From Candidatus Bathyarchaeota archaeon (GTDB taxonomy: Archaea; Thermoproteota; Bathyarchaeia; 40CM-2-53-6): a stretch of DNA of 64,000 nt. Below the pieces are notes generated by a model. The model worked only from the letters and a program-made list of their open reading frames with translations, made no database searches and was not told where the DNA came from. Shown here one piece after another: positions 1 to 64,000 of the stretch. Numbering within the stretch: the stretch's first letter is position 1; each line of letters begins with the position of its first letter. The stretch is taken from positions 1 through 64,000 of the forward strand of contig CAWHWX010000014.1 in the NCBI GenBank assembly GCA_963833125.1. The letters are read 5' to 3'. A program made the translations under genes and the position numbers.

Positions 1-439
1 CATGAGGTTGATGCATTGATTGAGGTAGCCCGTCCTGCATGGATCACATTCACCACACCACCACATCTCCTCACATACGACCATGTCGCCAGGTTTCAAG
101 TTAGAAACTTCATTCCCTACTCGCTCTACTTGTCCTGAAAGTTCATGGCCAAGAACCACCGGCGTCTTCACGAGTCCTGGGTACAGGATGTAACCGTCTT
201 TATCGCTCTCGTAAAGGTGCATGTCAGATCCGCATATCCCACAAGCCTTCAATCGAACCAAGACATCTTTCGGTCCAACCTGAGGAATTGGAATCTCTTC
301 AATTACCACCTTCGGGTTATGCCAGACTCTGCTTGCATAAGTAGCCCGTTTAGTTCTTACTTCTTCCTCAGTGGGGTTGTAGTCTGGTCTTGCCTTCCAG
401 TCAGCATGTAACACTGCCGCAGACTTGTTTCTGCGCCAT
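1..439 (-). CDS. iolM: Zn-dependent dehydrogenase, scyllo-inosose 3-dehydrogenase (IolM)-like; 3' part runs off the window
   Basis: Manual minus-strand translation from 420: AAVLHADWKARPDY...RVWHNPKV...KACGICGSDMHLYESDKDGYILYPGLVKTPVVLGHELSG...EEMWWCGECDPC, resembling Thermotoga IolM (GYILYPGL, EEMxWCG). The ATG at 439 is out of frame by one base. Confidence 0.75.
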
Positions 440-496
440 AGTAATCCTCGCTCGAATCAACTCATCCAGTAAAAAAAGACTTGCCAGTCGCCTCAC

Positions 497-1732
497 TCAG
501 AGTTGCGCACGGGCCGACAGATATCTCTCTACCTTTTTTCTCTTCAAATGCGCATATTCGGGGAGCGGTCCCCCGATTAGAGGCCTCGCGTACTCTAGGA
601 ATTGCTTACTGACGAAATTTGATTCATTATTGATGAATTCGTTGGGCACATTCCTAGTCCTGAGTGCGACCTTTTCCAGTTCGACGAGGCCAGATTCGCA
701 TTCGTAAGGTGCATTGTTTTTTCTTGTCAAGGTCACCATCTTATCAGACTCACCGCCTACGGCTTGTGAAATTGCTTCCTGCCCTACGAGATAGGCCTCA
801 TCCAAATCTACTTTGGATGCGCACGCCATTGACACTCTCTGGATTGTCCCAGGCTTATCGCAACGCACTTTGAGTTTGAAGTTCTCAGAAACTAGGTTTG
901 CCAGATAGTCTCCCACGCCGCCCAATTGTGCGTGTCCGAACTTGTCTGTATCAGATCTTTTTGAGGAAGCCTTCACGAATTCACCTTTCTCATCTCGCAG
1001 ACCCTCGCACACGCATATCACAACTCGTCCCAGTCTATCGTAGATCGATTTGACATCTGCAAGAAATCTTGTAGATACAAATGGACGTTCGGGTAGGTAG
1101 ATTAGATGAGGCGCGCTGTCCTCACTCTCTTTTCCCAATGCCGTACTTGCCGTTATCCAGCCGGCGTCTCTACCCATCGTCTCGATTATTTTTACGGTGT
1201 CGGATGTGTAGATCGCTTCGCTGTCCAAACCGGAATCTCGAGTGGCAATTGCGTTGAATCGAGCGACGCTTCCGTAACCTGGACAGTGGTCAGTATCCAT
1301 AAGGTCGTTGTCGATAGTCTTCGGGACTCCGATTACGTTTAGGTGGTAATTTCTTTCGGAAGCAAGTTTGGCTACCTTGTGCGCAGTGTCCATGGAATCG
1401 TTTCCTCCCGCGTAGAGGAAGTAGGAAATGTCGTGGGCGCCAAAAACCTCCATCAGTCTCGGGTAGTCGTCTTCTCGCAACTTATACCGGCAAGACCCTA
1501 AGGCAGCTGAGGGAGTTTTCCTGAGCATCGAAATCGTCGACGCGTCTTCTTGCCGTAAGTCGACAAGGTCCTCGTTAAGGACTCCTAGAATTCCGTTGAC
1601 TGCCCCATAAATGGAACCGACTTTGCCTTGTCGCTTTGCTTCCTCGATGATCCCGCAAACACTGCTGTTTATGACAGCTGTCGGACCACCGGACTGGGCT
1701 ACCAGTAGGTTCTCGGTCAAGTTATCACGCAA
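497..1732 (-). CDS. pfp: Phosphofructokinase family, probably PPi-dependent
   Basis: AQSGGPTAVIN, GGNDSMDT (Asp typical of PPi-dependent enzymes), PKTIDNDL, ETMGRDAGW. Confidence 0.85.
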   Translation of the reverse strand: MRDNLTENLLVAQSGGPTAVINSSVCGIIEEAKRQGKVGSIYGAVNGILGVLNEDLVDLRQEDASTISMLRKTPSAALGSCRYKLREDDYPRLMEVFGAHDISYFLYAGGNDSMDTAHKVAKLASERNYHLNVIGVPKTIDNDLMDTDHCPGYGSVARFNAIATRDSGLDSEAIYTSDTVKIIETMGRDAGWITASTALGKESEDSAPHLIYLPERPFVSTRFLADVKSIYDRLGRVVICVCEGLRDEKGEFVKASSKRSDTDKFGHAQLGGVGDYLANLVSENFKLKVRCDKPGTIQRVSMACASKVDLDEAYLVGQEAISQAVGGESDKMVTLTRKNNAPYECESGLVELEKVALRTRNVPNEFINNESNFVSKQFLEYARPLIGGPLPEYAHLKRKKVERYLSARAQL

Positions 1733-2832
1733 TTACTGAGGTGAGTTTCTCCATGTTCCGGCCGTCGAACAGATTTGATATGGTTCAAGGCTTGTTCAAC
1801 TGTGAAGTTTTGGTGCACTATTTTGCTCACGGCGTCAGCGACCGCGGACGGGTCTTCCTGCCCAGGATATAGTATGTTTCGTCCCACGAGCGCGCCTCTA
1901 ACGGTTTGTCCCGCAGCCATTCCGTCAGAGAATTCCTTGAAAACTCCCGACAGATTTCCCAACGATTCTCCTCCTAGCATCAGGATTGGGCAACTGGTTG
2001 ACTTTGCTACGCGATCAAACCCGTTACAATAGGGAACTTTCAACCAAATCCCACGTGAGGAATCCCCAAGCGCGGTCGCCACTCCTATCGTCTTGATTAG
2101 CTCATCTGCACTCTTGAGTCCCTTGTAGCCTTCAGAGGTTCTTTCTACGCTGAAAGCCTCAAGAAAGACCGCAATCGAATGACTGTTTAGTTGATTGATC
2201 GCTTCGGAGCAAGCTACTATGGTATCCAGGGATCTCGTATCTTTCAAATCCAATCTAAACATCATCTTTGCGCCGTCCAGGCGAAGTTTGTCGATAGCGT
2301 CGGCTGTGAAGGATGTGAACCGATCGTCCATTTCGAATTCTGCGCCACTTAAGCCTCCTCGGTTCATGCACCCTACCAGAACCTTACGATCAAGAAAGCT
2401 CTCACCCCCATTTTCAACCATTAGATGGTCAACGATTAGGAGGTCTTCGATTACGTCCGTGGTCCCCATGACGCCGTCGAATTCTGGGCTCGTTACCACT
2501 CTAAGAACCCGGGCAAGGTAGCTGTGCCTATTTCCCATCATTGTCGGGTCGTCCCCTGATTTAGTTACTCTTCGCGCAGGGTGATCGGCAGCAAGGATGG
2601 CTAGCTTTCCATCGACGGTAAGCCTGTCTCTCTTCTGCCTTCGTCCTGCCGATTTTTCGATCGCTTGAGGGTCGCTCACCCTCACATCCGTTATCATGTT
2701 GAAAATTGAAGCTGGAAAGAATGTTTCATACTGAAACGTGGAGTTCGCAGTTAGAGTAGTCAAACGTTTTGTCCTCAGTTTTCGACGAATAGACGTTCTA
2801 CTTACCAGAGTATTTGAGAATTCACCTTTCAC
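1717..2832 (-). CDS. Class I aldolase-like TIM-barrel protein (Cgl0159-like, associated with inositol clusters)
   Basis: LAADHPAR, MNRGGLSG..FEMDDRFT, WLKVPY, LGG, GALVGRNILYP. Confidence 0.7.
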   Translation of the reverse strand: MKGEFSNTLVSRTSIRRKLRTKRLTTLTANSTFQYETFFPASIFNMITDVRVSDPQAIEKSAGRRQKRDRLTVDGKLAILAADHPARRVTKSGDDPTMMGNRHSYLARVLRVVTSPEFDGVMGTTDVIEDLLIVDHLMVENGGESFLDRKVLVGCMNRGGLSGAEFEMDDRFTSFTADAIDKLRLDGAKMMFRLDLKDTRSLDTIVACSEAINQLNSHSIAVFLEAFSVERTSEGYKGLKSADELIKTIGVATALGDSSRGIWLKVPYCNGFDRVAKSTSCPILMLGGESLGNLSGVFKEFSDGMAAGQTVRGALVGRNILYPGQEDPSAVADAVSKIVHQNFTVEQALNHIKSVRRPEHGETHLSNCVIT

Positions 2833-2986
2833 GAACGGGGACTACCTGAGTCGCCCTCACGAGTCGCATGGATATCCAAACAATGAGACAGTGAGACTAT
2901 CATGAGAGGGTAAGAGTGGTCAAAGGAACCCTGAAGTATTGAAGTACAGTCGCTAAGCTACATTATTTCAGAATCGTCTTGGCTTC

Positions 2987-4393
2987 CTAACGGTAGCCTG
3001 AGATTTCCTCCAGTTTAGCCTCTTGTTTTTGTTTACCGAACGCCGGGACGTAACCGCCCCACCATTCCTCCCAAGGTGGGACTTTCACTTGTTCCAGTTC
3101 ACCCGCATTTCCCATTACTTTCTCGAAAGCCTGAGCGTACTGCTCCATCAAGTCCAGGCCGTTGGGTGGGTGAAGTGAAAGATTGAAAGTTTCGTTAGAG
3201 ATCCGCTCTGCAACTGGACAGAGCCCCTCTGGATAGGTGACGTCTCTTGTTACGTAGGGGCTCTTCCAAGGAAATCCCTTGCCCCAACCTTCCCTCGATT
3301 GGAAGACGGGCTGCATGTAAATTGGCCTAGCACACCAGATCGCGGCCCTGACACCTTCGGCTTGTAAAGCCACGACAACTCGGTCCCTGAAATCCTTGGG
3401 AGAAAGCTTCGAGCTTACCTTTGTTGGATCGACCCGGATCTTGTAGTAATGGTAAACACTCTTCGCATAGTTTGGGATAAAGGGCGGGATCAGTCCAGAT
3501 AATTTGCCAATTCGTCTCGTGAGAAACTCCGACATCGCGATTCTTGCTGCATTTGTCTCATCGAGTCTGCTCAGTTGTACCCTCCCCAGAGCTGCAGTGA
3601 TTTCGTTTGACTTGTAGTTCCACCCCATCCCCCCCGCCATGTAAGGTCGCGGAACGCCGGGACGTAGTGACTCTCCGAAAATGCGAACCTTCTCCGATGT
3701 CCCTGCAAACTCATCACTATTTGTGACGAACATGCCGCCTTCTCCGGTCTGCATATTTTTGGTGCCGTTGAAGCTGAAGGTGCCCATGTCGCCGACGCTT
3801 CCAACTTTCTTTCCTTTGTATTCTGCTCCGTGAGCCTGGCACGAGTCCTCAACCACAACGAGGTCATGTGCATCGGCCACTTTCTGCACTGCGTCCATGT
3901 CCGCCGGTAAGCCATAGATGTGGACTGGTTCGATGACTTTGGTTGCCTTGCTGATTTTTTGCTCGATTTTGGATGGGTCCATGGTATAGGTTCTGGGATC
4001 AATATCTACGAAAACGGGTATCGCGCCCTGTTGTAGAATGCATGAAGCTGAACCGACGAACGTGTGGGGACTGGTGATCACTTCATCGCCGGGCTGAACA
4101 CCGGCTGCAGCCATGGCGCAGTGGAGTGCGGCCGTGCCTGAACTCATGAAAATCGCGTACTTTGTCCCTTCATACTGTGCGAACTCGCGTTCGAAGGCTG
4201 AGGTCTCAGGTGCGAATGTTCCCCAAACGATACCGCTCCGAATTACATTTGCAACAGCCTCCGCCTCTCTCTGGCCGAAACGTTTCAGGAATTCAACAGG
4301 CCATTCATACGTTGGAAGTTGAACAGTTTTCTTACCACCTAACGCTGCAAGCTCAGCCAAAATAACACACAGCTGAAATTGATGAAGCCGCAA
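2987..4393 (-). CDS. DegT/DnrJ/EryC1/StrS PLP-dependent aminotransferase
   Basis: SSGTAALH, EDSCQAHGA, FSFNGTKNMQTGEGGM. The true start may lie slightly downstream. Confidence 0.9.
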   Translation of the reverse strand: MRLHQFQLCVILAELAALGGKKTVQLPTYEWPVEFLKRFGQREAEAVANVIRSGIVWGTFAPETSAFEREFAQYEGTKYAIFMSSGTAALHCAMAAAGVQPGDEVITSPHTFVGSASCILQQGAIPVFVDIDPRTYTMDPSKIEQKISKATKVIEPVHIYGLPADMDAVQKVADAHDLVVVEDSCQAHGAEYKGKKVGSVGDMGTFSFNGTKNMQTGEGGMFVTNSDEFAGTSEKVRIFGESLRPGVPRPYMAGGMGWNYKSNEITAALGRVQLSRLDETNAARIAMSEFLTRRIGKLSGLIPPFIPNYAKSVYHYYKIRVDPTKVSSKLSPKDFRDRVVVALQAEGVRAAIWCARPIYMQPVFQSREGWGKGFPWKSPYVTRDVTYPEGLCPVAERISNETFNLSLHPPNGLDLMEQYAQAFEKVMGNAGELEQVKVPPWEEWWGGYVPAFGKQKQEAKLEEISGYR

Positions 4394-4456
4394 AACAGCA
4401 GGCTTGATTAATCAACATTACGAACAACTTACCTCAGAAGTCAGTCGCGTGAAACA

Positions 4457-5286
4457 ATGCACTTCGCGTTCGTGGTCTCCGGAGGATTGGGATACCATAT
4501 CCCGAATCTTTTCGAGAACGAATCATCTTTCACCGAATTCGAAAAGGCTCTAAAACTTCTGCGGGAACAGGGCTACAGCGGCGTAGAGCTCAATCTAAGC
4601 CTCGACAACCGACAGGTCCTCTCAAGAATACGAAACGCGGTACATGAAGAGGGATTCGGCTGGCCGCGGTTGGGACAGGTTTGATCTATCTGGAAAAGGG
4701 ACTTTCCTTCACAAACCCAGACTCAACAAAACGCGAAAAGGCCTTGAAAATCGTTAGGGAACTTTTACGATTTGCATCTAGCGAAGGTGCAATCCTGGTC
4801 ATCGGGATGGTGAGGGGAGCACCATCGCAAGATGTTGCTGCATTGAAGTTGTTACGTCAAAATCTGGTGGAATGTGATAGAATCGCGTCGGAATGTGGAG
4901 TCAGGATTGCTTTAGAGGCCATAAACCGATACGAAACGCCTCTACTCAACACGGCAGCTGACGTCGTTGAAATCATCCAGGGTTCGCACTTGACCGCGAC
5001 GGGGATTCTCCTCGACAGTTTCCACATGAACATCGAGGAACGATCCTTGGAGGAAACCATACGTGCCTGCCAGAAGATGATAACCCACTTTCACATAGCT
5101 GATAGCGACCGGTGGCCTCCGGGGCATGGACACCTAAAAGTCGAGGACCAGCTAGCGCTCTTACACGAATTAGGCTACGATGGCTGGATCTCTGCCGAAA
5201 CGCTGCCACGACCCAATAACGAGGAAGCCGTAAAGCAAACGGCAAGTTTTCTAAAACAGCACAATTTCCTTCCGCACCATTCGTAG
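4457..5286 (+). CDS. Sugar phosphate isomerase/epimerase (IolO / 5-keto-L-gluconate epimerase-like); one frameshift near 4652
   Basis: ORFs 4457-4684 and 4681-5286 join (..RLAAVGTGLIY..) if one base is restored near a G run. LEAINRYE, LDSFHMNIEE, HIADSDRWPPGHGH. Confidence 0.8.
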
Positions 5287-5288
5287 TG

Positions 5289-6753
5289 TCATTTTGTTCG
5301 GACTAAGAGGTAGAGATCTCCAACATTGGTTCCGGTCGGCCCGGTGACAATGTTATCGCCTAGCTTTCTGAAGAAGTCATAGGAATCGTTCCTTTCTGCA
5401 AAATCACGAACACGGAGTCGCAATCGTTTCGCGCGCATTATGCTAAAGGAGTCTACGATGGCTCCCGCTGCTGGGCTGTTTCCGTCTATTCCATCCGTTC
5501 CGAGAGCTGCTATCGCGACTCCATTCAGACCTTCGATTCGTTCCACAGCTGAGAGAGCCGTTTCTTGGTTTCTACCTCCTTTCCCGATTCCTCTAACCTC
5601 CACGGTTGTTTCACCTCCGAGTATCAACGCACTGGGAGGCTTGAGGGGTTGGCCGAATTGTTCACTGTCTCTTGCAACAGATGCGAGCAATTTTCCTAGG
5701 CTTCTCGCCTCCATGTCCACGGAAGATGTCACGATTGTAGCTGGAACGTGACTTTTCTGGAGAGCATTTCTCGCCGCTTCGCATGCAATCCGGTTATCTG
5801 CGACTACGAAGTTGTGCACTTTCCTGAAAATGCGATTACCAGGCTTCGGAGTCTCAGGGATTCTTCCAGCTAATCCTTGCTGTAGGTGGTTTCTAACCCT
5901 TTGTGGGGCTGAGCTCCACAAGTTGAACTCCTTCAACACGTTAATCGCGTCTCGGAACGTTGTAGGATCGGCTGCCGTCATCCCCAGATGCGATGTCTGA
6001 GGGGATATTGCCTGAGACATCGGAGATGATTAGTGAAATTATTCTTCCTGCTTTGCAATGCCCTACGAGTCCTCCCCCTTTGAGTTCTGACAAATGCCTG
6101 CGAACTGTGTTTATTTGATGAATGGAAGCTCGGCTGTGAATCAATTGTTGTGTAACTGTTTGCTTGTCCTCCAGCGTAATGTCCGCTACTGGTGCTGGCA
6201 ACATAGCCGAAGCGCCGCCAGAGATCAAACAGAGCAATAACTCATTTTCCCGCATCTCCTTGATCGAGGCCAGCACGCGCCTTGAGGCCCTAATTCCGTA
6301 TTCGTCGGGAATAGGATGACTCGAGCGAAAGATTACGATTCGTTTATCGGTGCTCATCAGGCTTGATTTTCTAGGGGCCACTAGTATTCCAGAAACGACG
6401 TGTTTTCCCAGAATCTTCAATGTCGCTGCGAGCATTGGTGAGCTTGCTTTCCCAACTGCGATAATTCTAATCTTAGAAGGAAGCGAAACAGGGGCATCGC
6501 CGATCTCAAGCCGCCCGCGTTCTATTCGAAGCCACTTTTGGATGGCAGTTGCCGGGTCGATTGCCTTCAGTGCCGCTTCAAGCGCGTCGAGGCACATTCG
6601 TCTCGCTCTTTGGTTTACTGCCGATCCGCCGTTACGAATCAGCACTCTCCTGCGAATTATTCGGGGCACGCGCAATGTGGCTTCGACCTGATGAGTCGCA
6701 AACAATCGATTGGTTATACTAGGCACCTCTCGGATGTATGTAATTCGTTTCAA
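5289..6753 (-). CDS. Glycerate 2-kinase (MOFRL family); frameshift near 5982
   Basis: IAVGKAS, HPIPD, LISGGASA, DIASG, GGETTV, GGRNQE, GTDGIDG, TGPTGTNVGD spread over two ORFs. Confidence 0.88.
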
Positions 6754-6891
6754 ACTAGAAAATCACAATGTCGATGAGAATTTTCGTGGGTTTTTCATCT
6801 CCAAATCAACATGCCGATAGACGTGTCCGTCTCCGACAATGGGTTTTATATATGGTCACGGGCCGGAGCGTAATCATTCTCTTTCGGTTAG

Positions 6892-9800
6892 GTGTGTGAC
6901 TCGAAATTGCATAGGAAGCTAATTGCATCATTAACGATCGTCATTTTCATCCTCAGCACTTTTGCGATTATTGTTCCAACTCAAGCTCACTTCACGTTAG
7001 GTAATCTCTCTGGGACGAACCCGTACGACCTTAACAATTTCGATGCCCACGTGGCTGGGCCCATTGGTTATGTTTGGCCTGGCAGTGGTCAATGTGCGTA
7101 CCAGGGTATTCCGAACCAAGCGAATAGTAATTGTTCGCCGGGTTATCAGTCGCCTTACCCGCAGGGTAATCCTCCGGGTGCACCGAGCAACAGTTGGTAT
7201 CAGCTTCAAGGGGACACATACGCCCCATTCGGAGCGGTACTAACGAACTCGACGGGTGACTTAATCTTCGCCTTGAACGCGACATGCACTCCTAGCTTTT
7301 GGAATAACGCCGCAGGTTGTGCGACGCAAGGCGGTACACGTCCGAGCGACGGAGTAACCAAGTCGGAAATCCAGACACCGCTCAGTGACAGAGGCTTTTG
7401 GGCCACATGGATGATTCTGATTCCCCCTGAATTCACCGTGCCCGGCGCGTCAACATTCGACAGCTCACAAATCGTCTCGACCCTAACGAACAGTTACGAC
7501 CACGTGTACGTCGCTAAGCTTAGCCCCTACGACAGGTATGCGCCGAACTGGACCTTAGTCGCGATAACAGTGGACCTTACAACTGACTTCAGTACTTCGA
7601 AGGGAACTTACTACAACCATCAGAACCTCGAATTCACAAGGGCGGGGGAATGGTATTACGCTAGAGTCAACGGCGTAACCGCACCATCCGTCGCGGGAAG
7701 ATACTTCTTCAAGATGGCTCTCTCCAGCATGCTCTTCATACGCTATCCCTTCGTCACCTTCGAAAATTACTTCGGCGTCGGCCCAACCCTATCCGGTCCT
7801 AGACCCAGTACCGCAGCTCGGAATGGGTTCGTTTGGGTTCCTCCACAAAACTGGCCAGTTGTCCTAGTGAAGGGTGAGACTGATCCAGCCATCATTACCG
7901 GAACTCTCCGGTATGCTGGCTACAATTCAACCCTATACCAGATGCCGATTGCTGAGGCTGGTAAGGTTTGGGCGCATATGACTATGCGCATTGACCCGTA
8001 CACGGGTCAGAACAGACCGGACCTATCCACGATCGACGGCCAAGCGTACGTGAACGCAACTGCGAACGGCCACTATGAACTAGAGGGCCTCGCACCAGGT
8101 GTTTACGATATTTACGCTGAAGCCGCTGGTTATCCGCAGTTGTTGTGTGAGAGCGGAGTTACCGTTCTCAAGGGTCAATCGTTACACTTCGACTGTTACC
8201 TTCAACCAGGGCCCGTGATTCACGGTAACGTGTTCACGAAGCACCAATTCGGTGACGAACCCTGGCCAAATGATGTTGACGGTGGTCAATACATCAAGAT
8301 TGAGTTGTACAGTAACGCAACACTCACCAACCAAGTTGACCCAAGCGCTGGCCCACCTGTTTCATGGTCTCCGCTACCTTGCACAGCGGGAGGGCAAGAA
8401 TCTTACCTTGGTTACGGTGCCGCCGGATTATGCGGTGACCCGCACGATGGAAGCGCGATTGCGTTTCCATGGCATGAGTACGCACCAAACAGCCTCGGCC
8501 CCGCATACAACGACGTCCCCAACCCCTTCACGGGGACGACGAATGGTTACACGCGTGATGTTGCAATAAGCGATGTGGTCAACAGTCCGCTGCTCACGTC
8601 CGATCCTGAAGGCGTCGGTCCACCGCAGAAATGGTTCGTTAGTGGAGGTACAACAACCCCGTTTCATTTTGAATTCGGTTTGAAGGGCGAGTACGGCGCT
8701 CCCAAGGACCTTAGCGGCGAAGTGCCGCAGGTTTACGCTACTTGGATCAACGGCCTAACACCAGGCAGGTACTATGTGCGTGCTTGGACCTTCCGTTACG
8801 TTCAGACAGCCTTGGACGGTTCTACGTTCCAAGAGTATTACTTCGATGTGACTCCGAACGAGTGGGCGGGAGACGTTACGTTACCGATAGATCTGCGTCT
8901 CTCAAGCTGGGTCAACAAGACTGTCTATTTCCACGACACATCAAACACAATCGTAACCAGCCCGATCCACACCGTCTCAGGATACCTTTGGGGTGACTTG
9001 GTTGGGGCTGATGGGCACGTGTACTCGTACAACGTAACAGGGCTAGGATACCGCAGCCGCTATTACTACACCTACGGATGCAATTCATACGAACAGTACG
9101 CCTACGCAACTGCCGCAGATAATTTCGCCACATTCATCAGCTACAATGGCTTCCTCGGATCTGGTGAGACTGGTGCTCCTAGCCAACTCTGTTCAAACGG
9201 TAGCGCCTTGGACAAGGCTGGGTTGAATAGGGATTCTATTGCTTCGGGTCGTGCGGCAATTCAGTTCTGGGGTATTAACGATACTTGGGGTGGTGAGAAC
9301 TACGGCATACCCTCGGGTACGTATACGCCAAGTGTCGCCGCGAACGGCTACTACAGCCCAACCCCACTGGAGCAGGTCTCAGTCACATTGAGCGGTAATC
9401 CCACCGCCATCAGCGACCACCTCTTCCTCGGGCCAGGCTTCAACGTCTCCGTGTACAGCATCGACTGGGAGAGACCGAGAGTTAGTAGGAATTGGGTTTG
9501 GTCCGGATGTCAAACCGGAGCAGACACCGCCGTCGTTCCTATCTTTAATAACTTTGGTTGCCTTGGGTCGGAGATTGACGTTGGATTCTACCCCGTAACC
9601 AACGGTACGGCTGGCGCCCTATCCGACTACTTTGGCTTCGAACCATCTGAACTACCCGTCAGCGTTGCAAACCCCGCCGGCACGGACTATGGGGGGCTCT
9701 TCCAGGGGCCCGGAGGAATCGACTGTCTTACAGGTGCGTCTCCTTCCTTCAATTGCGCTGAGATGGATGGGGGTGGGCGCAATGTCCTTCAAGGGTTCTC

Positions 9801-11328
9801 TAACTCGCATGATGTCTACTATGGCCAATCAGCAGAATACGCTTTCGTGGGCGGCTATACGCTCGGAACAGGCTACTTCGGCTTCCTTCTTGCACCAAAG
9901 CTCCTGACCGATAGTATGTTCACAACCCCGACCCTGACGTGGCCACTTCATTTCAATGAAGGGCAATACAACCTTGCAGCCTACACCTATGGCTACATCC
10001 AAGACAAGGATTTCTCGGCTTACGTTCAAAACGGGCAGGTTGCGGATATGAAGATCAACCTAGTTATCGGTGTGAACGTAACCCTTGACATTCTCTTCAA
10101 GAAAGAAAGCATCATAACACCAACCGCCGAGAACATGTCTGCAAGAGTCCGCCTATTCAACGACCAAGGTCAGCTTGTAGCTGAATGGATGTCGAGCGAA
10201 GGCACATACGTGGATAAGACGGGTCATGCGATCGCGGCAAACGGCGTGTTACCTGCAACTGGTGGAACGGACGCGGTTGGTGACGGTGTCAATCCGCTAT
10301 ATCCATTCGCTGACCAGGCTCTGCCATATTACGGCTTCTTCCAGACGCCAGCGTCCGGCCTGAACGGTTACAACTTCCTCCCCGGTGGAACAACACTACT
10401 GCATGTCCTGATGGCTGGTCTCCCGCAGCAGGCGCCGCTTGGCAACAGTGCGCTATTAGGTTCGTACTTTGCCGACCCGTTAATGAGTGGAGCACTGGAG
10501 CGCGTGAAACCCTCACCCCTGAAGTACTTACTTGGGGCTTGTGACTTCGACCTTAGCTGCTATCCGGCCCCCTACGGGCAGTACCCGTTCCCCTACACTG
10601 GAATCGCGGGAGCTCCGGACTACACGGGTGGATGGACAGCTGAAGCCGACTTCGTCCCATGGTACGCCAACAACACAAGCACAATGGAACTCGCAAGCGG
10701 CGGCGGACAGGCACCGACCAGTCCATACACAAACATCTTTGCGCAATACTATCCGCCAGTCAACGGTCTCCTGATGGGGGAGTCTTACCACATCATCCCA
10801 GGCACGACGGCAACCTCAGGCATCAGTCTAACTGAAGACATGGCTTTGAGCAGCAACTTCGTCGGCCACACAATGGTCGCGAACCACTTAGGCCCGTACT
10901 CACAGGAAGGTGTCTGGCAAATAGCCGGTGCACACAACACCGGTGAAGCAAGCGCCATATTCGAAGTAGACCTAAACGGATTTGTCAGCGGGAATGTTCT
11001 CGCTTTCACGTGGAGTAACGAGTTCCGTACTCTCAGCTGGGGCACAGTCAGCGTGACTGGCGCTAGCGGAGCAACATGGAACTTCTACACGTACGATGGC
11101 GTTTACCAAGCCTTCCTACCCACAGGCAACTACAAGTTCACCCTAAGCCAACCAGGCTATGCGCCTCAAACCTGGTCCGTCTCGGTCTCACCAGGCCAGA
11201 GCGGTTCAGGGCAGAACGTGTACTTGGAACAAAGCAACATTCCAGTCCCCGAGTTCAGCACAGTAGCCCTAGTCGCCTTCTCGGCATTAGGAGCATCACT
11301 TTACCTGCTCAGACGAAGACGGAAGTAA
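6892..11328 (+). CDS. Large secreted cell-surface protein with carboxypeptidase-regulatory-like beta-sandwich segments and a PEF-CTERM-like sorting tail
   Basis: N-terminal signal peptide (..VPTQA), Gly/Thr/Tyr/Asn-rich body, GLAPGVYDIYAEAAGY and LPTGNYKFTLSQPGY segments, C-terminus IPVPEFS + hydrophobic helix + RRRRK. Confidence 0.8.
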   Translation: MCDSKLHRKLIASLTIVIFILSTFAIIVPTQAHFTLGNLSGTNPYDLNNFDAHVAGPIGYVWPGSGQCAYQGIPNQANSNCSPGYQSPYPQGNPPGAPSNSWYQLQGDTYAPFGAVLTNSTGDLIFALNATCTPSFWNNAAGCATQGGTRPSDGVTKSEIQTPLSDRGFWATWMILIPPEFTVPGASTFDSSQIVSTLTNSYDHVYVAKLSPYDRYAPNWTLVAITVDLTTDFSTSKGTYYNHQNLEFTRAGEWYYARVNGVTAPSVAGRYFFKMALSSMLFIRYPFVTFENYFGVGPTLSGPRPSTAARNGFVWVPPQNWPVVLVKGETDPAIITGTLRYAGYNSTLYQMPIAEAGKVWAHMTMRIDPYTGQNRPDLSTIDGQAYVNATANGHYELEGLAPGVYDIYAEAAGYPQLLCESGVTVLKGQSLHFDCYLQPGPVIHGNVFTKHQFGDEPWPNDVDGGQYIKIELYSNATLTNQVDPSAGPPVSWSPLPCTAGGQESYLGYGAAGLCGDPHDGSAIAFPWHEYAPNSLGPAYNDVPNPFTGTTNGYTRDVAISDVVNSPLLTSDPEGVGPPQKWFVSGGTTTPFHFEFGLKGEYGAPKDLSGEVPQVYATWINGLTPGRYYVRAWTFRYVQTALDGSTFQEYYFDVTPNEWAGDVTLPIDLRLSSWVNKTVYFHDTSNTIVTSPIHTVSGYLWGDLVGADGHVYSYNVTGLGYRSRYYYTYGCNSYEQYAYATAADNFATFISYNGFLGSGETGAPSQLCSNGSALDKAGLNRDSIASGRAAIQFWGINDTWGGENYGIPSGTYTPSVAANGYYSPTPLEQVSVTLSGNPTAISDHLFLGPGFNVSVYSIDWERPRVSRNWVWSGCQTGADTAVVPIFNNFGCLGSEIDVGFYPVTNGTAGALSDYFGFEPSELPVSVANPAGTDYGGLFQGPGGIDCLTGASPSFNCAEMDGGGRNVLQGFSNSHDVYYGQSAEYAFVGGYTLGTGYFGFLLAPKLLTDSMFTTPTLTWPLHFNEGQYNLAAYTYGYIQDKDFSAYVQNGQVADMKINLVIGVNVTLDILFKKESIITPTAENMSARVRLFNDQGQLVAEWMSSEGTYVDKTGHAIAANGVLPATGGTDAVGDGVNPLYPFADQALPYYGFFQTPASGLNGYNFLPGGTTLLHVLMAGLPQQAPLGNSALLGSYFADPLMSGALERVKPSPLKYLLGACDFDLSCYPAPYGQYPFPYTGIAGAPDYTGGWTAEADFVPWYANNTSTMELASGGGQAPTSPYTNIFAQYYPPVNGLLMGESYHIIPGTTATSGISLTEDMALSSNFVGHTMVANHLGPYSQEGVWQIAGAHNTGEASAIFEVDLNGFVSGNVLAFTWSNEFRTLSWGTVSVTGASGATWNFYTYDGVYQAFLPTGNYKFTLSQPGYAPQTWSVSVSPGQSGSGQNVYLEQSNIPVPEFSTVALVAFSALGASLYLLRRRRK

Positions 11329-11427
11329 GCGTCCGCGCCCTCAAAAGGCGCCCGTACCTCTTTCTCTATTTCGTTGTTCACTGAAACACGAGAGTACCTA
11401 TGTGAAAACAGGTTGGAGGATTGGCGC

Positions 11428-12308
11428 ATGAGGAGCATTTCACTAATCGGTGTACCACTTTACACTCTAACAAAATATAGCGGACTTGGCCTAGCCGTAG
11501 AGACTCTTCGCAACCTTGGAATCGACCGGGCGCTGAGAAAGCGATGTGTCGAATTCAGGGACTGTGGAGACGTCGCTCTCCCGCAACTTACTAAGGACGA
11601 CGGTCCGCCCAAAATTAGAAACAGGGAGTATTTCCTCGAATGCACAGAGCACGATCTCCAGCGCAGTCAAAGGGAATCAGCGAAGAAGGCTTGAGCTTCT
11701 ATCTTGGAGGAGAATGCGGCCTGGCGGTTGGCAGCCCGGCAGGCCTCAAACAACAACTCCCAGGCAAACCGGGGTTATTGTGGATTGATGCGCATGGAGA
11801 TTTCAACACTCCAGAAATCTCTCCATCAGGTTTCGTCGGAGGCATGCCTTTAGCAATCATGTGCAGTCGAAGCCCTCAATTCAGTCAACAGATTGAGAAT
11901 CAGCAACCCATCATTGATGAGAACGCCGTCGTGCACCTGGGTGGGAGAGATTTCGATCTCTTGGAGTCAGGAGCCATAAGGTCGAGTAGAATGAAGATCT
12001 ACTCACCCTCAAAATTCCAAGATAATCCAGAGAAGCTAGCCGAAGAAATCGCTGAAACTCTAGCTAAGCAATCTGACTGGATAATCTGCCATCTTGACGT
12101 AGACGCAATCGATCCTACAATCATCTCCGCAGTCAACTACCCATGCAGAAACGGGCTGGCTCCAGAGGATGTCAACACGGTGGTGGCAGCGCTAAGCAAG
12201 ACGGGGAAGCTGCGAGCGTTCAACCTGACCGCCTATAATTCAACTCTCGATAAGGATGGAGAATGCGGAAAAACTATACTTGACCTCGTCGCCAAACTTC
12301 CACTCTGA
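11428..12308 (+). CDS. Arginase family (ureohydrolase); frameshift near 11646
   Basis: LGGEC, WIDAHGDFNTPE.SPSG..GGMPLA, HLDVDAID. Confidence 0.85.
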
Positions 12309-12329
12309 TCAAAATTCAGCTGACCAAAA

Positions 12330-12560
12330 TGGTTCGGGGCAGAGAATTCCGACCCCAATTTACCGGTACATCTGTTCTTGCATGAGACGGGTTTGAACTC
12401 AGTAGGGTCCTAGGTGGGAATGGTTTGAACCGGAAAGTTCGCAGCTACTTCGAATGATGGTTTTCTTTTCTCCACCGCCGTTAGGGATGAGTAACATGTT
12501 CTCCCCACAAATTACACCACCCCACCCCCCCCATCCCACCTATGGGTTGGCGGGCCCGCC
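12330..12560 (-). repeat. ~230-bp tRNA-end-bounded dispersed element, copy A
   Basis: Reverse complement is closely similar to 40831-41050. Begins with GGCGGGCCCGCCA (tRNA 3' end) and ends in a 21/27 match to the tRNA-Leu 3' end. Confidence 0.85.
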
Positions 12561-12578
12561 GAGATGTGAACTGGAAAA

Positions 12579-12733
12579 TGGTGCGGGGAAGGGGATTCGA
12601 ACCCCTGAAAGCCTACGTGCCCTGTGTGGGCTCTACGCTACAGGATCCCTTCTCCAAGTCAACTTTTCGATCTTAAGTTTAACACCGCAACTTTCGCGGT
12701 CCTGCCCCTTTGACCTGGCTCGGGTATCCCCGC
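12579..12733 (-). tRNA. tRNA-Leu(TAA) with three BHB introns (30/31: 12679-12700; 37/38: 12647-12671; variable arm: 12613-12632), encoded CCA
   Basis: Removing 22+25+20 nt gives an 88-nt cloverleaf with CAGGA-CTTAAGA-TCCTG anticodon arm. Each junction forms a BHB-type motif. Confidence 0.9.
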
Positions 12734-12825
12734 ACAAGAACGAGACAAAGATGGTTCAATTGATTAAGCTTCTTCCGGAGACCAGTCCTTAATCCTTTTA
12801 GTTTGGCCGCAGCCACGTCCCTATC

Positions 12826-12955
12826 GGGCCCGTAGCTCAGGTTGGATAGAGCGGCAGAACAATTGCCGAACCCCCTAAGGAACACCGGATAAAGCTGTAG
12901 AACCCAATCGAACTGGGTGCAGAAGTCCGGGGTTCAAATCCCCGCGGGCCCGCCA
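12826..12955 (+). tRNA. tRNA-Arg(CCT) with three BHB introns (30/31: 12858-12870; 37/38: 12878-12892; 45/46: 12901-12924)
   Basis: Removing 13+15+24 nt gives a 78-nt cloverleaf. Central helices CGGC/GCCG and CTGT/GCAG. Position 33 reads C. Confidence 0.85.
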
Positions 12956-12971
12956 AAATTTCCAGGCGAAT

Positions 12972-13817
12972 TTAGTAATGAATTGTTTTCTCTAGAAGGG
13001 GTTGTGGGCGCCCGAATTTTGGGGTTCTGTTTGGGGTGATGTAGTATTTTCCTTCTAATCTGGGAATTGAGCTGTCCCAGTATGTGTATTGGTTTTGTAG
13101 ATGGTCTAGGATGTGTGCTTCGATTCTGTGGCCGGCAATGTCCTCTGTTGCGGTGTATTCGATGATGATGTCGGCGAACCGTTTGAGTATCGCTGTCTGC
13201 TTTGAATCATGCATGTCTTCTGTGGCTAGTAGGAAGGCGGTCTGTTCGTTGGTTCTAATCCTCGTGAAGAGTCTACATAAGAATGAATAGAGGCCTGCTG
13301 GGGCTGTGGAGACTGATAGGACGTTGTCGAGAAAGTCTCCGATGATTAACGGGACATGGCCGTTTCGGGTTTTGGAGAGTCTTTCGAGGCTTAGGCTGAT
13401 GTCTGTTAGGTGGTTTGGTTGGACGATCGTCAGGCGTTGGCCATTTGTTGAGTTGAAGTTGTCGGTGAATGTGGCCCACAGTATTCTTGATGCTGGTGGG
13501 AGTTGAAGGGAAAGTGGAGTTGTTGGTCCGAGGGCGAGGAGTGGGTTGGTTAGTTTGAGATCTCTTGAGACGGTTAGCGCGTCTTTGAGTATGTTCACTG
13601 CGCCGACGTCTCCTTTGACGACGGCGATGATGATTCGGTAGTCGAGTAGAGGGCGGGGGAGTTGCATTAGAATTGGTGTTGCTGAAGCGGTTTCGAGGTC
13701 TTCGGTGTTTGGTGGTGCTTTGGTAGACATGTCGGGCGCCGAAACATCAGTGTACCATAATCGGTATATTAACGTTTCAAGTTTCGGCGACCGACTACCT
13801 ACCTCGCATGGACGCAC
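12972..13817 (-). CDS. Hypothetical protein, possibly a degenerate KaiC/RAD55-like ATPase fold
   Basis: 281-aa ORF; LIIGDFLDNVL...AFLLATEDMHD...LKRFADIIIEY resembles the C-terminal half of RecA-like folds; no Walker A. Likely start is the ATG at 13730. Confidence 0.5.
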   Translation of the reverse strand: MRPCEVGSRSPKLETLIYRLWYTDVSAPDMSTKAPPNTEDLETASATPILMQLPRPLLDYRIIIAVVKGDVGAVNILKDALTVSRDLKLTNPLLALGPTTPLSLQLPPASRILWATFTDNFNSTNGQRLTIVQPNHLTDISLSLERLSKTRNGHVPLIIGDFLDNVLSVSTAPAGLYSFLCRLFTRIRTNEQTAFLLATEDMHDSKQTAILKRFADIIIEYTATEDIAGHRIEAHILDHLQNQYTYWDSSIPRLEGKYYITPNRTPKFGRPQPLLEKTIHY

Positions 13818-14026
13818 AGAGTTGGTGGATGATTACCTTGGCAACGATACGCAAAGGAATGAAGTACCTTGGCGGTTTGGTCTGCACATTCGGAGGAGTT
13901 TACTTAGGCAACGCGTACGGTGCATCATACTGGCGATTCAGCCCGCCAAACCTAGCATGGGACACCATCTTTCGAGGAAGCCTCCTCGTTACCATCGGGT
14001 TGCTACTAATTCGGTTTAGTAAATGA
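13808..14026 (+). CDS. Small membrane protein
   Basis: 72-aa ORF with two hydrophobic segments. Confidence 0.4.
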   Translation: MDAQSWWMITLATIRKGMKYLGGLVCTFGGVYLGNAYGASYWRFSPPNLAWDTIFRGSLLVTIGLLLIRFSK

Positions 14027-14263
14027 ACCATTACACATGAAACGTTCAACCACTCTCGCCGACACGTTAACGGGTCTGCATCAAAAAATGGCCAGGGGCT
14101 AACTAAGGTCCCATACATATTGTAGTGTACCGCGTCCATGGGTTCGTGGTAATCTTACCTCAATTTCTGAGAAATCATTCCTTTAGTTTTCACTCGCGCT
14201 TGTCACTGCCCTAGGATATTCTTTATTTCCCAGAAACCTTAGCGACCCACGAAGGTTGAAAAT

Positions 14264-15034
14264 TTGCGAAAAATCTTTGCTGCACTCCTCGTGGTCCTCG
14301 TAGCTGTACCGATAGCAAGCATCGCCCCCGTGTTCGCGTATACTCCACCCTTGGTCTCTCCCGCGCTGCATGCTTCATCCCGGAAGACGGCAGTAATCCT
14401 CTCGTCCCTTGATCAAGTCGCCCCATTGGGGCAGTATGATCACATGTGGACCTACTACCTAGAGCACGCCGGGTACCAAGTTACCACACTAACCAACACA
14501 CAGGTCACAGTAGATTTCCTACTGAACAACCTAAACAACTACAGCATCGTGATCTGGAGAACGAACACTTACAATTGGAAACACATCGAATACTGGTACG
14601 TCGGTGAACTAGCCAGCTCAGGAATAGAAACAAAATATGCAAACGACTTCGCTCAAGGATTCATGAACGGTAACGCAGGAATAGTTGGGATAAGCCTCAA
14701 CTTCTTCAGCAACCACTTCACCTCAGGCATGCTGACCAACGTGAAGTTGATGATGCTCATCTCATCTGACTCGGAATCTATCGCTGGCTTTATGATGACA
14801 GCGGGCGCTTCGACAATCCTCTTCTGCAACGGCCCAGTCTCTCTTACATACGGCCAAATGGACGACCTAGCAAACCAAGTCCTCGCCAGCCTATCGATGG
14901 GACAAACAATATACAACGCAGTCTACGGCGTCGTGTCACCTTTCGTACAGAATTCGAACAACGAAGACCCACTCGACTCAAGCTATACGCCGCCCTTCTG
15001 GTATCAGGGCGACGGCACACTGACAATAACATAG
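14264..15034 (+). CDS. Secreted hypothetical protein
   Basis: Signal peptide MRKIFAALLVVLVAVPIASIAPVFA; 256 aa. Confidence 0.7.
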   Translation: MRKIFAALLVVLVAVPIASIAPVFAYTPPLVSPALHASSRKTAVILSSLDQVAPLGQYDHMWTYYLEHAGYQVTTLTNTQVTVDFLLNNLNNYSIVIWRTNTYNWKHIEYWYVGELASSGIETKYANDFAQGFMNGNAGIVGISLNFFSNHFTSGMLTNVKLMMLISSDSESIAGFMMTAGASTILFCNGPVSLTYGQMDDLANQVLASLSMGQTIYNAVYGVVSPFVQNSNNEDPLDSSYTPPFWYQGDGTLTIT

Positions 15035-15133
15035 ACATCGTTGGCTAAGTGACAGTTCCGGGATCACACCCTTTTTTGTATTGGGAAATTAGTATAAGCA
15101 GCTTGACTCACTTCTTACCTAACTGAGATTGTT

Positions 15134-16306
15134 TTGTCCGCCTTCAAAGAACCGGTCGTCATCCACAAAGGACTGGATAATGTCTACGTAAAAGAGAGTA
15201 AGATCTGTTTTATTGACGGCGAAGCAAGCAAACTATTCTACAGAGGCTATAGCATAGAAGATCTCGCGACCCATTCAACATTCGAAGAAACCGCATATCT
15301 TCTAATCTATGGTTGGCTTCCAACGAGTAGCCAACTAGAGAAGTTTAGACGTCAGTTAGAATCCTACCGCCCCCTCGATCCAGATGTCTTACAACTCATC
15401 CGAAGTTTTCCAACCCACAGCGATCCAATGGACGTCCTGCGCACAGCAGTTTCCGCGCTAGGCCTTTATGATCCAAAACCAATGTCGGACGACATTGAAG
15501 TTCGACTAGACAAAGGACTAAGGATCTTAGCGAAAGTCCCAACAATAATTACCGCCTTTCACCGCTTCCGAAACCATAAGGAACCGGTTCCTCCCAAACC
15601 AGGGTTAAGCCACGCGGCTGACTTTCTTTACATGCTAACCGGGAATGAACCCGATACATCCGATGCTCACGCAATGGATGTGGCCCTCATACTGCACGCG
15701 GAACACGAGATGAATGCCTCCACTTTCGCCTGCACCGTAACAGCATCAACCTTAGCCGACATGTACTCAATCCTAACCTCTGGAATAGGAACCCTACGCG
15801 GTCCGCTCCACGGTGGCGCAAATGAAGTCGCACTGCAGACGGTTCTGGAAGTTGGGGACGCAACCCGGGCTGAGAGTTACGTAGTTGAAGCGCTGGCGCA
15901 GAAGAAGAAGATCATGGGGTTCGGCCATAGGGTATACAAGAGCTGGGATCCCAGGTACTTGATTTTGAAGAAACTCAGCGGAGAACTTGCCGCTAAGAAG
16001 GGGCAAACTAAGTTATTTGATACGGCCGTCGCGATCGAGATGAGCGCACGAAGGCATCTGGAAGGAACCACGATCTTCCCGAACGTTGACTCTTACTCTG
16101 GCATACTCTTCCACATACTCGGCATTCAAACAGATCTATTCACCCCAATCTTCGCAATGAGTAGAATTGCAGGATGGACAGCGCATTCGATTGAATACTT
16201 GCAGGCAAACCGATTGATTAGGCCAAAAGCTCTCTACGTCGGAAAGACGGGCCTCGCGTACCTGCCCTTGGAGTCTAGAAGTGGAATAGCAATTGAAGAG
16301 GAGTAG
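15134..16306 (+). CDS. gltA: Citrate synthase
   Basis: LFYRGY, HAEHEMNASTF, GPLHGGANE, MGFGHRVYK..DPR, FPNVD. Confidence 0.95.
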   Translation: MSAFKEPVVIHKGLDNVYVKESKICFIDGEASKLFYRGYSIEDLATHSTFEETAYLLIYGWLPTSSQLEKFRRQLESYRPLDPDVLQLIRSFPTHSDPMDVLRTAVSALGLYDPKPMSDDIEVRLDKGLRILAKVPTIITAFHRFRNHKEPVPPKPGLSHAADFLYMLTGNEPDTSDAHAMDVALILHAEHEMNASTFACTVTASTLADMYSILTSGIGTLRGPLHGGANEVALQTVLEVGDATRAESYVVEALAQKKKIMGFGHRVYKSWDPRYLILKKLSGELAAKKGQTKLFDTAVAIEMSARRHLEGTTIFPNVDSYSGILFHILGIQTDLFTPIFAMSRIAGWTAHSIEYLQANRLIRPKALYVGKTGLAYLPLESRSGIAIEEE

Positions 16307-16312
16307 GTAAGA

Positions 16313-16741
16313 ATGAACATAAGCCACATAGTAACTCGACCCTTGATTACGATCGATGCGAGCAGGACGGTATTAGATGCGGCGAAACTTATGGTTGAAA
16401 AAAACATCGGACTGCTAGTAATAGTTCAAGATCAGGACAGGTCGAAAGTGGTCGGAGTCATCTCTGAAAGAGACATCATAAGGACTGTCGCTTCGAGTCG
16501 AACCCTTGGCATGCCCGTTGACGAGATGTGCACGAAACAAGTGATTACGGTGCACGGGAATTCGGATGTTGCGGAAGCCGCGAAAGTCATGAACAAGAAC
16601 AAGATCAGGCATGTCGTCGTGGTCGACGATGGAGAGAAGCCAATTGGGGTTGTTTCGATGAGAGACCTGGTAGGAGAACGTGCCACCCTTACGGCGATCC
16701 TGCGGTCCGATGAGAAAGAGGTATTCCATGGAGGAGACTAA
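16313..16741 (+). CDS. CBS-domain pair protein
   Basis: VGVISERDI and IRHVVVVD..PIGVVSMRDL. Confidence 0.9.
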   Translation: MNISHIVTRPLITIDASRTVLDAAKLMVEKNIGLLVIVQDQDRSKVVGVISERDIIRTVASSRTLGMPVDEMCTKQVITVHGNSDVAEAAKVMNKNKIRHVVVVDDGEKPIGVVSMRDLVGERATLTAILRSDEKEVFHGGD

Positions 16742-18051
16742 TTCAGTTCTCGAAGCTTCTGAGCAAGCTCCGTGATGGGAACCGATGTTTCCATCCCCGT
16801 AGCCATGTCTTTCACCTTGACCACTTTCGACTGATTCTCTTGAGGCCCCAAAACTACTAGGTATGGGATCTTTGCTGAGTTTGCGTATTCTAACTGTTTA
16901 CTCAAAGATCTTCCCATCAAGTCAAATTCCGCTGGAATTTCGTTGGCGCGAAGATTTTCCACAACACGTACTGCTTCCAGCCTCGATTCCTCCTTCACGG
17001 TTGCAATAAACACTTTTGCGCCAAGCTGAGGCTTAGGATAGAGGTTGGCGCGCTCTAGGGAAATCATTAGACGTTCGATTCCCCCTGCGACTCCGGTAGC
17101 AGGTATATCGCGTTTTCCGTATACTTTGCAAAGCTTGTCATACCTGCCTCCTCCGAAGATTGATCCCACATCCTCCCCTCCCTTATCGAAGCCTTCGAAA
17201 ACGATTCCATCGTAGTACCCTATGCCGCGCACGATGCTCATGTCATAGACGCAACGGTCTAACCGCCCGTATGCGGCGAGTGCGTCTGAAAGTGCTCCTA
17301 ACTCTTCTAACCCCTTCTTCGCCTCTGGTTCAGCGAAATTGAAACTAGTAAGTTTGTCAAGGACGGTTCGAGGTGACCCATTGATTGAGATATACGAGAA
17401 AATCTCACCCACCGTACTTTCATCGATCTGGATGGATGTGAAATCCTTGTTCAACTGCTGGCGGCTTTCCTTCCTCATTTTGTCGATGATTCTCAAGCAT
17501 TGCTCAAGTTTCTCACCGGAACTGATTCCTAGTTGTTTGAGGTAAGATTCGGTTAGTTTTCGGTTGCTGATTCGGACCGTGAAGTCTTTCAATCCAGCGT
17601 TAAGTAGAATGTCGGCACCGACACAAATGACCTCAGCGTCCGCAAGGGGGCTTTCGGAACCGAAGATCTCTATGTCCCATTGCGTAAAGTATCGGTATCT
17701 TGCAAATTGTGGTTCGTCGTAACGCCAGTTGCCTCCAATTGAAGCGAACTTTATTGGTTCAGGTAGATCGGAACGGTTCGCGATCATTCGCGCGAGGCCG
17801 ATGGTTAGATCGAATCTTAACCCAAGGCTCCGTCCTGCCTTGTCCTTGAACCAATAGATTTCGTCACGTATTCCCGCTCCGCTCTTTGCTTCAAGTGTAT
17901 TCAGGTGCTCAATAGTTGTGGGTTCGACCATCCGGAACCCATATCGGGAAACAACGTCACGAATCTTATCGTAGAGCCATAACCTGCGAGCCATCTCTTC
18001 AGGTTCAGTATCCCGCATTCCGCGGGGCAATGTGAAAATGTTTGACGACAA
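16738..18051 (-). CDS. hisS: Histidyl-tRNA synthetase
   Basis: PRGMRD, LRFDLT, WRYDEPQFARYRYFTQ, VRGIGYYDG, GGGRYD, anticodon-binding C-terminus. Confidence 0.95.
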   Translation of the reverse strand: MSSNIFTLPRGMRDTEPEEMARRLWLYDKIRDVVSRYGFRMVEPTTIEHLNTLEAKSGAGIRDEIYWFKDKAGRSLGLRFDLTIGLARMIANRSDLPEPIKFASIGGNWRYDEPQFARYRYFTQWDIEIFGSESPLADAEVICVGADILLNAGLKDFTVRISNRKLTESYLKQLGISSGEKLEQCLRIIDKMRKESRQQLNKDFTSIQIDESTVGEIFSYISINGSPRTVLDKLTSFNFAEPEAKKGLEELGALSDALAAYGRLDRCVYDMSIVRGIGYYDGIVFEGFDKGGEDVGSIFGGGRYDKLCKVYGKRDIPATGVAGGIERLMISLERANLYPKPQLGAKVFIATVKEESRLEAVRVVENLRANEIPAEFDLMGRSLSKQLEYANSAKIPYLVVLGPQENQSKVVKVKDMATGMETSVPITELAQKLRELN

Positions 18052-18169
18052 TTCCTCTCACGTCCGTTGTCGCTTCTATTGACACCGTCCTATAACGTTG
18101 TAAGTTGAAATGCGTCGGAGGTTATGCAAGACTTATAGTGAAGGGTAGATTATCCCGCACTGAATCCTC

Positions 18170-18697
18170 ATGCCCGTCAAAAGTCGAGAGCTTTGGACCG
18201 CAGTACTAGCAGGCAGCGTCGTTACAGGTGTGCTCACCGCCTTTCTTGAAGCCGCGAATCTGACACCGCCCTATTCCGATGCCGCAGGGGCTTTCGTCGG
18301 GGGCGCGGTAGCAGCTTACTTACTATATGGGACCGTAGGGCAAGCAACGGCGGCCGGGGCTTTGTCGGGTATTGTTGGAACGCCATTGTATCTTGGAGTT
18401 TCGGAATTCCTAGTCATTTTCGGGTTAATACCGCAACCACCTTCGACACCGCCTTGGTCTGTCTTGCAACCCGAGTTGCAAGCGACTGTTGTCATAATTC
18501 TAGGAATAGCTCTGGTTGCGGGAATGGTTGGCGCGACTTTGATTAGAGCAGTTCACCACCCACCCCCTGAACCGGTTACGCCACCAGCACAGGTAACGCC
18601 AGGAACCATATCTCAGGCTAGGTACTGTGTTCAGTGCGGTGCACAGCTGCCACCAGGCGCGGTCGTTTGCCCGCAGTGTAATGCTCGGCAGCCATAA
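18170..18697 (+). CDS. Membrane protein with C-terminal zinc ribbon
   Basis: Four hydrophobic helices, Pro-rich linker, YCVQCGA...CPQC. Confidence 0.75.
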   Translation: MPVKSRELWTAVLAGSVVTGVLTAFLEAANLTPPYSDAAGAFVGGAVAAYLLYGTVGQATAAGALSGIVGTPLYLGVSEFLVIFGLIPQPPSTPPWSVLQPELQATVVIILGIALVAGMVGATLIRAVHHPPPEPVTPPAQVTPGTISQARYCVQCGAQLPPGAVVCPQCNARQP

Positions 18698-18720
18698 TGG
18701 CTGACTTGTCGGACCTTTTT

Positions 18721-19293
18721 CTAGACCTTAAGAGAACTGAGCGTATAGTATACTATATCCGTGCGTCGATCAACTACCGCAAGTATCAGTTCCTTCTTTT
18801 CTTTATCTGAATACTTGAGAAGTTTTCCGAGTTTCTTTAAGCTAGCTTCTCCTCCTTCGTAGACGATGGAGATCAGTCGCCTAAGCGGGCCCTTTCCGTA
18901 AATGTCGAAGTCGAAAGCTTTGATTGATTCGCGAACAATGTATCCGCAATCGCGAAGGTCCCGGTAAACCAAGTACTTAATCCAAATCTCAGGTTTGCCA
19001 ACTGAGAATTTGCGAACCAAATCTCTTAGTTCAAGTTCACTCTCTTTTCGTTTGTCAAATACCCGTATCTTTTGCTTCTCAAGTAGGTAAAATGACTCGT
19101 ACGGAGTGAAGATGAGTTTTGCCGCCTTAAGGTCCCCGAATCCACGCTCTCTGAGCTCCATTAATTCCGGCTTGTAGGGTATGTAGACGTGCTTTGTATC
19201 CAGTATAGTGTTCCAAGGGGTGAACTGAGGTTTTTCCTCAGTTTGAACTGGGGTCGTTGTTGGGGGTGCTGGTGGGTTGGCAGTGTTCTCCAT
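18721..19293 (-). CDS. tRNA-splicing endonuclease subunit, probably the non-catalytic (structural/beta) subunit
   Basis: RGFG, PYESFYLLE, KYLVYRDLRDCGYIV, LILAVVDRRTDIVYY. No His after FDFDIY where the catalytic His normally lies. Confidence 0.8.
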   Translation of the reverse strand: MENTANPPAPPTTTPVQTEEKPQFTPWNTILDTKHVYIPYKPELMELRERGFGDLKAAKLIFTPYESFYLLEKQKIRVFDKRKESELELRDLVRKFSVGKPEIWIKYLVYRDLRDCGYIVRESIKAFDFDIYGKGPLRRLISIVYEGGEASLKKLGKLLKYSDKEKKELILAVVDRRTDIVYYTLSSLKV

Positions 19294-19414
19294 TTGGTTG
19301 CACTTTATGACCCCGCAGGGGGGCGTTCAATTAATGCTTTTGCGCGAGTCAACACATAGGATTGTGAGGAAAGCTAATTCGAGACGCGTGTATCGGTGTT
19401 GTGAGTGATCATTA

Positions 19415-20422
19415 TTGCGGCCTATGTCGGATCTTAGAACGGTTGAGTGGATTAATGGCCACGTTAGGATGATAGATCAAACTAAGTTACCCTACCAATT
19501 CGTCTATGTCAACTTGAAGAATTATCGACAAGTAGCCAAGGCCATCAGAGATATGACTGTCCGTGGAGCTCCGGCTATTGGTGTAGCAGCCGCAATGGGA
19601 ATGGCCCTCGCAGCAAACGCATACCGGACAAAGAAGAGGGAACAACTTATGTCGGAACTCGGGACCGCAGCTGACGTGCTCAGGAAAAGCCGACCGACGG
19701 CTCGAAATCTATTCTGGGGAATTGATGCAGTTATTCGCCGGGCTAAAGCAACCGCAGGCGGAGCAGGTGAAGTGGTAGCGGCTGTAGTGAAACAAGCACA
19801 GGAAATGGCTGAGGAAGATGTCCAAGCCAACAAGAAGATAGGCGAATATGGAGCGCGCCTGATCAATGATGGTGATCAGATTCTCACCCATTGCAATACA
19901 GGTACACTCGCTACGGTTAGTTATGGGACTGCTCTAGCGCCGATTCGATCCGCCGTCCGACAAGGAAAGAGAGTGAAGGTTATCGCAACCGAAACCCGAC
20001 CACGATTGCAGGGTGCGAAGTTGACAACCTACGAGCTACTCAGCGATAAGATTCCCGTGACGCTGATTGTTGACGGAGCTGTTGGCTACGTTATGAGGCA
20101 AGGCATGGTGCAGAAGGCGATTGTTGGAGCCGACCGGATCACCAGGAAGTTCGTAGCCAACAAGGTGGGGACCTACTTGATCGCGCTCGCCGCTCAGGCT
20201 AATCAGATCCCATTCTACGTCGCTGCTCCAAGTTCCACTTTTGACCTACAAGGTGAAGGATCCGACGTGAAGATCGAGGAGAGAAGTGCGCAAGAGATCA
20301 CGCATATTCGAGGAAAGCGAATACCACCAATGGGCGTGCCAGTCTACAACCCTGCCTTCGACCTAACACCTGTGGAATTGGTGCAGGGTTTCATAACGGA
20401 GAAAGGGATTGATAGCCCCTGA
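19415..20422 (+). CDS. mtnA: Methylthioribose-1-phosphate isomerase (eIF-2B-like family)
   Basis: IDQTKLP, VRGAPAIG, SRPTARNL, LTHCNTG, ETRPRLQGAKLT, VGADRI, NKVGTY, NPAFDLTP. Confidence 0.88.
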   Translation: MRPMSDLRTVEWINGHVRMIDQTKLPYQFVYVNLKNYRQVAKAIRDMTVRGAPAIGVAAAMGMALAANAYRTKKREQLMSELGTAADVLRKSRPTARNLFWGIDAVIRRAKATAGGAGEVVAAVVKQAQEMAEEDVQANKKIGEYGARLINDGDQILTHCNTGTLATVSYGTALAPIRSAVRQGKRVKVIATETRPRLQGAKLTTYELLSDKIPVTLIVDGAVGYVMRQGMVQKAIVGADRITRKFVANKVGTYLIALAAQANQIPFYVAAPSSTFDLQGEGSDVKIEERSAQEITHIRGKRIPPMGVPVYNPAFDLTPVELVQGFITEKGIDSP

Positions 20423-20470
20423 TAGGCTTGGGGCTGACGCTGCTTTGCTTCAGACCTGAAAATTCTAGTT

Positions 20471-21220
20471 CTAGACTTCTTGAAGTGGTTTCTTGCCTAC
20501 TTGCAATACGATTTCTACGGGGCAGTGGGTGACTGATTCGATTCGGCTCTTCCACTCCGATCCCATGCTTATCAAAGCATACATGCCCGTAACTTCTCCC
20601 TTCGCTTTCTGCACGATTCGAGTGAGAGCAATTTGTGTTTCGCCGCTGTCGATGACGTCGTCAACGATAAGTACGCAATCCCCTTTCCTTAACGCGTCCC
20701 TTGGAACGTAGAGACTAACCATCATGGCGGTTTTGGCGGGGATGTAGATTTCTTCAATGAACTCACGTACTCCAACCTCTCTGCTCTTCTTGGCGATGAT
20801 TAGGCCAACGCCTAGTCTGTGCGCAAGTAGAGCGGCAAGTGGAATACCGTCGACTGCTGCGGCTAGGATCTTCGTTATGCGCATGCCGGCAAATGCGTTC
20901 ACGGCATGTTGAACTGCTCGTTCGAGAAGTAGAGTATCGGAGATGAGCTTGGTGTTATCGAAATACCCTGCCTCGTCAAAGCGTATTCGCTGCTGAATCT
21001 CGCCTTCAAGGCGCATTATCTTTTGGAGGGTTCGGTTGATGTTTTGGGCTCGGTCTATGGTTGGCAGAACGTGACCCTTGACGTACCTGCTGAGTACGGT
21101 TTCAGGAAGGCCGATGATTTGGGCCAATTCCCTGTAAGTGTAATAATTCTTGGCGAGGTTGAGGAGTTCGATCGTCATCAGTTTGTACTTTAGGTCGGAT
21201 ATACGGGAACCTGCTCTCAA
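20471..21220 (-). CDS. HTH plus phosphoribosyltransferase-domain protein (PurR-like regulator)
   Basis: YTYRELAQIIGLPETVLSRY HTH; VLIVDDVIDSGET PRPP-binding loop. Confidence 0.85.
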   Translation of the reverse strand: MRAGSRISDLKYKLMTIELLNLAKNYYTYRELAQIIGLPETVLSRYVKGHVLPTIDRAQNINRTLQKIMRLEGEIQQRIRFDEAGYFDNTKLISDTLLLERAVQHAVNAFAGMRITKILAAAVDGIPLAALLAHRLGVGLIIAKKSREVGVREFIEEIYIPAKTAMMVSLYVPRDALRKGDCVLIVDDVIDSGETQIALTRIVQKAKGEVTGMYALISMGSEWKSRIESVTHCPVEIVLQVGKKPLQEV

Positions 21221-21250
21221 GTCATTGCCTTCTCTAGATGCTTTGACACG

Positions 21251-21757
21251 TTAGGATATGCACATGCCCATGCTGAGCAGTAATAACAGTTTCGACATGA
21301 ATTTACACAAAGGGTGGGGGGGCGATTGTCGGGTCTTTACAATTCCTTGACTATCTTGGTACTTACCTGCATAGGGACGATGCGTCTTAGTACCAAGACG
21401 ATGCAACACCATCTGCAAGAATCTGTCATCCTTCGCCAATCTGAACTGTTCTGACCCTGCGTTGAACAGTGAGACCGTCAGTTGACCGCAAAACCCCGGA
21501 TCCACCAAAGCCAAACTTGCTATGATGCCCGAACGGGCAAGTGTTGATCGTAGGTGCAACGTCCCAACCAACATATCCCCTATCTCGACCCTCTCCAGCG
21601 TAGCAACAAGCCTATGCTCGCCAGGCGAGATGGCTAAATCCCCAGCCAAGCGAAGGTCATAGCCCGCACCTTTCAGGCACAGGTTTTCGAAAGGCGTGAT
21701 AACAAGTGAACCGTCCTTGAGGCATTCCTCAATCTCAACATCCGACAACACCGACAA
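21251..21757 (-). CDS. dcd: dCTP deaminase / dUTPase family
   Basis: GYDLRL, TLERV, LRSTLARSG, VDPGFCGQLT, YAGKYQ. Confidence 0.85.
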   Translation of the reverse strand: MSVLSDVEIEECLKDGSLVITPFENLCLKGAGYDLRLAGDLAISPGEHRLVATLERVEIGDMLVGTLHLRSTLARSGIIASLALVDPGFCGQLTVSLFNAGSEQFRLAKDDRFLQMVLHRLGTKTHRPYAGKYQDSQGIVKTRQSPPHPLCKFMSKLLLLLSMGMCIS

Positions 21758-21841
21758 TTCGATTCACCAGCGACTGGCACGAGTTCTCTCTAGTTAACAC
21801 CTCTTAAACTGGTTCGACCAGGGATTTATGGTGCTTCCACT

Positions 21842-22264
21842 ATGTTGAGCGTTATTCGGTTCAAGAAAACTGTCGCGGATAGCATTCTTAGCTACTCGAT
21901 TCATGCGCACCCGAAAGAAGGAATTCTCCTCTTACGTGGCAAAGCTGGGAAGGATGAGGTACTGATAACGGACGTGTTGATCCCTCCCTTGGCGACGCAT
22001 GGGCGAGGTTTCTCAGGGTTCTCAAATTTCATGCTTCCAATGGACCTGAGTGTGATTGGGATCTCGCACTCTCATCCATCGGGAGCTCTGAGGCCTTCGA
22101 TTCACGACTTGAACCACTTCTACGGGAAGCTCATGGTGATCGCAGCCTATCCTTACGAATCCTACAATGACCTCGGAGTGTTCAACAGCCACGGCGACAA
22201 ACTCCCACATGAGGTTGTCCCTGATTCTCAAAATCCTGAACCGGAAAATGGTCACGAATGGTAG
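21842..22264 (+). CDS. JAB/MPN (JAMM) domain metalloprotein
   Basis: HPKEGILLL and HSHPSGALRPSIHD JAMM motif. Confidence 0.9.
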   Translation: MLSVIRFKKTVADSILSYSIHAHPKEGILLLRGKAGKDEVLITDVLIPPLATHGRGFSGFSNFMLPMDLSVIGISHSHPSGALRPSIHDLNHFYGKLMVIAAYPYESYNDLGVFNSHGDKLPHEVVPDSQNPEPENGHEW

Positions 22265-22362
22265 GTCGAAGCCATTTCGGGAGAAGCAGTCCCTAACACT
22301 GTACTGCCAGTAGCTGCCTGAGGCTGGCAGGTATTTTAGAAGGTAGGCTTCTAAGGAAAGCT

Positions 22363-22476
22363 GGGCCCGTAGTCGAGCTAGGATTAAGACACAGAGACAC
22401 GACAGGTCGTGTAAGCCTTCGGAGTTTCGACAAAGAAAGCCTGGGATCCGGGGTTCGAATCCCCGCGGGCCCGCCA
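22363..22476 (+). tRNA. tRNA-Arg(TCG) with two BHB introns (29/30: 22395-22414; 37/38: 22423-22437)
   Basis: Removing 20+15 nt gives a 79-nt cloverleaf with CAGGC-CTTCGGA-GCCTG arm; helix ACAC/GTGT. Confidence 0.9.
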
Positions 22477-22524
22477 ACGATCTCAATCGTACTCAAGGTT
22501 TATCCACCGACTTGTCGTTGCTAG

Positions 22525-23211
22525 ATGACGGTTCGCATGCGAAGAAAGACATTGACCTTAGGCATACTTCTCATCATAATTGGGGTCTTGTTTTTCGAGC
22601 AAGGTACGCAGATGCTGACCCCTATAGCAAATATCACGGGATTGTTTTCGCACTACACTCAGGAGACCGTTATCGTATCTCCTACACTTTACAGCGTCCC
22701 AGCGTCGTCGAACTATAGCGTCTCCGAGGATTTGCCTAGCGGAAGTCAAATAGTGGGTTCGCTCCAGGTTGCTGAAGGACGTGAGGTAGCATTCTATGTG
22801 ATGAACGAAGGAAACTTTTCGTTATGGCGCACTGGACGTCCGAGCGTACTAGTTCTTGCTGAGCCTCTAGCGGTTTCATACAACTTCACCCTGTCACCAA
22901 GCGCCGCAGGTACCTACTACTTTGTGTTCGATAATCAGGATAACAGTCTGCGCACGGTAGTCTTTCGCCTGAGTTCAGTCCAGACTGTAACGGTACTCAA
23001 TCCTCTGCTTCAATATGCCAGCTTTGAGTTGTTGCTTCTGGGTGTGGTGCTCTCATATCTGGGACTGAAGGGAGGAAGAAAGAATGCTAAACCGAGCCCT
23101 GTCGTAGAGACAACCAGAATGTCGCCGCATGGTTGGAAGTGCAAATTCTGTGGCGAAGTGAATGGGAAGGATCGTGCGTTTTGTGTTAAGTGTGGTCGCT
23201 CACAGAGCTAA
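22525..23211 (+). CDS. Membrane-anchored GOLD/p24-like beta-sandwich protein with C-terminal zinc ribbon
   Basis: N-terminal TM, AGTYYFVFDN motif, second TM, WKCKFCG...FCVKCG. Confidence 0.65.
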   Translation: MTVRMRRKTLTLGILLIIIGVLFFEQGTQMLTPIANITGLFSHYTQETVIVSPTLYSVPASSNYSVSEDLPSGSQIVGSLQVAEGREVAFYVMNEGNFSLWRTGRPSVLVLAEPLAVSYNFTLSPSAAGTYYFVFDNQDNSLRTVVFRLSSVQTVTVLNPLLQYASFELLLLGVVLSYLGLKGGRKNAKPSPVVETTRMSPHGWKCKFCGEVNGKDRAFCVKCGRSQS

Positions 23212-24409
23212 GCGGCGCTGCATTGCTCTGAACTGTTTTTTCGGTTCTTCTGAAAATGGCGTAGAATGCGACGATTGATGTGACGTATAGACTCCCGCAC
23301 AGGTAGAACGGAAGACTCAGGTTTCCGCTGTTTAGCATTGATCCGCCTACAACTGTGCTTGCAGCGTTAGGTAGGTTCCATAGCACGACGTTGAAGGAAG
23401 AGGCAATTGCGCGTTCGTCTTCGTGAATCATATTCATGAGGAACGTGTCTGAGAGCGGACTTGCCATATTCATGAGAACCGCACGTATTACGTAGAAAAT
23501 TCCCGCAATGATCGCCGTTGGGCAGAAGGGAATGGCTAGCAGGAAGATCGTTGACATTGCTTGGGTTATTACGATTCCCTTAACCAGTCCGATACTCCTC
23601 GAAACGCGGGGAGCGGCTACCGCAGTTAATCCCATTATGATGTTCGATGTCGCTATGAGCGGACCTGAAAAAACATCCGTCTGGTTGAAACGCAGATAGA
23701 ACCAGGTCGGTATGAGCGGTATGATTAGACCGGCTCCGAGCCCGATTAGCATGTTCGCCATGGAGAATTTCATGATTACCCCGAAAGATTTTCGGGGCAG
23801 TATTCCTTCGCGTGAAGACGTAGGCCTAGTCTTCACCGCCCACTTTTGAACCGTGACTGATGTTATCAACCCGAAAAGACCGAGAGCAACGAATGTGATT
23901 TTGTGTGCTGTGATGAGGTCGGTCCCGAAAAACGGGAAAAAGGCTGGAAGAAATGTGCCTATTCCTGACGCGATTGTGAATGTCATGAACGATAGGCTGA
24001 ATGTCTCTGCGCGAATGCTCACCGCCGTGGTGTCCGCAAGGTAAGCGTTGCGCGTTGCGAGGTACATCGCTTCACCCGCACCTCCAACTACAGCTGAAGC
24101 CTCCAGAAGCAGGAAGTTCGACGTAAGACCCGGGACCACGATCACAATCGATCCGAGAATAGAACCTACGAGCATTATCTCCTTCCGCCCGTAGCGATCT
24201 GAAAGGATGGCGAATGGGATGCTGAAAGCTACGGTTGTTAAACCAAGTGTGGTGAAGAGAATGCCGAGGTTTGTAACCGACACGCCTTCTAGAGGAAGGA
24301 AGACTGCTATTGCGACTTGGTAGAACCCAAGTCCAGCCGCTAACGGTCCTGCGCCGAGAACTACGTTTCTAGTATCTCTTGGAACTTCTCCGAAACTCAT
24401 CCCGTACAC
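23186..24409 (-). CDS. MFS transporter
   Basis: About 12 TM helices; LSDRYGRK motif A. Confidence 0.9.
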   Translation of the reverse strand: MYGMSFGEVPRDTRNVVLGAGPLAAGLGFYQVAIAVFLPLEGVSVTNLGILFTTLGLTTVAFSIPFAILSDRYGRKEIMLVGSILGSIVIVVPGLTSNFLLLEASAVVGGAGEAMYLATRNAYLADTTAVSIRAETFSLSFMTFTIASGIGTFLPAFFPFFGTDLITAHKITFVALGLFGLITSVTVQKWAVKTRPTSSREGILPRKSFGVIMKFSMANMLIGLGAGLIIPLIPTWFYLRFNQTDVFSGPLIATSNIIMGLTAVAAPRVSRSIGLVKGIVITQAMSTIFLLAIPFCPTAIIAGIFYVIRAVLMNMASPLSDTFLMNMIHEDERAIASSFNVVLWNLPNAASTVVGGSMLNSGNLSLPFYLCGSLYVTSIVAFYAIFRRTEKTVQSNAAPLSSVSDHT

Positions 24410-24431
24410 TCACGGCTGCAATGGATCAACC

Positions 24432-24848
24432 TTAGTTGCCTTTTTCACGAACAGTCTTAGCTAGGTCAGCGGGCAGTGGCACGGCTTTCCATTCCGAGTT
24501 CACTGCGATAACCTTGATGTACGCTTCCGCTGCTAGTTTACCGTCGTTTTGTCGGATTGCTTGAAAGTCATACGTGATCGTCTTCTCACCAACCTCCCTC
24601 ACTCGCATGATGACATCGAATAAATCATCGAAGCGGCAAGCCGCCTTATACTGACAGTGAACCTCAACTCGCGGAAATGTGATTCCATACTTCGCGATAA
24701 CGTCGTTGAAGGGTAGGGATATTGATCGGTAGAATTCTTCTTCGCACGCTTCAAAGTATCGGAGGTAATTGGTGAAATGCATCACACCCGCCACATCGGT
24801 GTCTACCCAGTGCACACGAAAACTACGTTTGAAGGGCATCGGAACCAA
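24432..24848 (-). CDS. Acyl-CoA thioesterase (4HBT/YbgC hotdog fold)
   Basis: RVHWVDTDVAGVMHFTNYLRYFE. Confidence 0.9.
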   Translation of the reverse strand: MVPMPFKRSFRVHWVDTDVAGVMHFTNYLRYFEACEEEFYRSISLPFNDVIAKYGITFPRVEVHCQYKAACRFDDLFDVIMRVREVGEKTITYDFQAIRQNDGKLAAEAYIKVIAVNSEWKAVPLPADLAKTVREKGN

Positions 24849-24972
24849 CTTTGACTGAGAGAAAATGGTTCATGAATTTAACTCGGGCGCTTAACCGAGA
24901 AGACAATGCCAAGTAAATGTGCGTAATTTCAGTGAATGCTTATAGGATACGGGCCCGAGCCTTTGATTCCAC

Positions 24973-25126
24973 CCCGCGGTAGCTCAGCTTGGTAGAGCTT
25001 CCGAGTCCCTCTTCATAGGAGTGACGGAGACGCTGTAGGTGTGCGCCCAAGGCGCATCCATGTCAGCCTACTAAGCTAACAACGGACACCGGACTGTCGC
25101 TGGTTCAAATCCGGCCCGCGGGACCA
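24973..25126 (+). tRNA. tRNA-Tyr(GTA) with two BHB introns (30/31: 25004-25031; 37/38: 25039-25087)
   Basis: Removing 28+49 nt gives a 77-nt cloverleaf with C1-G72 and TCCGG-CTGTAGA-CCGGA arm. Confidence 0.9.
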
Positions 25127-25129
25127 ACA

Positions 25130-26293
25130 TCACACTCGTTTGCGTATGGTTGCCAGTCGAGCCAGCCTCGACAATACCGATTGGTATTGCTTCAGATCGA
25201 AGCTCCAGCCTTGATCTTGGTCGAAAAGCTCGTAAGAGATTGTTTGAACGTCTCTCTCAATGAAGTCCTGTCTAACAGCGGAGTATGACTCCAATAATCC
25301 TTCTTGTGCCATTTGAGACAGAAAGTTGAACAGAGAAGGAACCTGTGTCTGGAGAGTGTATGTTCTGACAAGCAGGGAGTTCTGGTGAATAACCTTCGAG
25401 ACACCAAGAACGAAGAAGAATTCATTCAGGGATGAATAGAATCTATTCATGTCTCGAGAGTTTGTGAATTTGAGCAGTATCTCGTGGTAGGCTGAGACTT
25501 CTTCGGGGTACGGCCAAACATCGAAGCCGAAGTATTTCACTATCCCCGTTGGGACGAGTTTCTTATCGTAATGGTACTTGACCCCTTGCAATGAGATGCC
25601 CAGCAACGGGGCGAGATCAGCGAAGCTCTTGCGGGCGTTCTTCTCAAGCTCCTTAACAATCAACATGTCCTTCTTGTCAGCCAGTATGGGGTAGCTGGTC
25701 GGGTCTTCGATCGTTTGAGTCGGTTTCTTCTTGAATGAGGCTAACCAGCGTCCCCATTCAAACGCCCATTCGTTTTTCGTCGGATTGTAGTAGTCGAAGT
25801 TGGGGAAGTTTGGAACATACTCGCCGGTGAGCATTATGTTAGAATTAGTGATAAGGTCCAAATCCTTGACTCGTCTTAGGTAGGCTCTGAACTGTTTCAG
25901 AAATTTGAATGGGACTAGGTGGACTGAAAAGTGTGTGAAGATTCCTTCGCAGGGGTTTACCGACCGCCAGTAATTTGGAACCTTAAGCGCCTCAGTTACT
26001 TTATCTTCAGAGCCAAGGTTAGCTGTGACTAGAACAACGACTCTTACTAAACCAAGTTTTGAAACCTGCGGGATAAGTGAAACGAGGCGCTTTGACTTCG
26101 CCTCAAGCCTAGATACCCTGTGGTAAACGGAGGTGAAGGGTATGCCTGTTCTTCTAGAGACTTCTAGGAGGTTACGGGGGCCGTGTTTCCACATGGCCGA
26201 TAGGATCTTTATGTTTGTTCGGTCGAGCTGTTTGATTATCTCTCTAATTCCTTTGTGCCAATCAGCTAACCGTACTTTCTCTGTTCTCAGCAT
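25130..26293 (-). CDS. Transcription regulator with two tandem wHTH/Lrp-like modules
   Basis: LDRTNIKIL...LLEVSRRTGIPFTSVYHRVSRLE and DKKDMLIVKELEKNARKSFADLAPLLGISLQGVKYHY. Confidence 0.8.
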   Translation of the reverse strand: MLRTEKVRLADWHKGIREIIKQLDRTNIKILSAMWKHGPRNLLEVSRRTGIPFTSVYHRVSRLEAKSKRLVSLIPQVSKLGLVRVVVLVTANLGSEDKVTEALKVPNYWRSVNPCEGIFTHFSVHLVPFKFLKQFRAYLRRVKDLDLITNSNIMLTGEYVPNFPNFDYYNPTKNEWAFEWGRWLASFKKKPTQTIEDPTSYPILADKKDMLIVKELEKNARKSFADLAPLLGISLQGVKYHYDKKLVPTGIVKYFGFDVWPYPEEVSAYHEILLKFTNSRDMNRFYSSLNEFFFVLGVSKVIHQNSLLVRTYTLQTQVPSLFNFLSQMAQEGLLESYSAVRQDFIERDVQTISYELFDQDQGWSFDLKQYQSVLSRLARLATIRKRV

Positions 26294-26398
26294 TTCGTCT
26301 CTTTCCTAGAAGGCGCCCATGACGGCCAAAATATAAGAAGTTACTTTTCAAAGAAAAACACGGGAAAAGTGGGGGAAGCTTCGTGGATGGAGAATCTT

Positions 26399-26530
26399 CT
26401 ACAAGAGAGCAGTTATGATGCCGTGACCGCCACCATTTGGATCTCCAGCATGGACAGTGCCGGTCACCAGGACTATGGTAACTAGCGCCAGAAGAACAAC
26501 AGCGGCGAACAGGAGCTTGAACCTGGACAT
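26399..26530 (-). CDS. Small secreted peptide, 43 aa (MSRFKLLFAAVVLLALVTIVLVTGTVHA-GDPNGGGHGIITALL); absent from the ORF track
   Basis: Strong Shine-Dalgarno GGAGGTGA just upstream of ATG, n/h/c-region signal peptide ending VHA, upstream TATATAAG, T-rich tract downstream. Confidence 0.75.
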   Translation of the reverse strand: MSRFKLLFAAVVLLALVTIVLVTGTVHAGDPNGGGHGIITALL

Positions 26531-26845
26531 GGATTCACCTCCAGTCCAGATGGTGCGCGATCTGTCTTTATTTATTTACAAAATACGCACCTGAAATCGG
26601 CAACTTATATATGCGCGTTTCAGGTTGGCTCGGTAACGCGGGATACAATTTGTGCGAGCACTGCGACGCCCTAGCGAAGATTGTCACAGATTTGGTAGGG
26701 CCTAAGGTATCCGTAGTGCTCATGAAACGAGTAAATGCAAGAATGCATCCGGGTAACGAAATCAACGACCCAAAATGCGACCAGATCCAACCTGCTACTT
26801 ATTGACGTCGGCTCGTCGCTGGAGCAGACCGATAGGTTCAGGCTG

Positions 26846-27310
26846 TTAGGTTATTCTGTACAAGTATAATTTGCGTGCAATCCCGCTCGTGTTAACTTCT
26901 AACTCGCGATCTGGCACCCAGCCGGGGAGAGTATAGTCTAAAGAGACGACCCGTGTTCCCGCTTTCAGTTCGGCTTTCAGCTTCGGGGCGAGCTTAGCGT
27001 TTGCTGAATCCGAGAGGTAAAAGACGACTGCATCTGCCGATGACAGATCGACCTGAAAGAGGTCCACCTCAATCAACTCCGCCTGTGTGTTGGTAGCCTT
27101 CAAACGTTCTTTAATCCGACTAATGCGTTCCGGATCAACCTCCACACCAACCGCTTTAGCCCCAAAACGTCGCACCGCTTCGATAATTATCCGTCCATCC
27201 CCCGCGCCTAGATCGAATAGGGTTTCACCACGACGCAGGGATGCTAGTTGAAGCATCTGCCGGACTATGTCCTTTGGAGTTGGGACGTAGGCAACGTCAA
27301 GGTCAACCAC
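26846..27310 (-). CDS. Class I SAM-dependent methyltransferase (small protein-lysine-MTase-like)
   Basis: YVPTP, LFDLGAGDGRI, GVEVD, GTRVVS. Confidence 0.88.
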   Translation of the reverse strand: MVDLDVAYVPTPKDIVRQMLQLASLRRGETLFDLGAGDGRIIIEAVRRFGAKAVGVEVDPERISRIKERLKATNTQAELIEVDLFQVDLSSADAVVFYLSDSANAKLAPKLKAELKAGTRVVSLDYTLPGWVPDRELEVNTSGIARKLYLYRIT

Positions 27311-27452
27311 AATTTACGACCTCAGTCGATTTCAGCAGGTTGCCAAACCAGCTTGGAATTCTCCGCATTAGAATCAACATTGAAGAGAGTTGGCGATTTC
27401 TTGGGTGGTCAGCAAGGCTTTAAACTGGCTCTAGGAAGTGTGAGTTGCAAAC

Positions 27453-27557
27453 GCCCTGGTCGTTCAGTGGTCTAGGATGACGGCCTGTCACGTCGTCGAC
27501 GCGGGTTCGAATCCCGCCCAAAGGAGCAGCGCAAAACTCTCCTGGCGAGGGGCGCCA
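27453..27557 (+). tRNA. tRNA-Asp(GTC) with a 29-nt BHB intron in the 3' acceptor strand (68/69: 27521-27549)
   Basis: Removal restores the GCCCTGG/CCAGGGC stem, G73 and CCA (76 nt). Helix CGCC/GGCG; intron stem AGGAG/CTCCT. Confidence 0.9.
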
Positions 27558-27570
27558 ACCCGCGTATAGA

Positions 27571-27711
27571 TCACTCATCGAAATCGACAAGCTTCTTGAC
27601 GTCCTTCTTCTCCTGCTTGTCGCTCTTGCAACGAGGACAGATTGGTGTGGTGGAGCTCGAAAGATATTCGTAACCGCATCCGATGCATTTCCAGTAAGCG
27701 ACGTCCTGCAA
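27571..27711 (-). CDS. Small zinc-ribbon (CxxC-x-CPxC) protein, 46 aa; absent from the ORF track
   Basis: TTG start after GGAGA; (M)QDVAYWKCIGCGYEYLSSSTTPICPRCKSDKQEKKDVKKLVDFDE. Confidence 0.65.
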   Translation of the reverse strand: MQDVAYWKCIGCGYEYLSSSTTPICPRCKSDKQEKKDVKKLVDFDE

Positions 27712-27790
27712 AAATAATCTCCATTCTACTATTTCGTTACTCAGTCAATAAATAACGCTCTATTTCTTATGTTGAGAGGTCGCGTTAGAT

Positions 27791-28741
27791 TTGATTCCAG
27801 GTACTGAAACGGACGTAGTTACCGCAATTGAGAAAGTAAGCCCCGCAGTTGTCTCAGTGGCGACGCTGCGAGTGATACAGGAGAGTTGGTTTGATGCTAT
27901 CCCGGTTCGGGGGATGGGGTCGGGAATAATCTTCGACTCAAACGGCGGAATCCTCACGAACCATCACATCGTTGAAGATGCGGAGAAGGTTGAGGTACTT
28001 ACACCGGATGGAAAGAAGTTCCAAGGGGAAGTATTGGGATCGGATACGATGTCCGATGTAGCCGTGGTAAGAGTCGATGGCGAGAACCTACCCGCCGTTA
28101 AGCTCGGGGACTCCGACAAGTTGAAGGTCGGACAGATCTCAATCGCCATCGGGAACCCTTACGGGTTTATGCTACCGGGACCCGCGGCTACGGTTGGCGT
28201 GATCAGTGCACTGAAGCGTCATATTCACGTTGAGGAGCGCATGTATGAAGACCTGATCCAAACAGACGCTTCCATTAACCCAGGGAACAGCGGTGGACCG
28301 CTCGTAGACAGTTCGGGTAAGGTGGTTGGAGTTAACACCGCGAACATTCCTTTCGCTCAAGGCATCGGCTTCGCCATACCAATTAACGCCGCGAAGAGAA
28401 TAGCGAAAGAGATCATAGAACATGGACGCGTAATCCGACCCTACGTAGGCATAGCCGGCTTAACCTTGACCAGAGAGATCGCGGAATCGTACAACCTACC
28501 CTACGAACAAGGAGTTCTGGTTGCGCGGGTGGGCAGAGGATGCCCAGCGCGGAAAGCAGGCGTCTCAGCTGGAGACGTTATTCTAGAGGCGGATGGAACT
28601 GCGCTCAAGGGTTGGGAAGATCTCCAACACATACTCCAGACAAAGAAAGTAGACGACACTCTCGAACTGCTCATCGGCCGAGACCGAGAACAAGGGAAAG
28701 TACACGTAAGGCTGGAAGAAGCCAGTAAAGTCATAGCCTAA
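27791..28741 (+). CDS. htrA: HtrA/DegP-type serine protease with PDZ domain
   Basis: GSGII, LTNHHIV, SDVAVV, IQTDASINPGNSGGPL, C-terminal PDZ. Confidence 0.93.
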   Translation: MIPGTETDVVTAIEKVSPAVVSVATLRVIQESWFDAIPVRGMGSGIIFDSNGGILTNHHIVEDAEKVEVLTPDGKKFQGEVLGSDTMSDVAVVRVDGENLPAVKLGDSDKLKVGQISIAIGNPYGFMLPGPAATVGVISALKRHIHVEERMYEDLIQTDASINPGNSGGPLVDSSGKVVGVNTANIPFAQGIGFAIPINAAKRIAKEIIEHGRVIRPYVGIAGLTLTREIAESYNLPYEQGVLVARVGRGCPARKAGVSAGDVILEADGTALKGWEDLQHILQTKKVDDTLELLIGRDREQGKVHVRLEEASKVIA

Positions 28742-28868
28742 AAAGTCAATCGAGTCCCATGTGTATTCTGAGTGTGCTCACCGGTGAGTCGCGAACAGAT
28801 CTCGCGACAGGGCGTTCAGTTAGCAGAACCCACAATACTTTTGATAACGTGCGAGAGTCTCAGGGCTG

Positions 28869-29029
28869 GGGCCCGTAGCTCAGTCAGGTAGAGCATCGGT
28901 GACGCCGTGTGGGCGTTGGTGAGGCTTTTACCTCTGGGCGGTTCGAACCCATGGGAAGCCACCCGAAAAGCTTGGCTTAGAAGCTAGCTTGGGTAGGGGT
29001 CCCGGGTTCAAATCCCGGCGGGCCCGCCA
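28869..29029 (+). tRNA. tRNA-Lys(TTT) with three BHB introns (30/31: 28900-28923; 37/38: 28931-28960; 43/44: 28967-28996)
   Basis: Removing 24+30+30 nt gives a 77-nt cloverleaf with TCGGG-CTTTTAA-CCCGA arm; helices CATC/GGTG, CTTT/GAAG, ACCC/GGGT. Confidence 0.9.
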
Positions 29030-29083
29030 CATTCTTGCACCTAGAATCGATACCATTATTCTTTTGCTCCGCCACACCCATGA

Positions 29084-29506
29084 GTGACTGCGATAGGAGA
29101 ACATGGTATGCCTTCGATCAGAACGATCCGTCGGATCGGCGCCGCAGCCTTAATTGTACCAACCGTTGATCATCTGATCGTTCCCATTCTCACTATGATC
29201 TTTGCACCCGCCTTGGCGGGGGAGGTGTTTGGTGCTGGCGCCACCGCTGCAGTCGTATTCTTCGTTTGTCTAGGGCTCTTTCAGCTTGTTTGGATTGGCG
29301 TTCTGTTGAGGTCAAGTAATCGCCTATTGCTGGCTTTAGGAGTTTTAGGCAACCTTGTTTCGATTACCATCTACTTCGTATCACTTAGCGGCGTGACTAT
29401 ATTCGACGTCCCGCCTCAAAACGGAGGAGCCTTCGCTCTCCTCATCAAAGGACTGGAAGCAGTCTTCGTATTCGCTTCGACCGACGTAATGAAGCGGCTC
29501 CCCTGA
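29084..29506 (+). CDS. Hypothetical membrane protein
   Basis: Four hydrophobic segments. Confidence 0.6.
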   Translation: MTAIGEHGMPSIRTIRRIGAAALIVPTVDHLIVPILTMIFAPALAGEVFGAGATAAVVFFVCLGLFQLVWIGVLLRSSNRLLLALGVLGNLVSITIYFVSLSGVTIFDVPPQNGGAFALLIKGLEAVFVFASTDVMKRLP

Positions 29507-29606
29507 TTTCGATGGTCCCGCTTACAATAACCTCAATCTCATCTTGAACGCGCGGATCCGTCAACCAGGTAGTTAATCAACGCGATGCCTACGCGGACGG
29601 TAGGGA

Positions 29607-30905
29607 TCAAGCAAAATTCTGCATTGGATTCCAGTGGCCCCTTGCCGGTTGAGGAACGAAGTTGTCTAATGAGTCGGGTGGGAACTTGAGTCGCTTGCCC
29701 TTTTCAGCAGCCATATAACACGCCATAATCAACTCCAACACAGCCAAGCCGTCGTGCCAGTTCTCGAGGGGGAGCCGATTTTGGAGAAAGCTTTGAACCA
29801 TGTGGCGATTCTCAGCCTGAATACCATAAGTGAATGACTCGTCAGGAATCGTTGGCATGAGCCCTTGATCAGCGGCCTGTTTTTCGACAAAGTATGTTCC
29901 GGATTTGTGTTTCAGGTTTTTGCTGAAGAAAACGTGAAGGTCTGGCTGGAGAGTATTAATGCTCATTTGGTATTCGGGGCCCAGCAATTCGAGAGTTAAT
30001 CGTACTCCCGGTCCAGTGTAACACCAGAGCACGGATGTGTCAGCTATGAGCGTATATCCGTCTGCAGCCTCGAATGTCACTGTAGCCCTGCCGAAATCTT
30101 CCATCGGTGACTTCGAATAATCAGCCTGTCCACCTGTGTTCTTTTTGAGTTGTTCAACATATTCTGGTTGTGTCCATTTCAGTGAAGCAATTTCCGCAGA
30201 GACCGTCTGAACCTTTACCTGTTTCCTGTTCTCCTCAGGACTGGTAAGCATGAACCGCGAAGCTTCAAGGCTGTGACACATCATATCCATAACTACTCCG
30301 CCCCCAGCTTTCTGAGGAACCCAAAACCATGCAGCATGTGGCCCGCCATGTTCCTCAGCAGCTCTGGCCAGGAAGGGCCTGCCCACATCTTTCGCGACAC
30401 TCCAGATGATTTCCTTGCCGCGGGTTAGCGAGGGTGCAAAAACCTGGTTCTCCAAATAACCGTGCAAAATCCCAGCCTTTTCCACGAGGTTAACCATCTC
30501 CTTCGCATCTTGGATTGTAGTGGCCAGAGGCTTTTCGCATGCAATGCCTCGCACCTTACTTCGACCCTCACGAACCTCCTCCGTGATCCCACGGATAATG
30601 GAAAGGCGGACATTGTTGGGGGTCGCGACCCAAACGGCATCTACGCGCGGGTCGTTTACAGTTTCACGGAGATCAGAATACACTACGGGTTTCCCCACAC
30701 CAAGATCCGAACAAAGGCTCGCCAATTTCTTGGCTTTTTCGAGGGTAGGACTGCAGATTGCAACGATCTCCGAATCTCTCACTGAGAGCCAGGATCGCGC
30801 ATGAGAGAAATTTATGAATCCAGCGCCAATGAACGCTACACCAAGTCGCTTATGATTGGAACTCAACTGAAGTCTTCTGCGCCATTGGTAGTTGTTCGTT
30901 ACCAA
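29607..30905 (-). CDS. Gfo/Idh/MocA oxidoreductase
   Basis: FIGAGFI, VATPN, ACEKPLA, GGGVVMDMMCH. Confidence 0.9.
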   Translation of the reverse strand: MVTNNYQWRRRLQLSSNHKRLGVAFIGAGFINFSHARSWLSVRDSEIVAICSPTLEKAKKLASLCSDLGVGKPVVYSDLRETVNDPRVDAVWVATPNNVRLSIIRGITEEVREGRSKVRGIACEKPLATTIQDAKEMVNLVEKAGILHGYLENQVFAPSLTRGKEIIWSVAKDVGRPFLARAAEEHGGPHAAWFWVPQKAGGGVVMDMMCHSLEASRFMLTSPEENRKQVKVQTVSAEIASLKWTQPEYVEQLKKNTGGQADYSKSPMEDFGRATVTFEAADGYTLIADTSVLWCYTGPGVRLTLELLGPEYQMSINTLQPDLHVFFSKNLKHKSGTYFVEKQAADQGLMPTIPDESFTYGIQAENRHMVQSFLQNRLPLENWHDGLAVLELIMACYMAAEKGKRLKFPPDSLDNFVPQPARGHWNPMQNFA

Positions 30906-32668
30906 TGTATGGGTTTTTCGAACCTACTGAATGATCGGAGTATGGGATTACGTGCGCTTGGCGCTAGCCGTTGCTGGTTTATTCTGGGGGTATCTCGGAG
31001 AAGATGGCTGACGGCTCTAGCCCGGCGGCGCTTTATTCTGAGTCTTCCGAGTAAGTATATTGCGACGGCGAGTAGGCCGAGTGCCAGTACGCCTTCATAG
31101 GCTAAGTAGATACTTGCTCCTAGGAAAGCGCCGCTGACGAGTGGAGTTGTTTCAGAGATTACGTAAATGGCGAACCCCCCGGCTCCAACAAATCCAGCGA
31201 GCGCCAGCGTCGCCGCCCCTTTCATCGATCCAAACAGGCGCTTATACAGCTGGGGCTTGAGAATAGGGAAGAGGCCCGCAGCTAGGAGAGGAAGGAGGAG
31301 GCCGATCGGGACAAAAATAGACGAGTTAAGTATTCCAGCGATGGCGCCTAGGTTCCAGTAAAGGGTTAGATAGATTGCGGATAAGACCCCGATCAACACC
31401 GTCGCCACATGTGGAGAATGGAACCTGTCGCTTACATCACCAAAGCGGCTTGGGAGCACCCGATCCATTGAAGCTGCGAAGAGCATGCGTGATGAGTAGA
31501 TCAGGAGCCCAGTGGAGTTTATAGTCCAACCAAGGAACAGGCCTATACCCACGATGGCTCCCGCTACTGGGTTAGCTAGTGAAAGTAGGAAGTTAGGGAA
31601 TGGGTCAACTGGGAAAGAAGACGGATTTACTCCTGCTACGTAAGCCAATGAATTGAGGAACCCGGTCGTAAACACCGTGTACACGATCCATGTCATGACC
31701 TCAAGGAGGATGAAGGTCACTCCTACTGACAGCATATACGCGTTGTAGATGCTCGTCTTGACGTTCTTCGTCTCTCCGGCGGAATAGGAGCTAAAGTTGA
31801 AAAGTACGTACGTAAGGAAACCCCAAGGCATGGCTGCCAGCAGAGTATTAGTCCAATTGAAGGAAGTTGCGGGGAAACCACCTGCTGTGGTCTGACTGAG
31901 CACGCCGCTGTAAGTGATATTGTATCCGGCGAACCTCATAGCCTGGTCGAAAGAAGGCTGGACCGAGGAGGGGGTGATGAATAACACGCCAAGACAGAAT
32001 ATAGCAGTAACTATCAGGTAGGTTGGAACAGTGATGAGGCAATACAGTTTGTAGGCACGAATTCCAAATATTGCAATTAAGATGAGTACGATTAGTACCA
32101 CGAAGGATAGAGGAAATCCCCAGGGTACTGAAGCCAGGTTGATCGCAAGCTGAGTCAGATAACTACTGTGAATCGCGGCTCCAACTCCGAAGAAGGATGG
32201 GCCAAGTCCTATCACGAACATGTCCCATAGATTGAACACGTTGAAGTAGATCAGGCCCGCACCTATGAAGATCATCTGGATGGTTGCGTATAGCGGTCCC
32301 ACCATTCGAGCGGACCAAACATAATCGCCCCCGCTTCTGGGCATTCCTGCGCTAAGTTTCCCATACACGTATGCCATACAGAGAGGCGGAATGCCCCCAA
32401 TCGCAAAGCAGACGTACAGGTTAGCGCCAGGGAAGAAATAGGGCGCGAACAGGACAGTCGTGACAAATCCGTTGATGAGGAGGACCATTCCTTGCGACAT
32501 AAGAAAGTGATCCCTAAAACCAAGCGCCCTGACCAGCCCTGTTGCTTCTCGCAGGAACACCGGACGCTTAGCAGACGTACTGTCTGATGCAGTCAAATAA
32601 TTGAGCCTCCGGAGAATAGTTGAGTTTAGTAAATAAGATCTTCGCAAATCTGTCTTAGCGGTCGGCAA
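30899..32668 (-). CDS. APC-family permease; C-terminal frameshift, true end probably near 30979
   Basis: FLREATGLVR, MPRSGGDYVW, SRMLFAASMDRVLP; the alternative frame gives GLEPSAIFSEIP. Confidence 0.88.
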   Translation of the reverse strand: MPTAKTDLRRSYLLNSTILRRLNYLTASDSTSAKRPVFLREATGLVRALGFRDHFLMSQGMVLLINGFVTTVLFAPYFFPGANLYVCFAIGGIPPLCMAYVYGKLSAGMPRSGGDYVWSARMVGPLYATIQMIFIGAGLIYFNVFNLWDMFVIGLGPSFFGVGAAIHSSYLTQLAINLASVPWGFPLSFVVLIVLILIAIFGIRAYKLYCLITVPTYLIVTAIFCLGVLFITPSSVQPSFDQAMRFAGYNITYSGVLSQTTAGGFPATSFNWTNTLLAAMPWGFLTYVLFNFSSYSAGETKNVKTSIYNAYMLSVGVTFILLEVMTWIVYTVFTTGFLNSLAYVAGVNPSSFPVDPFPNFLLSLANPVAGAIVGIGLFLGWTINSTGLLIYSSRMLFAASMDRVLPSRFGDVSDRFHSPHVATVLIGVLSAIYLTLYWNLGAIAGILNSSIFVPIGLLLPLLAAGLFPILKPQLYKRLFGSMKGAATLALAGFVGAGGFAIYVISETTPLVSGAFLGASIYLAYEGVLALGLLAVAIYLLGRLRIKRRRARAVSHLLRDTPRINQQRLAPSARNPILRSFSRFEKPIHW

Positions 32669-32707
32669 AATTCAAGGCTTAAATACATTTCAGAGAATTT
32701 CTTTTGC

Positions 32708-33013
32708 ATGGTCCATATTTTTATGATGTATAATGTGCTGCCGGGAAAAATGGAAGAATATAGAAAGCACTCACGGACAACCGACCAACCAACATTGAAG
32801 GGCCAACCTGGGATAAGGAAATTTACAGTTTACGAGATCAAAGGAGCTCAGACCGGTAAGTCACCGTACCAGGTCGTAGAAGACATCGAAGTGGACAGCT
32901 GGGACGCTTTCCTGAAAGTTGCCGCCTCTGACGCTGGCAAGAAACTCGGTGAGATGTGGAAAAAGTATTGCGATGAGGCTTCCCAAATTACCGTCTTCGG
33001 AGATCCAATCTGA
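32708..33013 (+). CDS. EthD/HapK-like dimeric alpha-beta barrel protein
   Basis: 101-aa ORF; YNVLPGKMEEYRK, PYQVVEDIEVDSWDAF. Confidence 0.6.
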   Translation: MVHIFMMYNVLPGKMEEYRKHSRTTDQPTLKGQPGIRKFTVYEIKGAQTGKSPYQVVEDIEVDSWDAFLKVAASDAGKKLGEMWKKYCDEASQITVFGDPI

Positions 33014-33181
33014 AATCCGCTTTTCTTCGCATTATCTGATAGTTACTGATTTCGTTCTTCCGGGAATCCCACATCTGATTCGTTATCGGAGTGTCGTTTA
33101 CTGTCGGCTCAGGCTAAACCATCCGCCTATAACGGATGGAGCAGCCTGAAACTTTTCAATGATTTAATTGAGGTTCAGATC

Positions 33182-34410
33182 GTGCCGGAGATCGGCGGCA
33201 GGATCATCCAATTGAAGCTAGACGAGTTTGAATATCTCTGGGTGAATGATCATCTGGCAGGTCAACCGGCTACACCGACAGGGCTCGGCGTTGATGGTGG
33301 TTGGCTGAATTATGGAGGGAGCAAGATCTGGCCCGCTCCGCAAGGTTGGGGACGCGATGATCGTTGGCCAGGGCCGCCAGACGCAGTACTCGACGGAAGC
33401 CCTCACGTCGGGTCCATTCTAGTTCCCGAGGGCGAATGTGCCTCAGTGCAAGTAGTTAGCCAGAGGGATGACCGGAGTGGCATTCAGTTCACACGTACCC
33501 TCAAAGTCTGCAATAATGCAGCACGCGTTAGCATCGACTGCAAGATGGAAAATATCGATACTAAACCGAGGCGTTGGGGGATCTGGCAGGTCACACAGCA
33601 CAATGTCGCAAACAGAAATGGGACTGGATTCGACGAAAAAATCCGCGTCTACTGCCCCATCAACCCTCGAAGCATTCACCCCAAGGGCTACAAGGTAATC
33701 TACGGTCCGACGGACAATCCCGAATTCAACTCCAAGAACGGAATGATGTCCACTCGATACCTGCATTTGGTTGGTAAGATAGGGATGGATTGTTCAGCTG
33801 GGTGGTATGCGCTAGTAAACGGCACCCACGGCTATGTGTTTGTCGAGCGGTTCATTTGGGAGAGCGAAAGAGAATATCCTGATGACACGTCGTTCGAACT
33901 CTGGACTCAAGGCTCGGGAACCATTCGAGCCTGGGGAAGGCAGGTCAAGATGTCGGATAAGCTCGCGGAAAACCCTTACGTTCTGGAAACCGAAGCCCTA
34001 AGTCCATTTGCTCAACTAGTACCCGGACAGAGTAGTTCCTACCACAGCGACTGGTATGTCGCAAAAATCGGCGGAAACTTGCCGATTGTGGATTGTACTG
34101 ACGTGGGCATAACCTGCGTTCCGTTACTGGCGAGTCTTTCCGCAGGAAATCTCACCATACCGCCGGGCATTTTGGCGTATTTGAAAACGGTCAAGCGGCA
34201 TTAGCGTTTATGGACGCGGATGGAAATGAAACTGGTCGCGGGTTTGCGAGGATATCCGTCTCACCGAAGGAGCCGCTTATGCTTGAAGAATTGGGCAAGC
34301 TTGCCGAGGGGGTTGAGGTCCCTTCAGGGACCGTTCAATTGTCGCTAATCGTGATCGACGGTTCAGGAGAAACAGTTGGGAGCTTAGCTCTTTCAAGAAT
34401 TTCGAATTGA
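33182..34410 (+). CDS. Galactose-mutarotase-like (DUF4380-like) protein; frameshift near 34166
   Basis: VPEIGGRI, NYGGSKIWPAPQ, YPDDTSFELW, LETEALSP; the C-terminal part continues in the frame of ORF 34210-34410. Confidence 0.65.
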
Positions 34411-34439
34411 TGTAGAGCGCAGTACGATTTTTCCCCAGC

Positions 34440-35614
34440 TCACCAGTCCGCTATAGAACCGTCGTCGTAGTAGACATTGGGTATGTCCTTGGCGGTGTAG
34501 GGTATGCGTCGCAGAAGGTCTTCATTTAGTTCGAACCCCAAGCCGGGTCCGCGGGTAGCTGTAAGTAACCATCTTCGAATTTCAAAGGCGGTTTTAGCAG
34601 ACCTTTCCTTGGGTTCGTATCAGCCGGAATCATTTCTTGAATCAAAAAGTTCGGGATGCTTGCGTCCAGATGGATTGAGGCGGCTGTGGCTACTGGACTG
34701 TTTGGGTTGTGAGGAGCGACTGTGGCATAGTAACATTCGGCTAGGGCGGCAATTTTCTTACACTCGAGGATTCCGCCTGCGTGACAAACGTCGGGTTGTA
34801 TGATTTGTGCTCCATGCTTTTCCAGAAGTGAACTGAAACCGAACTTGGTGTAGATTCTTTCGCCTGTGGCGATAGGAACATTCGACTTTGCGCATACTTG
34901 AGCCATCATTTCAACGTTTTCGGGTGGGACTGGTTCTTCGAAGAAGAGGAGGTTGTATGGTTCGAGTTCTTTAGCTAGAATTGTGGCTGTGCTCGGGTCT
35001 AAGCGTCCATGAGCATCCAACATTAGGTCGATTTTTTCTCCAACGGCGTTTCGGACTGCTGCAACTCGCGCTACGGTTTCCTTTATTGGGCTTCTTTTCA
35101 TTACGTCGTGTCGAGACGGAATTCCGGAGACCGTGTAAGCGTTCGCGCCTTCCGTCAGGAATTTCAGTGCCTTGAATCCCTTTGCTACAATTTGTTTAGA
35201 GTTCTTAGCTAGGTCTTCTGGTGTAAGGCCGGAGACATGTGTGTACGCTTTTACTTTGTCTCGCGAAGGTCCGCCTAGCAATTTGTAGACGGGGCAGCCT
35301 AAGCTCTTGCCTAGAATGTCCCAGAGCGCCTGTTCCACACCAGAGATTGCGCTGCATAGTACGGGGCCTCCCTTCCAGAAAGTTCCTCGATACATTGCCT
35401 GCCAGTGGCGTTCGATTTCTGTTGGGTCTTTTCCTACCAAGTAGCGTTTGAGTTCTAATACTGCGGTCTCAACTGTCTTTTCTCTACTCTCAAGCGTCCC
35501 TTCTCCATATCCAACTAAACCGTTACTTGTTTCGACTTTCACGAACAGCCAATTGCGCCATTTGTCTGCCTTTCTTTCGCCTGCGAGGAATGTCTTCACA
35601 TCAGTTATCTTCAA
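34440..35614 (-). CDS. dgoD: Galactonate dehydratase (mandelate racemase/enolase family); C-terminal frameshift near 34538
   Basis: WLFVKVET, GYGEGTLE, GGPVLCSAISGVEQALWD, DAHGR, FFEEP, ATGER, QPDVCHAGG, APHNP. Confidence 0.85.
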
Positions 35615-35638
35615 GGTAAGAGAACTCCAATCTCAGCA

Positions 35639-36727
35639 TCAGTAATCGGCATCAAGTTTAGTTGTTTCTTTTAGATACTGAGCTAGGTTCTCTTCCGTGT
35701 AGGTGCCCTTGTATGGAGTTGGTTTTGAATTTGCGTCGCCATAGGTTTGTTGTATGTATGGCGATACTTCCTGACCGAGCAGTTGCAGATATCCTTCCAC
35801 ATCACCGCTAACCGACGCCGCGATGTGCGTGAAGCCAAGTTTAATGTAAGTCTCGTAGAATTTGATAATGTCCTCACGGGTGGAAGCAACGAGGAAGTTC
35901 TTCTCGACAGTCTCCCAAGAAACCCTGTTGCCGTGTTCTTCCATATAGCGAGGGTCTGAAACAGCCAAATCAAAGAAGACGGGAAGAAGGGTTGACTTCC
36001 ACAGCTTCAGCGAGTTCAATGCCTTCTCCTGGTCGTTTTTCGAGTATCCAACGTGAACGAGGAGTGATTTCTCAATCTGATCCGATCTTCGTCCCACGAG
36101 CCTCGCACCCTTCTCCAAGGCGGGAAATAGTTTCTGGGTAAAGAGGGAAGTGTCTTCCAGCGGAAGGGACATGAAGCTATCGCCAAGCATCCCAGCGACT
36201 TCCGCTCCTCGGGGTCCCGTTGAGGCTATGTGGATTGGAATGGGCAGGTTGGGTTTGTCGTAGAGGTTTGCCTTGGAAACCCTGTAGAATTTTCCCGAAT
36301 GAGTTACGAATTTTCGATTCCAGAGCTTCCTGATTATTACGACGGCTTCCTTCAAACGTTCAAGATTCTCTGCGTGAGTTGGCCATTCGAAACCGCAAGG
36401 AACCTCGTTTAGGGCTTCACCTGTACCGACTCCGAGAAACACTCGGCCTGGGTAGAGGAGTGCCAGTGTCGCAAAGGCCTGGGCGACGATTGGGGGTTGG
36501 TAGCGAAAGAGTGGGGCGGTTATGCTTGTGCCGAGAATTGCATTTTTCGTTAGTGCGCCGATAGCAGAGAGTATTTCCCAAGAGAAACCTCCGTGGCCAT
36601 TAGTGTGATACCAAGGATGGAAGTGGTCCGAAGCCCACACTGCATCTAACCCGTTTCTTTCTGCGCTTACCCCGTACCTCACCAGGTCCGGGGGGGCGTA
36701 TTCTTCGGATGCGGCTACGAATCCCAA
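35639..36727 (-). CDS. LLM-class F420-dependent oxidoreductase (FGD-like)
   Basis: WASDHFHPW, LGTSITAP, FLGVGTGEALNE. Confidence 0.88.
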   Translation of the reverse strand: MGFVAASEEYAPPDLVRYGVSAERNGLDAVWASDHFHPWYHTNGHGGFSWEILSAIGALTKNAILGTSITAPLFRYQPPIVAQAFATLALLYPGRVFLGVGTGEALNEVPCGFEWPTHAENLERLKEAVVIIRKLWNRKFVTHSGKFYRVSKANLYDKPNLPIPIHIASTGPRGAEVAGMLGDSFMSLPLEDTSLFTQKLFPALEKGARLVGRRSDQIEKSLLVHVGYSKNDQEKALNSLKLWKSTLLPVFFDLAVSDPRYMEEHGNRVSWETVEKNFLVASTREDIIKFYETYIKLGFTHIAASVSGDVEGYLQLLGQEVSPYIQQTYGDANSKPTPYKGTYTEENLAQYLKETTKLDADY

Positions 36728-36854
36728 CTTGATTCTCAGTACAAGTCACCTTAACCTCAGAGCCCAAGCGGCCGAAATAGCATATCGAAGACTATACATT
36801 TACGGTTATCACAAAGACCTTACTCTGGCAATTCAATTTCGAGACGATGGATGC

Positions 36855-37728
36855 TTGGCTGATAATGTGAAATTACTGCTCGACGCCGCACTCCACGTTG
36901 GGGGAGGGTGCAATTTGGGATGACAAACGTCAGGTGCTTTACTGGGTGGATATCGATCAGGGATTAGTTCACGTTTACGATCCAGCTACCAGGACAAACC
37001 GTTCAATTCCGGTCGGCCAAGCGGTAGGCACCGTGGTACCGCGACGGTCTGGTGGACTCATGTTGGCTGTTCGTGACGGTTTCATGTCACTCGATCTCGA
37101 TACGGGGAAAACATCCTTAGTCGCTACTCCTCAGGGTCACAATTCAGAAAACCGATTCAACGACGGTAAGTGCGACCCGGCTGGACGGTTTTGGGCTGGG
37201 ACGATGGAGACAGAGACACGTAAAGGTGCCTTGTTCCGCCTTGACCCTGACCTATCGGTTCATCAAATGCTGGATGGCGTTGGCTGCTCGAATGGGATTG
37301 TTTGGAGCTTGGATAGGAAGACAATGTACTATATCGACACTAGGACGAGGAGGATAGATGCGTTTGATTACGAACTCGGGGCCGGAGTCATCTCGAACCG
37401 CCGTCCCATTGTAACTGTTCCCGAAGAGCATGGTCATCCCGACGGCATGACCATGGATGCGGAAGGAAAACTATGGGTGGCGCACTGGGACGGCTGGTGC
37501 GTCTGTCGCTGGGACCCAGCCACAGGGGAGCTGCTTCAAAAGATCCGATTACCAGTCGCACGCCCCACCTCCTGTGCATTTGGGGGTGCAGGACTCGATA
37601 CACTCTACGTCACCTCAGCAACCACCGAGCTAGACAGTGCGGCCTTGGCGAAACAGCCTGAGGCGGGTGGGCTATTCATTTGCAACCCCGGTGTTCGAGG
37701 CCTATCGACACTCTCCTTCGGGGGCTGA
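36855..37728 (+). CDS. SMP-30/gluconolactonase family; frameshift in a G run near 36902
   Basis: GEGAIWD, RFNDGKCDPAGRFWAG, SNGIVWS, PDGMTMD, PTSCAFGG. Confidence 0.92.
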
Positions 37729-37743
37729 CACATCAAACGAATT

Positions 37744-38523
37744 CTAAGCTATCAGCTGCATAACTCGTTTCAATGATTCTTCTGATTTGACTGTGGGATA
37801 ATACTCTAGGCCGACGTAACCATTATACTGTAATTCGTCGATTCTGTTGAAAAGGTGCCTGTAGTTCAATTCACCCAAATCCAATTCATGTCTTCCGGGT
37901 ACTCCCGCGCCGTGAATATGTCCAATTGAGCGAATATTCTTCTCGATGGTTTGTAGTATGTTGCCTTCCATTATCTGCATGTGGTATATGTCGTAAAGCA
38001 GTCTGAGACTTGAACTGCCGACCTCGTTAACCACCGCAAATCCTAACTTTGCTGAATCAAGAAAGTATCCGGGATGGTCAACTAGTGTGTTCAAGGGCTC
38101 CAGCAAGAGCATCATGTCTTCCCTTTCAACTAGCTTGCAAGCTTCCCTCAAAGTGTGGACTATGTTTTTCGTCTGCCGCTTCTTCGTCAAACCCTTCAGC
38201 GTGTTTCCGCTACACGTTATCATTTTCCGACAATCCAGCATCTGAGCGACTTGGATTGTTTTTCTGAGCCGCTTCAAGTACCTCGACTTGTCGCGGGAGT
38301 CTACCAGACTACCTCCAATGTCTCCGACATTGGAGTTCACAACAATATCACACACCTCTACCTTGCAATCCTTAACAACCTGTTGGAGAGCCCTCATATC
38401 CTTGGCATCTTGGTGCAGCCAGAATTCTATTGCCGGGATACCAATCTCCGCAGCTTTTCTGGCCCTTTCGGCGAACGGATATTCGGTCAGCAACGTTTCG
38501 ATGCATACCGAGAATTTGACCAT
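37744..38523 (-). CDS. Hydroxypyruvate isomerase family TIM-barrel protein
   Basis: LEPLNTLVDHPGY, LYDIYHMQIMEGN, VPGRHE, GLEY. Confidence 0.88.
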   Translation of the reverse strand: MVKFSVCIETLLTEYPFAERARKAAEIGIPAIEFWLHQDAKDMRALQQVVKDCKVEVCDIVVNSNVGDIGGSLVDSRDKSRYLKRLRKTIQVAQMLDCRKMITCSGNTLKGLTKKRQTKNIVHTLREACKLVEREDMMLLLEPLNTLVDHPGYFLDSAKLGFAVVNEVGSSSLRLLYDIYHMQIMEGNILQTIEKNIRSIGHIHGAGVPGRHELDLGELNYRHLFNRIDELQYNGYVGLEYYPTVKSEESLKRVMQLIA

Positions 38524-38682
38524 CGCTGAATCAACTTGTCTTGATTTCCTTCATCTAATTGTCTTTCTACCATTAAATCGAATGTTGACCTCATGTGAGC
38601 AGCATAATCAGACTGTTATCTTGGATGGAAAGCGGGAAATATGATCGAGTGCATTCCTAGAGTCAGGAATTGGTGCTTCTGA

Positions 38683-39681
38683 ATGCGTGCTAAGATTGCG
38701 GTTTGGGGCGTTGGTCGAATTGGAATCGTACACGCCCGGAACGTGGCCAGTTCCGAAAAGGCAGAACTTGTAGCGATAGTAGACCCCATTAGGTCACTGG
38801 CTGAAAAGGCGGCTAAAAGATTCGGTGTCCCAGCATATTCAAGCCCATCGGAGATGTTGAGGGAGGAATCTGTGAACGGAGTAATAATCGCCACTCCAAC
38901 AAAATTGCACGCTCAGCATGTGAAGTTGGCTTCGAACGCTGGCGTACCGATGCTCCTTGAAAAACCAATTGCACACAATATGAGGGAAGCTGACTCAATC
39001 GTATCAGCCGTGAAACGTTCGGGAGTGAAGTTCATGATGGGGTTCATGCGGCGTTGGGACGCTAGCTATCAAGAGGCAAAGGGTAGCATAGTTGATGGCT
39101 CGATTGGTAAACCGATTTTGGTAAAGACTTGTGCGAGAGACCCATCTCCGCCCCCTGAGGATTACATAAAACATAGCGGAGGAATCTTCGTGGACCAAAG
39201 CATACACGATATTGACGTCGCACTCTGGCTGATGAATAGCAGGGTTAAGACTGTTTCCGCAACGGGGAAGGCGCTAGTATATCCCCAATTCGCAAAATAT
39301 GGAGATTACGACAATGCGGTAGCTGTTCTTGAGTTCGAGTCGGGTGGGCTTGGAATAATCGAGAGTAGTCGTACCTCAAAGTATGGGTATGACTTGAGGA
39401 CTGAGGTGTTAGGTAGCCGAGGAGCGGTTAGCATTGGCAACGTCAAGAATGATTCAACGGAGTTATGGACCAGTCAAGGCAACGTGAAGGGGCAATACCC
39501 CTGGTTCTTAGAGAGGTTCGACGAGGCATACAGAAACGAGAGCGAAGGTTTTTGCAACTACATCTTAAACGGAGGTAAGTCCCCCGTCCCGGTCGATACG
39601 GGAAGAGCCGCGCTAGAAGTGGCGATAGCGGCAAGAACCGCAGCCAAGACGCATAAGCTAGTTTCGATTCCACCCGGTTAA
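38683..39681 (+). CDS. iolG: myo-Inositol 2-dehydrogenase-like Gfo/Idh/MocA protein
   Basis: GVGRIG..HA, LEKPIA, GFMRRWD, RDPSPP, SGGIFVDQSIHDID, YGYDLRTEVLG. Confidence 0.8.
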   Translation: MRAKIAVWGVGRIGIVHARNVASSEKAELVAIVDPIRSLAEKAAKRFGVPAYSSPSEMLREESVNGVIIATPTKLHAQHVKLASNAGVPMLLEKPIAHNMREADSIVSAVKRSGVKFMMGFMRRWDASYQEAKGSIVDGSIGKPILVKTCARDPSPPPEDYIKHSGGIFVDQSIHDIDVALWLMNSRVKTVSATGKALVYPQFAKYGDYDNAVAVLEFESGGLGIIESSRTSKYGYDLRTEVLGSRGAVSIGNVKNDSTELWTSQGNVKGQYPWFLERFDEAYRNESEGFCNYILNGGKSPVPVDTGRAALEVAIAARTAAKTHKLVSIPPG

Positions 39682-39687
39682 TGCGTT

Positions 39688-40749
39688 TTGAAGGCAGAAA
39701 TTATGAAGGAGGTTATGGGCGCGGTTGTGAATTTTGACGCTAAACCACATTCAGTTGAACTGCGTGAAGTCTCGATCCCAGAGATAGGCGAGGAGGATGT
39801 CCTAGTTGCAGTTCAAGCTGTAGGAATTTGTGGGAGCGATGTCCATCAATATAATGGTACGATAAGTTACAAGGTAAATTACCCGGTCATATTGGGACAC
39901 GAATTTTCCGGAATCGTCGCAAAGACCGGCTCGCGCGTTCACATGTTCAAGAAGGATGATAGTGTGGTTAGCGAGACGGCTGCGGTTGTGGATTTGTATT
40001 CGCCCATTTCTCGCTCGGGCAACTACCACCTAGATCCAAGCAGACTTGGTTTCGGCTATGGAACTGATGGTGCGATGGCTGAATTTGTTCGAGTTCCCGA
40101 ACGTTGCCTCCACCGAATCCCAGACGGTTTGTCTTTCGAGAGAGCCGCCTTAGCCGAACCTTGTTGCGTTTCCTATGACGTAATCTGTGTCAACTCGAGG
40201 ATCCGCCCTGGTGACAGCGTCGCCGTAATTGGACCTGGCCCTATTGGGCTGCTCTGCATGCTCCTAGCAAAGCTCTCCGGCGCGAACCCATTGGTAGCTA
40301 TTGGCATTCCAATCGATGCCAAGCGACTAAAGATTGCTTCGCAAAACGGTGCAACGCATACTATAGGTGAGCAAGGTGAGGACGTTGCGGGGGAGACTAA
40401 GACTCTTGGTGATGGCTACGGGATGGATGTTGTCATCGACGCCTCAGGACATAGCTCCACCTTGAAACTCGCGCTCGATATTGTTCGTCCGGGAGGGCAC
40501 ATAACTAAGGTAGGTTGGGGGCGTCAACCCTGCAACTTTTCCCTAGACCCTCTGGTAGCAAAGGCAGTTACATTGCAGGGCAGTTTCAGTCACACCTGGC
40601 CCATGTGGGAAAAAGTGTTGGCCATGCTCGCGAGCAATCAAATCAACCTCGACCTAATCATAAGCCGCGTTGCTCCCCTAGCCGAATGGCAGAACTGTTT
40701 CGAAGCCATGCACACCGGCGAGATTGTGAAAGGCGTACTGAAACCGTGA
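39688..40749 (+). CDS. Zn-binding alcohol/polyol dehydrogenase
   Basis: GICGSDVH, LGHEFSG, EPCC, GPGPIGL. Confidence 0.9.
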   Translation: MKAEIMKEVMGAVVNFDAKPHSVELREVSIPEIGEEDVLVAVQAVGICGSDVHQYNGTISYKVNYPVILGHEFSGIVAKTGSRVHMFKKDDSVVSETAAVVDLYSPISRSGNYHLDPSRLGFGYGTDGAMAEFVRVPERCLHRIPDGLSFERAALAEPCCVSYDVICVNSRIRPGDSVAVIGPGPIGLLCMLLAKLSGANPLVAIGIPIDAKRLKIASQNGATHTIGEQGEDVAGETKTLGDGYGMDVVIDASGHSSTLKLALDIVRPGGHITKVGWGRQPCNFSLDPLVAKAVTLQGSFSHTWPMWEKVLAMLASNQINLDLIISRVAPLAEWQNCFEAMHTGEIVKGVLKP

Positions 40750-40818
40750 GAAAGCTTCAGATTCAAAGACTAGGTAGTCTCTAGGATCGCACCCAAACCC
40801 TCTTGGAGATGTGTTCCT

Positions 40819-41050
40819 GGTTCTAATCCCGGCGGGCGCGGCAACCCGTAGCTGGGATGGGGGGGGTGGTGTAATTTGTGGGGAGAACACGTTACTCATC
40901 CCTAACGGCGGTGGAGAAAAGAAAACCATCATTCGAAGTAGCTGTGCCTCTTTTTCGGTTCAAACCATTCCCCACTCGGACCCTATTGAGTTCAAACCCG
41001 GATTTTGCAAGACTCAGATTCTGTAAATTGGAGTCAGAATCCCCTACCCC
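40819..41050 (+). repeat. ~230-bp tRNA-end-bounded dispersed element, copy B
   Basis: Starts with a 22/25 match to the tRNA-Lys 3' end (29005-29029); body matches copy A (GGTGTAATTTGTGGGGAGAACA..TTACTCATCCCTAACGGCGGTGGAGAAAAGAAAACCATCATTCGAAGTAGCTG). Confidence 0.85.
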
Positions 41051-41124
41051 ATCTCTGCTTTAGTTGGCTCGGTACGAGGCTCTCCCCAAGAAACGAAGAC
41101 GGCGGGAAAATGCGATTAATTCGT

Positions 41125-41271
41125 TCAGAGTTTGTGTTCTAGTGCTTTGATTCGGCGTTCGAGTTCTTCGACCCGTCTCGTGAGACCGTGGATAGCTTTG
41201 TGATGACCGTAACTGTGATCCACAAGATCGTCGAACAGTTTCTTCAATTCCCGAGCGGTCTTCTCTTCCAC
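41125..41271 (-). CDS. Small coiled-coil protein (~48 aa); absent from the ORF track
   Basis: (M)EEKTARELKKLFDDLVDHSYGHHKAIHGLTRRVEELERRIKALEHKL, heptad pattern. Confidence 0.5.
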   Translation of the reverse strand: MEEKTARELKKLFDDLVDHSYGHHKAIHGLTRRVEELERRIKALEHKL

Positions 41272-41445
41272 CAAACCCAATCGACCAACAATTGATCCCC
41301 CCGTTATTTATTCATGATTTTAACAGGTAGTTTTGTGTCGGTCTCGTACTGCACACATAAGTAATCTTCCTGAGATTCATCTATAGTCCTCCAAGCGTCA
41401 AGTCAAAAGTTTTTCACCAGCATTCGACTGCGCAGCTGCGGGCGT

Positions 41446-43235
41446 ATGACTACGGCAGCAGCGAAGAAGACCTCGGAGGAACGGGAAGAGGCAAGAATCG
41501 GTATGCTCACCATAATCTCCGGAATCATCGGTCTTAGCCGCAGGATTTCTCGCTTATCATTCTTTACCATCTGATAGGCTTGTTGACAAACCTATTTTTC
41601 TATCAGAAATTCAATTTTTCGTTCGCGTCGCCGCAATACAATACACTTGGATTACTGGTCATACTGGTCCCAGCTTTCGGTGGATTGATTGCCGGCTTAA
41701 TGATCAAGTACGGATCAGCGAAAATTATAGGTCACGGGATACCTGAAACGATCGAGTCCGTTCTCCTATCGAAAAGCAAAATCGAACCAAAAGTCGGACT
41801 TCTGAAAGCTCTTTCCGCTGCCTTCACGATCGGATCCGGTCAACCCTTCGGGGCGGAGGGGCCGATAATTCAGACCGGTGGCGCCTTTGGTTCGTTTATC
41901 GGGCAACTGATCAGCGTTACTGGTTCTGAAAGAAGGATTCTGTTAGCCTGTGGCGCTGCCGCGGGGATGGCCGCGACATTCGGCACACCGATATCGGCAG
42001 TCTTTCTGGTGATAGAACTTCTTCTGTTCGAGTTTCGCGTCAAGTCATTGATCCCAGTGGCAGTAGCCTCGGCGATAGGTGCGTGGATGCATATCTACTT
42101 GATATCTCCTCAACCCCTGTTCTCGACATCTGTGCACAGTTTCGGAGGGCTCGACTCACTCCCATTCTACGTCCTGCTGGGGATATTATCGGGGTTGCTT
42201 GGAACGGGCCTTTCCCGTGGTCTTTACAAAACAGAAGACGCGTTTCGTAAACTTCCTCTCGGTCAGCCGTGGTTGCCGATTCTTGGCGGCCTCGCCGTCG
42301 GCGTGATCGGCTTTGTGGTACCCAAGATACTCGGCGTGGGATACGATGTGATAAACGCGATTATCAATTCCAAAGTGACGTTAGAACTGGCAACTCTGAT
42401 CTTGATTACGAAGGCAGTGGCTTGGCTGCTTGCGATGGGGTCTCAAACTTCGGGTGGTACACTCGCGCCCCTCTTCATGGTTGGTAGCGCACTTGGCCTC
42501 ATCTTTGGAACCATTGTAGTTGCGTTCTTTCCAGGACTCGGTATAGTTCCTACAGTGTTTGCGATTGCAGCCATGGCCGCTGTATTTGGAACCGCGTTGC
42601 GGGCTCCTTTCACATCAATCGTGTTCGCCCTGGAAGTCACGCAGGCCTACCAGGGAGTTCTCCCAGTAATCATAACGGTAGTGATAGCAGAATTGGTAGG
42701 TGAGTATCTCATGGCAGATTCTATTATGACCGAAAAGTTGGCTCGAAGGGGAATGAGAGTCCGTCACATATACGAATTCAATCCATTGCGGCAGGTCAGA
42801 GTTTCTTCGCTAATGTCCCCGCTCCAAGCAATTGACGCAAGAGAGAAGGTCGTCGATTTGTTCAAGAAGATTAACAGTCCTGGTAATGAGCTCGGTAAGA
42901 GGAAACACATTGTTGTTCTCAAAGACGGGAAAGCCGTAGGTGTTGTCGACAGACCTCAATTGTTTGAGGGAGCCTCGAAGGCTGATCCGGATATGATGGT
43001 AGAAGTGATTTCCTCCAAGTCCTTCCTAACTGTTCCTGAGGATGAATTTGGCTTCGAGGCGATGAGGTTAATGACACTGAATAATGCTCCATTCCTTGTG
43101 GTCGAGAACAAGGAGCATAATCCAGTAGGATATCTTTCGAGAGGAGACCTAATCCGGGCTCAGAAAGACAAGATCTCGGACGATACAATCGTTGAGAAAG
43201 GCCTCTTGGCTCGATTTATGCAAAAACGACCATAG
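41446..43235 (+). CDS. ClC chloride channel/antiporter with CBS domains; N-terminal frameshift near 41540
   Basis: GHGIPE, GAEGPII, GGTLAP, C-terminal CBS pair. Confidence 0.9.
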
Positions 43236-43462
43236 AACATAGAACAATCTAACAACTCTTCAAATCGCTATACTCCACCCTGTTTTCATGTATGTGATAT
43301 CCATGGTGTGAGACTTAGAAGGTAAATCGCCGTCGTTCGCGTTTTCGTGTGTGTGGCCGGTGAAATTTGAATCGTCGGAGATGTGATTCAGATCGGCCCA
43401 ACGCAATACTTGGTTCTTCTTATTTCGAGTAAATTCGTTACCAATGAAGTGACTGCTCGCAG

Positions 43463-43942
43463 CTAGTGAGTTTGAGTTCTTGATGCTATTGCGGCGTGTG
43501 CAAGTTTTTCCCCGGGTGAGCCTCTCCAGCCACGTATTGTCCTCCAGAGATTGTAGAAATGCAGGTACAAAGCGATAACCAGTAAGGAGAGTGAGCCGAG
43601 CACAAGAAACTTCGAATCGAAACTGTAAGGGAGCATTCCGGAAAAACCTACGCTCATTCCGATAACTCCGATATTCATCAACCAAAATTGGATCTTCGCA
43701 AGTCTTAGGCTATGAAGGAAAGCATGAGCGAATGATGGAACAAACAGGTAGGACAAACCGAATATCATCATTGCCACGAAACCATAAAGCTGCATGAAGT
43801 AGAATGCTGTCATCTCAAAAGAAAGCACGTGACCGAAAGTCAGCAGAAGCAACGTCCCTCCTGCAACAAGGTAAATGAGACTTGCCTTCACATACCTTAA
43901 ACTCAGCTGCATAACGACAGCCGCAATCGGCCCCTGAGCCAA
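43463..43942 (-). CDS. Four-helix membrane protein (heme-copper oxidase subunit-like/NnrS-like segment)
   Basis: LYGFVAMMIFGLSYLFVP, IQFWLMNIGV. Confidence 0.6.
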   Translation of the reverse strand: MAQGPIAAVVMQLSLRYVKASLIYLVAGGTLLLLTFGHVLSFEMTAFYFMQLYGFVAMMIFGLSYLFVPSFAHAFLHSLRLAKIQFWLMNIGVIGMSVGFSGMLPYSFDSKFLVLGSLSLLVIALYLHFYNLWRTIRGWRGSPGEKLAHAAIASRTQTH

Positions 43943-44781
43943 AATCGTAATACCAGCATCTCAGCGTCCAGGTTCTATCAATATTAGTGTAACTGAAAAT
44001 AAGGCGAAGTTTTCTCTGTCAACTCACCAACGATTGAGCGCCGATGGTATCCTCTGCTGTGAACCCACAATCCATCGGTATAAGTAGCGTCTCGATCCGG
44101 CAACGGTTGGGTTGAAGCGTTAGACCGTAAGCTTTTGTTGCACCAACTACTGTCCGCTCGAATGAATCATAGGAACAATCAGGGAAGAGTCAGCGGGGTG
44201 CAAGTACGTTATGGTGAAGAAGACTAAAGTGAAGTGTGTTGCATGTGGGACCGTTGTGCGCGGCCGTCCCGCTTACTTGAGATTGAAGATTACTCATAGT
44301 CAACCAAGTTTGATTGAGTCATCGAAAGCGTTGGGCTTCACCTCGCCAAGTTGGGGAATTGGAGATGTTATGGATGCTCCGATGCATCGTAAGTGCTTCA
44401 GCTTTGCTACACGGGTGTGGAAGCTTGCCTTCGTCACGCGGGCTCTCAGTCCGCGCCGTCACGCCGGCGAACTGCCCCATCCATCCGTTTAGGCTGCCAA
44501 TGTTTCCATGCTGGTAAGAACCTTGAAATGTCCAACTTGTCCGCATTCCTTGAGCAACCATTGCTGTAGGTGTGACCGTATCATCCCACCCGAGAATCAG
44601 CAGCTCAGAATCCGTCCACTGAGGAACAAAATCAGCAGCGATCTCAGCCTGCATCTGCTATGCGAACAATGCTACGAAGATAGAGCGAGAGCAGCTCAAC
44701 AGGTCTAATGAACTACGTTGGAGTTCCCCATGGAGGGCATCTAGTCTGTGGGTGTGGGTCTAGTGGCGCGGGCAAGCAAAT

Positions 44782-44826
44782 TTGAAACGGGTTATATATA
44801 CCGGTAAATTGGGGACAGGATTCCCT
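44782..44826 (+). repeat. Short boundary motif, copy C (upstream of the rib operon)
   Basis: TTGAAACGGGTTATATATACCGGTAAATTGGGGACAGGATTCCCT; imperfect direct repeat of 50270-50314. Confidence 0.7.
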
Positions 44827-44882
44827 TAGCGACCTCTAAGTCTTACTCGGGACAAATTGTGGGATAACTTATTTTTTAGTTC

Positions 44883-44959
44883 CTACGATCGTAGTAGTAA
44901 CGCTTATTAGATGTTGCACGGATCTACTCGTAATTTAGTTAATACTCATTTACTAGTAA
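44883..44959. promoter_or_regulatory. AT-rich region upstream of ribB with palindromes, possible operator sites
   Basis: Perfect palindromes CTACGATCGTAG (44883-44894) and TTACTAGTAA (44950-44959). Confidence 0.35.
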
Positions 44960-44981
44960 TCGATAAATACCGTTTTTCGCT

Positions 44982-45704
44982 GTGTTCGGTGATATGATGA
45001 CCTCTGAGTATCTAACGAACAATCTCGATGCTGCGATTAGCGGATTGAGAGAGGGGAGATTCCTCCTGCTTCATGACTCGGACTCTCGGGAAGATGAAGT
45101 GGATATGGTCGTCGCAGCTGAGCGAGTTACTCCAGAACACATTAGAGCGATGAGAACCGACGCGGGCGGTCTAGTGTGCGTTGCTCTCGATAATGAAATT
45201 GGACGAGCTTTAGGGATCCCGTATCTGCAGGACGTTCTTTTGTCAGCCTCGGAGAAATACCCTCTCCTTCGGTCACTTCATGAAGAAATCGCACCCTACG
45301 GGGGGAAGTCAGCGTTTTCAATAACTGTAAACCACCGACGAACCTTCACAGGCATAACTGATCGAGACAGAGCGCTAACAATCAGAGAATTGGCAAAGCA
45401 AACCAAAGCCGCTGTTAACAGAGAAGCAGATTGTCAGAAAACATTTGCTTCGGAATTCAAAGCTCCGGGACACGTACACCTCCTCTTGGAGGCTCAAGGT
45501 TCACTGAGAGAAAGGCGTGGGCACACGGAGTTATCGGTGTACTTGACTAAGCTCGCAGGCCTGACCCCAGCCGCCGTAATCTGCGAGATGCTTGATGGGA
45601 AGACTCACGACGCGCTCACCGTTGAAAACGCAACAAATTACGGTCAAATGCATTCGATCCCGCTCCTGGATGGGCAGCAATTGGTAACCCGTTTTCTGGG
45701 ATAG
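44982..45704 (+). CDS. ribB: 3,4-dihydroxy-2-butanone 4-phosphate synthase
   Basis: DSDSREDEVD, SAFSITVNH, TGITDRDRALT, PGHV, RRGHTE, ICEML. Confidence 0.95.
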   Translation: MFGDMMTSEYLTNNLDAAISGLREGRFLLLHDSDSREDEVDMVVAAERVTPEHIRAMRTDAGGLVCVALDNEIGRALGIPYLQDVLLSASEKYPLLRSLHEEIAPYGGKSAFSITVNHRRTFTGITDRDRALTIRELAKQTKAAVNREADCQKTFASEFKAPGHVHLLLEAQGSLRERRGHTELSVYLTKLAGLTPAAVICEMLDGKTHDALTVENATNYGQMHSIPLLDGQQLVTRFLG

Positions 45705-45736
45705 AACCCGAACCGGCCTCACCACTAGCGATCATT

Positions 45737-46198
45737 ATGCCTGACGTCAAATTGGGGATAGTAGTGGCTGAATTCTACGAAGAATTAGCCGGGAAAATGC
45801 TAAAACAAGCCCTGAAACACGCCTCGGAACTCAACGCCCTAACCACCTACGTCTGCAAGGTTCCAGGTTCATACGACATGCCCATTATGATTCAGGCCTT
45901 ACTTGAGAAGAATGACGTTGACGCTGTAGTCACTTTGGGTGCAATAGTGCGCGGGAAAACCAAACACGACGAGGTCATCGCGCATGCACTCGTCACCAAA
46001 ATGGTGGAACTATCTCTCCGCTACAAGAAGCCTGTGACGCTTGGAGTCGCCGGCCCAGGGATGACATTTCAGCAGGGGAAGACCCGGTCGAAGGACTTCG
46101 CGAATCGAAGTGTGGGCGCTGCTATCAAACTGGTTCTTCGCCAGAGAGACCTAACAAAACGAAGGTTGAATCCGACTTATCCGGTAGTGATAGAATAA
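45737..46198 (+). CDS. ribH: 6,7-dimethyl-8-ribityllumazine synthase
   Basis: LGIVVAEF, VPGSYDMP, TLGAIVRGKTKHDEVI. Confidence 0.9.
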   Translation: MPDVKLGIVVAEFYEELAGKMLKQALKHASELNALTTYVCKVPGSYDMPIMIQALLEKNDVDAVVTLGAIVRGKTKHDEVIAHALVTKMVELSLRYKKPVTLGVAGPGMTFQQGKTRSKDFANRSVGAAIKLVLRQRDLTKRRLNPTYPVVIE

Positions 46199-46966
46199 TT
46201 GAGCATCAATCAAGTCCAAATGACGTTAATCCAACTTGACAATTACGGACCTTGGACCGGGACGCTCGGCAGCGATAGAGAACATAAGCTTCAGATCCTT
46301 CAGGCAGAGTTGTACTCCGCGATTGAAGGAAGTTTTGCTGACCGAGGAGGACTCGTTTTCTTCAACAGATTTGACGAAATGCTAGCCGTCTCAAACGGCA
46401 TAACAGAAACTGAGCATAAGAAGATCATTGACGATTTGCAAAAAGAATTCCCGGTAACCCTCAGCATGGGCATAGGAGTAGCTAAAACGCCTTTTCAAGC
46501 CCAGTTGAGGGCGTCCAAACTTCTCCAAGAGAGAGGAAGCGCTCAATCGCCGACAAGAAGAAGCATGATCGCTCACCAAGGATCTCTAGAATTAGCTAGG
46601 TCCTATGTCCAGGTTGCCCATTTCGACATCGATGGGATAACTGAAACCCACACAGATCACGCCTCTGCCTACGACACATCATTGTTTATCATGACATTAG
46701 GTGCCGAACTTATGCAGTCGTTCAGAGAACAAGAAGCGCTGTTGTTCTTCGTGGGCGGCGACAACTTCATAGGCGTAGCTAACGGCGTGAGCGTTGAACA
46801 AATAGAGTCACTCCTCACACACTACCGTTCTAGAAACATCAAAATGAAGTGCGGAATCGGAATCAGCCGGGCGGGAAGGAAAGCGGCAGAACTCGCCACC
46901 CTGAACCTGGACCTCATCCGAAATACAAACGGTGGCAAATCGATTCTATCAACGACAAGTCTGTGA
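46199..46966 (+). CDS. gch3: GTP cyclohydrolase III (archaeal, ArfA)
   Basis: IQLDNYGPWT..LGSDREHKLQ.LQ, RFDEM, AHFDIDGIT, FVGGDNF. Confidence 0.92.
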   Translation: MSINQVQMTLIQLDNYGPWTGTLGSDREHKLQILQAELYSAIEGSFADRGGLVFFNRFDEMLAVSNGITETEHKKIIDDLQKEFPVTLSMGIGVAKTPFQAQLRASKLLQERGSAQSPTRRSMIAHQGSLELARSYVQVAHFDIDGITETHTDHASAYDTSLFIMTLGAELMQSFREQEALLFFVGGDNFIGVANGVSVEQIESLLTHYRSRNIKMKCGIGISRAGRKAAELATLNLDLIRNTNGGKSILSTTSL

Positions 46967-46974
46967 ATCGAACC

Positions 46975-48220
46975 ATGGAGAGCCTTGTAGAGAACGTTTC
47001 CCTAATTCTCGGTGAAGATTTTCAGGTAATCAAAAACGGCTATATCGTAATCGATGGCGGCAAGATCGCTTCAGCAGGCGAAGGAGAACCGCCCAGTTCC
47101 ACGCAGAGCTCGAGAAATGTCCTGAACGGACAAGGGCTACTTGCAATTCCAGGCCTGATTGATGCCCACACCCACCTAGCGGATTCAGTAGCCAAGGATT
47201 TGGGAACTGGGTCAAGCCTTGACGTGCTCGTCCATCCTATTCATGGGTTGAAGACTACTCTCCTCAAGGAGGCGCCTGAAGCACAGATTTGTGAGGCCAT
47301 GGCGGCGACTGCGGGAGACATGCTTGCTTCAGGCATCACTACTTTCGCAGACTTCAGAGAAGGAGGACTAGCAGGCGCTCAGTTAGCCGAAAGGGCTCTT
47401 CGCAGAAACAAGTTACGCGCACTGATTCTTGGAAGACCGAACTATCACTTCAGTGAGGAACTCGTGGTTGACGAATCGAGGCAACTAACCCCAGAGACAA
47501 TGCTCGAACTACAACAGACCCTGGAATTGTGCAGTGGCCTTGGTATAAGCGGCCCTAACGAATATAGCGATAATGCAATGAAGCAAATTTCTCGGATCGC
47601 GAAAGGCACGTGTAAACTGGTCGGAGTGCATGCATCGGAGAGTGCGAAATCGAGACAATTCTCACATGAAAAATTCTCCAGAAGTGAAGTAGAGAGAGCA
47701 TTAGATCACTTAAGGCCCGACTTCCTAGTCCATCTCACGAATTCAACAGTCGAAGAATGGGAGAGGGTTTCCAAGAACCACGTACCCGTCGTTTGCTGCC
47801 CAAGGGCAAATTCAATTCTCGGTCTAGGATTCCCACCAATCCTTGAACTCATCGAAAACGGCGTCACTGTGGCATTGGGGACGGACAATGTTATGCTCAA
47901 CACCCCAGACATGTTTAGAGAGATGGACTACACTTCGAAAATGCTTCGAGCCAAACGGACTTGACGCAGGGGCGATATCGCCAAGAGAGATATTGAAGAT
48001 GGCCACGGTGAATGCGGCGAAAGCTCTAGGATTAGGTTCGGAGTTAGGATGTATCGAGGAAGGAAAGAGAGCTGACATAGCATTCCTCAACCTGAACAGC
48101 CCTAACCTCTGCTTCTCGAAGGACCTGATATCTTCAGTCGTTCACAGAGCCAGGCCAGATGATGTAAAATGCGTGTTGATAGACGGAGAGGTCGTGCATG
48201 GGTCAATTCCCACCAACTGA
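46975..48220 (+). CDS. Metal-dependent amidohydrolase (deaminase-like); frameshift near 47950
   Basis: PGLIDAHTHLAD, DFREGG, HASES, VHLT, CPRAN, ALGTDN, MATVNAAKALG. Confidence 0.85.
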
Positions 48221-48876
48221 GTTTCACAAGAGGCCCAGAGTCCTACTCGCTGCAGCTATGACCTTGGATGGTAAGATAGCTACCCGAGCGCGAGATTCCA
48301 GTATATCATCAACGGTTGACTTGAAAAAACTCCACAGATTAAGGAGCCGGGTAGACGCAGTAATGATAGGAAGGGGAACACAGGTTAAGGACAACCCCCG
48401 CTTGACAGTCAGGCGGATAAAAGGGAAAAACCCAGTTCGAATTGTTATTGATAGTCTTGCGAGAACACCGCCAAATGCGAAGGCTTTGTCTAAAGAGGGC
48501 GGCAGCACGATTATTGCTGTGTCAAACAAAGCGCCCAAGAGTCGCATAGACCGACTGCAACTAAAGGGCGCCAGGATCATCCGCTGCGGGAATCGACATG
48601 TGGACCTCAGAAAACTACTCACAATTCTACGGAGGATGGGAATCAGAAGCGTGTTGCTTGAGGGAGGAGGTAAGCTGAATTGGTCAATGTTGCTCGAGAA
48701 ATTGGTGGACGAAATCCAGGTTACCGTATCACCATTCGTCGTCGGCGGAGAGAAAGCCACGACGTTGGTCGAAGGATTCGGTGTAGATAGAATGAGTCAC
48801 GCCGATCAGGCTGTCGCTATTAAGAGCAAACCGGAACGGAAACGAACTAATCCTGAGGTACAAGGTGAGAAATTAG
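48198..48876 (+). CDS. arfC: 2,5-diamino-6-ribosylamino-4(3H)-pyrimidinone 5'-phosphate reductase (ArfC/RibD C-terminal domain); frameshift near 48802
   Basis: AMTLDGKIA, DAVMIG, DNPRLT, LLEGGGKLN. The shifted frame gives a typical end ..GNELILRYKVRN* at 48876. Confidence 0.85.
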
Positions 48877-49637
48877 TGCAAGCCGACGCACAGCACTTAT
48901 CGACATTGACCTGGGAGAAGGTTGGGGAATCCATCAAAGCCCACACATCCAAAGTAATTATTCCCATTGGGAGTCTAGAACAACACGGCCCACATCTACC
49001 ACTCTCAACAGACACGACAATTGCGGATTACGTCGCCAAGCATGTAGCAAGACGATGCGCAGACACGTTCCTAATGCCACCATTGCAGCTTGGCTGCTCT
49101 AGTGAGCACCTTGGGTTTGCCGGAACAATATCCCTTCAGCCAGAGACGATATCCAGAATTATCCTCGACATTTCTAATAGCCTTCTGAAGAGTGGGTTAA
49201 GCGAGTTATTCATCGTAAACGGTCACGGCGGCAACAGAGGACCCTTAGACGCAGCAATAACCAAGGCCAAAGAAACGATTCCCGCAATTCGGCTTTACTC
49301 ATTTACGATCGTCGATATCGTCAAAGGAAAATTCGATGAAATTCGCAAGTCAGCAAGAGGACTTGTTGGCCACGCAGACGAGATTGAAACCTCAATGATG
49401 CTCGTCATCCAACCTGAAACTGTTGACATGTCGAAGGCAGTTTGCGAAGAACCCTCGCTGCCCAAGGGTCTATCTTTTGAAAGAGAGGACCTAGCGAAAA
49501 TGTCGTTCGCGTGGACGGCGAAGGAATTGACAAGGACGGGTGTAATTGGGGATCCCCAGGTAGCCGCCCCTGAGACCGGCAAGGTTCTGCTTGACTTTGC
49601 GATTGATTTCATTTCCAAATCAATCAACGAACTTTGA
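48876..49637 (+). CDS. arfB: Creatininase family, likely FAPy deformylase (ArfB)
   Basis: IPIGSLEQHGPHLPLSTDT, SSEH, NGHGGN, HADEIETS, GVIGDP; operon context. Confidence 0.75.
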   Translation: MQADAQHLSTLTWEKVGESIKAHTSKVIIPIGSLEQHGPHLPLSTDTTIADYVAKHVARRCADTFLMPPLQLGCSSEHLGFAGTISLQPETISRIILDISNSLLKSGLSELFIVNGHGGNRGPLDAAITKAKETIPAIRLYSFTIVDIVKGKFDEIRKSARGLVGHADEIETSMMLVIQPETVDMSKAVCEEPSLPKGLSFEREDLAKMSFAWTAKELTRTGVIGDPQVAAPETGKVLLDFAIDFISKSINEL

Positions 49638-49640
49638 AGG

Positions 49641-50249
49641 TTGCTCGAAATGTTCGCAGGCATTGTGGAGCAGCTAGCCACCGTCATCTCAACTTCGAAG
49701 CCTCCGGGCAAAACCGCTTCGATACAATTGAAACTGGGAGCCTTGGGGAAAGATGTCAGAAAGGGAGAGAGTCTATGTGTAAACGGCGTGTGCCTGACCG
49801 TTACGTCGAACCGTAAGGGAATCGTCTCTCTTAGCGTCATCGAAGAAACCTTGCGTGTCACGAACCTTGGGTTACTCGTTAAAGGCACAAAGGTAAACAT
49901 TGAGCGAAGCCTGCGGGCCTCGGACAGGATTAGTGGGCATTTTGTTTCTGGCCACGTAGACGGGATTGGAAGAATCGCACAGATAGAGCAAATGCCCGAT
50001 GGATCGGTTAAGACATGGATCAACAGCCGAACCCTCCTCACTTCAATGATGATACCCAAGGGGTCGGTTGCCGTAGATGGGATTAGCCTTACACTAGTTG
50101 ACGTCAAAGAAAATTCGTTCTCAATCTGCCTGATACCACACACGCTTTCAACTACAACACTAGGTTACAAGACCGAAGGCGCCACAGTTAACATCGAAGT
50201 GGACATGATCGGGAAATACGTAAGGAAAGCCATTGAAGAAATCAAATAA
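49641..50249 (+). CDS. ribE: Riboflavin synthase, bacterial-type alpha chain
   Basis: MFAGIVE, VNGVCLT, VNIERS, GHFVSGHVD, KGSVAVDGISLT, LIPHT. Confidence 0.93.
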   Translation: MLEMFAGIVEQLATVISTSKPPGKTASIQLKLGALGKDVRKGESLCVNGVCLTVTSNRKGIVSLSVIEETLRVTNLGLLVKGTKVNIERSLRASDRISGHFVSGHVDGIGRIAQIEQMPDGSVKTWINSRTLLTSMMIPKGSVAVDGISLTLVDVKENSFSICLIPHTLSTTTLGYKTEGATVNIEVDMIGKYVRKAIEEIK

Positions 50250-50269
50250 GAAAGCGCCAACAACATAAC

Positions 50270-50318
50270 TTGAAGCAGGGTAAATATATCGGTAAGTTGG
50301 GGTCAGAATCCCCTGCCC
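50270..50318 (+). repeat. Short boundary motif, copy D (downstream of the rib operon)
   Basis: TTGAAGCAGGGTAAATATATCGGTAAGTTGGGGTCAGAATCCCCTGCCC. Confidence 0.7.
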
Positions 50319-50400
50319 TTCTCCGGAGGGTTTGATTCGTCATTCTGACGTATACTTCAGAACAGATCAAGGCAACTAGAACAATTACTTCATGCTTCGT

Positions 50401-50589
50401 CTACGCTGGTAGTTTGGATGCTTGCTGTCCTCTTGTTCCCCAATTGGATTTTGGCACGTCGTGGATTACGATGTGCAGTGATTCGGCTTTTGTTCCGATC
50501 TCTTCAAAAGCTCTTGTTATCCCTTTGATCAGTGTCTCCTTCTGTTCTGAAGTTCTTCCTTCCCACATCTCAACTATGACTACGGGCAT
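50401..50589 (-). CDS. 4-oxalocrotonate tautomerase family
   Basis: N-terminal Pro; MPVVIVEMWEGRTSEQK...IHDVPKSNWGTRG. Confidence 0.92.
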   Translation of the reverse strand: MPVVIVEMWEGRTSEQKETLIKGITRAFEEIGTKAESLHIVIHDVPKSNWGTRGQQASKLPA

Positions 50590-50650
50590 ACGATTTCACC
50601 TCTTTGCCTAAGCGTGCATGTTGAACTAGGAGGTTTCGCCTGTAGATTGT

Positions 50651-50820
50651 ATTTACTAGTAAACTGGGCTGAAATCTCCTGCCCCATCGCCGGGGCCAGG
50701 CAGGGAAAACATGACCGGACTCGCACCTTATTTGGTTCAAGTCCCTCCGGACCCGCCGCTAATGGGGTTCAGATCCGAATTATAGAAGCTGTACCGGTAC
50801 TTGGGGGTTAGGATCTCCTT
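50651..50820 (+). repeat. Cluster of degenerate boundary motifs (E 50651-50685, F 50790-50820) and a tRNA-3'-end-like scar (50734-50757)
   Basis: TTTACTAGTAAACTGGGCTGAAATCTCCTGCCCC; GGTTCAAGTCCCTCCGGACCCGCC; TGTACCGGTACTTGGGGGTTAGGATCTCCTT. Confidence 0.55.
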
Positions 50821-50886
50821 CACGATTTCATTTCCTGGCGATTTGCATTTAAGACACGTAAATGCATGAGTTAACTGCGGGAATGC

Positions 50887-51201
50887 TTGGGTATGGCTTT
50901 CTTCCTTTGTAAGCTGATAGCTCCTCGATCAACATTCGCTCAAGACATGACCGAGTCGGAAAGAAAGCTAATGGGGGAACATGGCGGGTACTGGAGAACA
51001 TTGGCAGACAGAGGCGTCGCAGTAGTTTTCGGCCCGGTAATGGATCCTAAGGGAGCCTGGGGTTTGGGCCTCCTAGAAGCAAAAGATGAAACTGAAGTAC
51101 GCGCCTTACTAGCGGACGACCCAGTGACCAAGGCAAATGCTGGTTTCCGGTACGAGATCAATCCGATGGCTCAAGCAACATTACGAAAAGGACTATTCTA
51201 G
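50887..51201 (+). CDS. YciI family protein
   Basis: H..YW, FGPVMDPKG, LLADDP. Confidence 0.85.
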   Translation: MGMAFFLCKLIAPRSTFAQDMTESERKLMGEHGGYWRTLADRGVAVVFGPVMDPKGAWGLGLLEAKDETEVRALLADDPVTKANAGFRYEINPMAQATLRKGLF

Positions 51202-51501
51202 CGATAGCAAGTTAGGGCTCGAATTCGAATCTATTCCCAACCTAGATCTAGCTGAATATATCCAGATAGCGAAAAACCGACTGACACAAAAGCCTACAGC
51301 GGAAACCAAGGGTTGCTAGAACCACTAGCTTTTCTCATGTCCCGCCAACTCGACGAAACTTTACAGCGACAAGGGGCCTGTTCAGCCGATGCAGACTTGA
51401 CGTTACCTCTCAAAGACTGGCAGACGAAGTCCCCCTAGTACTCTGGTGAATCTTCGCACAACGATATTCCGTAGCGTTTCCATCCGCTAAAACCGATTCG
51501 T

Positions 51502-51693
51502 ATGAACGGCCTTACGGAAATCAAATGCCAGCACGAAGGGTGCAGAGAAAAGATTCAGATACTTTGCCCTGAAGGCTATTCTACCTGGAGCTATCGAAAA
51601 CCGAGCGACTCGACCAAATACAAGAAAGAACGTTATCCGTGCAAATCTCGCCACGAAACAACCGTCTACTGGACCTTGTCAGGAATACCTTAG
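51502..51693 (+). CDS. Small Cys/His-rich hypothetical protein
   Basis: 63 aa; CQHEGC...CKSRH. Confidence 0.45.
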   Translation: MNGLTEIKCQHEGCREKIQILCPEGYSTWSYRKPSDSTKYKKERYPCKSRHETTVYWTLSGIP

Positions 51694-51811
51694 ATTTGGC
51701 ACGATCAGCCTGAGTGCTGACTAGCCAAGTCCCGGCAAGTGAGACTCTTAAATTCTCGCGTAATTAGACGTAAAATGCGAAACTGAACATTTCATAAGTC
51801 TGTGATAGCGG

Positions 51812-52087
51812 ATGCACATTGGTCTCAAGGAAATTGACCCACAAATCAAGCCTCAAATTGAGGCACCAGCGAAGGTTCTAGCAAAATTGGAGATGCAACG
51901 AGATACCCTAGGTAACGCTACTAACTATCAAGAAAGGTATTTTCTATGGAAGCCGCTTGACGATAGATGTAAGCTACTCAAGAATGAGCTTTTGCAATTA
52001 GGCATAGCCCTCGGAGTAACGAAAGAACAAATTGATTCGACGATTAAAGAAGAAAAATCACGGTTTTCCTCGCCAGCCTCAGTTTAG
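51812..52087 (+). CDS. Hypothetical protein
   Basis: 91-aa ORF with ATG start and helical composition. Confidence 0.45.
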   Translation: MHIGLKEIDPQIKPQIEAPAKVLAKLEMQRDTLGNATNYQERYFLWKPLDDRCKLLKNELLQLGIALGVTKEQIDSTIKEEKSRFSSPASV

Positions 52088-52269
52088 GCTGATTTTCTAC
52101 TAGAAATCATCCGACGAAAGGTACCACACCTAACCGCTAACCGGTGGAACTCATCAGCCGAATTCAAATCGCACGATTTTCGCACGTGTGACTCGAAGTA
52201 TCCAGGGATAAGGATTATCAGGACGACGACAGAGAACGGTTTTCTGTATCGGTTTGCCGGGTAAATGAA

Positions 52270-53700
52270 ATGGCGAAGGTCTACGTTTACCTGTGGTTTG
52301 ATATTGAGGATTACGTTACTGAGGAGTCCCACGAACTTCCCCTTACGGCTTTCCGTATCTTAAGCAAATACAACGTGCCAGTCACCTGCAAGATGGTTGC
52401 GGAGAAAGTTCGCGCACTCAGAGACCGAGGCCGAGACGACGTAATCCAAGCAATATCTGAACACGATGTTGGATACCACCTCGACACCCATAGCAGACAT
52501 CCCACCCTGTACGAGTACCTCGCCGACTTGAATGTGCAGGCCGGTGCGAAAGAGTTCCTCACACGAGAGACCGACGGTCTCTTATTGGTTAAGCAGACTT
52601 TTGGTAGAGAACCTTCGTGTTTCGGTCATCCAGGACCAACATGGGCTCCACACGTCTATCCTGCTCTGCAAGAGATGGGAATTCCCCTGTACTTGGACGA
52701 AACGCGCATATTGAATCTTGAAAACGCGCCCTACTGGTATTGTGGACTTTTGAATCTTAATGGTGCAAATCGTAACTTCATCGTTTTCGATTTTAGCTTC
52801 GAGAACCCTCGCGCAATTGAGTCTTTGAAACGCAAATTCAAGGCTGCCTACCTCAGAATTCAACGAGATCAAAGAAGCGGTTTCGTTAGCATACTCTTTC
52901 ATCTGCACACGGCCATCAACAAGAAGTTCTGGGACGAGGTCAACTTCGGTCATGGCAAGAATCCTACAAAAGAAGAATACGTGCGCCCACCGCCTCAACC
53001 TCGCGATGTGACACTAAGGGCTTGGAACGATTTTGAAGAGCTGATCGATTACATCAAACACTTCAAAAATGTACAATTCATAACGGCAAGAGACGCGCAA
53101 AAGGTTTGCGAGGACACAGGTCCGCGAACTCTCAACCTAGCTCAACTGAAACTAGTTTCGAAACACTACAGTACTTCAACTGACTTTTGGAGGAAGGGGC
53201 AGGCTTGCCTCTCCCCAGCAGAAGCATTCTATGCCATCACCAACGCACTCGCCACTTTTGCTAATACAAGCAAAATTGTCGGGCAGATCAAGGTGGGGAT
53301 GCCCTTAGGGCCGATGGAATCGTTTCGAAGGAAAGGTAGAATGGCGATTCAAACACATGAATTTCTGGCCGCCATTCAGAACGTACTTGATTACATAGAC
53401 GCGGAAAAACATGTGCCAAGCATGATCGAAGTCGGTGCGCGCGCGTTAAGCCCCGAGAGCTTCCTTGTTACGGCCTCGAGATTGCTTAACAGAATTCTTT
53501 CAGGCAAGAAAATCCCAACGACAATGCACACGTCTGAGGGCAGACCACCCAACCTCAAGTACATCGATGATTCTAACTTCAGACAGGCATGCAAATGGAA
53601 TGTGTTACCTCTGAACTTCAAGGCTCCCCGGATACTTGAGCAAATCAAGCTCCAAGCGTGGACGCTTAAACCAGCAATCATACGCTCCGAAATGGCGTGA
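52270..53700 (+). CDS. Polysaccharide deacetylase / glycoside hydrolase 57-like fold protein
   Basis: LWFDIED, HDVGYH...HSRHP, SILFH. Confidence 0.7.
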   Translation: MAKVYVYLWFDIEDYVTEESHELPLTAFRILSKYNVPVTCKMVAEKVRALRDRGRDDVIQAISEHDVGYHLDTHSRHPTLYEYLADLNVQAGAKEFLTRETDGLLLVKQTFGREPSCFGHPGPTWAPHVYPALQEMGIPLYLDETRILNLENAPYWYCGLLNLNGANRNFIVFDFSFENPRAIESLKRKFKAAYLRIQRDQRSGFVSILFHLHTAINKKFWDEVNFGHGKNPTKEEYVRPPPQPRDVTLRAWNDFEELIDYIKHFKNVQFITARDAQKVCEDTGPRTLNLAQLKLVSKHYSTSTDFWRKGQACLSPAEAFYAITNALATFANTSKIVGQIKVGMPLGPMESFRRKGRMAIQTHEFLAAIQNVLDYIDAEKHVPSMIEVGARALSPESFLVTASRLLNRILSGKKIPTTMHTSEGRPPNLKYIDDSNFRQACKWNVLPLNFKAPRILEQIKLQAWTLKPAIIRSEMA

Positions 53701-53707
53701 TTCGATC

Positions 53708-55108
53708 ATGCATTCCGTGGACTTGGTTATCGAACAAGGAACGATTGTCTCACCAGAAACCAGCTTTGTTGCATCAATTGCCATTGACAATGGCAAGATA
53801 GTTGCGATGGGCCACCGAGCGACCATGCCCAGAAGCGACCGACGGATCGATGCCCACGGAAAAATGGTTCTCCCCGGAGCGATAGACGCGCATGTTCACA
53901 TTGGACAACCTTGGGAGGGAACGAAGCGACCGGTCTACTATGCCGAAGACATTGAGTCAGCAACTATGGCTTCAGCGATGGCCGGAACGACGACAATATG
54001 TGACATGCCGGACTCAATGCCTCTTGTTACATCGGAGTCAGTCTTCAAACGGAAGGTCCAGTTCTGGGCTGATAGGTCCTATGTTGATTACGGCCTGCAC
54101 GCCGGCTTTGTTCCTGATACTGATTTCGAGAGGCTCATACCACCATTATGGAGAGCCGGACCAACAGCCCTCAAGACATTCATGTGTTTTTCAGAGGATA
54201 TCTGGCCAGCAATGCTGGACGGAGAATTGTTCGATGCGCTCAAAGTGATAAGCGAAGTAAATGGTTTCGCAATTCTTCACGCTGAAAACGACAGCATGCT
54301 AACTCAAAACAAGAAGAAACTGGACAAGGAGCACCGAATCGATTTTCAATCCCATTTAGAGTGGCGGCCTCCCATAGTCGAATATGAAGCGGATCGAAGA
54401 GCCATCTTCCTCCTACGAGAGGCCCACACAAGAGGCCTGATTGTACATACCAGCGTTCCAGAAGGCGTAGGAGAAGTTTGCGCCGCACGCGCGAAGGGAC
54501 AGGAAGTCTACGTTGAGACTTGCCAACACTACTTGTACCTGACCGCTAAAGATGTCGAAAGACGTGGCCCGTGGGTGAAATGTTCCCCTCCCCTCCGTGA
54601 TAAGGCGAGAGTGCTTCAGCTTCGGCGTCAACTTGCAAATGGACAAATTGATTCCGTTGGTTCCGACCACTCACCGTTTAGCAAGGAAGATGTCAGGAGA
54701 TCAGAGTCGAACATATGGAAGGCCGAGGCCGGTATGCCAGAACTCGAAACAGGGATGCCGCTAATGCTGAATGGGGCGAAGGAGGGTTGGATTACTCTCA
54801 ACAGGGTGGTGGCATGCACCTCCGAGAACCCAGCTCGAATCTACGGCTTGTATCCAAGAAAGGGCACGATAAGCGTAGGGTCGGATGCGGACCTGATTGT
54901 TGTTGACATGAAAAGACGATGGAAGGTAAGGGATTCAGAGCTGAAAATGAAGAGCGGCTGGTCTCCCTATAATGGAAAGACGCTCAGCGGGACCCCAATA
55001 TTGACCATCGTCAGGGGATCTATTGTTATGGAGAGCCGCGAGATAGTTGGCGAAAAGGGTTATGGAAAATTCCAGCGACGTAATGAGCGAGCCAAAGCGG
55101 CCTCTTGA
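53708..55108 (+). CDS. Cyclic amidohydrolase (allantoinase/dihydroorotase/hydantoinase family)
   Basis: PGAIDAHVH, GTTTICDMP, HAEN, ETCQHYL, KCSPPLR, SDHSP, SENPARIYGL. Confidence 0.9.
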   Translation: MHSVDLVIEQGTIVSPETSFVASIAIDNGKIVAMGHRATMPRSDRRIDAHGKMVLPGAIDAHVHIGQPWEGTKRPVYYAEDIESATMASAMAGTTTICDMPDSMPLVTSESVFKRKVQFWADRSYVDYGLHAGFVPDTDFERLIPPLWRAGPTALKTFMCFSEDIWPAMLDGELFDALKVISEVNGFAILHAENDSMLTQNKKKLDKEHRIDFQSHLEWRPPIVEYEADRRAIFLLREAHTRGLIVHTSVPEGVGEVCAARAKGQEVYVETCQHYLYLTAKDVERRGPWVKCSPPLRDKARVLQLRRQLANGQIDSVGSDHSPFSKEDVRRSESNIWKAEAGMPELETGMPLMLNGAKEGWITLNRVVACTSENPARIYGLYPRKGTISVGSDADLIVVDMKRRWKVRDSELKMKSGWSPYNGKTLSGTPILTIVRGSIVMESREIVGEKGYGKFQRRNERAKAAS

Positions 55109-55137
55109 TTATCAAACAGCAACGTCAAGTATTATTC

Positions 55138-56094
55138 TTAGCCAGATACGAATAACCTACTCTTTACGCCCTTTTCATCGATGTTTACGATGATTCCGCG
55201 CAAGATACCTTCACCATATTCGCTGCCAGGGTTATAGCAGATAGTCTTCCCTATCTTCGCTTCTCCTCTCGCTTCATGAATGTGTCCATGAAGTGCCATC
55301 ATGGGTTGGTACTTTTCAATCGTCTTTCGGACAGCTGTGCTTCCAACCGCAATCATCTCGACGCCGGTTCCTGGGGAGACAACTGGTTTGAGGTCTTTGC
55401 CTATCCTTGGGGCCACATCTATGCCTGAATTGTAAGGAGGACAGTGAAAGTTGAATATGCATCGATTCATATCTTTTACCTGTGAGGCCATGGATTCGAT
55501 CTTATTCTCCAGTTCCTGTTCGCTGCTCTCGCGAGGACTATCCCAAGGAGTTGGATTGCTGAATCCTGAACTGATCATTTCGTGGTGATCATCGATCATG
55601 ACAACTTTTCCCTCAGGGTTTACGATAGTGTTTGAAGAATTCAGAACGTCGTCTATTGCGAAGGAGTCGTCGTTTCCAGGCGTCATGTAGATCTTTGCTT
55701 TGAGATCTTTCAGGCGCTGCTCTGCAAGCTCCATCCATCGTTTGAGGGTCTCAGCCATGAGTTGGTTGAAGAGTGCGTCAACCTTCGTTGGATCTTTATT
55801 CAACGCCTCCATCTCTGTTGAATTGGTGTAGTATGGATAGAATCCGTTGAATCGAATATTATCCTCAAGTTTCTGCACCTCGGCTTTGTCCTTTACGATC
55901 ACCTCGGTTCCTAGGAGCTTTGACCTGAAGGTGTTTTCATCGACCTTGACGATGGGGACGATCATTTTACCTGTCATATCGCCGCCCATTATCACAACAT
56001 GAGCGTCATACATCTTGGCAGCGTTGAGAAACTTGATGAAGACTCTTTCGGAGCCGTGCAGGTCAGTTGTATAAAATATCCTAGTTATTGCCAT
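55138..56094 (-). CDS. Calcineurin-like metallophosphoesterase (Icc-related)
   Basis: TDLHGS, GGDMTGK, PGNDD, HCPP, LHGHIHE, NPGS. Confidence 0.9.
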   Translation of the reverse strand: MAITRIFYTTDLHGSERVFIKFLNAAKMYDAHVVIMGGDMTGKMIVPIVKVDENTFRSKLLGTEVIVKDKAEVQKLEDNIRFNGFYPYYTNSTEMEALNKDPTKVDALFNQLMAETLKRWMELAEQRLKDLKAKIYMTPGNDDSFAIDDVLNSSNTIVNPEGKVVMIDDHHEMISSGFSNPTPWDSPRESSEQELENKIESMASQVKDMNRCIFNFHCPPYNSGIDVAPRIGKDLKPVVSPGTGVEMIAVGSTAVRKTIEKYQPMMALHGHIHEARGEAKIGKTICYNPGSEYGEGILRGIIVNIDEKGVKSRLFVSG

Positions 56095-56900
56095 TCTTTT
56101 ACATCTCTAATTGCTTCATCAACTTCATTGTACCATTTCTTTTTCTCGCCAATCCTGGCACGAAATTTGAATCGTGATGTCTTAGGTTCGTCTTCTATTC
56201 GCGCTATTAATTGGTTGATCTTTGATTTGACGTCGTCTTTGTCTTGTTTTTCTATCTTGAAGTCCTCCAACAGCAGCTCGGTTTTCTTGAGGTTGTTCGT
56301 CACTGTGTGGCAGAAGCCCCAGTTTTCGCTCATTAGTTTCGCGATGTAATTCGCGTTTATCGATTCCTTGTCAGAATCTGATATTGGATGGGCTCGGATG
56401 AGGAGGACAGCGTCTTTGACGTCTTTCTCGTTAATTTCATGGATTTGCAGCTTTGCGAGCAGAAGGTCGGCGACTGGGATTGTTGGAGTGTCGACTTCAA
56501 GTCGTTTGCTGAGATCAATTAGATGGCTCATTTCGATTTTGTCGAAGAATATGTCAGCGTTTAAGCCACTGCCGTCTTCCACGTATATCTGCCTATAGGC
56601 CCAAATCGCAGGTGTTTTTCTGATCCTTGGCTCAGCATTGAAACCATTGCGCTTGAAGAATGGTTCCAACTTTCCGCGGGTCTTATCGTGAGTTATGAGA
56701 TCGATGTCTGCGAATGCGATTTCTCTATCTAGTTTGTGGAAGAGATCTAGAAATTCTTGACTATGTACTCTTACAGCCAAGCCACCAAGTATCCTTAGGA
56801 CTAGGCCCTCCTTCTGTGCATTTTCGACTAAGCCGCAAGCCCTAGAACGAGAATATTCCGAAGAAAACGGGGTTTTTCCACGGTCTTCCATCTGCCACAC
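56085..56900 (-). CDS. Nucleotidyltransferase-like protein
   Basis: LGGLAV...DIDL (hG-x-DxD pattern), third acidic residue in ADIF, DLLLAKLQI.EINEKD. Confidence 0.65.
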   Translation of the reverse strand: MWQMEDRGKTPFSSEYSRSRACGLVENAQKEGLVLRILGGLAVRVHSQEFLDLFHKLDREIAFADIDLITHDKTRGKLEPFFKRNGFNAEPRIRKTPAIWAYRQIYVEDGSGLNADIFFDKIEMSHLIDLSKRLEVDTPTIPVADLLLAKLQIHEINEKDVKDAVLLIRAHPISDSDKESINANYIAKLMSENWGFCHTVTNNLKKTELLLEDFKIEKQDKDDVKSKINQLIARIEDEPKTSRFKFRARIGEKKKWYNEVDEAIRDVKEWQ

Positions 56901-56910
56901 GCAGTCGCGC

Positions 56911-58540
56911 TTAGCTTGGAGGTATCTCTTTAAAGACTAGCGATAGGTCGAGCCCTCGTGATTTCTGTACACTTCTTGCCACCAAGAAGACGACTAAACC
57001 AATCACGAAGATTAGACCAAGTATTACGAGTGATATGTTAGACAGATTCGCAGGAATGCCGGCGTAGCTTGGGTTAATGGCCACCATCACATCCATTGCA
57101 ATTACTGAGAGAGCTCCAAGTATACCGAAGATCGTTATTATGGGCACACCTGCGACTCTCTTCTTAACGTATGTCGGTTGCGCTTCGAACATGTCCTTCT
57201 TTATGAACGGAAAGGCAGCCCCAGCCGCGCACGCCACCAACCAAGCCGTGTTGTATCCGGTAGTGAAATTGGAGTATGAAAATGCTATAGGGAAAATCAG
57301 TTGGTAGAAGGCAATCCCGAATATCGCGAATATCGTGATAGTGATTACTGAACGTACGGGCGTGTGGTATTTCGTATTGACCTCAGAGAACCAACTTGGT
57401 ATAACACCGTCAAAGCTCCATGCAAACATGTTACGAGTAGCAATGAGGTAGTATGACATTGCTAGCAAGTAGAGCCATGATATCATCCCTACCAAGGTTA
57501 GAATGACCATCCAAATATTCGGCACCGCAATGTCGACGATAAGTGGCAAGAACGGAGAGACTGGCAAAGTGTAGGATGAAGGAACATTGAAGGCAAGGTA
57601 ACTTAGTGAGGACATGAACTCATACCCTGTTGCGTTGAACAGAGCCACTCCGATCAAGGTGTCGAAAACAAAAATGCCTACGAGTGCTCCAATCGTTGAC
57701 CAAACGGCAGTTTTGCTTACTTCTTTAATTTCGCCTGAAAAGAAGTTAACGATATTTGCGCCTCCTAGCGTGAAGTAGCTTATGGGTAGAGTAATCATCG
57801 TTCCCGCCAACACGGCGCCCCAGTTTACTGCGATATTCATGCCATTGCTGTGAGCAGATTGGATGAACATTTGGTAGCTATTCGTGCTGTTCGTATATGG
57901 ATGAGCGAACGTGTTGAACGAATGTTATGAAGCTGCTAAGCGGAGTTGTACCAAGGACTACGATCCAGACAATGACGGTTATCATTCCGAGAACAAAAGT
58001 GATCAGGTTCACGGCTTTGAGCCATTTCACATCGGCAATCATTAACACCATAATGAACAGCATCGTGACCGTGCCGATGACGAAACCCCAAATCGGCTGA
58101 GTCGCAGCCTGCCCCAGTGACGTCAAGTAGCTGTCACTTAGGGCGGCCCCACCGACCGTAAGGGAGGTAGAAACGGCAGTTCCAGCCATGAAGAGACAGT
58201 TCCATGCGATACCAAGTATGGATAGCACGGTCCAGAAGAAATTGTTCGCGAAACCTAGAGTCGGGTTAACGATTCTGCTAACGAACACATAGTCCCCTCC
58301 CGATCTAGGCATAGCAACTGTGATCTGAGAATAAGTCAGGACGACGAACAGGTTGAGAACCATCGCGATGAACAAACTAAGGGCATAATTGTAGCCTGGA
58401 GCAAATGCCAAACTACTTGAGTAGACGAGAAGAGTGCCCGATCCTAAGTTAATTGCACCCACAGCGATAATGAGCGTATCGAAAACTCCGAACGGTCTCG
58501 TAAGTCCTGTCGCTTTTCTGATGAAAACTTCCTTGCTCAA
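56911..58540 (-). CDS. APC-family permease; frameshift near 57900-57930
   Basis: FIRKATGLTR, MPRSGGDYVF, RNMFAWSFDGVIP, FKEIPP spread over two ORFs. Confidence 0.88.
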
Positions 58541-58680
58541 TTTTTCTCAAGCTAGAATCGATGCTATGACTATTTAACAGTTCGCGCCGTGTTTTAATTT
58601 GACGGAAATCGCGAAACGTTGGCTTAGCCAAAAGTAAAAAGTATAGAGAATATACCATAAATCAGCAAGCGAATGGGAAT

Positions 58681-59202
58681 TTGACCAAACCAAACCACAT
58701 AGCATATCACCATCTAGACGAGCTCGACATGAGAATAATTGCGGAGCTGCAGAAGGATTGCAGAGCCCCACTCATGATCCTGGCTAAGAGACTAGGTACT
58801 TCCAAGTCAACGATTCACTATCGGATAAGTCGACTCGAAAAGGATGGCATCATTGAGGGATATTATGCATACATTAGCCCCCTCAAACTGCGTCGGGAAT
58901 ACGCGGCTATTGTCCTCACGAGAGCCAGGACGGGAATCGGCTTAGACCAGAGGATGAGGATCGGCAAACGAATTGCAGCTGTCCCTGGGATTTGGGGCGT
59001 CTATGCGGTCTTTGGAGAGTACGATTTCATATTTCTAGTCAGGGCGGACTCGCGCCAGGATCTCGCTGAGAAAGTGAACGCAGTCACAACCATACGCGAC
59101 GTTGACCGGACTAGCTCCCAAATCGTAGAGATCGTAATAAAGGAGGATTCTAGGATCGAAATGGAAGAAAGGAAAAGATCCAGAACTTCATCCGCTAGAT
59201 AG
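58681..59202 (+). CDS. Lrp/AsnC family regulator
   Basis: LDELDMRII.ELQKDCR, STIHYRISRLEKDGIIEGY, GEYDF. Confidence 0.92.
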   Translation: MTKPNHIAYHHLDELDMRIIAELQKDCRAPLMILAKRLGTSKSTIHYRISRLEKDGIIEGYYAYISPLKLRREYAAIVLTRARTGIGLDQRMRIGKRIAAVPGIWGVYAVFGEYDFIFLVRADSRQDLAEKVNAVTTIRDVDRTSSQIVEIVIKEDSRIEMEERKRSRTSSAR

Positions 59203-59307
59203 CACCCCGTGCAACTCAGGTGCTAGAGTTCAGGCTGATTTACTGAACTGAATCTACAATCAATACTCTTTTATCGTCAACTTCTGAATTTCGTTTGCCG
59301 ATTTCCC

Positions 59308-60258
59308 ATGTCGTTCAAAGGAAGAGATATCATATCCCTGGGAGATTTCACTCGAAAAGATATTGATCTGGTTCTTTCGACCGCAAGAAAATTGGAGCCG
59401 ATCGCAGCTAAACGTAGGCGTAGTACGCTTCTGAAGAATAACCTTCTCGCGACGTTGTTTTTTGAGCCGAGCACTCGTACGAGATTGAGTTTTGAGGCTG
59501 CGATGCAGCGGTTGGGCGGTGGGGTAATTGGTTTCGCCGATCCCAAAACGTCGCGAGCTGGCGATTGGCGCGGTGAAACTCTTGAGGACACTATCAAAGT
59601 CGTCAACGAATACGCCGACGTAATTGTAATGCGCAACTTCATCGAGGGAACTGCTGCTACCGCTGCCAAGGCCGCAAAGGTTCCGGTGATCAATGCGGGT
59701 GATGGCTCGAATGAGCACCCGACGCAGGGTTTACTCGACTTATACACGATCTTGCGTGAGAAGAAGAAAATCGACGGTCTTACAGTCGGCTTGGTGGGAG
59801 ATTTGAGGAACGAGCGAACGTTCCATTCAATGGCTTATGGACTCGCTAATTTCAAAGTAAATCTCATCTTCGTCCACCCGCCAGGTACAAGCTTACCTGA
59901 CCCGATACTGGCGAGGATCAACGAAAGAGGATTGTCGACACGTACGGTTACGAGACTTGAAGAAGTGGTTCACGAACTTGACGTGCTGTACACTGACACT
60001 ACTCGTAAAGAGGCGTTCAAGGACGAAAACGAATTCGACAAATTCCATGCGGCATATCCGCACATCAATCTGAAGACACTTGAACACGCTAAGAAGGGCA
60101 TGATGATCCTGCACCCCTTACCGAGGACTGACGGCATTGACTTCCAACTCGACCCGAAAGTCGACTCGACACCGTACGCCTACTACTTCAAAGAAGTATT
60201 CTATGGAGTAGTCGCGAGAATGGCAATTCTAAGCCTAGTCTTAGGAGCCAAAGTATAA
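59308..60258 (+). CDS. pyrB: Aspartate carbamoyltransferase-like transcarbamylase (divergent)
   Basis: FFEPSTRTRLSFE, NAGDG..EHPTQ, HPLPR conserved; aspartate-site motif altered. Confidence 0.7.
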   Translation: MSFKGRDIISLGDFTRKDIDLVLSTARKLEPIAAKRRRSTLLKNNLLATLFFEPSTRTRLSFEAAMQRLGGGVIGFADPKTSRAGDWRGETLEDTIKVVNEYADVIVMRNFIEGTAATAAKAAKVPVINAGDGSNEHPTQGLLDLYTILREKKKIDGLTVGLVGDLRNERTFHSMAYGLANFKVNLIFVHPPGTSLPDPILARINERGLSTRTVTRLEEVVHELDVLYTDTTRKEAFKDENEFDKFHAAYPHINLKTLEHAKKGMMILHPLPRTDGIDFQLDPKVDSTPYAYYFKEVFYGVVARMAILSLVLGAKV

Positions 60259-60355
60259 TCCCGTGCGAGCCGTGACTAGCTGCTCCACTAATCCTGAAGG
60301 ATACCAGACACTAACCTAAATTCGAACTGTGCACCTCATCGATTGAGCGCCAACA

Positions 60356-61091
60356 TTGAAGAAATACCGTAGAACGCTCGGAATACTCGGCGGAATGGGA
60401 CCAGAGGCCACTGCCGCTCTCTACTTGGGCATAGTTAGCAGATGTCAACGGAAATTAGCGGCCAAGTATAACTCCGATTTTCCACAAATCATCATCAACA
60501 GTGCACCTGTTCCCGACGGCCGCATGTGGACAGGGTTCAGCAAGCGTAAGGTTGAACGATTCCTCCGAGACAACATCAAAATTCTGCAAAAAGTCGGAGC
60601 AGATTTCGTCGCCGTACCCTGCAACTCTGTCCACTACTTCATGCCGACCATGCGGGGCGCTGTGCAGATTCCAGTGCTCAGCATCGTAGAGGAAACTGCG
60701 AAAGCGGTCCGAGAAAGAAATCTATCAAAGATACTACTGCTCGCCACAACGTTCACCGCAAACCAAGACGTCTACGACAATTCCTTCTCGACCAAAGGAA
60801 TAGAACTCATAAAACCTAACCGCACGCGAGCAACACATCATCGAACACATCATCGTTAGAGTGGAAGGCGGAAAGCGGTTACACCGCGACAAGAAAACAA
60901 TTCTGAACATTATCAGGAGACACCGAAAGTTGAACGGTGTGGAAGGCGTCGTAGCCGGTTGCACGGAGATTCCTCTCCTGCTGAACCAAGAAGAGCTAGA
61001 GGTCCCTCTCTTCGACACGATCGACGTTCTAGCATCCGAGTCTTACGAGTTGATCACCGGTAGGCGCAGCTTCGCAAATTCCCGAGACTAA
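60356..61091 (+). CDS. Aspartate/glutamate racemase family; frameshift near 60828
   Basis: GILGGMGPEAT, VPCNSVH, AGCTEIPL (two catalytic Cys). Confidence 0.9.
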
Positions 61092-61148
61092 TCAAATTAG
61101 GCAAGGGACTTCAAATGGCCAACTACTGGCGTGGAGAACGTTTAATGT

Positions 61149-61937
61149 GTGGACACTGCTGAGCGGTCAGTCGATTGCAATTTGGAACTAGAGAATAAAG
61201 TTGCGATAGTTACCGGCGGGAGTTCGGGAATCGGACGAGCAATAGCCGTGTTATTTGCTAAGGAGGGTGCTAAGGTCGTGGTTGCAGACATTAACTCAGC
61301 GGAAGAAGTTCTCAAAACGATTCGTCAGAATGGTGGTCGTGCAGAATTCATCAAGACCGATGTAAGCGATAGTTCTCAGGTAAAGCGTCTGGTGGATGAG
61401 ACGTTGCGGTTGTTTGGGGCAGTGGATATTGTCTGCAACAATGCCGGAATAGAACTCTTGAAGTTGCTTACTGATACCGGCGAGAACGAATGGGACAGGG
61501 TCATTGACACAAATCTAAAAGGCCCTTTCCTCGTCTGTAAGTACGTGCTACCTCACATGATTAGCAGAAGGCGTGGTGTGATCGTCAACACTGCCTCCCA
61601 GCTCGGTATTGTAGGGGCTGAGAAGTTCACCGCCTATTGTGCTTCCAAAGGCGGTCTTATTCTCCTGACAAAAGCATTGGCGTTGGAGTGTGCGAAGTAT
61701 GGTATTCGCGTAAACTCCATCTGCCCAGGAGCAATTGAAACACCCTTGCTCGAGAGAGAAGTAAACCTCGACAAGGATCCTGAGGAGGCTAAGATGCGGT
61801 TTGTAAGCAAACATCCGCTTGGCCGGTTGGGAAATCCGGAAGAGATTGCTAATGCCGCCCTATTCCTGGCATCTGATAGATCTTCGTTTGTTACGGGTGA
61901 ATCATTGGTCGTGGACGGCGGCTACGTCGTTCAATGA
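61149..61937 (+). CDS. Short-chain dehydrogenase/reductase
   Basis: TGGSSGIG, NNAG, YCASKGG, VDGG. Confidence 0.93.
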   Translation: MDTAERSVDCNLELENKVAIVTGGSSGIGRAIAVLFAKEGAKVVVADINSAEEVLKTIRQNGGRAEFIKTDVSDSSQVKRLVDETLRLFGAVDIVCNNAGIELLKLLTDTGENEWDRVIDTNLKGPFLVCKYVLPHMISRRRGVIVNTASQLGIVGAEKFTAYCASKGGLILLTKALALECAKYGIRVNSICPGAIETPLLEREVNLDKDPEEAKMRFVSKHPLGRLGNPEEIANAALFLASDRSSFVTGESLVVDGGYVVQ

Positions 61938-62016
61938 GGTCGGTGGTCGATTCGTTAACCCAAAACCTAATTCCCTTTGAGGCCTTTATTGAGTCAATCT
62001 TTGAATGGTGAGTTCG

Positions 62017-64000
<1,984 letters not shown>

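Follow-up and report, generated by a model that had tools for sequence, protein, structure and literature searches.

Passages of PMC6563490 describe archaeal elements, from the Thaumarchaeota, that tyrosine integrases have integrated at the 3' ends of tRNA genes. In Prochlorococcus, tRNA-targeting tyrosine recombinases of the tycheposons remodel genomic islands, where later arrivals push earlier ones inward and the cargo consists of plug-in cassettes, according to parts of bioRxiv 10.1101/2020.12.28.424599. Integrons and clusters of attC sites without an integrase (CALINs) are described, also from Archaea, in passages of PMC9668308, in which Bathyarchaeia and tRNA have 0 occurrences each.

Bathyarchaeia are abundant uncultured archaea of sediment and soil, and their gene exchange is poorly known. 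We analysed a stretch of 64,000 nucleotides (the window) from a Bathyarchaeia genome of 3.07 Mb, in which a first-pass annotation had claimed six copies of a short repeat. All six were present where they had been placed, and a profile built from them scored them at E = 9e-10 to 6e-6 when run on the whole genome. The 28-mer consensus (<=3 mismatches) had 3 matches in the window and 0 in 100 shuffles. When a profile built from 169 copies was used, 14 copies were found in the genome at E <= 2e-3, six each on contigs C14 and C1 and one each on C9 and C11; the reversed genome gave 0 matches at E < 1. These results confirm that the repeat, 45-60 bases long, is real. Twelve of the 14 copies sit in three clusters, and isolated single copies occur on C9, on C11 and at C1:954. 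Of 22 congeners, which have 0-22 copies each, 16 yielded the site; 18 relatives not belonging to the genus yielded none. Coding DNA is only 63-68% identical between congeners.

In the alignment of 169 copies, where the pattern used for searching put no constraint on the columns of arm and tail, a full site has three parts. The 20-nt arm, CTTATATGTACCGGTAAATT, is conserved at 70-90% and contains a palindrome (TACCGGTA or TACTAGTA), and we consider it a putative protein-binding element. The core, GGGG-TCARAAT-CCCC, mimics the T arm of tRNA-Leu. The tail comes in two classes: in class i it is the exact acceptor strand of tRNA-Leu plus CCA, and in class ii it is a conserved non-tRNA sequence, GCCCCATCTCTGA. 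Tails were ATCTCTGA-like in about 100 and GCACCA-like in about 48 of the 169 aligned copies. Self-complementarity is limited to a 4-bp stem with a 7-nt loop and to the 8-bp palindrome of the arm. In decayed copies the 3' strand of the stem has changed mostly from C to T.

Copy a of the window (12329..12374, minus strand) consists of arm, core and an attR-like tail, GCCCCGAACCA followed by TTTT, which is similar to a tRNA-Leu 3' end together with its CCA and T-run. The five copies at 41-51 kb are all on the plus strand, in agreement with the claim that they are co-oriented (5/5). Copy b (41015..41059) has a decayed arm, the core GGAGTCAGAATCCCC and the class-ii tail ACCCCATCTCTG; copy c (44787..44846) keeps an intact arm, GTTATATATACCGGTAAATT, next to a decayed core and tail; copy d (50274..50329) has the loop TCAGAAT at 50304-50310; and copy e (50644..50695) has a variant arm, TTTACTAGTAAACT, and the tail CCCCATCGCCGG. 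Copies c, e and f (50786..50833) are decayed. The extra upstream similarity TTGAA..GGGT.ATATAT that had been ascribed to copies c and d is indeed common to both.

The copies also separate gene modules as proposed. Block 1 (41060..44744), between copies b and c, contains two small minus-strand ORFs, a gene for a ClC channel with a CBS domain (41580-43235, plus strand) and two further minus-strand ORFs; the small ORF at 41125-41280 recurs with 90% identity at C1:83075-83218, where it likewise lies beside a site. Block 2 (44982..50249, plus strand), between copies c and d, is the riboflavin operon, in the order ribB-ribH-GTP cyclohydrolase III-amidohydrolase-RibD_C/creatininase-ribE. The operon is single-copy in this genome, with a site at either flank, and in seven congeners its flanks are without sites. 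Block 3 (50401..50589, minus strand) is a gene for a 62-aa tautomerase, and YciI (50887-51201, plus strand) comes after copy f. Site-bounded blocks carry ordinary cellular genes (the rib operon, argG/argH, TFIIB, transporters), and their GC content is unremarkable.

The proposed likeness to tRNA-Leu is real, and the window itself has a counterpart, where a multi-intron tRNA-Leu gene (12733..12579, minus strand) has the 3' end GGGGTTCGAATCCCCTTCCCCGCACCA and is followed by a decayed inverted arm, TTTTCCAGTTCACATCT. It is homologous to tRNA-Leu genes at C9:6773 and on contig C5 of congener G011 (G011:C5). The first copy of a 236-nt repeat unit (12336..12571, minus strand) lies between this gene and copy a, and the second (40820..41050, plus strand) ends in copy b; the two units are inverted relative to each other and 83% identical over 239 nt. 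We take the unit at 12336..12571 to be what is left of a small element that had integrated there. The geometry of tRNA-Leu gene (12579), 236 nt and copy a is the same as on C9, where a tRNA-Leu gene (3' end 6773) is followed 2.9 kb farther on by a class-i copy. There, the tRNA-Leu end and the class-i copy have 20 identical bases in common, GAATCCCCTCCCCCGCACCA, and the DNA between them carries a glycosyltransferase gene and a methyltransferase gene. A direct repeat of the 3' part of the tRNA at the far end of the insert, the mark of a tRNA element, is therefore present. Intact tRNA genes head the arrays on C9, at copy a and on G011:C5, and none heads the array from b to f; to bring that array next to the tRNA-Leu gene, the inverted 236-nt units would have to recombine and invert the DNA between them. 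Two other tRNA-end scars are seen in the window. The reverse complement of 44745..44786 (plus strand), a tRNA end in the opposite orientation, is similar to GGTTCAAAT..GCCCGCACCA and the adjoining flank ..GACCCACACAC of a tRNA gene present in several copies. A third kind of tRNA-end-like scar, GGTTCAAGTCCCTCCGGACCCGCC (50715..50757, plus strand), which had been noticed at 50734-50757, recurs at C1:88605-88647 (88%) and C18:2246-2207 (92%).

If gene gain and loss had spared the sites, the recombination reading would fail; we found instead that sites coincide with such boundaries at a strain-level joint, at a cassette insertion and in the flanks of many loci. In X4, a strain about 95% identical, copy d is joined straight to copy f and the tautomerase block is missing. 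This joint is read from one short X4 contig, contig 31 (372 nt, depth 4.5), which matches 50058-50307 (12 differences in 250) and then 50813-50931 (5 in 119), skipping 505 nt, with the joint inside the loops of copies d and f. The gain or loss seen between strains within the window concerns the d-to-f block and not the riboflavin operon. At the metagenome locus L143, a cassette X of 360 nt with one DUF167 gene is inserted at a site, M1, in the layout up(M1) - [arm M1 + tail X] - X - [arm X + tail M1] - down(M1). In a relative, G004 (L039), M1 stands as one site without an insert, and X is found 7.5 kb off, behind another site; at L116, X with its arm is joined to a third tail. Flank homology stops at the site in most locus pairs: where it abuts the site, it covers both flanks in 3 pairs, the upstream flank only in 10 and the downstream flank only in 27, 9 of these 27 coming from one group of five class-i copies. 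In this group the downstream flanks are 94-98% identical and follow at least three different upstream blocks, of which one is common to L097 and L113.

Integrases were found at the heads of arrays in congeners. The order on G011:C5 is tRNA-Leu gene, ORF182, tyrosine integrase (PF00589, 2e-27); an inverted arm stands immediately behind the tRNA-Leu, and the array that comes next has 13/13 copies co-oriented over 56 kb, the last of them class i. At five loci in four congeners (G011:C5, G008:C10, G003:C1, G003:C2 and G002:C2), ORF182 and the integrase stand together behind the 3' end of a tRNA, and at each of them the CCA is immediately followed by an inverted arm. On G002:C2, an arm and core copy fitted to the other tRNA at that locus lies 12.2 kb downstream. 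These array-head integrases match the general PF00589 and SAM-like N-terminal domains; the other ORFs of the G011 element gave no Pfam or PHROG match. Integrases and sites do not go together everywhere. The genome studied here has 12 PF00589 matches, on C16, C22, C28 and C12, and no integrase or tyrosine recombinase was found in the window or anywhere on C14 and C1. Near sites (~2 kb), 2/1509 ORFs were integrase-like. The ORF182-integrase family was not found in the site-rich G000, G004, G013 and G019; G010 has it but has no site at <=3 mismatches, and a second integrase family likewise does not track site numbers. On G019:C32 a class-i copy is first in order, against the rule that class i comes last.

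Taken together, these data make it most likely that the repeat is a site of DNA recombination whose sequence was taken from a tRNA-Leu gene end, and at which blocks are inserted, lost and reshuffled. The cassette-accretion system on a tRNA-mimic core that the first-pass annotation proposed is supported by the d-f joint, the L143 cassette, the flanks and the tRNA-integrase arrays. Probably it serves as the att-type junction in site-specific recombination directed at the 3' ends of tRNA-Leu genes. Two sites would recombine with a crossover within or beside the 7-nt loop, and the DNA between them would be inserted, deleted or moved, so that blocks of one to few genes pile up as co-oriented arrays. 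The congener integrative element, encoding a 182-aa protein and an XerC/D-like tyrosine integrase, sits directly after a tRNA gene and carries the arm as inverted repeats at both ends. An integrase of this kind may make and move the junctions, acting in trans on blocks without an integrase, and the sites of this genome may still be active. Copies b to f would then be partly decayed junctions of such an array, and copy a and the adjacent tRNA-Leu gene an attL/attR pair around the 236-nt element remnant. Simple tandem integration at a tRNA gene does not account for the class-ii tail, which as attL would break the acceptor stem.

We also considered whether a selfish REP- or MITE-like intergenic repeat could spread alone and then serve as a passive substrate for homologous recombination. 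Such recombination between 45-nt repeats would yield the same products and hybrid junctions as site-specific recombination, single copies are scattered on C9, C11 and at C1:954, and every copy is intergenic with no recombinase nearby. REP elements, however, usually occur in hundreds of copies dispersed through the chromosome, as compared with 14 per 3 Mb here, and no terminal inverted repeats or target duplications, as expected of MITEs, were seen by eye in 60 and then 171 copies inspected with their flanks. The copies form co-oriented arrays (all five at 41-51 kb, all 13 on G011:C5), one tail class ends exactly like tRNA-Leu with CCA, and the arm is inverted at the integrase end of elements in tRNA genes. 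We therefore regard a self-spreading repeat as unlikely.

It is less probable still that the copies are small RNA genes or processing signals, tRNA-like half molecules cut between genes by tRNA-processing enzymes. The T-arm-like hairpin, the acceptor-like strand and CCA would fit such a role, and C to T changes in the 3' strand of decayed stems would keep G-U pairs. The T-arm loop is as a rule invariant in tRNAs, and the loop here departs from the TTCRAAT that the tRNA genes of this genome have. There is no 5' acceptor strand, site orientation is random relative to genes, and covariation supporting a structure is absent because the stem is nearly invariant. No Rfam match was found at 40-52 kb with E up to 10, and the one match elsewhere was a chance match. 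The idea that the TTATAT box is an archaeal promoter and TACCGGTA an operator of a regulon of downstream genes is just as improbable and already largely refuted. The arm does have a TATA-like TTATATGT followed by the 8-bp palindrome, and ribB and YciI start 155 and 67 nt downstream of copies c and f, respectively, with the strand shared. Of the 97 copies that have at least 900 nt to either side, however, 48 have a downstream gene in their own orientation and 49 one in the opposite orientation; counts for the four possible arrangements of neighbouring genes are 28, 25, 23 and 20, and the distance to a gene varies from 17 to 589 nt. Copy d has the 3' ends of genes on both sides, copy e runs antisense to the start of the tautomerase gene, and the tRNA tail and the rearrangements are left unexplained. 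Since the site keeps no set position relative to the starts or strands of genes, it is not a plain promoter or terminator.

The recombination site shows where blocks of genes come in, drop out or change place, and has ties to both a tRNA-Leu gene and a candidate integrase. A short junction site of this kind is a direct handle on gene flow in metagenomes, since scanning for it lets cassettes be listed and strains compared. For annotators, intergenic tRNA-like fragments in these genomes are to be read as recombination scars and not as small RNA genes or regulatory sites. More tentatively, and with somewhat less than even likelihood, the genus may run an integron-like gene shuffling on the tRNA-Leu mimic. 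Circles without an integrase would carry one to few ordinary genes and one arm-core-tail site of about 60 nt, and a trans-acting pair of ORF182 and Xer-like integrase, encoded elsewhere, would capture, excise and re-order them. If this were true, arrays of tens of kb, extending right up to housekeeping operons like rib, would be a permanent reservoir of chromosome segments open to exchange.

The first-pass annotation had suggested an integron- or dif-like system; it is not an integron in the strict sense, and it is not dif-like. As in integrons and CALINs, so far as the passages cited describe them, co-oriented arrays of small, mostly integrase-less cassettes share a recurrent site, and action in trans is possible. 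The site differs from attC in that it is not a long imperfect palindrome (~60-150 nt) that folds as a single strand, and in its origin from the end of a tRNA; neither attI nor an IntI-type integrase was found, nor any integrase beside the window array. Cassettes are not mostly co-oriented from one promoter (48/97 vs 49/97), and with genes on either strand there is no common promoter logic, unlike in integrons. The dif modules on Acinetobacter plasmids are flanked by 28-bp Xer sites (11-6-11) in alternating orientation. They are alike in their small modules, short sites and an XerC/D-like tyrosine recombinase encoded elsewhere; the sites here are unlike them in being about 50-60 nt long, tRNA-derived and co-oriented.

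Tycheposons, to judge from the description in the parts of that source cited, are similar in the remodelling of islands by tRNA-targeting tyrosine recombinases, in their scattered partial tRNAs and decayed elements, in later arrivals pushing earlier ones inward and in plug-in cargo. The differences are the archaeal lineage, a replication module that was not found here, and a site with its own arm and tail. The tRNA integrative elements and tandem islands, as the passages cited present them, are similar in other ways: direct repeats of a tRNA 3' end bound the insert, arrays arise by re-use of the site, and an integrase lies beside the tRNA end on G011:C5 and G008:C10 and in G003 and G002. Unlike them, most blocks here are without an integrase, down to one 62-aa or 116-aa gene, many arrays are not adjacent to a tRNA gene, and the junctions keep a conserved 20-nt arm and a conserved non-tRNA tail across genomes even though genes are about 35% diverged.

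The six copies of the repeat described in the first-pass annotation were all found where it had placed them in the window: copy a (12329..12374) on the minus strand, and copies b (41015..41059), c (44787..44846), d (50274..50329), e (50644..50695) and f (50786..50833) on the plus strand. As it had also described, the five copies at 41-51 kb share one orientation, are intergenic and separate a ClC block, the riboflavin (rib) operon, a tautomerase and YciI; the tautomerase gene encodes 62 aa and is on the opposite strand. A 28-mer consensus allowing up to 3 mismatches gave 3 matches in the window and 0 in 100 shuffles, and a profile of the six copies recovered all six (E = 9e-10 to 6e-6) plus more copies elsewhere in the source genome (3.07 Mb in 39 contigs, ~50% GC, 88% complete; the window is C14:1-64000). 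With a profile of 169 copies, the genome contained 14 copies at E <= 2e-3 and the reversed genome 0 at E < 1; six are on C14, six on C1 (81750, 84973, 85774, 88239, 152918 and 155170), and C9 and C11 have a single copy apiece. The right half of the repeat had been likened to the end of a tRNA-Leu. A real tRNA-Leu gene is present at 12733..12579 on the minus strand (3' end GGGGTTCGAATCCCCTTCCCCGCACCA), and therefore the resemblance concerns this gene, which is 211 nt from copy a. Rfam at gathering thresholds reported three tRNA genes and nothing else in the whole window, and at E up to 10 it gave one chance match between 40 and 52 kb, at 48969, away from the sites.

Pooling copies from 22 genomes of the same genus (congeners), named genomes, metagenome contigs and the source genome yielded 237 profile hits, 171 of them unique. 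An ungapped alignment of 169 of the 171 gave the consensus CTTATATGTACCGGTAAATT-GGGG-TCA(G/A)AAT-CCCC-T, an arm and a core, followed by either of two tails. Most copies were retrieved by an exact 23-mer match (columns 19-41), so that conservation in those columns is by construction and uninformative; the arm columns upstream of it, which were free to vary, are 70-90% conserved, and the tail columns were likewise free to vary. The class i tail, (C/T)CCCCGCACCA, corresponds to the tRNA-Leu acceptor strand, discriminator and CCA and occurs in about 48 of the 169 copies, the class ii tail, GCCCCATCTCTGA(A/G), in about 100, and a few copies carry the tail of a different tRNA, CCCACCCCCGGCGCC. The arm contains an 8-bp palindrome, TACCGGTA, with a recurring variant, TACTAGTA, and in the loop of the core the second and third bases depart from the TTCRAAT of the tRNA.

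Evidence of exchange at a site came from a locus of one congener, L039 of G004, where M1 stands as a single site and block X (360 nt, with a DUF167 gene) lies 7.5 kb from it, behind another site, M4. The corresponding stretch of metagenome contig L143, with 98.6% identity upstream of M1 and 94.3% downstream, has X at the M1 position between two sites. The left site combines the distinctive arm of M1 (CTTATATTTCTCGG) with the tail of X, and the right site the arm of X with the tail of M1. This arrangement would arise if a circle carrying X and one site recombined with M1, with the crossover between arm and tail. On a further contig, L116, X with its own arm is joined to yet another tail. The class ii tail may be a half-site carried by the cassettes; tandem integration at a tRNA gene leaves this tail unexplained, because as attL the acceptor stem would be broken.

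Among locus pairs with homology abutting the site, 3 have both flanks in common, 10 the upstream flank only and 27 the downstream flank only, 9 of the last coming from one group of five class i copies. In this group the downstream flank, encoding a small membrane protein, is 94-98% identical, and at least three different blocks lie upstream, with L097 and L113 having theirs in common. A search of 23 genomes for the empty site, the tRNA-Leu gene joined to the flank of these five copies, returned just further site copies and one truncated remnant. Paralogous stretches within the source genome also stop at the site (12336/41050 and C1:85813/152880). Homologous recombination between copies would be indistinguishable from site-specific exchange with the present data.

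A difference between strains was seen in the window itself. Contigs from a sediment sample contain a relative ~94-95% identical to the window, and one of them (X4 record 31, 372 nt, depth 4.5) covers 50058-50307 with 12 differences and then runs unbroken into 50813-50931 with 5. It omits 505 nt, the loop of d (ending GGGGTCAG) being joined to the loop of f (beginning ATCTCC), with three letters fitting either side. The strain thus has the order ribE-site-YciI, without the tautomerase block and copy e. From the same sample, X2 record 15 (6.2 kb, depth 18) covers the rib operon; its match ends at 50307 and is followed by 603 nt of unlike sequence. No circular joint of the rib block (50.3 kb to 44.8 kb) was present among the contigs of four runs, in which rare forms are dropped, so that this absence carries no weight. 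A joint in X4 leading back from 44814 to 41038, with 4 letters between, was not counted and may belong to another site copy elsewhere, because several contigs match the site alone and are unlike on both sides.

The relation of the site to tRNA-Leu genes is visible on C9, where a tRNA-Leu gene (3' end 6773) is followed by 2.9 kb with glycosyltransferase and methyltransferase genes and then by a class i copy that has 20 identical bases in common with the tRNA-Leu end. This pair has attL/attR geometry. The window repeats it in miniature, with the tRNA-Leu gene, 236 nt and copy a, and the similarity extends into the T-run past CCA. On contig C5 of congener G011, a multi-intron tRNA-Leu gene is directly followed by a 182-aa ORF (ORF182) and a 319-aa tyrosine integrase (PF00589, 2e-27; SAM-like N-terminal domains; phrog_1, 1e-41), and then by 13 co-oriented site copies across 56 kb. 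A class-i-like copy is at 182,603 (tail CCCCCGCACG), and the final copy, at 160,037, also belongs to class i. Orthologues of the ORF182-integrase pair (62-66% identical) also follow tRNA 3' ends, of tRNA-Leu in G008:C10 and G003:C1 and of another tRNA in G002:C2 and G003:C2. In all five ORF182-integrase loci an inverted arm stands directly after CCA (TTTTACCGGTACACATAA, TTTTACTAGTAAC.., ATTTACTGGTATATATAAA); therefore, the element that bears the integrase has the arm as its terminal inverted repeat and the core as its tRNA target. G002:C2 has, 12.2 kb downstream, an arm and core copy fitted to the T arm of the other tRNA, and the tRNA-Leu gene of the window, too, is followed by an inverted arm, in decayed form. 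Further integrase families adjoin tRNA-Leu ends (G002:C16, G021:C158 and G013:C2), and tRNA-Leu is evidently a common integration target in the genus.

Neither the window nor contigs C14 and C1 contained a recombinase. Searches for the ORF182-integrase family were negative in the source genome (88% complete) and in three further congeners rich in sites, and one congener that has no sites carries the family; neither of two integrase families searched genus-wide tracks site numbers. Near the sites, 2 of 1509 ORFs are integrase-like, the queries being the source genome's 8 integrase ORFs, so that distant families may have been missed. Taken together, the joint of d and f in the related strain, cassette X at M1, the one-sided sharing of flanks and the tRNA-Leu and integrase heads in congeners support the earlier proposal of recombination sites on a tRNA-mimic core: the sites are most likely recombination junctions derived from the tRNA-Leu 3' end that bound gene blocks gained, lost and moved, with the integrase as a candidate enzyme.

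A 24-mer search with up to 3 mismatches detected the site in 16 of the 22 congeners, with copy numbers from 0 to 22 per genome, and in none of 18 relatives from other genera; the reversed pattern gave 0 in every genome. Exact motif matches in named public genomes were all in MAGs titled Bathyarchaeia or Bathyarchaeota, or "archaeon" (one MAG, two loci). Congeners have diverged to 63-68% identity in rib operon DNA and 46-69% in its proteins. The site is near-identical across these strongly diverged genomes, and therefore selection or spread is needed. Co-oriented runs with a spacing of 0.4-6 kb occur on G013:C4 (7 copies), G004:C45 (4), G019:C32 (4) and G011:C5 (13). Class i copies stand last in the two runs of G011:C5 and in the C1 run of the source genome, and on G019:C32 one stands first. 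The intervals between copies are occupied by ordinary cellular genes of either strand, such as argG/argH, TFIIB, arginase, ferritin, permeases and peptidases, and the blocks have a GC content of 45-53%, like the genome, a comparison that does not indicate foreign origin. Among 97 copies with at least 900 nt on each side, 48 have their nearest downstream gene in the same orientation and 49 in the opposite one, the four combinations of gene orientation number 28, 25, 23 and 20, and the distance to a co-oriented gene start ranges from 17 to 589 nt. A plain regulatory site, for which a fixed distance to transcription starts had been named as the sign, is made very unlikely by this even orientation and wide range of distances and by the positions of d, between two gene ends, and e, antisense to the tautomerase start.

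The source genome has one copy of the rib operon, whose gene order is conserved in seven congener loci (46-69% protein identity), which have no flanking site and none of the window's neighbours. Synteny with these congeners cannot place breakpoints, because they are too diverged. The sites beside the operon may reflect the arrival of neighbours, not movement of the operon. Within it lies a fusion of a RibD C-terminal reductase domain with a creatininase-family domain (48198-49637, plus strand), an order kept in the congeners' operons. A lone 190-nt ribE 3'-end fragment lies outside the rib operon of another genome (L075, G016:C3:631648-631837) and its DNA matches the window at 81% identity, as against ~65% for whole operons.

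At the head of the b-f array a tRNA gene is absent. Two 236-nt units, 12336-12571 (minus) and 40820-41050 (plus), form inverted repeats, 83% identical, around 28 kb with five tRNA genes. Judging from this layout, an inversion between them would put the tRNA-Leu gene just upstream of b, heading the array. A 51-aa ORF occurs at 41125-41280 (minus) and C1:83075-83218, 90% identical and each downstream of a site tail; at the C1 copy, 1.2 kb with a molybdopterin oxidoreductase gene lies between site and ORF. Two overlapping ORFs at 11374-12308 (plus), the second matching the arginase profile only at positions 81-267 of 280, resemble an arginase gene that has been broken or frameshifted and that ends 28 nt from copy a; near the C1 array the arginase gene is intact (C1:77909-78802).

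Other repeats were also noticed. A G-rich repeat of ~40 nt, GGGGGGTGGTGTAATTTGTGGGGAGAACATGTTAC, separate from the site, has six copies in the genome (window 12490-12545, minus, and 40846-40896, plus; C28:117593-117644, C18:184616-184656, C1:365406-365442 and C1:164945-164982), one of them between the two integrase genes of C28, and occurs at metagenome loci L165, L206 and L222. A second scar family, GTGTGTGGGTC..GGTGCGGGC..TTTGAACC (window 44745-44786; C9:3896-4004; C11:4790-4831), is the reverse complement of a tRNA gene 3' end plus its downstream flank and is often head-to-head with the main site; the source tRNA gene has three near-identical copies (C6:3380, C18:125973 and C29:4456). A third, tRNA-end-like scar, GGTTCAAGTCCCTCCGG (window 50715-50757; C1:85860-85900, C1:88605-88647 and C18:2207-2246), has two alternative tails, ACCCGCC or CTCTGACCC, and in this resembles the main site with its two tail classes. 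Very long or multiple tRNA introns were also seen (window 24973-25123, 28869-29026 and 12733-12579; C5:75436-76379; C32:9751-11067), those proposed by ARAGORN reaching 856 and 1218 nt. Several such genes, among them the tRNA-Leu genes that head arrays, were missed by ARAGORN and Rfam alike.

The literature listed on Bathyarchaeota integrases, tRNA and mobile elements concerns viruses and proviruses, and no description of such arrays was found in those listings. From the available portions of the cited papers, the closest known kinds include integrase elements that target tRNA genes, with the tandem islands arising from them (archaea: PMC6563490), the tycheposon-driven islands of Prochlorococcus, within which partial tRNAs and decayed elements are scattered (10.1101/2020.12.28.424599), and, by the way they behave, integrons and CALINs, reported from Archaea with canonical attC and IntI (PMC9668308). 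Compared with all three as described there, the junction described here retains a conserved arm and tail of its own; the blocks mostly lack an integrase and go down to a single small gene, their genes lie on either strand, and they consist of ordinary genes of native composition.
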